Shown here: positions 1-4,399 of the stretch, piece after piece
Layout of the letters: the number at the start of each line of letters is the position of its first letter
Numbering within the stretch: the first letter of the stretch is position 1
Translations under genes and position numbers: made by a program
Notes under the pieces: model-generated
Told to the model about the DNA's origin: nothing
Database searches by the model: none
What the model saw: the letters and a program-made list of their open reading frames with translations, nothing else
Source: a virus
Lineage: Duplodnaviria > Heunggongvirae > Uroviricota > Caudoviricetes
Strand: one strand, 5' to 3'
Virus record (IMG/VR): IMGVR_UViG_2778261570_000013
DNA: 4,399 nucleotides

Positions 1-144
1 GCGGCGTCCAGCAATGGTTAAAACTCAGTAACCGCAGAATGGGATTGTTCACAAATACGGCTGATATTGTGGTGTGTTCTCTTAACAAACCCAGCGCGGC
101 GCAAAACCGCTGGAAAAACCACTTGCGCACTAAAGGAGAGTGAT

Positions 145-672
145 ATGACCACTATTACCAGAGAAAGCGCGGAGATTAAATCATTTATCACTGGTTTCCT
201 GAGCGATCCGGCGCACGATAACCAATCTTCAAACAGCCTGCTTACTAATGTGTTTCGTATCGCACTGGCATCGCTGGAAGCAGTATCGGATGAACGGGCA
301 GCCTATGAATTATTTATGGAGAAGCGTTTCGGGGGATCTGTAGATCGCCGCAGGGCAAAAAATGGCGATGGCGAATACATGGCATGGGATATGGCGATTG
401 GCTGGATTATCTGGTGTCACCGCGCCGCCATGCCTCAGGCCGGAAACTTTCGGGAAAATAAGAATTCGTCAACCAGCTCCCCGGCAACTCCGGATGATTG
501 GATAAGCTGTAGTGAGCGAACATCAGGCAAACAGGTTATCGAATTGACAATGCTGGTTAAACAATTGGTCAGTCAACTGAAAAAAGCAAAACCTGATTGC
601 AAATTACCAGATAGGGCGATGGATTATCTTTTGCGGAACGTACTGATAAGTGTGGAGGGTGTTTTACGATGA
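145..672 (+). CDS. Hypothetical prophage protein, 175 aa (MTTITRESAEIK...), function unknown
   Basis: Long ORF in the provided track (67..672, opened by TTG). The first ATG in frame is at 145, preceded by AGGAG at 134-138 (6-nt spacing). The stop TGA at 670-672 overlaps the ATG of the next small ORF. I do not recognise the family. Confidence 0.6.
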   Translation: MTTITRESAEIKSFITGFLSDPAHDNQSSNSLLTNVFRIALASLEAVSDERAAYELFMEKRFGGSVDRRRAKNGDGEYMAWDMAIGWIIWCHRAAMPQAGNFRENKNSSTSSPATPDDWISCSERTSGKQVIELTMLVKQLVSQLKKAKPDCKLPDRAMDYLLRNVLISVEGVLR

Positions 673-752
673 CCTGGCCTGAGGCATTCACAACGGTAGG
701 AATTGCAATGGCGGTGGCGATGGTGGTGTATTCAATTTGCCGCTGGGGATAA
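669..752 (+). CDS. Putative 27-aa hydrophobic micro-protein (MTWPEAFTTVGIAMAVAMVVYSICRWG)
   Basis: ATG 669-671 overlaps the upstream stop (ATGA at 669-672), a classic translational-coupling arrangement. The product is dominated by one hydrophobic stretch long enough to be a transmembrane helix. It is short and could be chance. Confidence 0.3.
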   Translation: MTWPEAFTTVGIAMAVAMVVYSICRWG

Positions 753-759
753 AAACGGT

Positions 760-787
760 TTGCGGGAAAAGGGGAGTTAAGTAAAAT
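760..787 (+). promoter_or_regulatory. Candidate sigma70 promoter for the hok mRNA (-35 TTGCGG 760-765, 16-bp spacer, -10 TAAAAT 782-787)
   Basis: Hexamers read by eye. The predicted start near 794 coincides with the 5' arm of the long-range complementarity at 792-805. Confidence 0.35.
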
Positions 788-791
788 TGCT

Positions 792-841
792 GCGGGTGCT
801 TGAGGCTATCTGCCTCGGGCATGAACACCAACGGCAGATAG
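792..841 (+). other. hok mRNA 5' leader elements: tac-like 5' segment (792-805) and a 9-bp perfect inverted-repeat hairpin (806-814 / 833-841, 18-nt loop)
   Basis: CTATCTGCC at 806-814 is the exact reverse complement of GGCAGATAG at 833-841. Segment 792-805 is complementary to 1168-1182. From memory, the motif GCUUGAGGCU.UCUGCCUC resembles the 5' end of plasmid R1 hok mRNA; this was not aligned. Confidence 0.5.
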
Positions 842-962
842 AGAAAAGCCCCAGTTAACATTACGCGTCCTGCAAGACGCTTAACATTAATCTGAGGCTC
901 AATCCATGCTGAACACATGTAGGTTAGCCTCTTACGTGCCGAAAGGCAAGGAGAAGCAGGCT

Positions 963-1118
963 ATGAAGCAGCAAAAGGCGATGTTAATCGCCCTGATCGT
1001 CATCTGTTTAACCGTCATAGTGACGGCACTGGTAACGAGGAAAGACCTCTGCGAGGTACGAATCCGAACCGGCCAGACGGAGGTCGCTGTCTTCACAGCT
1101 TACGAACCTGAGGAGTAA
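963..1118 (+). CDS. hokD: Hok/Gef family type I toxin, 51 aa (small membrane-depolarising toxin)
   Basis: Translation MKQQKAMLIALIVICLTVIVTALVTRKDLCEVRIRTGQTEVAVFTAYEPEE has the Hok hallmarks: N-terminal transmembrane helix, then TRK.LCE.R.R.G..EVA.F.AYE. It matches my recollection of E. coli HokD/RelF. AAGGAG at 948-953 lies 9 nt before ATG 963. The track ORF 906..1118 is an in-frame upstream extension. Confidence 0.88.
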   Translation: MKQQKAMLIALIVICLTVIVTALVTRKDLCEVRIRTGQTEVAVFTAYEPEE

Positions 1119-1125
1119 GAGACCC

Positions 1126-1147
1126 GGCGAGGGAGAAATCCCTCGCC
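1126..1147 (+). other. Stable hairpin just after the hok stop (9-bp stem GGCGAGGGA/TCCCTCGCC, GAAA loop); probable mRNA 3' structural element, not a terminator
   Basis: Perfect 9-bp inverted repeat with a GNRA-type tetraloop and no following U-tract. Confidence 0.4.
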
Positions 1148-1167
1148 ACCTCTGATGTGTCAGGCAT

Positions 1168-1182
1168 CCTCAATGCACCCGC
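1168..1182 (+). other. fbi-like 3' element complementary to the hok mRNA 5' end
   Basis: CCTCAATGCACCCGC at 1168-1182 pairs antiparallel with GCGGGTGCTTGAGG at 792-805: 14 base pairs with one bulged T at 1174. Confidence 0.5.
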
Positions 1183-1186
1183 ACTT

Positions 1187-1210
1187 AACCCGCTTCGGCG
1201 GGTTTATTTT
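1187..1210 (+). terminator. Rho-independent terminator of the hok transcript
   Basis: Stem AACCCGC (1187-1193), TTCG loop, GCGGGTT (1198-1204), then T-rich TATTTT. Confidence 0.7.
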
Positions 1211-1576
1211 ATCTGTAAATATTTTTATAAAAACAATGCCCACACACAGCATAAAACAAAAAGTATCACAGATAAAAAAGGAGCGTAATGTGCAGATTTG
1301 TTGTTTTCCATATTTACTCACTTTAACATAATCAATATTGATATGGTTGTTGTTTCGGTGGTTTCAAACGAGATGTTATGGTGATCTGGTAAAATTGCAT
1401 AACATTAAAATTTAATTTATCTAATCGCTTTTAATAATAAGCGTTGTGTTTATCCCAACAATCTGTTGTTTGACTTTTATTCCATTAATGTAGGGGCTTT
1501 ACACTGGAACCAGTTTATTTATACTTTATACGCCAGCCTGAACAACTGGCACCTGCTGCGCCAGCAGAGAAAACAG

Positions 1577-1849
1577 ATGGCGCACAAGACCAAATTACAC
1601 AATTCTGATACCGTTCGTGCCAGCAGGCACGGGCGGCGTTCTCACGCATTCAAATATGACTGGCATCAGCATGACCCCTGCACTGAAGAACAGGCCGAAT
1701 GGCTGATTCAGAACTACCGCAGACGTGGGTATGAGTTTAGGAAAGCCCTCAGCCTCGATTATCGTCACTGGATAATCTACGTCAGACTCCCTTATTCCGA
1801 ACGCCCACCGCGTCCGTCCCGCACATTCCAGCAACGGATCTGGAGGTAA
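1577..1849 (+). CDS. Small basic protein, 90 aa (MAHKTKLHNSDTVRAS...); rem-like by position between hok and the DUF968 gene
   Basis: The track ORF 1466..1849 opens with TTG; the first ATG is at 1577. Stop TAA 1847-1849 lies 1 nt before the GTG start of the next gene, so they are coupled. The RBS is weak. The Rem assignment rests only on synteny with the K-12 Qin order hokD-rem-ydfU as I recall it. Confidence 0.45.
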   Translation: MAHKTKLHNSDTVRASRHGRRSHAFKYDWHQHDPCTEEQAEWLIQNYRRRGYEFRKALSLDYRHWIIYVRLPYSERPPRPSRTFQQRIWR

Positions 1850-1850
1850 C

Positions 1851-2897
1851 GTGCGGGTATTGCTTCGACCTGTTCCGGTACCGGAACTCGGGCTGGTGGT
1901 CCTTAAGCCTGGTCGTGAATCCATGCAGGTATTTCATAACCCTCGAGTGCTGGTGGAGCCGGAACCGAAAAGCATGCGCGGTCTGCCGTCCGGAGTCGTT
2001 CCTGCCATTCGCCAGCCGCTGGCGGAAGACAAAACATTGCTGCCGTTTTTCAGTAACGAACGGGTGATTCGTGCTGCTGGCGGCGCTGGTGCACTTTCTG
2101 ACTGGCTCCTGCGTCATGTTAAATCCTGCCAGTGGCCTCATGGTGACTACCATCACAGTGAAACCGTCATACATCGTTATGGTACCGGCGCGATGGTGTT
2201 GTGCTGGCACTGCGACAACCAGCTGCGCGACCAGACCTCCGAGTCACTCGGGCAACTTGCTCATCAAAACCTGTCTGCATGGATGATTGACGTCATACGC
2301 CATGCAATGAATGGCTCGCAGGAACGGGAATTATCGCTGGCTGAATTATCCTGGTGGGCGGTCTGCAATCAGGTGGCGGACGCGCTACCGGAGGCAGTAT
2401 TACGTCGTTCTCTGGGGTTACGTGCGGAAAAAATCCGCTCAGTGTACCGTGAAAGCGACATCGTACCGGGAGAGCAGACCGCCACCAGCATACTGAAGCA
2501 GCGCACAAAAAATCTTGCGCCGCTGCCTCACGCCCACCAGCAAAACCCGCCACAGGAAAAGACGGTGGTCAGCATTGCCGTTGATCCGGAGTCTCCTGAA
2601 TCTTTCATGAGGCGACCTAAACGTCGCCGCTGGATGAATGAGAAATACACGCGCTGGGTGAAGACACAGCCGTGTGCGTGTTGTGGTAAGCCAGCCGACG
2701 ATCCCCATCACCTGATTGGTCATGGTCAGGGTGGAATGGGAACAAAAGCCCACGATATTTTCACGTTACCGCTGTGCCGGGAGCATCACAATGAACTTCA
2801 TGCGGATCCGCTGGCGTTTGAAGAAAAGCATGGTTCCCAGGTTGATTTAATTTTTCGTTTTCTTGATCACGCCTTTGCAACCGGCGTGCTCGGGTAA
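1851..2897 (+). CDS. DUF968 family prophage protein (YdfU/YfdN-like), 348 aa, with a C-terminal HNH-like Cys/His motif
   Basis: GTG start at 1851 with GGAGG at 1842-1846. The C-terminus reads CACCGKPADDPHHLIGHGQGG...PLCREHHNELH, typical of the DUF968/HNH-like fold found in lambdoid nin regions. Confidence 0.85.
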   Translation: MRVLLRPVPVPELGLVVLKPGRESMQVFHNPRVLVEPEPKSMRGLPSGVVPAIRQPLAEDKTLLPFFSNERVIRAAGGAGALSDWLLRHVKSCQWPHGDYHHSETVIHRYGTGAMVLCWHCDNQLRDQTSESLGQLAHQNLSAWMIDVIRHAMNGSQERELSLAELSWWAVCNQVADALPEAVLRRSLGLRAEKIRSVYRESDIVPGEQTATSILKQRTKNLAPLPHAHQQNPPQEKTVVSIAVDPESPESFMRRPKRRRWMNEKYTRWVKTQPCACCGKPADDPHHLIGHGQGGMGTKAHDIFTLPLCREHHNELHADPLAFEEKHGSQVDLIFRFLDHAFATGVLG

Positions 2898-2909
2898 AAG
2901 AGGTTACTG

Positions 2910-3269
2910 ATGCGTATAGAGTTTGTTTTGCCTTATCCGCCAACGGTGAACACCTACTGGCGACGTCGTGGCAGCACATATTTTGTATCAAAAACCGGTG
3001 AGCGTTATCGCCGTGATGTGGCGCTTATTGTTCGCCAGCAGCGGCTGAAATTAAACCTGTCCGGAAGGCTGGCGATAAAGATCATTGCAGAGCCGCCGGA
3101 TAAGCGCCGTCGTGACCTGGACAATATTCTGAAAGCACCGCTGGATGCACTGACGCATGCGGGGCTGCTCATAGACGACGAGCAGTTTGATGAAATTAAT
3201 ATTGTGCGCGGTCAGCTCGTTCCTGGTGGTCGGTTGGGGATAAAAATCACAGAACTGGAGTGCGCATGA
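2910..3269 (+). CDS. rusA: RusA-type Holliday junction resolvase, 119 aa
   Basis: Translation contains PDKRRRDLDN and KAPLDALTHAGLLIDD, matching the RusA catalytic-core motifs (compare DLP12 RusA PDRRRRDLDN / DALTKAGFWLDD, from memory). GAGG at 2900-2903 lies 6 nt before ATG 2910. Confidence 0.9.
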   Translation: MRIEFVLPYPPTVNTYWRRRGSTYFVSKTGERYRRDVALIVRQQRLKLNLSGRLAIKIIAEPPDKRRRDLDNILKAPLDALTHAGLLIDDEQFDEINIVRGQLVPGGRLGIKITELECA

Positions 3270-3955
3270 ATAACCAGTATTTACAGTTTGTGCGTGAACA
3301 GCTCATTATCGCCACCGCCGATTTGAGTGGAGCAACAAAAGGTCAGCTTGAAGCCTGGCAGGAGAATGCCATGTTTGATACCGGGCGTTACAGGCGTAAA
3401 AAAATCCGGTACCGCGATGAAGTGACCGGAAAAATGATCACGCTGGATAATCCACCAATCCCGGGGAAACAATCGCTGGCGAAGGGGACGTCAATTCCTC
3501 TGGTCAGTCCGGTTGAGTTTTCGACATCATCGTGGCGGCGGGCTGTTCTGTCTCTTGAAGAACATCATAAAGCCTGGTTGTTGTGGTGTTACAGCGGGAG
3601 TATTTGTTGGGAATATCAGATCGCGATAACACAGTGGGCGTGGAATGAATTTAATACTCAATCCGGTACCAGAAAAATTGCAGGGAAAACGCAGGAACGC
3701 CTGAAAAAATTAATCTGGCTGGCGGCGCAGGCAGTAAAAGCAGAACTTTTTGGTGGGGAAGGTTATGAATACCAGGAGCTGGCATTACTGGCGGGAGTGA
3801 CAACTAAAAACTGGTCCAAAACATTTACTCGTCACTGGGTTGCAATGAAACACATTTTTCAACGACTGGATAGTGAGGCTTTATTGTTTGTAATGAGAAC
3901 ACGTTCAAAACAAAAGACAGCATTTTCAAAGCAAAGTGTTGCAAAAGTAGATTGA
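3266..3955 (+). CDS. Putative late-gene antiterminator, Q-like (QuuQ-type), 229 aa from ATG 3266
   Basis: It sits directly after rusA (the rusA stop 3267-3269 overlaps the start) and directly before a promoter/terminator pair and a tRNA cluster, which is the canonical lambdoid Q position. GGAG at 3257-3260 lies 5 nt before ATG 3266; the track's 3260 start is a GTG. The family call is by context and weak recollection, not a motif match. Confidence 0.6.
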   Translation: MNNQYLQFVREQLIIATADLSGATKGQLEAWQENAMFDTGRYRRKKIRYRDEVTGKMITLDNPPIPGKQSLAKGTSIPLVSPVEFSTSSWRRAVLSLEEHHKAWLLWCYSGSICWEYQIAITQWAWNEFNTQSGTRKIAGKTQERLKKLIWLAAQAVKAELFGGEGYEYQELALLAGVTTKNWSKTFTRHWVAMKHIFQRLDSEALLFVMRTRSKQKTAFSKQSVAKVD

Positions 3956-3967
3956 AAGGCATATATT
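3939..3967 (+). promoter_or_regulatory. Candidate late promoter (PR'-like): -35 TTGCAA 3939-3944, 17-bp spacer, -10 TATATT 3962-3967
   Basis: Hexamers read by eye. It overlaps the 3' end of the Q-like gene, as PR' does in lambda. A -10-like TGATATTTT at 3979-3987 lies just downstream of the predicted start. Confidence 0.4.
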
Positions 3968-4017
3968 TCATGCAAATCTGATATTTTGCCGATTTTGTAC
4001 GTGATGGCAAAAGCAAA

Positions 4018-4047
4018 CAAAACCCGCCCACAAGCGGGTTTTGTTTA
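4018..4047 (+). terminator. Intrinsic terminator (tR'-like) about 45-70 nt downstream of the candidate late promoter
   Basis: An 11-bp perfect stem (4017-4027 ACAAAACCCGC with 4034-4044 GCGGGTTTTGT) enclosing loop CCACAA, with a U-rich 3' arm and TTTA tail. The symmetric A-tract/T-tract makes it potentially bidirectional. Confidence 0.65.
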
Positions 4048-4128
4048 TGCCACTTATCTCGGATAGACATGGTGAATGCGCTGGTGGAGGAAGTGAGGGT
4101 AATTTTTAACCAGGTGATTCTTGAATGC

Positions 4129-4157
4129 TTGCAACATTGATTTCGTAACGTTATTAT
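4129..4157 (+). promoter_or_regulatory. Candidate sigma70 promoter for the tRNA cluster: -35 TTGCAA 4129-4134, 17-bp spacer, -10 TATTAT 4152-4157, GC-rich discriminator
   Basis: Hexamers read by eye. The predicted start is 2-3 nt before the first tRNA 5' end, and CCTGCGCTC follows the -10, as in stringently controlled stable-RNA promoters. Confidence 0.45.
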
Positions 4158-4166
4158 CCTGCGCTC

Positions 4167-4242
4167 GGCCCTTTAGCTCAGTGGTGAGAGCGAGCGACTC
4201 ATAATCGCCAGGTCGCTGGTTCAAATCCAGCAAGGGCCACCA
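4167..4242 (+). tRNA. tRNA with anticodon CAU, Ile2 (lysidine) type, ileX/ileZ-like
   Basis: Hand-folded cloverleaf: acceptor GGCCCTT/AAGGGCC, D-stem GCTC/GAGC, anticodon loop CTCATAA, T-loop TTCAAAT, encoded CCA. It is near-identical to my recollection of E. coli ileX. Confidence 0.85.
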
Positions 4243-4243
4243 A

Positions 4244-4320
4244 CCGCCACTAGCTCATCAGGAAAGAGCGTCAACCCTTTAAGTTGAGTGTGCGAGGTTC
4301 GAGTCCCCGGTGGCGGTCCA
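4244..4320 (+). tRNA. Atypical tRNA-like gene, formal anticodon UUU (Lys-type) with C at position 33 and one T-stem mismatch; identity uncertain, possibly a pseudo-tRNA
   Basis: Acceptor CCGCCAC/GTGGCGG pairs 7/7, D-stem GCTC/GAGC, anticodon stem TCAAC/GTTGA 5/5 with loop CCTTTAA, T-loop TTCGAGT, T-stem CGAGG/CCCCG 4/5, encoded CCA. Only 1 nt separates it from the previous tRNA. Confidence 0.5.
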
Positions 4321-4322
4321 GT

Positions 4323-4398
<76 letters not shown>

Positions 4399-4399
4399 T

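Follow-up and report, generated by a model that had tools for sequence, protein, structure and literature searches.

We suggest that, of the two overlapping reading frames located upstream of hok in the analysed window (the whole stretch of 4,399 nucleotides), the longer one (ORF175) is a recombinant accessory gene, and the shorter one (the micro-ORF) is a genuine coding micro-gene moving as a module of its own; we assign a probability of about 0.7 to this joint explanation. ORF175 occupies positions 145..672 of the plus strand (ATG at 145, TGA at 670–672) and encodes a mosaic accessory protein of 175 aa. Its Shine–Dalgarno sequence AAGGAG is read at 133..138 (plus strand), the stop codon of the preceding gene lies at 141–143, one base ahead of the ATG, and the same CDS with the same gene boundaries was called by PGAP in E. 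coli strain E9. The micro-ORF (669..752, plus strand; ATG at 669, TAA at 750–752) encodes MTWPEAFTTVGIAMAVAMVVYSICRWG (27 aa), a predicted single-pass membrane peptide. The two genes share the ATGA of 669..672 (plus strand), a stop/start overlap representing a putative translational-coupling junction, and the Shine–Dalgarno sequence GGAGG of the micro-ORF (653..657, plus strand) is placed inside the final ORF175 codons. Downstream of the pair, at a distance of 211 nt, a complete hok/mok/sok locus follows. The coordinates of both frames and of their ATGA, proposed in an earlier sequence-only reading of this DNA, are thus confirmed from the letters themselves. Since the window contains 74 ORFs of at least 20 aa, the presence of one with 27 codons that overlaps its upstream neighbour in ATGA means little by itself, and only comparative sequence evidence raises it above chance.

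Judging from this comparison, the micro-ORF is a genuine protein-coding, conserved phage micro-gene. Its length is exactly 27 codons in 122 of the 128 sampled copies; in this sample, a frameshift was seen once, a premature stop once and a read-through twice. A decayed copy is represented by POCJ13, with TAG instead of TGG at codon 3. For codons 8–27, pN/pS is 0.40 in frame versus 0.75 and 2.05 in the shifted frames (ranges of 0.31–0.40 and 0.72–2.05, respectively), and these values are indicative rather than formal, as the compared sequences are closely related and non-independent and the first seven codons are set by the search pattern. Between the window and the virulent phage Av-05, 10 of the 16 nucleotide differences in the micro-ORF are synonymous.

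The start of the gene is constant as well. The junction reads ATGA in 100 of the 128 copies and ATGATGA/TGATG in the remaining 28, and all 101 copies taken from distinct contexts start with ATGA. The second residue is T, N or S and is encoded by an A-first codon every time, including serine as AGY. A GGAGG or AGGAGG sequence is present at −18..−5 in 109/128 copies, irrespective of the upstream gene. In the compact genomes of Av-05, BP-4795 and an IncY phage-plasmid, unannotated gaps of 80–85 nt are filled exactly by the micro-ORF. In-frame purifying selection, constant length and constant start context, which are used for recognising small coding ORFs, are all observed here; in related prophages, where the sequence-only reading had called for a check of its conservation, the frame is kept with the same length and the same ATGA coupling rather than disrupted.

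Two non-coding or alternative decoding explanations for this segment were rejected. A structured RNA at 655–765 is not supported, because the fold z-scores (+1.8 and +0.9) indicate no stable fold on either strand and no Rfam match to the micro-ORF region was found. A programmed frameshift fusing ORF175 to the peptide was discarded since no slippery heptamer of the X_XXY_YYZ type occurs in the junction types inspected.

The micro-ORF is a widespread gene: of the 5426 complete E. coli genomes, 1609 (~30%) carry it, often in multiple copies (up to 7 per genome, roughly 3000 in total), and it is absent from nearly all annotations, including the records of the reference Stx phages 933W, VT1-Sakai and VT2-Sakai and of phage BP-4795. 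Full-length tblastn matches were obtained in 94 phage records, with amino acid identity of 55–96%. The carriers comprise Stx/lambdoid phages, IncY P1-like phage-plasmids and the virulent phage Av-05 (Vequintavirinae), and the gene is carried by Salmonella and Klebsiella phage-plasmids as well. In a species scan with a strict degenerate pattern, the matches were confined to E. coli and Shigella flexneri, apart from one Xanthomonas assembly, where a 431-bp contig matched that is probably a contamination; such a pattern would miss divergent “MSWPDAI...” variants, so the true range is expected to be somewhat wider. The peptide string MTWPEAF was not found in the full-text literature, nor was the peptide found in three E. 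coli small-ORF studies (PMC5597208, PMC11188072, PMC4765031), which used uninduced cells or intergenic-only pipelines and would probably miss it. The small-protein field gains a widespread and easily testable membrane peptide.

The hydropathy of the peptide (GRAVY 1.02; top 19-residue Kyte–Doolittle window of 2.0 at residues 6–24) is consistent with one predicted transmembrane helix, in agreement with the single-helix membrane peptide envisaged in the sequence-only reading. The helix comprises approximately 18 residues and has a small-residue face formed by G11, A13, A15 and A17. Substitutions within it are conservative, and Y21, S22 and W26 are invariant, though these positions lie outside the search pattern. 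Sequence searches in Pfam, NCBIfam, PADLOC and PDB gave no match to the micro-ORF. Matches to PHROGs were weak (E of 0.019 or worse) and differed in family from one variant to another, which is why membership in a PHROGs family was discarded.

In all its contexts the micro-ORF is joined stop-on-start to the 3′ end of some accessory gene of the Ea22/Eaa/DUF551 type. This ATGA attachment, together with the Shine–Dalgarno sequence placed in the last codons of the upstream gene, suggests that the micro-ORF is translated by termination–reinitiation coupling. If so, the peptide would be produced along with each transcription of the early operon, upon infection or induction. A consensus-based scan, which provides a weak negative only, flagged no promoter-like site upstream of the micro-ORF on either strand within 1–1300; together with the presence of the gene in the virulent Av-05, this points to a putative role in lytic growth. 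The peptide may insert into the inner membrane in the N-out/C-in orientation, because its acidic N-tail (E5) and basic C-tail (R25) fit the positive-inside rule and an insertion of the Pf3-coat type. The Pf3 coat protein is inserted N-out/C-in in a manner dependent on YidC and the proton motive force. It resembles the micro-peptide in its short acidic N-tail, hydrophobic helix and basic C-tail, a likeness of charge pattern only, from which an equal orientation and the same YidC and proton-motive-force dependence would be predicted; unlike the Pf3 coat protein, the micro-peptide is not a virion protein.

We suppose that the small-residue face and the invariant juxtamembrane tail (Y21-S22-x-C-R-W26-G) would serve for docking onto a membrane protein rather than for forming a pore. 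This docking partner, modulated in early lytic development, could come from the host or from the phage; among the candidate targets are an injection or uptake component (leading to superinfection exclusion) and membrane proteases, for example FtsH. MgtS, AcrZ, MgtR and SpoVM represent non-enzymatic single-helix regulators of 20–50 residues, which bind a larger membrane protein. Lambda CIII is a small early-operon inhibitor of FtsH, which is amphipathic and peripheral, not membrane-spanning. All these proteins show no sequence similarity to the micro-peptide, and we compare them with it as functional analogues only. On these sequence features, the function of a membrane-protein modulator is our tentative suggestion, with a chance slightly short of even. 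Some other function, different from those of a modulator, a toxin/holin-like peptide or a linker, is unlikely.

A competing interpretation is that the peptide itself is a membrane-damaging toxin or a holin-like effector, behaving as a type I toxin or a host-shutoff peptide and produced early in the lytic cycle. As a small hydrophobic membrane peptide (27 aa), it resembles in size and hydrophobicity the small hydrophobic type I toxins, such as DinQ (27 aa) and TisB (29 aa). It could be tolerated in lysogens, since its expression would come only from repressed early operons, no promoter of its own being detected, and its occurrence in the lytic Av-05 would fit such a role too. However, a strong Shine–Dalgarno sequence and coupling are combined here with no dedicated antitoxin or antisense RNA; neither an own promoter nor an antisense RNA antitoxin, typical for type I toxins, was detected for the micro-ORF in consensus-based scans, which is a weak negative. 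In addition, the packing face of the helix (about 18 residues) is made up of small residues, unlike a pore-lining face, which would be amphipathic and charged, and up to 7 copies are maintained per genome. We therefore consider a toxic peptide quite unlikely and retain the modulator as the working suggestion.

A more specific version of the modulator suggestion is that the peptide represents a previously unrecognised phage effector, which, at an early stage of infection, would attach to one particular protein of the inner membrane and thereby alter an outcome relevant for the phage; we regard this as possible, though doubtful. If this proved true, lambdoid/Stx prophages, P1-like phage-plasmids and rV5-like virulent phages would have the effector in common. 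It could act on a DNA-entry component or on the FtsH/HflKC system, and superinfection exclusion, the lysis–lysogeny balance or Stx-prophage induction could be the outcome affected. Some of the phenotypes ascribed to “ea22” or exo-xis deletions would then be partly due to an unannotated micro-gene. Whatever the function, the micro-ORF overlaps the stop codon of Ea22/DUF551-type genes, which are studied for the lysis–lysogeny decision and Stx-prophage induction, so deletions or insertions made at this place may remove or uncouple the micro-gene and confound the interpretation.

The DNA homology begins at the ATG and frequently stops at the stop codon; in Av-05, BP-4795 and VT1-Sakai, the homology block is confined to 668/669–748/753. 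The genes preceding the micro-ORF fall into 42 clusters, and their C-termini are of at least five unrelated kinds; among these gene types is a fusion of dATP/dGTP pyrophosphohydrolase with DUF551. Conversely, the micro-ORF is found behind only ~30 of 77 DUF551 genes (~40%). For 115 copies, the sequence extends 600 nt or more downstream; hok follows the micro-ORF in 49 of them (~43%) and was not found within 900 nt downstream in 66 (~57%). BP-4795, ArgO145 and Av-05 carry the micro-ORF without hok, and in ArgO145 a convergent type II toxin–antitoxin pair is located downstream of it. Since the upstream genes are so diverse and hok accompanies less than half of the copies, the micro-ORF is, as far as its sequence contexts tell, an independently moving module, which is neither a specific partner of ORF175 nor a component of hok/sok. 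The hok locus, in turn, is one of several self-contained insertions occurring just downstream of the micro-ORF. The micro-ORF itself illustrates clearly how a single gene can make up a mosaic module.

The same borders could suggest that the 84-bp block is maintained mainly as a DNA linker promoting recombination between accessory genes and insertions, in which case the peptide would be functionless and the open frame with its coupling would only pass ribosomes on or prevent polarity. This is compatible with homology blocks that start and stop at the ORF borders with unrelated DNA on either side, with the position of the block at the junction of highly mosaic regions, and with the fact that the micro-ORF often closes a series of ORFs, being followed by a terminator-like hairpin or by an insertion that is transcribed independently. 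However, the excess of synonymous changes is restricted to the frame of the ORF, invariant residues are present at both membrane interfaces, and the substitutions in the helix are conservative. Moreover, a recombination patch would need neither the strict length of 27 codons nor the conserved Shine–Dalgarno sequence. We find a linker of this kind distinctly improbable and maintain that the micro-ORF is a coding module.

ORF175 has a different status, being a rare recombinant: only 8 complete genomes contain ≥80% of the region 1–1300 of the window. The phrog_660 profile matches the protein over its full length (E=1.4e-39; residues 1–175 versus positions 3–193 of 193), and searches in Pfam, NCBIfam, PDB and PADLOC gave no match, in keeping with the absence of a recognisable motif mentioned in the sequence-only reading. 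No Pfam match to DUF551 (PF04448) was found at E≤0.1, nor was there a Pfam match to the Ead/Ea22-like family (PF13935 / IPR025153). A total of 2636 homologues were found, many of which combine an ORF175-like N-terminus with DUF551.

The alignment resolves ORF175 into several blocks, all on the plus strand. The first one (145..281) comprises an exchangeable N-terminal leader and an invariant “IALASLEA” hinge (aa 1–46); exactly this segment shares 95.6% DNA identity with the “Ea22 protein” gene of phage vB_EcoM-606R7, and the overlap of ORF175 with a depositor-labelled “Ea22” protein is limited to these first 46 residues. The second block (282..498) includes the core (ERAAYELFMEKRFG..RRRAKNG..EYMAWDMAxGWIIWCHRAAM) and a low-complexity Ser/Thr/Pro linker; it is nearly invariant across 21 aligned homologues, most of which run on into DUF551. 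It is followed by the DUF551 remnant “WISCSER” (499..519), which marks the recombination point: the homologues continue as “WISCSERMP...THWMPLPEPP”, and ORF175 changes here to another tail. A DNA block around this point (474/481–520) is common to the window, 933W, BP-4795 and VT1-Sakai. The third block (520..669) is a helical tail module of 50 aa (...ELTMLVKQLVSQLKKAKPDCKLPDRAMDYLLRNVLISVEGVLR), which matches the C-terminus of phrog_924 (E=2.2e-14) and is present on many proteins that are otherwise different; DNA from 541 to 753 of the window is common to ArgO145. From the N-terminus on, ORF175 combines an exchangeable leader with a conserved core, predicted as helical, to which a putatively disordered linker and the first seven residues of DUF551 are attached; the remainder of that domain has been swapped for the 50-residue tail.

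The AlphaFold2 model of ORF175, obtained with the 21-sequence alignment, contains helices only, and its mean pLDDT of 47.8 means low confidence and an unsupported fold; for residues 91–127, pLDDT is below 50. A deeper alignment is unlikely to improve the model, as the homologues hardly differ from each other within any block. As modelled, the protein is all-helical with a disordered linker and no known domain.

By its sequence composition, ORF175 is a recombinant accessory gene belonging to the Ea22/Eaa/DUF551-type early genes of lambdoid phages, a group with pronounced mosaicism. It shares whole sequence blocks with the proteins of this group, described from the exo-xis and nin regions of lambdoid/Stx phages (PMC10834534, PMC8614690), and has in common with them the mosaic build, the portable C-terminal domains and the early-operon location. 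Unlike these proteins, it lacks a Pfam match to Ead_Ea22 or DUF551, only “WISCSER” being left of the latter. A coupled membrane micro-ORF is not mentioned in the descriptions of the group (PMC10834534, PMC8614690). The sequence-only reading had considered the pair as possible prophage “filler”; this is appropriate for ORF175, as a mosaic accessory gene, and inappropriate for the micro-ORF, which is a conserved gene.

The other possibility raised there, namely that ORF175 and the micro-peptide form a two-component cassette (toxin–antitoxin, exclusion or abortive infection) in which the cytoplasmic protein controls a membrane-toxic peptide, or which acts together with hok, is highly improbable: the conserved stop-on-start coupling, the small hydrophobic peptide with the size of type I toxins and the frequency of toxin–antitoxin modules downstream (hok in the window and 933W, the convergent type II pair of ArgO145 and, at the corresponding site of Qin, relBE-hokD) speak in its favour, but no conserved cognate pairing is found given the promiscuity of the upstream partners (the enzyme fusion among them) and the rarity of ORF175, the micro-ORF is missing behind most DUF551 genes and hok from 57% of the copies, neither ORF has a PADLOC match, the scans revealed for the micro-ORF neither an antisense RNA nor a promoter of its own nor an RNA structure, up to 7 copies occur per genome, and one carrier is a virulent Vequintavirinae phage, in which prophage addiction makes no sense. 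The pair thus yields no evidence for a new toxin–antitoxin or defence cassette.

The neighbouring hok/mok/sok type I toxin–antitoxin locus (794..1204, plus strand) is placed outside the ORF175/micro-ORF pair. It consists of the hok leader with the Sok target (794..968; Rfam sok model RF01794, 113.5 bits), mok (906..1118), hok (963..1118; Pfam HOK_GEF at E=3e-23 for mok/hok) and a terminator found by a terminator scan (1187..1204), all on the plus strand; these matches confirm the gene taken for hok in the sequence-only reading. By analogy with hok of plasmid R1, the hok promoter would be situated past the stop codon of the micro-ORF and ahead of the point where the hok transcript starts, at 759..787 of the plus strand (TTGCGG at 760–765, a 16-nt spacer and TAAAAT at 782–787), a site that the consensus promoter scan did not flag. 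The Rfam hok-leader model starts 42 nt past the end of the micro-ORF (794 versus 752), which is consequently not inside the hok mRNA/Sok target region (794–968).

Both the micro-ORF and hok (R1 hok, hokW of 933W, hokD of Qin) encode small membrane peptides, and they occur together in 933W, where mokW, hokW and sokW are annotated, in 606R7 and in 33 IMG/VR copies, being immediate neighbours in the window. Unlike hok, the micro-ORF is outside the hok transcript, shows no Hok sequence similarity, has no antisense RNA and is mostly found without hok.

In K-12 Qin, the gene order is relB-relE-hokD-rem-ydfU-ydfT, so that relB-relE precedes hokD, as stated in the sequence-only reading. The homology of K-12 to the window starts only at 949; Qin therefore lacks the hok leader and the micro-ORF, and the insertion of relB-relE removed the former and any copy of the latter. 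The relB-relE sequences are unrelated to ORF175 and the micro-ORF, and they occupy the same syntenic position, with the replication/accessory genes on one side and hok-rem-DUF968-Q on the other.

The 27-codon frame at 669-752 (the micro-ORF) begins in the ATGA of 669-672, which overlaps the stop of the 175-aa frame at 145-672 (ORF175); both frames and their junction lie where the sequence-only reading had placed them. Its product, MTWPEAFTTVGIAMAVAMVVYSICRWG, has a GRAVY of 1.02 and one hydrophobic span (residues 6-24), in agreement with the single-helix membrane peptide predicted there. Since the window holds 74 ORFs of at least 20 aa, a frame of this length is not significant in itself. The conservation among related phages that had been left for checking was found: tblastn gave matches over the full length, with amino-acid identities of 55-96%, in 94 phage records, and of 128 copies collected by a DNA-pattern scan of IMG/VR and fetched phage loci, 122 are exactly 27 codons long, the others comprising one copy truncated at a contig end, one with a premature stop, one frameshifted, one lacking two codons in frame and two that read through. 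The 53 unique nucleotide versions have a pN/pS of 0.31 over the whole frame and of 0.40 in codons 8-27, the part left unfixed by the search pattern, against 0.72-0.75 and 1.5-2.05 in the two shifted frames, values which are indicative only, as the sequences are related and non-independent. The window's copy differs from that of the virulent Vequintavirinae phage Av-05 at 16 nucleotides; 10 of these changes are synonymous, and the two peptides share 22 of 27 residues. Residues Y21, S22 and W26 do not vary, G11, A15 and A17 hardly do, and substitutions in the helix are V/I/L/M/A/F swaps; the more divergent members behind DUF551 genes (MSWPDAIVTLGVVFAAAFVVFSICRWG and MNWSDVIVTLGMVFAVAFVVYSICRWG) are equally long and retain W3, an acidic residue at position 5, G11 and a C-terminal SICRWG. 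As RNA the micro-ORF folds no better than shuffled sequence on either strand (z +1.8 and +0.9), and Rfam gave zero family matches for it. Judged from its sequence, the micro-ORF is a genuine, widespread and essentially unannotated gene for a predicted small membrane protein. The divergent copy in Shigella phage POCJ13 (1501-1584) is a pseudogene with TAG at codon 3, over which an antisense 42-aa ORF is annotated instead.

The 84-bp ORF is present in 1609 of 5426 complete E. coli genomes, at 3064 places (up to 7 per genome, 163 on plasmids). PLSDB contributes 181 carrier plasmids (155 Escherichia, 25 Salmonella, 1 Klebsiella); 174 are typed as non-mobilizable, most of those listed being about 90-110 kb, and one carrier inspected is IncY. 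Among species-representative genomes, matches to a strict pattern were confined to E. coli and Shigella flexneri, apart from a 431-bp Xanthomonas pisi contig (NZ_JPLE01000323.1); this contig encodes the 933W-type micro-ORF exactly and probably entered the assembly as a contaminant from E. coli or an Stx phage. GenBank has the commonest variant on 79 contigs, labelled as a “hypothetical protein” or “bacteriophage protein” of 27 aa, so some pipelines have called it. It is unannotated in all nine carrier records inspected (933W, Stx2 converting phage I, ArgO145, BP-4795, Av-05, VT1-Sakai, POCJ13, strain E9 and the IncY plasmid), and our literature search found no paper mentioning it. Two NCBI entries of 31 and 30 aa (GGESMTWPEAF... 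and GEMMNWPEAF...), both under the name “DUF551 domain-containing protein, partial”, are the micro-ORF frame entered from a contig edge, which is a systematic misannotation.

The stop-on-start arrangement is equally constant, with an ATGA start in 101 of 101 distinct-context copies. Residue 2 is T, N or S and its codon always begins with A, including AGY for serine, so that the upstream TGA is preserved; the junction reads ATGATGA/TGATG in 28 of 128 copies. In 109 of 128, GGAGG or AGGAGG lies 5-18 nt upstream of the start, encoded by the final codons of whichever gene precedes. No slippery heptamer was seen at the junction types inspected; a frameshift fusion of the upstream gene to the micro-ORF is therefore unlikely, and termination-reinitiation would be the natural reading of the junction.

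The proposal that ORF175 and the micro-ORF form a toxin-antitoxin, exclusion or abortive-infection cassette is not supported. The genes preceding the micro-ORF form 42 clusters, and their C-termini are of at least five unrelated kinds: DUF551, the helical tail of ORF175 (its last 50 residues), a zinc-ribbon/coiled-coil type like 933W L0139, the Av-05 type and a “...GIGVEVK” type; one of these genes carries a dATP/dGTP pyrophosphohydrolase domain. An intact micro-ORF follows only about 30 of 77 DUF551 genes. In Av-05, BP-4795 and VT1-Sakai, DNA homology to the window runs from 668/669 to 748-753, and the flanking DNA is unrelated on both sides; the homology block is helical tail plus micro-ORF in ArgO145, and micro-ORF plus hok in 933W and 606R7. 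In BP-4795, Av-05 and an IncY (P1-like) Salmonella phage-plasmid, it exactly occupies gaps of 80-85 nt that had been left unannotated. These data show that it is an autonomous module and not the partner of ORF175. The “Actinobacillus phage vB_Apl-pPE4” (PP818812.1, 12978-13646) has 93% identity to the E. coli block of helical tail, micro-ORF and hok; either its host label looks doubtful or the transfer looks very recent.

ORF175 itself is an ordinary mosaic accessory gene. It starts one base beyond the preceding gene's stop codon, behind a good Shine-Dalgarno sequence (AAGGAG, 133-138). The lack of a recognisable motif was borne out by zero sequence matches in Pfam, NCBIfam, PADLOC and PDB; its full length matches phrog_660 (function unknown), and its homologues in the database number 2636. 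Homologue alignment and local BLAST reveal a patchwork. The N-terminal leader (nt 145-281, aa 1-46), a block common to the “Ea22”-labelled gene of phage 606R7, ends in an IALASLEA hinge (259-283; alignment residues 39-46) that is invariant among homologues with wholly different flanks, and this octapeptide looks like an intragenic recombination joint in the protein group. A nearly invariant helical core and a Ser/Thr/Pro linker follow, which in most homologues run on into the DUF551 domain; ORF175 keeps the first seven residues of that domain (WISCSER, aa 119-125) and then switches to the helical tail, which is also C-terminal in phrog_924 members and many otherwise different proteins. An AlphaFold2 model is all-helical with low confidence (mean pLDDT 47.8). 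The Ea22 variants of Stx phages have a like mosaic build with portable C-terminal domains (PMC10834534). Since only 8 complete E. coli genomes have the 1-1300 arrangement at ≥80%, ORF175 in this form is a rare recombination product, although the parts that make it up are common.

Downstream, the Rfam hok-leader/sok model matches 794-968 (113 bits), beyond the micro-ORF end at 752; mok lies at 906-1118, hok at 963-1118 and a terminator at 1187-1204. By analogy with R1 hok, the hok promoter would lie between the micro-ORF end and the start of the model; a consensus promoter scan did not flag it. In the K-12 prophage Qin this slot is indeed taken by relB-relE, as the sequence-only reading had stated. 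Qin hokD matches 949-1205 only and lacks the leader and Sok region, whereas the locus here is complete; as K-12 homology begins only at 949, Qin has lost the hok leader and the micro-ORF region. Among 115 copies with enough downstream sequence, hok lies at the spacing seen in the window in 33, further away in 16 and is absent in 66. Elsewhere the micro-ORF is followed by DUF4222-xis-int (BP-4795), by a type II toxin-antitoxin pair in convergent orientation (ArgO145, 2209-2720) or by terminator-like hairpins. This variety makes the site after the micro-ORF look like a landing place for self-contained insertions, of which hok looks like one, and the slot may be an insertion hotspot for such modules. 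The slot or its equivalent repeatedly holds toxin-antitoxin systems: hok/sok, the convergent type II pair and, in Qin, relBE.

As a consensus scan found no promoter-like site near it, the micro-ORF would be expressed solely with the early operon. The N-tail contains E5 and the C-tail R25, from which an N-out/C-in topology would follow by two well-established principles, the positive-inside rule and Pf3-coat-type insertion; the peptide probably docks on another membrane protein by way of its G11/A13/A15/A17 face and its YS-x-CRWG tail, which is invariant. Its hosts are temperate phages, phage-plasmids and one virulent phage, Av-05, whose carriage of it argues for a role in lytic infection rather than in prophage maintenance. 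We suppose that the peptide modulates a membrane protein, at a probability of about 45%. A toxin or holin-like peptide is an unlikely alternative, and all other roles together are no likelier; that the micro-ORF serves only as a coupling or recombination linker is the least probable. The micro-ORF is worth modest follow-up, the more so as it overlaps genes under experimental study in Stx phages.

The 4.4-kb window is a nin-like region of a lambdoid prophage. A short gene with its stop at 143 precedes ORF175; after the micro-ORF and the complete hok/mok/sok locus (about 794-1204) come a 90-aa phrog_1212 ORF (1577-1849), a DUF968/HNH gene (1851-2897), rusA (2910-3269) and the antiterminator Q gene (3266-3955). 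The rusA stop and Q start also overlap as ATGA (3266-3269), which shows that such overlaps are common within this operon. About 370 bp of AT-rich DNA (1205-1576) separate the hok terminator from the phrog_1212 ORF; this stretch has two sigma-70-like sites, at 1305-1332 and at 1498-1525, as well as a weak terminator-like hairpin (1426-1443), and none of its ORFs matched the families searched. Three tandem tRNA genes lie 3' of Q at 4167-4398 (ARAGORN: Met-CAT, Lys-TTT, Thr-TGT), the middle one with an Rfam score of just 44 bits. Over its left 1.3 kb the window has 99.9% identity to a prophage in E. coli strain E9, where cro and O- and P-like replication genes are followed by the same genes on the same strand. 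In that prophage Q is a different gene and the tRNAs are tRNA-Thr/Gly, which makes the window a different mosaic over its right half.

Follow-up and report, generated by a model that had tools for sequence, protein, structure and literature searches.

The window, i.e. the whole stretch of 4,399 nucleotides analysed here (IMG/VR record IMGVR_UViG_2778261570_000013, a virus of the Caudoviricetes), carries between positions 760 and 1210 what we consider, with high confidence, to be a hok/mok/sok cassette (type I toxin-antitoxin), complete in its parts and belonging to the hokD/hokW lineage, with a proposed regulatory mechanism like that of plasmid R1. An initial annotation of this DNA had claimed that a hok gene is surrounded there by an apparently intact mRNA architecture of the hok/sok type. 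Among the findings that would have spoken against it, it named a covariance model without a hok-type leader and homologous loci that do not keep the complementarity. The match to a covariance model and the compensatory changes in homologous loci described below go the other way on both points and support this claim.

The coding part of the cassette consists of two nested reading frames on the plus strand. The list of open reading frames gives mok as a frame of 70 aa at 906..1118, which has its counterpart in the mokW annotation of phage VT2-Sakai and matches the Pfam family HOK_GEF (PF01848) with E = 3e-23 and 81.6 bits, for a cut-off of 22. The hok toxin gene (963..1118, 51 aa, Shine-Dalgarno GGAG at 950-953) shares its frame and its stop codon, so that Mok is an N-terminally extended Hok. 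It belongs to the same Pfam family, and its open reading frame is identical to that of hokD of E. coli K-12, in nucleotides as in protein. In plasmid R1 the two genes overlap in different frames; the in-frame extension of the window is the arrangement found in mokC.

Two hairpins follow the stop codon on the plus strand. The first (1126..1147) is a stem-loop with a 9-bp stem, present in the fold and conserved among homologues (helices 17-18). It lies between the stop codon and the 3' pairing element fbi, as expected by analogy with R1 (PMC9841398), and is predicted to shield the active mRNA, once processed, at its 3' end. The second is the intrinsic terminator of the hok mRNA, which the initial annotation had already placed at 1187..1210: both a pattern scan and the fold give a hairpin at 1187-1193/1198-1204, with a 7-bp stem, a 4-nt loop and a T-run behind it.

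The genes around the cassette encode a DUF968 protein, RusA and the antiterminator Q, and are followed by three tRNA genes. The cassette stands upstream of the rem-like, DUF968, RusA and Q genes, and in a near-identical locus of E. coli the genes upstream are cI/Cro-like, O and P-like. This setting is that of the early-right (nin) region in a lambdoid prophage. The terminator scan found no terminator between the upstream open reading frames and hok. This intact form is ordinary. Most E. coli genomes have it, and it has for long been annotated as hokW/mokW/sokW: the body of the cassette (792-1186) occurs at a coverage of at least 80% in 4025 of 5426 complete E. coli genomes (~74%), mostly with 95-99% identity and under the name hokD, while the relE-hokD junction of the K-12 type occurs in 1165 of the 5426. 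The cassette is also present in 102 phage records and on plasmids.

Promoter and leader of the hok mRNA

We placed the hok promoter by conservation and the Sok promoter with the help of published mutagenesis primers. The hok -10 box, TAAAAT (782..787, plus strand), is a TAnAAT-like hexamer of the kind conserved in hok loci: almost all of 38 diverged loci have such a hexamer 6 nt 5' of the first G of the Rfam match, a few of them in weaker variants. A weak candidate for the -35 box, TTGCGG, may be read at 760-765 on the same strand, with a spacer of 16 nt. A generic sigma-70 scan missed the promoters of hok and Sok alike; the hexamers are below its threshold and the -35 of hok is poor. The hok transcript probably starts at G794, the base at which the Rfam match begins and which lies 6 nt downstream of the -10 hexamer, in agreement with the start near 794 proposed earlier. 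From the Rfam match, the z-score of the fold and the mapping of homologues, the full-length mRNA (794..1210, plus strand) is predicted to end in the T-run after the terminator.

A full leader of the hok type is found by the covariance model at 794-968. Rfam RF01794 matches this part of the plus strand over its whole length (model positions 1-157) with 113.5 bits, for a gathering score of 59. In spite of its name, 'sok', this family models the leader of the hok mRNA, since the tac/ucb stem, the hairpin targeted by Sok and the SD/dcb hairpin all belong to its consensus, whose end falls on the hok AUG.

Several structures are predicted for this leader, depending on the length of the RNA. In the nascent transcript the 5' element tac would be held in an 11-bp hairpin (796..822, plus strand; 796-806/812-822), which in a fold of 794-826 has -18.8 kcal/mol and z = -5.1, and which is the expected counterpart of the metastable structure of R1 hok (PMC9841398). 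The 9-bp leader hairpin noted previously at 806..841 (plus strand) is present in the fold as the stem 806-814/833-841; in the alignment of homologues 95.3% of its cells are paired and three of its pairs have changed on both sides. Further downstream on the plus strand, the anti-SD box ucb (AAGCCCC, 846..852) has two alternative partners. In the fold of the full-length RNA its region pairs with the Shine-Dalgarno sequence of mok (847-850/896-899 and 852-854/892-894) and masks it. This sequence, GAGG at 894..897 on the plus strand, lies 8 nt 5' of the mok ATG at 906 and is invariant in the 38 loci. When the leader is folded alone (794-935), positions 794-796 and 798-801 of tac pair with 846-852 instead, and the mok Shine-Dalgarno region enters a hairpin (894-931) with dcb (GCCUC, 927..931, plus strand); this arrangement equals the Rfam consensus. 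The loop of the latter hairpin (CUGAACA, 909-915) begins with CUGA, which we read, by comparison with sokT of R1, as a U-turn of the YUNR type. The minimum-energy fold of a 3'-truncated RNA (794-1150) contains the metastable hairpin and not the tac/ucb stem, which appears with the leader alone. We do not count this against a switch, because refolding in R1 runs through metastable intermediates and may not follow the minimum-energy prediction.

Pairing of the mRNA ends and its conservation

The starting point of this work was the complementarity between GCGGGTGCTTGAGG at 792-805 and CCTCAATGCACCCGC at 1168-1182, which had been said to form 14 base pairs with one bulge at the places of tac and fbi in hok-family mRNAs. 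Both segments are there, and they pair as described, in one helix of 8 bp (792-799/1175-1182) and one of 6 bp (800-805/1168-1173) separated by the bulged T1174. Exactly this helix appears when 792-1210 is folded for minimum energy, and the fold, the Rfam match and the pairing in homologues agree on the identification with tac and fbi. The fold as a whole has -180.6 kcal/mol, against -128.4 +/- 6.0 in 100 dinucleotide shuffles (z = -8.74). For the duplex of the 5'-terminal 16-mer with the 130 nt behind the stop codon of hok we obtained -27.3 kcal/mol, against -16.2 +/- 2.1 for shuffled 16-mers, none of which (0 of 200) attained the observed value.

One part of the claim has to be narrowed. The inner 12 bp are conserved, but the two outermost pairs are kept in few homologues (792:1182 in 12 of 38, 793:1181 in 10 of 38) and lie upstream of the probable start of transcription, bases 792 and 793 being probably absent from the RNA. 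For both reasons we define the conserved helix as the 12 bp between 794-805 and 1168-1180. On the evidence of the fold and of conservation and covariation, the translational activator element tac, on the 5' side of the end pairing, thus occupies 794..805 of the plus strand. Its partner fbi (fold-back inhibitory element), placed on the same strand by the fold, the duplex search and the homologues, extends over 1168..1182 with a conserved core at 1168-1180 and T1174 bulged.

For the homologues, one genome per species was scanned, which gave 53 loci with 60-100% Hok identity, and in 37 of them Rfam placed the 5' end. In each sequence we then searched for duplexes between the 12-nt tac defined by Rfam and the region 35-75 nt after the stop codon. 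Of 38 diverged loci, from Escherichia, Kluyvera, Photorhabdus, Pantoea, Erwinia and Citrobacter, 36 have as best partner a duplex of 10-12 bp at stop+45 to +56. This pairing was scored sequence by sequence because the MAFFT alignment is out of register in loci that lack the bulge: there it shifts the 5' half of fbi by one column, so that columns 9-14 of helix 1 understate the pairing. The complementarity of the two ends is conserved with compensatory changes, of the types U-A to C-G and G-C to A-U. GGGUGC/GCACCC is exchanged with GGGCGC/GCGCCC, and GAGG/CCUC with GAGA/UCUC, and GAAG/CUUC also occurs. In the MAFFT alignment, 22 sequences have U-A at 797:1177, 11 have C-G and three U-G, and two are unpaired there. 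The two loci without a tac/fbi duplex are decayed. One (L127) has a frameshifted hok; the other (L095) has suffered an IS insertion and is 100% identical to the hokC region of K-12, with an IS4-like element abutting the 3' hairpin.

The structure of the whole mRNA was examined on the alignment as well. On 38 homologues 81.8% of its cells are paired, against 38-44% in slid controls, a contrast inflated by the fact that the tested structure was derived from the window itself, which is one of the aligned sequences. Changes on both sides were found in 46 pairs, against 34.5 +/- 2.6 in shuffles, and the covariation score is 0.156, a value that none of 500 shuffles reached (0.118 in the shuffles). 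We also collected from IMG/VR 80 viral loci with an identical Hok, of which 75 of the 79 usable ones have the full leader. Their tac and fbi are almost invariant, the bulged base alone varying between T and C, and we dropped them as a covariation set for having too little variation.

These data bear on the simplest alternative, that the complementarity between the two segments arose by chance and has no structural role. Fairly strong duplexes do occur by chance, since the same 16-mer reaches up to -23.1 kcal/mol with some of the flanking windows in the 4.4 kb. Yet, the observed duplex exceeds all 200 shuffles, the fold as a whole is far more stable than expected from composition, and in 36 of 38 diverged loci the partner is found equally spaced from the stop codon, with compensatory substitutions, being lost in decayed loci only. 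The shuffle test and the position-restricted pairing in homologues led us to reject chance complementarity, which we regard as extremely improbable. Each sequence element of the cassette is established by its presence, its position and its conservation or covariation, and the compensatory conservation of the regulatory elements across genera indicates selection on the fold of the RNA.

The Sok antisense gene

A short antisense RNA had been expected from the minus strand at roughly 850-960. There is indeed a predicted antisense gene on this strand, but its location is 844..914 (914->844). From its fold (914->843; -30.0 kcal/mol, z = -5.0) and the coordinates of sokW, the RNA would have a single-stranded 5' tail of ~14 nt, which is complementary to the region around the mok start, followed by a long stem-loop and a run of U. 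When the annotations of VT2-Sakai (AP000422) are mapped over, the misc_RNA sokW falls on 844-914 of the minus strand, mokW on 906-1118 and hokW on 963-1118. The putative promoter of Sok (921..949, minus strand), read from the sequence and from primer YO-421, has the -35 box TTGCCT (949->944), a spacer of 17 nt and the -10 box TAACCT (926->921). The plus-strand complement of its -35, AGGCAA at 944-949, is invariant in the 38 loci. Two published oligonucleotides match this region (PMC8621323): YO-592, the northern probe for sokW, corresponds to 884-913 of the window, and YO-421, which was used to build a promoter-less sokW mutant, alters exactly 920-926. As far as sequence can tell, a Sok gene with its own promoter, tail and terminator stem-loop is present.

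Relation to known hok loci

The closest experimentally studied relative is the hokW-mokW-sokW locus of the Stx2 phages Sp5/VT2-Sakai and 933W, which is 95.6% identical over 785-1190 of the window and likewise lies inside a lambdoid prophage. Its promoter and leader (760-962) differ from those of the window at three bases, and its -10 box is TAGAAT where the window has TAAAAT. The two loci agree in the coordinates of sok, mok and hok, and in tac and fbi save for the bulged base. Two further oligonucleotides of Takada et al. 2021, YO-351 (792-841) and YO-349 (799-823), also match the window, and so, without any mismatch, does YO-597 (PMC8621323). The C-terminal tail of HokW reads …FVDYESEK, that of the window …FTAYEPEE, and the terminator hairpins differ because the 3' ends diverge after ~1190. 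The location within the prophage also differs: hokW in Sp5 is near the right prophage end, whereas the window cassette stands between the replication genes and Q. Judged by its sequence, the cassette of the window is a hokW-type leader fused to a coding region and 3' UTR of the hokD type, in effect an intact hokD.

This sheds light on hokD of K-12 (relF, Qin prophage), which the initial annotation described as lying directly behind relBE and lacking the end-pairing elements. The location behind relBE and the loss of the 5' elements are correct, but fbi and the terminator are retained. K-12 hokD is homologous to the window from ~949 to 1205 only, with 98.8% identity. It lacks the hok promoter, tac, the leader hairpins, ucb, the mok start, dcb and the sok gene with its promoter; it keeps the hok Shine-Dalgarno, the ORF, the 3' hairpin, fbi and the terminator. 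Its downstream neighbours resemble those of the window (rem, DUF968/ydfU, Q), and it is co-transcribed with relBE (PMC3598666). Hence, K-12 hokD would have originated by a replacement of the 5' half of an intact cassette with relBE sequence, with a breakpoint at ~948/949 that left fbi without its partner.

The hok/sok system (parB) of R1, prototype of the mechanism, has the same tac/fbi pairing, metastable hairpin, ucb, mok Shine-Dalgarno, dcb, Sok target and 3' processing hairpin, and its Sok, like that of the window, is an antisense RNA with a 5' tail and a stem-loop (PMC9841398). R1 hok/sok is plasmid-borne, unlike the window cassette, and R1 Hok is only ~44% identical to HokW (PMC8621323). 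The Sok stem-loop of the window has an insertion of ~16 nt relative to the Rfam consensus. The hokC/mokC/sokC locus (gef) shares with the window the in-frame mok and an identical tac sequence, GGGTGCTTGAGG; its Hok is ~80% identical, and in wild-type Escherichia loci fbi lies at stop+48 to +52, while K-12 hokC has the IS4-like element in place of fbi. This locus occupies another chromosomal site, outside prophages, and its Sok hairpin is shorter than that of the window.

Discussion

The module described here is already known. Its RNA switch has been documented, as has the occurrence of the module in lambdoid and Stx prophages, and there is experimental work on a near-identical copy. As a discovery the cassette is of small weight, and its chief use is as an annotation point: genome pipelines annotate the hokD coding sequence only, so that the promoter, mok, Sok and full tac/fbi switch which set this copy apart from hokD of K-12 go unrecorded.

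By homology with R1 hok/sok (PMC9841398), the cassette is proposed to work as follows. The weak promoter with its -10 box at 782-787 would initiate the hok mRNA at about G794, and in the nascent RNA tac would be kept in the metastable hairpin (796-806/812-822), rendering the RNA silent. Once the 3' end is complete, pairing between tac (794-805) and fbi (1168-1180) would close the full-length RNA; ucb (846-852) would then mask the mok Shine-Dalgarno (894-897), allowing neither translation nor Sok binding. Slow 3' trimming up to the hairpin at 1126-1147 would take off fbi, upon which tac would pair with ucb and the mok Shine-Dalgarno would enter the SD/dcb hairpin (894-931), an open form permitting translation of mok and the coupled translation of hok. 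As long as transcription goes on, the unstable Sok RNA (914->844, from the promoter at 921-949) would pair with the mok start region, block translation and trigger cleavage by RNase III. When the supply of Sok ends, the stable processed mRNA would be translated and the 51-aa Hok would depolarise the inner membrane.

The start, the 3' end, the processing and the expression of Sok in this scheme are predictions for the window, drawn from homologues. The hokW-sokW pair is a working type I toxin-antitoxin system, in which HokW is toxic and is neutralised by sokW, with partial contributions of RNase III and Hfq (PMC8621323); a point against the comparison is the different C-terminal tail of HokW. 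HokD serves as a toxic control (bioRxiv 10.1101/2025.08.07.668861). By analogy with these systems, the window transcript would have the proposed ends and processing, its Hok would be toxic and its Sok would act as antitoxin.

The least certain part of this picture is what the cassette does for the prophage. The initial annotation suggested a post-segregational or abortive-infection module; candidate roles are stabilisation, phage exclusion and assistance to lysis, the last being what was demonstrated for hokW, the closest tested homologue. In the work cited in PMC8621323, R1 hok/sok is described as reducing the plating of T4 only from a high-copy plasmid. An intact architecture is no proof of a killing phenotype, since the intact-looking chromosomal hokA, hokB and hokC were reported, according to the citation of Pedersen and Gerdes in bioRxiv 10.1101/2025.08.07.668861, to give no post-segregational killing. 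One might thus speculate that the cassette, for all its intact structure, is biologically silent, a hitch-hiking remnant with neither killing nor stabilisation phenotype at its natural single copy, like these three loci. The poor -35 of the hok promoter, and a promoter scan that reported none, would fit this idea. But it is at odds with the conservation of every regulatory element with compensatory changes across genera, with the persistence of the intact form in about three quarters of the E. coli genomes, and with the measurable phenotypes of the near-identical hokW-sokW as a single-copy prophage locus (PMC8621323). We therefore find it quite unlikely that the cassette is silent.

The phenotypes of hokW-sokW point in a particular direction. 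Under treatment with mitomycin C, sokW RNA became depleted and HokW rose in a RecA-dependent manner, and the pair was demonstrated to accelerate lysis and to double phage release after this treatment, deletion halving the release (PMC8621323). The main role of the window cassette might thus be to assist lysis on induction, rather than post-segregational killing or abortive infection: with Sok removed, Hok would damage the membrane early and speed phage release. A possible trigger is read-through from the early-right operon, whose transcription has the direction of hok and is convergent with the Sok promoter. The location of the cassette on that strand, between the early genes and Q and with no upstream terminator found, is consistent with such a trigger. 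Still, the effect reported for hokW is only two-fold, the different prophage context of hokW in Sp5, at the opposite end, makes the comparison less direct, and transcriptional interference is purely our inference. We consider lysis assistance as the main role to be a real possibility, though somewhat short of probable.

Since the cassette lies inside the early-right operon and on the same strand, this idea can be taken further. Read-through on induction may, by transcriptional interference, shut off the convergent Sok promoter and at the same time yield 5'-extended hok RNAs that escape the tac/fbi closure, making Hok a lysis timer coupled to induction, and the hok terminator (1187-1204) could double as a terminator of the nin region that makes the expression of Q dependent on antitermination. 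This extended scenario is speculative and we think it unlikely. If true, it is here that the cassette would be of some novelty: its placement in the early-right operon would couple the activation of Hok to prophage induction via read-through across the Sok promoter.

Sequences flanking the hok cassette

Immediately upstream of the hok promoter ends a hydrophobic ORF of 27 amino acids (669-752, + strand; MTWPEAFTTVGIAMAVAMVVYSICRWG), whose ATG shares the tetranucleotide ATGA with the stop codon of the preceding 175-aa ORF. It is unbroken in 26 of the 28 related loci, among which conservative substitutions occur, e.g. MNWPEAFAITGVAMAIAFLVYVICRWG. The ORF carries no annotation in strain E9 or in the Stx2 phage VT2-Sakai, and its product may be a small membrane protein that has so far gone unannotated.

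On the other side of the cassette, the hok terminator is separated from the rem-like ORF by a non-coding, AT-rich spacer of ~350 bp (1210-1560, GC ~0.30), with two sites that resemble promoters and one that resembles a terminator. Homology to K-12 and to VT2-Sakai stops at or just before this spacer. Further along, three tRNA genes follow Q (4167-4398, + strand), with the anticodons CAT, TTT and TGT according to ARAGORN; the middle one reaches an Rfam score of only 44 bits. Such an arrangement is typical of Stx-type lambdoid phages.

Conservation and variation among hok loci

Within hok, the Tyr47 codon TAC and the G that follows it form a TadA editing motif, TACG (1101-1104, + strand), and the hexamer TACGAA is identical in all 38 diverged hok loci of our alignment. 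A-to-I editing that recodes Tyr to Cys at the same Tyr codon has been reported for hokC, hokD and hokE (PMC5630033).

One hokC locus, L095, is of the K-12 type, its sequence being identical to that of the K-12 hokC region (L137); it served as an internal negative control in the test of tac/fbi end-pairing. This locus lacks fbi because its similarity to other hokC loci breaks off directly after the 3' hairpin. The sequence that replaces fbi is presumably an IS end (cf. IS186), and a gene for an IS4-like transposase lies ~190 bp downstream of hokC.

The surroundings of hok also differ between genomes. In an Erwinia sp. (L130, 250-397) and a Kalamiella sp. (L132, 362-389), the hok leader is preceded, at a distance of ~100-250 nt, by CRISPR-DR4 repeats; in both genomes a CRISPR array directly adjoins the hok/sok cassette. 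Two other loci, from Photorhabdus temperata and an Enterobacteriaceae isolate, contain tandem hok leaders spaced ~530-630 nt apart (L116, 556-703 and 1185-1333; L108, 1-140 and 533-703), and these are duplicated hok/sok cassettes.

The strand of sok

The Rfam family RF01794, named "sok antitoxin", matches the hok-sense strand, both in the window (794-968, + strand) and in the scanned loci L090-L133, and in every one of them the match terminates at the hok ATG. RF01794 is thus a model of the hok mRNA leader, whereas the actual Sok is encoded at 844-914 on the other strand. Annotation derived from RF01794 could assign to "sok" both the wrong strand and the wrong extent.

Follow-up and report, generated by a model that had tools for sequence, protein, structure and literature searches.

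Three unrelated families of Q proteins are distinguished, those of phage lambda, of phages 21/933W, and of phage 82 (bioRxiv 10.1101/651190). The late promoter of phage 82, 82 pR', contains an extended −10-like pause element that is nearer to the consensus than that of lambda; it is followed by a discriminator-like GCC element at +15 to +17 and an AT-rich stretch, and RNA polymerase pauses at +25/+26 with U at +25 (PMC5001585). The Q-binding element (QBE) sits between the −35 and −10 hexamers, and the stretch of 82PR' from −31 to +30 carries the QBE together with the pause element (PMC4914094).

Here, we analyzed a 4.4-kb stretch of DNA (4,399 nucleotides, referred to as the window) from a lambdoid prophage, of which it forms the late-control end. 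It very probably comprises the late-gene control cassette of a phage 82-type lambdoid prophage, joined to a separate tRNA cassette. The features assigned below, from the Q gene to the tRNA genes, all lie on the plus strand.

Results

Gene context and the Q antiterminator gene

Along the window, a hok/sok toxin-antitoxin locus (Pfam Hok; Rfam sok with 113.5 bits) is followed by a DUF968 gene, then by rusA, the Q ORF, and three tRNA genes. Near-identical prophages and phages of E. coli (97–99% DNA identity to the window) continue 3' of the three tRNAs with a fourth tRNA gene (Gly), followed by the genes for holin, lysozyme, Rz, and terminase; the window itself stops within the tRNAs, and the late genes are known from these relatives only. 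The order from Q to the late genes in the relatives puts the element described below at precisely the site expected of a lambdoid late promoter. The cassette is present in hundreds of E. coli genomes: at least 80% of the region 3800–4399 was found in 884 of 5426 complete genomes. In the genomes carrying the cassette, annotation covers only Q and the tRNAs.

The Q ORF (229–231 amino acids) is open from a GTG at position 3260, and RefSeq relatives start at the ATG at 3266, giving a gene at 3266–3955. The deduced protein matched Pfam PF06323 with an E-value of 1.7e-92 over profile positions 1–216 of 220, and it shared 77% amino acid sequence identity with Q of phage 82 and 74% with Q of phage 434. 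The gene is annotated in relatives as antitermination protein Q, and the phage 434 gene product as 'Q82-like'. PF06323 was the sole Pfam hit, and no match was obtained to the lambda Q family (PF03589). When solved structures were searched by sequence with the window Q, no match from the Q82 family was found; the lone match, a phage lysin, was rejected as chance. The gene had been called Q-like in an earlier note on this DNA; judged by its sequence, it is a true antiterminator of the Q82 family.

The late promoter PR' and its pause element

The same note had listed two promoter candidates of one architecture, and both were recovered where it had placed them, with TTGCAA-N17-TATATT at 3939–3967 and TTGCAA-N17-TATTAT at 4129–4157. 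In the first of them, the predicted late promoter PR', the −35 hexamer TTGCAA (3939–3944) lies within the last Q codons, the 17-bp spacer (3945–3961) holds the Q stop codon, and the −10 hexamer TATATT (3962–3967) was assigned by pattern scan and conservation. The predicted transcription start AAA (3974–3976) begins 7 nt past the −10 hexamer, in the register of 82 pR'. With +1 set at 3974, GCC falls on +15 to +17 and a T on +25, as published for 82 pR'. The spacer is the probable location of the QBE; a spacer motif, AA..GA(T/C).(A/G)AA, is partly conserved, also in non-coding contexts, among sequences that do not include the 82 QBE itself. A TTGC-N6-TTGC repeat is present at 3931–3944, where the annotation of phage 434 suggests a CII-type antisense promoter; a credible −10 hexamer for such a promoter was not found after the repeat.

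Counted from +1, the window reads A1-A-A-T-C-T6-G7-A-T9-A-T-T-T-T14-G15-C-C17-G-A-T-T-T-T-G-T25. The predicted sigma70-dependent pause element (3979–3990) consists of TG-a-TATTTT at +6 to +14, with TG at +6/+7 and TATTTT at +9 to +14, and of the discriminator-like GCC at +15 to +17. From the register of 82 pR', pausing would be expected at +25/+26 (T and A, 3998–3999; PMC5001585).

The database record of phage 82 (X92588) ends at the Q stop codon, so the 82 pR' sequence was represented, as a proxy, by that of L104, an E. coli prophage in which the 3' end of Q is the same. The last 623 nt of its Q gene are 100% identical to phage 82 Q, and its nin region has the gene order of 82. Downstream of Q it reads TTGCAA-AACTGGATTAAAAAGCA-TATATT-TCATAT-AAATCTGATATTTTGCC-AATGTTGTAC, which is the architecture of the window, and the window sequence from +1 to +17 (AAATCTGATATTTTGCC, 3974–3990) is identical to the same stretch of L104. 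The −10-like sequence at 3979–3987 (TGATATTTT), for which the earlier note had suggested a role in pausing, fits the 82 pR' register and is a good candidate for this role.

Statistics taken within the window have to be read with care. The pattern TTGCAA-N17-TATWWT, defined post hoc from the sites already seen, occurs exactly twice at an expectation of 0.01, and none of 200 shuffles reached two occurrences. A generic sigma-70 scan gave 9 of 12 for each promoter, with a window total of 9 sites versus 5.0 ± 2.5, not clearly above chance, and the bare motif TGNTATNNT is not rare in the window (4 found versus 1.95 expected). With a post hoc pattern, modest scan scores, and a pause motif that is not rare, the case must rest on comparative and homology evidence; the weight of the pause motif comes from its position and conservation and not from the motif match.

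The sequence TTGCAA-17-TATATT, then N5-7, AAATCTGATAT(T/C)(G/T)T, G/C-C-C, and finally a hairpin terminator, was found in 13 genome loci. These loci, with Q identities of 60–93%, are from Escherichia, Shigella, Citrobacter, Klebsiella, Raoultella, and Buttiauxella. Phage 434 and Gifsy-1 have the same arrangement of promoter, pause element, and terminator. The pause element took the form TG(A/G)TAT(N)(T/G)T-G(C/T)C or CGC in most related loci examined; the exceptions were AG instead of TG in one locus (L009), and GTA or GTC instead of GCC in phage 434 and a further locus (L010). A predicted sigma70-type promoter at the 3' end of Q was conserved in all Q82-family loci examined but N15 (Q identity 25%), where no such promoter or pause element adjoins Q. 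At shorter evolutionary distance, 77 close relatives representing 37 distinct sequences were compared. All four hexamers of the two promoters were invariant in the 77 relatives, and the pause element showed three singleton variants among the 37 sequences; variation was concentrated in the terminator loop, in the length of the T-run, and in the spacer at 4051–4128.

The terminator tR' and the predicted short RNA

The strong terminator that had been placed at 4018–4047 proved to be a real stem-loop at 4015–4048. This intrinsic terminator, tR', is composed of an A-run, a CCCGC stem, a CCACAA loop, a GCGGG stem, and the tail TTTTGTTTAT; the segment 4014–4052 folds with −19.3 kcal/mol compared with −6.6 ± 2.2 kcal/mol for shuffled sequences (z −5.7). 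It escaped a simple terminator scan only because its tail is consumed when the T-run pairs with the A-run upstream. The terminator lies shortly 3' of PR' and ahead of the lysis and terminase genes of the relatives, and a terminator is annotated at the equivalent place in phage 434. Every related locus has a GC-rich hairpin with a T-run at the place of tR', and the stem sequences are unrelated; a hairpin and U-run that persist while the stems are unrelated are what selection on function would be expected to leave. The U-tract of the window is interrupted (UUUUGUUUAU) and most relatives have T6–T8; termination may therefore be leakier in this window.

The predicted PR'-tR' transcript would be a 6S-like RNA of approximately 73–75 nt ending around 4045–4048. 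The minimum free energy fold of 3974–4052 (−28.7 kcal/mol, z −5.1) has a first hairpin at 3984–4012, with a 5' arm that is the pause element copied into RNA, then an A-rich linker, and at its end the terminator. Equivalents of the first hairpin with other sequences are present in two related loci (L008 and L013), and the phage 434 and Flotzy types have none. A small ORF at 4004–4066, the homologue of which is a hypothetical protein in ON470580, was rejected, as its frame is shifted by the T-run length variants of close relatives. Sub-threshold Rfam matches to OrzO-P (27.4 bits), STnc370 (25.2 bits), isrJ (20.5 bits), and isrK (19.4 bits) were likewise rejected, being largely driven by the terminator. 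The isrJ match (RF01393) had an E-value of 0.047 in a 121-nt search and stayed below the gathering score of 37, and isrJ was not among the matches in the Rfam search of the whole window. The window RNA is a positional analogue of isrJ and not a member of its family. Identity with HnrS (EcOnc10-12), a multicopy prophage sRNA, is unlikely from the description of the latter, which is 66 nt long and nearly restricted to EHEC/EPEC.

The RNA of about 75 nt may additionally serve as a trans-acting sRNA in the lysogen, like StxS or IsrJ, a role that would be compatible with transcription from PR' and that we consider possible but unlikely. StxS is a PR'-tR' transcript that acts as an Hfq-bound regulator, and its authors proposed that this may be general (PMC7547250). 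In Gifsy-1 of Salmonella, a Q82-type promoter is the start point of the sRNA IsrJ (RF01393, 100 bits), which begins with AAAUCUGAUAU, and the isrJ match of the window RNA, albeit below threshold, extends over its full length. The pronounced structure of the window RNA, its free 5' end, its A-rich linker, and its terminator U-tail would also suit an sRNA. However, the RNA body is not conserved across the family beyond approximately the first 17 nt and the general shape of the terminator: it falls into four or more unrelated types, one of them lacking the first hairpin, which speaks against a common target in trans. The role of the pause element at the DNA level fully accounts for the conserved 5' segment, and the CUUCU needed for an HnrS-like pairing to the hha RBS is absent from the window RNA, as read from its sequence. 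A still broader proposal, which we offer as speculative and rather improbable, would unite the Q82-type PR'-tR' RNAs, including the window RNA and IsrJ, in one evolutionary class of riboregulators expressed in lysogens, with a 5' end fixed by the pause element and a body free to evolve new targets. The first hairpin, in which the pause element's RNA copy is paired again, may additionally influence pause escape or the loading of Q or NusA.

Conservation of the promoter outside the Q coding sequence

Q codons (V-A-K-V-D-stop) take in the −35 hexamer and half the spacer, and the generic promoter score is modest, as would be the case if the first promoter were a by-product of conserved C-terminal codons of Q, with the hairpin only ending the early Q transcript and no late promoter at 3939–3967. 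The distribution of the element makes this very improbable. In Hafnia yong2, Citrobacter phiNP, and E. coli Flotzy, with Q proteins of 28–35% identity, the sequence TTGCAA-17-(G/C)ATATT-N6-7-AATTTG(G/A)TAT(G/T)TTG(C/T)C plus terminator, which falls under the general form TTGCAA-17-(T/G/C)ATATT with AAT(C/T)TG(A/G)TAT, is found approximately 30 nt past the Q stop codon, i.e., in non-coding DNA. In Gifsy-1 the element follows an inserted module, approximately 840 nt past Q, and the mapped sRNA IsrJ starts there. As the element stands outside the Q codons in these four cases, overlap with the Q coding sequence cannot explain its conservation. Conservation is highest in the −10 hexamer, which is non-coding, and in the initial transcribed region.

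The tRNA cassette and its promoter

The region 4051–4128 between PR'-tR' and the tRNA cassette is a variable spacer and module junction: 40% of its columns vary among close relatives, which also differ by a 15-nt indel, and two loci switch to unrelated sequence directly after tR'. It is followed by the predicted promoter of the tRNA cassette (4129–4166), assigned by scan and conservation, with TTGCAA (4129–4134), 17 bp, TATTAT (4152–4157), and a GC-rich discriminator, CCTGCGCTC, extending to the tRNA 5' end. The −10 hexamer ends 9 nt ahead of the first tRNA. Such an arrangement, a GC-rich discriminator after the −10 hexamer and then the 5' end of a tRNA, resembles stable-RNA promoters. ARAGORN identified three tRNA genes at 4167–4398, with the anticodons CAT (tRNA-Ile2 of the ileZ type), TTT ('Lys', occupying the argN slot), and TGT (Thr); their Rfam tRNA scores were 72.5, 44.4, and 73.8 bits, and RefSeq labels them tRNA-Ile, tRNA-Lys, and tRNA-Thr.

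From a position near 4100, where the homology starts, through the first two tRNAs, the window is approximately 90% identical to Stx2 phages. The Stx2a phage F349 has the two hexamers and the 17-bp spacer of 4129–4157 unchanged, with one discriminator base different; the Q of this phage belongs to another family, and F349 has its own PR'/tR' upstream of the tRNA promoter. In a further locus (L007), TTGCAG and TATTAT are kept, and the 17 bp between them are of another sequence. In the homologous region of Sp5, a transcription start site was determined by dRNA-seq (PMC7547250). The predicted promoter of the window thus has the properties of an ileZ-type cassette promoter, namely conserved −35 and −10 hexamers, occurrence independent of the Q type, and a mapped start in a homologue.

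Two close relatives of the window Q have no tRNA cassette and retain PR'-tR'. Since PR'-tR' is kept without the tRNA cassette, and the tRNA promoter is found together with another Q, the two promoters are parts of distinct modules. Neither is a copy of the other, and they are alike in their hexamers and spacing only. By the same sequence comparisons, the tRNA cassette is a separate, horizontally mobile unit with a promoter of its own. It is reasonable to assume that the tRNAs would be expressed constitutively and raised further on induction.

It is extremely improbable that 4129–4157 is instead the Q-responsive late promoter and the first promoter drives an unrelated small RNA gene: the hexamer architecture is the same and the site lies upstream of all genes needing late expression, but neither a −10-like pause element nor a terminator follows 4129–4157 ahead of the tRNA, the site moves together with the tRNA cassette into Stx2 phages that have a Q of another family and an upstream PR'/tR' of their own, and it is the first promoter with its terminator that close Q relatives retain when the cassette is missing.

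Discussion

From the established 82 and lambda systems, we infer how the late-gene control cassette of the window would operate. Host sigma70 RNA polymerase would initiate constitutively at PR', at around position 3974. Sigma70 retained in the complex would re-engage TGaTATTTT (+6 to +14) via sigma region 2, and the complex would scrunch and pause at around +25. Without Q, the polymerase would escape and stop at tR' around 4045–4048, giving the 6S-like RNA of 73–75 nt. Q made from the upstream early operon would bind a DNA site in or beside the promoter spacer and load onto the paused complex; the Q-modified polymerase would be terminator-resistant and proceed through tR' into the tRNAs and the genes for lysis and morphogenesis. 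From the second promoter, the tRNAs would be expressed independently of Q.

The arrangement is a textbook one and contains nothing new in kind, and the value of its description lies mainly in annotation: PR', pause element, terminator, and tRNA promoter could be annotated by rule. The signature TTGCAA-N17-(T/G/C)ATATT-N6-7-AAT(C/T)TG(A/G)TATNTT, followed by a terminator, gives a consensus of the Q82 pause element across the family, and through it the sRNA IsrJ of Salmonella is linked to the Gifsy-1 late promoter.

The earlier note had compared the locus with the PR'/6S RNA/tR' layout of lambda. The logic of this parallel holds, as lambda shares the genomic position and the scheme of a constitutive late promoter, a promoter-proximal sigma70 pause, a short terminated RNA, and Q-dependent readthrough. 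As the closest model, lambda has to give way to phage 82 pR', which is nearer by Q family and by pause register. Lambda Q belongs to PF03589 and is unrelated to the window Q, which matched PF06323 only. The lambda pause element spans +1 to +6 with pausing at +16/17, in contrast to the element at +6 to +14 in the window; that of 82 pR' is located 8–9 bp further downstream than the one of lambda. The window locus is accordingly not placed in the lambda Q/PR' family. The 6S RNA of lambda comprises 194 nt, compared with approximately 75 nt predicted here.

Stx phages of the 933W/Sp5 type (ileZ-argN-argO) resemble the window in a terminated PR' transcript (StxS), which they make in lysogens and which is predicted for the window, and in carrying the tRNA cassette directly downstream, with its own promoter identical to 4129–4157 and a matching ileZ-type tRNA. 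They differ in their Q, which belongs to the Q21/933W family, in a PR'-tR' distance of 258 nt with an RNA that is processed by RNase E, in the second tRNA (Arg, versus 'Lys' (TTT) in the window), and in the downstream cargo stx. IsrJ of Gifsy-1 shares with the window RNA the TTGCAA-17-TATATT promoter, the initial AAAUCUGAUAU, a length of about 75 nt, an end at an intrinsic terminator, and a tRNA downstream; it differs in its body sequence (the 20.5-bit match), and the element is parted from Q by an isrK/c4-like/anrP module.

The closest likeness is to phage 82 as represented by L104. In L104, holin follows tR' without tRNAs, whereas the window has the tRNA cassette between tR' and the lysis genes; +18 to +21 is GATT in the window versus AATG, and the rest of the transcript body and the terminator stem differ. 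Common to both are the Q family, with the 77% identity given above, a promoter that overlaps the end of Q, and a terminator hairpin within approximately 50 nt.

Recombination junction and second tRNA gene

The spacer between the terminator tR' and the tRNA cassette (4051-4128) is a recombination junction. Among relatives that are elsewhere 97-98% identical this stretch is hypervariable and carries a 15-nt indel at about 4098-4112, and in two IMG/VR loci unrelated DNA begins directly after the terminator or from about 4090, with the tRNA cassette replaced. In phage vB_EcoM-606R7 (ON470580.1) a 'hypothetical protein' is annotated across terminator and spacer (3745-3879, equivalent to about 4004-4138 of the window). 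This annotation is probably a spurious call: the matching frame of the window meets a stop after 20 codons, and length variants of the T-run shift the frame.

The second tRNA slot of the cassette (4244-4320) differs in its anticodon between relatives: the window shares TTT ('Lys') with many E. coli genomes, whereas one comparison locus (L007) has TCT (Arg) and the Stx2a phage F349 has TCG (Arg, argN). In the window, C replaces T at position 33 of this tRNA, and its Rfam tRNA score was only 44 bits, compared with 72-74 bits for the neighboring tRNAs; it could be an anticodon-switched or decaying tRNA. In one Enterobacteriaceae locus (L009, about 2325-2380), a tRNA-like fragment (GCTGATTTAGCTCAGTAGGTAGAGC...) without a separate promoter starts immediately downstream of the T-run of tR'. 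It is probably a truncated remnant because ARAGORN called no tRNA there.

Elements overlapping and upstream of the predicted late promoter

On the minus strand, a TTGC-N6-TTGC repeat (TTGCAACACTTTGC, 3931-3944) overlaps the -35 element of the predicted late promoter PR' and lies inside Q codons. The equivalent site is annotated as CII-binding site and paQ -35 in the phage 434 record. The repeat is kept in several relatives and missing from others, and no convincing -10 element was found after it. Farther upstream, a type I toxin-antitoxin locus of the hok/sok type is present in full (794-1118), comprising sok (794-968, Rfam 113.5 bits) and a Hok/Gef ORF (963-1118, annotated as hokD in relatives), followed by a terminator-like hairpin (1187-1204). 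The AT-rich intergenic region at 1210-1560 harbors the best promoter-like site of the window (TTTACA-16-TATACT, 10/12, 1498-1525). A short conserved ORF (1577-1849), to which Pfam gave no match, lies downstream of this site.

The short transcript and its Gifsy-1 counterpart

In the first hairpin of the predicted PR'-tR' transcript (3984-4012), the transcribed pause element (UUUUGCC) pairs with a downstream GGCAAAA. Comparison of the window with L008, L013, and L016 revealed at least three unrelated sequence versions of hairpins at this position, and L016 shows what looks like a compensatory change; no first hairpin is present in phage 434, in L010, or in the Flotzy type. The Gifsy-1 segment NC_010392.1 (L004) matched the Salmonella sRNA IsrJ in Rfam with 100 bits. 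When L004 2501-2607 was set against window 3939-4048, IsrJ was found to start at a late promoter of the Q82 type (TTGCAA-17-TATATT, followed by AAATCTGATATCGTCGCC). IsrJ is not presented as the PR'-tR' RNA of Gifsy-1 in either the IsrK paper or a review. In Gifsy-1, approximately 840 nt lie between the antiterminator gene antQ and the promoter/IsrJ element, owing to an inserted module of isrK, a c4-like antisense RNA (Rfam matches C4 and c4-a1b1), and anrP. The '6S-like' PR'-tR' RNA of Gifsy-1 appears to be IsrJ.

Follow-up and report, generated by a model that had tools for sequence, protein, structure and literature searches.

Lys*, the middle gene of a tRNA cluster in a lambdoid prophage, is very probably both derived from argN, the tRNA-Arg(UCG) gene of Stx phages, and maintained in its fold by selection. 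Judged from alignment, it is an allele or paralogue of argN with a rebuilt anticodon arm, in which a cytosine at position 33 is strictly linked to a UUU anticodon, and it is carried by 798 of 5426 complete E. coli genomes, about one in seven (~15%). We propose, as a reading that is possible rather than probable, that Lys* is a structurally selected tRNA which accepts lysine and whose non-host body lacks the known cut-site features of the nucleases AriB and P2-Old.

The window, that is, the whole stretch of 4,399 nucleotides that was analysed, corresponds to the late-regulatory part of a lambdoid prophage (Table 1). A hok/sok module, of which the Hok/Gef open reading frame is a part, is followed in order by a DUF968 protein, RusA and the antiterminator Q. 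The tRNA operon follows the Q/late-promoter region and precedes the lysis genes; E. coli strain A20 has a near-identical prophage in which a fourth tRNA (Gly UCC) is added, followed by holin, lysozyme and terminase genes. Three promoter-like sites were found in this region, against 0.5 expected from shuffled sequence. To judge from lambdoid gene order, the site at the end of Q would serve as the late promoter, and the hairpin downstream of it may be a terminator. A simple terminator scan gave no flag for this hairpin; weak, sub-threshold Rfam matches to isrK, OrzO-P and Phe_leader overlap it. The promoter-like site that ends some 10 nt before the first tRNA begins (4167) is, by its sequence, a candidate dedicated promoter for the tRNA operon.

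Table 1. Features of the window, with positions counted from its first nucleotide.
Feature	Position	Strand	Basis
sok RNA of the hok/sok module	794..968		Rfam, 113.5 bits
Hok/Gef open reading frame	906..1118		
DUF968 protein	1851..2897		
RusA	2910..3269		
Antiterminator Q protein	3260..3955		Pfam Phage_antiter_Q, 1.7e-92
Candidate late promoter (PR'-type), TTGCAA-17-TATATT, directly 3' of Q end	3939..3967	+	consensus scan
Hairpin AAACCCGC-CCACAA-GCGGGTTT, then T-run; candidate tR'-like terminator	4020..4046	+	read from sequence
Sigma-70 promoter-like site TTGCAA-17-TATTAT, then G+C-rich stretch	4129..4157	+	consensus scan
ileZ-type tRNA, anticodon CAU	4167..4242	+	ARAGORN; Rfam
UUU/C33 tRNA (Lys*), argN-derived	4244..4320	+	ARAGORN, Rfam, alignment
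Remodelled anticodon arm, TCAAC/GTTGA + loop CCTTTAA	4271..4287	+	7/13 differences from nearest argN
T-stem position 51-63, A·C in window allele	4295..4307	+	sequence, cmscan, allele alignment
tRNA-Thr(UGU)	4323..4398	+	ARAGORN; Rfam

The operon runs in the order ileZ-type tRNA, Lys*, thrU copy, to which a glyT copy is added in full-length relatives. A spacer of 1 nt separates Lys* from the CCA of the preceding tRNA, and one of 2 nt separates it from the tRNA-Thr. The first tRNA, named tRNA-Ile by PGAP, is identical in alignment to ileZ of Stx-phage clusters, and a single sequence accounts for 112 of the 122 clusters having it among the matches listed. The tRNA-Thr(UGU) has 100% identity to E. 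coli K-12 thrU and stands where argO would. An initial annotation of this DNA, made from the sequence alone, had stated that Stx-type lambdoid phages carry ileZ-argN-argO at this position, and that the middle gene and the Thr-type third gene differ from that set. Comparison with Stx-phage clusters proved the first statement correct and both differences real, the third gene being an exact copy of the host thrU. No paper in which ileZ, argN and argO are named together was returned by our literature search.

Lys* forms a 77-nt cloverleaf to which ARAGORN assigns the identity tRNA-Lys(ttt). The Rfam tRNA model (RF00005) places 4244-4317 in this register too, with a score of 44.4 bits (E 2.4e-07, cut-off 29), against 72.5 bits for the ileZ-type tRNA and 73.8 bits for the tRNA-Thr. 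The acceptor stem CCGCCAC/GTGGCGG opens with the pair C1-G72 and is followed by T8 and A9, a D stem GCTC/GAGC enclosing the D loop ATCAGGAAA, and an anticodon stem in which TCAAC (4271-4275) pairs with GTTGA (4283-4287). The anticodon loop CCTTTAA (4276-4282) supplies C32, C33 (4277), U34-U36 (4278-4280), A37 and A38. The T stem CGAGG/CCCCG contains A51·C63 (4295/4307), a pair that cmscan flags as non-standard; the discriminator is U73 (4317), and CCA is encoded at 4318-4320. The core is conserved, with U8, A14, G18-G19, the T loop TTCGAGT (T54-Psi55-C56) and the encoded CCA all in place, so that cloverleaf and core agree with a canonical elongator tRNA and position 33 departs from it, having C in place of U. 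Its stems are those of a standard cloverleaf (7, 4, 5 and 5 bp), and 20 of their 21 pairs are Watson-Crick. The good cloverleaf, the C33, the UUU anticodon, the acceptor starting with C and the T-stem mismatch described in the initial annotation are thus all present. That annotation had named a canonical identity in another fold register as an outcome that would overturn its description; this was rejected because Rfam and ARAGORN agree on the register, and none of the alternative registers of 4244-4320 yields a canonical anticodon loop. At -25.5 kcal/mol, the cloverleaf of Lys* has the same free energy as the computed minimum, and the computed minimum fold differs from the cloverleaf. As thrU, lysT and the ileZ-type tRNA also miss the cloverleaf in this computation, the minimum-free-energy fold says nothing either way.

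The relationship to argN extends over the full length of the gene. Lys* aligns with argN alleles without gaps at 82-84% identity, and with K-12 lysT at 59%, a value similar to those for unrelated tRNAs. It occupies the argN slot, directly 3' of the ileZ-type tRNA, and both genes lie downstream of Q. With argN of the Stx-phage ileZ-argN-argO clusters (e.g., AP012530, AP012540), Lys* shares the scaffold, and the argN family throughout has C1-G72, U73, a D loop of 9 nt that includes A20, and a weak 51-63 pair; the T loop TTCGAGT, the encoded CCA and similarly modest Rfam scores (43-54 bits) are shared as well. The 51-63 pair varies by allele, being A·C in the window, G·U in most argN, G-C in three argN and A-U in one Lys*. 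In score, argN of F349 (43.0 bits) falls below Lys* and argN of WGPS8 reaches 53.6 bits. Since C1-G72, U73, the weak 51-63 pair and the low score are family-wide in argN, they are not signs of decay. Three of the four traits regarded as non-canonical, namely C1-G72, the weak T-stem pair and the low score, accordingly belong to argN at large, and only C33 together with UUU, in the anticodon arm, is specific to Lys*.

Within this arm, the anticodon changed from UCG to UUU and U33 to C33, which turned the loop CUUCGAA into CCUUUAA; the argN determinant C35 is U35 in Lys*, and A20 is retained. A donor tRNA for the new arm was considered and rejected, as TCAACCCTTTAAGTTGA is absent from all other IMG/VR tRNAs. 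Six matches to it have a non-G base preceding the arm, five of which are not ARAGORN tRNAs and one of which is another allele of the family, and this anticodon-arm search of IMG/VR gave no sign of recombination with another tRNA.

Selection on the fold was assessed in an allele set drawn from an IMG/VR scan and other loci, comprising at least 245 family copies and 27 alleles (10 Lys*, 17 argN). The window allele differs from the nearest argN by 13 substitutions, seven of which fall within the 17-nt anticodon arm (P = 0.008), and 97.9% of stem cells are paired across the 27 alleles among the matches listed. Three pairs are compensated between argN and Lys*, namely 7-66 (U-A to C-G), 27-43 (C-G, or U·G in some argN alleles, to U-A) and 30-40 (G-C to A-U). 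These are the sole doubly changed pairs, and they split Lys* from argN exactly among the same 27 listed alleles; two of the three, 27-43 and 30-40, lie in the remodelled anticodon arm. In a simulation of 13 random substitutions, matched in substitution number and type, three or more compensated Watson-Crick pairs arose at P = 0.003, and at least 20 Watson-Crick pairs survived at P = 0.0006. When G·U is scored as a pair, the test has little force (P about 0.05-0.07), so that it is the compensated pairs which carry the selection argument. Among the matches listed, each of the five stem substitutions within the Lys* clade turns C into U and keeps the pairing; a sixth such change, C2U, is found in PhiR47_1, and phage Evi holds a C7·A66 intermediate at pair 7-66. 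Some of the 13 changes may have arisen on the argN side.

A tRNA pseudogene would be marked by loss of pairing or core and by unconstrained substitutions; the window allele keeps its pairing through compensation. On the evidence of sequence, the compensatory remodelling of the arm argues against a simple decaying pseudogene for this allele. The main rival is instead that Lys* is a non-decoding relic or spacer, i.e., an argN copy that lost its Arg anticodon and is inactive in translation, a reading we hold to be somewhat unlikely. It would persist because the ileZ-type tRNA and thrU need a tRNA-shaped unit between them if RNase P and 3' trimming are to process them, or it would hitch-hike with them, and this part is likewise on the unlikely side. 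The 1- and 2-nt spacers to the neighbouring tRNAs suit such a role, as do the low Rfam score and the finding that the acceptor and T arms are the best conserved parts in the alleles among the matches listed. The low score, on the other hand, is shared with argN and is a family trait, and with 20 of 21 Watson-Crick pairs Lys* is better paired than the nearest argN (F349), which has three G·U pairs and the same A·C. Furthermore, two of the three compensated pairs lie in the anticodon stem, which is dispensable to RNase P processing, and these a relic leaves unexplained.

The linkage of C33 with UUU is strict. Among the 245 copies listed, C33-UUU-A37-A38 is found in 105 of 105 Lys* copies; the check proposed in the initial annotation, whether homologous prophages keep C33, thus gave a uniform answer. 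Position 32 is the only varying loop site, being U in two copies and A in one among the matches listed, where all argN copies have U33 and the anticodon UCG, except one singleton allele with GCG. The invariance of C33-UUU stands against a relic, with little weight given that polymorphisms are few. None of U33-UUU, U33-UCU or C33 with a non-U36 base was found on this scaffold in IMG/VR, and such intermediates are likewise absent from JGI metagenomes (241 million records). An exact U33 version of Lys* had zero matches in the 5426 complete E. coli genomes. A pattern search for scaffold variants returned just further argN (UCG, U33) alleles and two unrelated Thr tRNAs.

Cluster architectures were counted among the loci with the U27 form of the scaffold in the matches listed. 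The order ileZ, Lys*, thrU copy, glyT copy accounts for at least 82 clusters, followed by ileZ, argN, argO (at least 20), ileZ, Lys*, argO (at least 11), ileZ, Lys*, thrU scaffold with UUU, glyT copy (at least 5), ileZ, Lys*, thrU copy (at least 4) and Lys*, thrU copy, glyT copy (at least 2). The exact window sequence is found in 279 of the 5426 genomes, where PGAP names it tRNA-Lys, and Lys* is present in the records of the named phage isolates vB_EcoM-606R7, PhiR47_1 and Evi. A search of 185,579 species-representative genomes located the scaffold in E. coli, in Shigella flexneri and in a single proteobacterial MAG, and in no others.

Damaged alleles are frequent among these copies. One carries C4U, U8C and C11U, which amount to U8C plus two G·U pairs, and another has lost 1 nt of the D stem (U12) and belongs to the PPompW prophage of STEC. 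Neither has a PGAP annotation, and neither has an Rfam tRNA match even at E up to 10; the sister alleles K2, K3 and K4 partly fit the description of a tRNA pseudogene. An evenly spaced sample of the ranking suggests a damaged share of about half of the 798 genomes, and it follows that loss or damage is tolerated and that the function can be lost. The decaying pseudo-tRNA suggested in the initial annotation is disfavoured for the window allele by its compensated stems, but the idea stays alive, as degraded alleles are common elsewhere. The damage to the D arm and U8 in about half of E. coli copies is also expected of a relic, for which only the acceptor/T-arm minihelix would matter to RNase P. 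Against this, at least 11 clusters with the PPompW-type D-stem deletion stand beside a downstream IS, as in the sampled PPompW record, where an IS element lies just downstream of the tRNA cluster, and their decay may follow prophage death. The annotation of the locus varies with pipeline and allele, being tRNA-Lys, blank or skipped; the deposited annotation of 606R7, which has the window allele, omits the Lys* gene.

Returning to the proposal of a lysine-accepting tRNA, the operon transcript would be resolved into individual tRNAs by RNase P and 3' trimming. C35 is the main determinant for ArgRS, and U34-U35-U36 are those for LysRS. The UUU anticodon would remove the former and create the latter, and by textbook identity rules Lys* would be charged with lysine, probably sub-optimally owing to U73, and would decode AAA and AAG. 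Lys* has the anticodon of a tRNALys(UUU), and differs from one in having U73 for A73 and in its distance from lysT; U73 and C1-G72, both unlike tRNALys, are sequence features that speak against lysine charging. AAA and AAG are common codons which six host gene copies already supply, so that codon supplementation is an unlikely purpose of Lys*; such a role presumably does fit the ileZ-type tRNA, argO, thrU and glyT. That no extra tRNA is needed for Lys codons is equally in keeping with a relic. What we propose instead is that the body and anticodon stem of Lys*, being unlike those of host tRNALys, would let it survive nucleases and act as a spare lysine decoder.

Decoding by tRNALys(UUU) is unusually dependent on t6A37 and mnm5s2U34, and this tRNA is the slippery one at E. 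coli -1 frameshift sites. C33 is reported to be an anti-determinant for bacterial t6A37 synthesis (PMC9654439). Blocking a modification that tRNALys(UUU) needs, C33 may make Lys* a poor decoder, and the block also counts in favour of a relic. On the other hand, in the only functional test of C33 that our literature search returned, yeast tRNALeu(GAG), with a natural C33, is functional and the effect on decoding is minimal (PMC13492127); by this example, C33 need not disable a tRNA. A further alternative, to which we give very little credence, is altered decoding, in which C33 and the missing t6A37 would shift frameshifting at A-rich slippery sites such as that of the lambdoid tail-chaperone G/GT. 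A variant with a shifted register, in which U35-U36-A37 would read ochre codons, is just as improbable; nothing supports such a suppressor in a 7-nt loop, and it was rejected as a candidate and retained only as a low-probability rival. The strict C33-UUU linkage offers circumstantial support for altered decoding, but the loop has its normal 7 nt with no extra base, the gene is dispensable in many prophages, and the yeast tRNALeu decodes almost normally with its C33.

Host tRNALys(UUU) is a target of PrrC, PARIS AriB and P2-Old. PrrC and RloC cleave its 33|34 bond, and C33, lying at this scissile bond, may aid nuclease evasion or may simply be tolerated; our literature search found no data on PrrC activity towards a C33 tRNA. 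AriB cleaves host tRNALys at U36AAUC|A41, and its cleavage is abolished by U39A and impaired by A41C and U16C (PMC12409363). At the corresponding positions Lys* has C16, G39, U40 and U41, where the host has U16, U39, C40 and A41. Three of these four AriB-relevant bases (C16, G39, U41) are inherited from argN and not newly evolved. The nuclease P2-Old, a classic anti-lambda system, cleaves 3' of the C in paired CNG motifs at 28-30 and 40-42, cuts tRNALys once, after C40, and is escaped by phage tRNAThr6 through changes at pair 30-40 and position 43 (PMC12445682). The Old-site positions read CAG/CUG in argN and CAA/UUG in Lys*, in which the paired CNG motif is lost and the 3' strand of the anticodon stem is free of C. 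The positions altered from argN to Lys* (30-40, 43) are those altered in P2-Old-resistant tRNAThr. By its sequence, Lys* thus fits the nuclease-evading phage tRNAs both in its anticodon and in the altered recognition and cleavage positions. The earlier idea of a role against anticodon nucleases has in this way gained agreement with published determinants, and it stays a suggestion.

The same does not hold for the whole cluster. Host tRNAThr (thrU) is the prime target of P2-Old and a prime target of PARIS, and an extra host thrU fails to rescue from P2-Old (PMC12445682). The thrU copy, which matches host thrU in every base, was for this reason rejected as an Old-resistant tRNA, and the full cluster accordingly falls short of a complete anti-Old/anti-PARIS kit.

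The anticodon arm, structurally selected as it is, could also serve a decoy or sponge, a folded RNA that remains uncut while it binds and titrates a tRNALys-directed nuclease or a tRNA-sensing trigger. We regard this as improbable. Its U34-U35-U36-A37-A38 is kept, the base 5' of the PrrC/RloC cut is altered and the Toprim-site C40 is gone, and C33 and U73, which weaken decoding, would do no harm to binding. However, there is no precedent among the tested phage tRNAs, of which the P2-Old-resistant one replaced the host tRNA rather than protecting it; a decoy would require high abundance, to which nothing points; and AriB reads D-loop and stem bases that are different in Lys*, which makes binding doubtful.

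A stronger form of the proposal is that C33 and the stem are themselves an adaptation, by which three linked changes in a temperate coliphage converted a tRNA for Arg to an orthogonal one for lysine. This we think unlikely. In that case, C33 would shield the 33|34 bond from PrrC and RloC, the change from G30-C40 to A30-U40 would remove the cytosine cut by the Toprim nucleases PARIS AriB and P2-Old, and C33 would also free the loop from its need for t6A37, as no U33-A37 pair could form.

Recent work has established that phage tRNAs stand in for host tRNAs which defence nucleases such as PARIS, retron PtuAB and P2-Old destroy, and the tested cases come from virulent phages in nearly all instances and keep the amino-acid family of the scaffold. 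If Lys* is a spare lysine decoder, nuclease-evading tRNAs would extend to the temperate lambdoid prophages that abound in E. coli, a change of identity from Arg to Lys would be a route to a resistant tRNA, and position 33, otherwise nearly invariant, would join the sites altered in such tRNAs. If C33 and the stem are an adaptation, Lys* would be, to our knowledge, the first natural elongator tRNA of the bacterial world with a C33 anti-nuclease device. If it is a relic, it would be an ordinary one, held in tRNA shape by the processing of its operon. The two clean states without intermediates offer a simple set of mutants, namely C33U, A30G/U40C and U73A. The Lys* sequence was not found in the literature searched, nor was any description of it; its kind, comprising phage tRNAs, alloacceptor switches and nuclease-evading tRNAs, is already known.

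Among these known systems, the tRNALys(UUU) of phage T5, which neutralises PARIS, is like Lys* a phage tRNA with a UUU anticodon (PMC11464382; PMC12409363). Both have non-host bases at positions 16, 39 and 41, being C16, A39 and C41 in T5 tRNALys and C16, G39 and U41 in Lys*. The T5 tRNA is a tRNALys(UUU) variant of a virulent phage which by experiment resists AriB and is needed for escape, whereas Lys*, characterised here from sequence alone, has an Arg scaffold, C33 and U73 and belongs to a temperate phage. In the coliphage tRNAThr(UGU) Thr6 and Thr21, resistance to P2-Old maps to the anticodon stem, where a substitution at 30-40 destroys the CNG and position 43 is changed, and the same positions differ between Lys* and argN (PMC12445682). 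Thr6 and Thr21 keep their amino-acid identity and shorten the stem; in Lys*, by contrast, the anticodon is switched and the change at 43 strengthens the stem. They are resistant themselves, whereas the Thr tRNA in the Lys* cluster has the unprotected host sequence.

A natural C33 is also found in eukaryotic initiator tRNAs. These and yeast tRNALeu(GAG) resemble Lys* in holding C33 within a normal 7-nt loop, but they are eukaryotic, and in bacterial tRNAs that read ANN codons C33 reportedly prevents t6A37 formation, an effect that should matter more for a UUU anticodon. Lastly, an alloacceptor shift in E. coli, in which an anticodon mutation turned Arg(UCU) into Thr(UGU), was reportedly described by Saks et al. 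in 1998. As in that shift, the tRNA body of one family has in Lys* gained the anticodon, and probably the identity, of another, and a second anticodon switch occurs in the same cluster type, where thrU with G35U reads as UUU. Lys* goes beyond such a shift in combining two anticodon changes with C33 and a remodelled stem, in what would be a putative recruitment of an Arg tRNA for lysine.

The tRNA cluster that contains Lys*, the argN-derived tRNA with C33 and anticodon UUU, also carries copies of host tRNA genes (table below). In full-length relatives, the thrU and glyT copies lie 3 nt apart; the host operon has tyrU and a spacer of about 116 nt between the two genes. Judged from these arrangements, part of the host thrU-tyrU-glyT-thrT operon seems to have been captured and trimmed by the phage.

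Features of the window and of related loci (positions are those of each sequence)
Feature	Location	Description
hok/sok-type type I toxin-antitoxin module, complete	window 794-1118	sok RNA, 113.5 bits; Hok/Gef ORF
DUF968 protein	window 1851-2897	weak sub-threshold match, putative HNHc nuclease domain
Promoter-like site and terminator-like hairpin	window 3939-4048	between Q and tRNA operon
ileZ-type tRNA	window 4167-4242	A27·C43 mismatch, base of anticodon stem
Third tRNA	window 4323-4398	100% identity to host thrU
Fourth tRNA, full-length relatives	L001 6224-6377 (spans thrU copy and fourth tRNA)	100% identity to host glyT
argN	L003 1645-1721; L004 1622-1698	C28-A29-G30 and C40-U41-G42, with A37

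The thrU copy of one lineage bears the substitutions A26G and G35U, which were found at L036 3483-3555 and at four other IMG/VR loci among the matches listed, as well as in six complete E. coli genomes, such as NZ_CP024232 (O6:H16). Together they give a loop, CUUUUAA, that is canonical throughout and has UUU as its anticodon; the gene scores 74.2 bits and is named tRNA-Lys by PGAP. This copy is a second, independent change to UUU within one cluster. The Lys* allele adjoining it is degraded by model score, yet its T stem has been repaired to A-U.

The best conserved tRNA of the cluster is the first, ileZ-type gene, whose sequence is identical in 112 of the 122 copies from the sampled loci. It contains U36-A37-A38-U39-C40, the motif around the cut site of AriB, the PARIS nuclease.

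Upstream, the region between the antiterminator gene Q and the tRNA operon is the expected location of the lambdoid late promoter PR' and terminator tR'. Its hairpin was not flagged by a simple terminator scan; Rfam matches to isrK and OrzO-P, weak and below threshold, overlap it. The hok/sok-type module is placed inside the prophage early-late region, and is annotated by PGAP as hokD in relatives. The DUF968 protein matches the HNHc domain at 22 bits, below the cut-off of 26.6, and the homologous gene is frameshifted in E. coli strain A20, which carries a near-identical prophage.

Two phage tRNA-Thr(UGU) genes in IMG/VR (L136 and L175) have D and T arms of the argN type (GCGCGGGGTTCGAGTCCTCG); their acceptor and anticodon stems differ from those of argN. 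This partial likeness suggests that the argN scaffold is part of a wider phage tRNA lineage. The paired CNG found in argN, the tRNA-Arg(UCG) of Stx phages, is the signature reported for substrates of the defence nuclease P2-Old (PMC12445682). Because argN has both this signature and A37, it is predicted to be Old-sensitive, and the Lys* form is predicted not to be.
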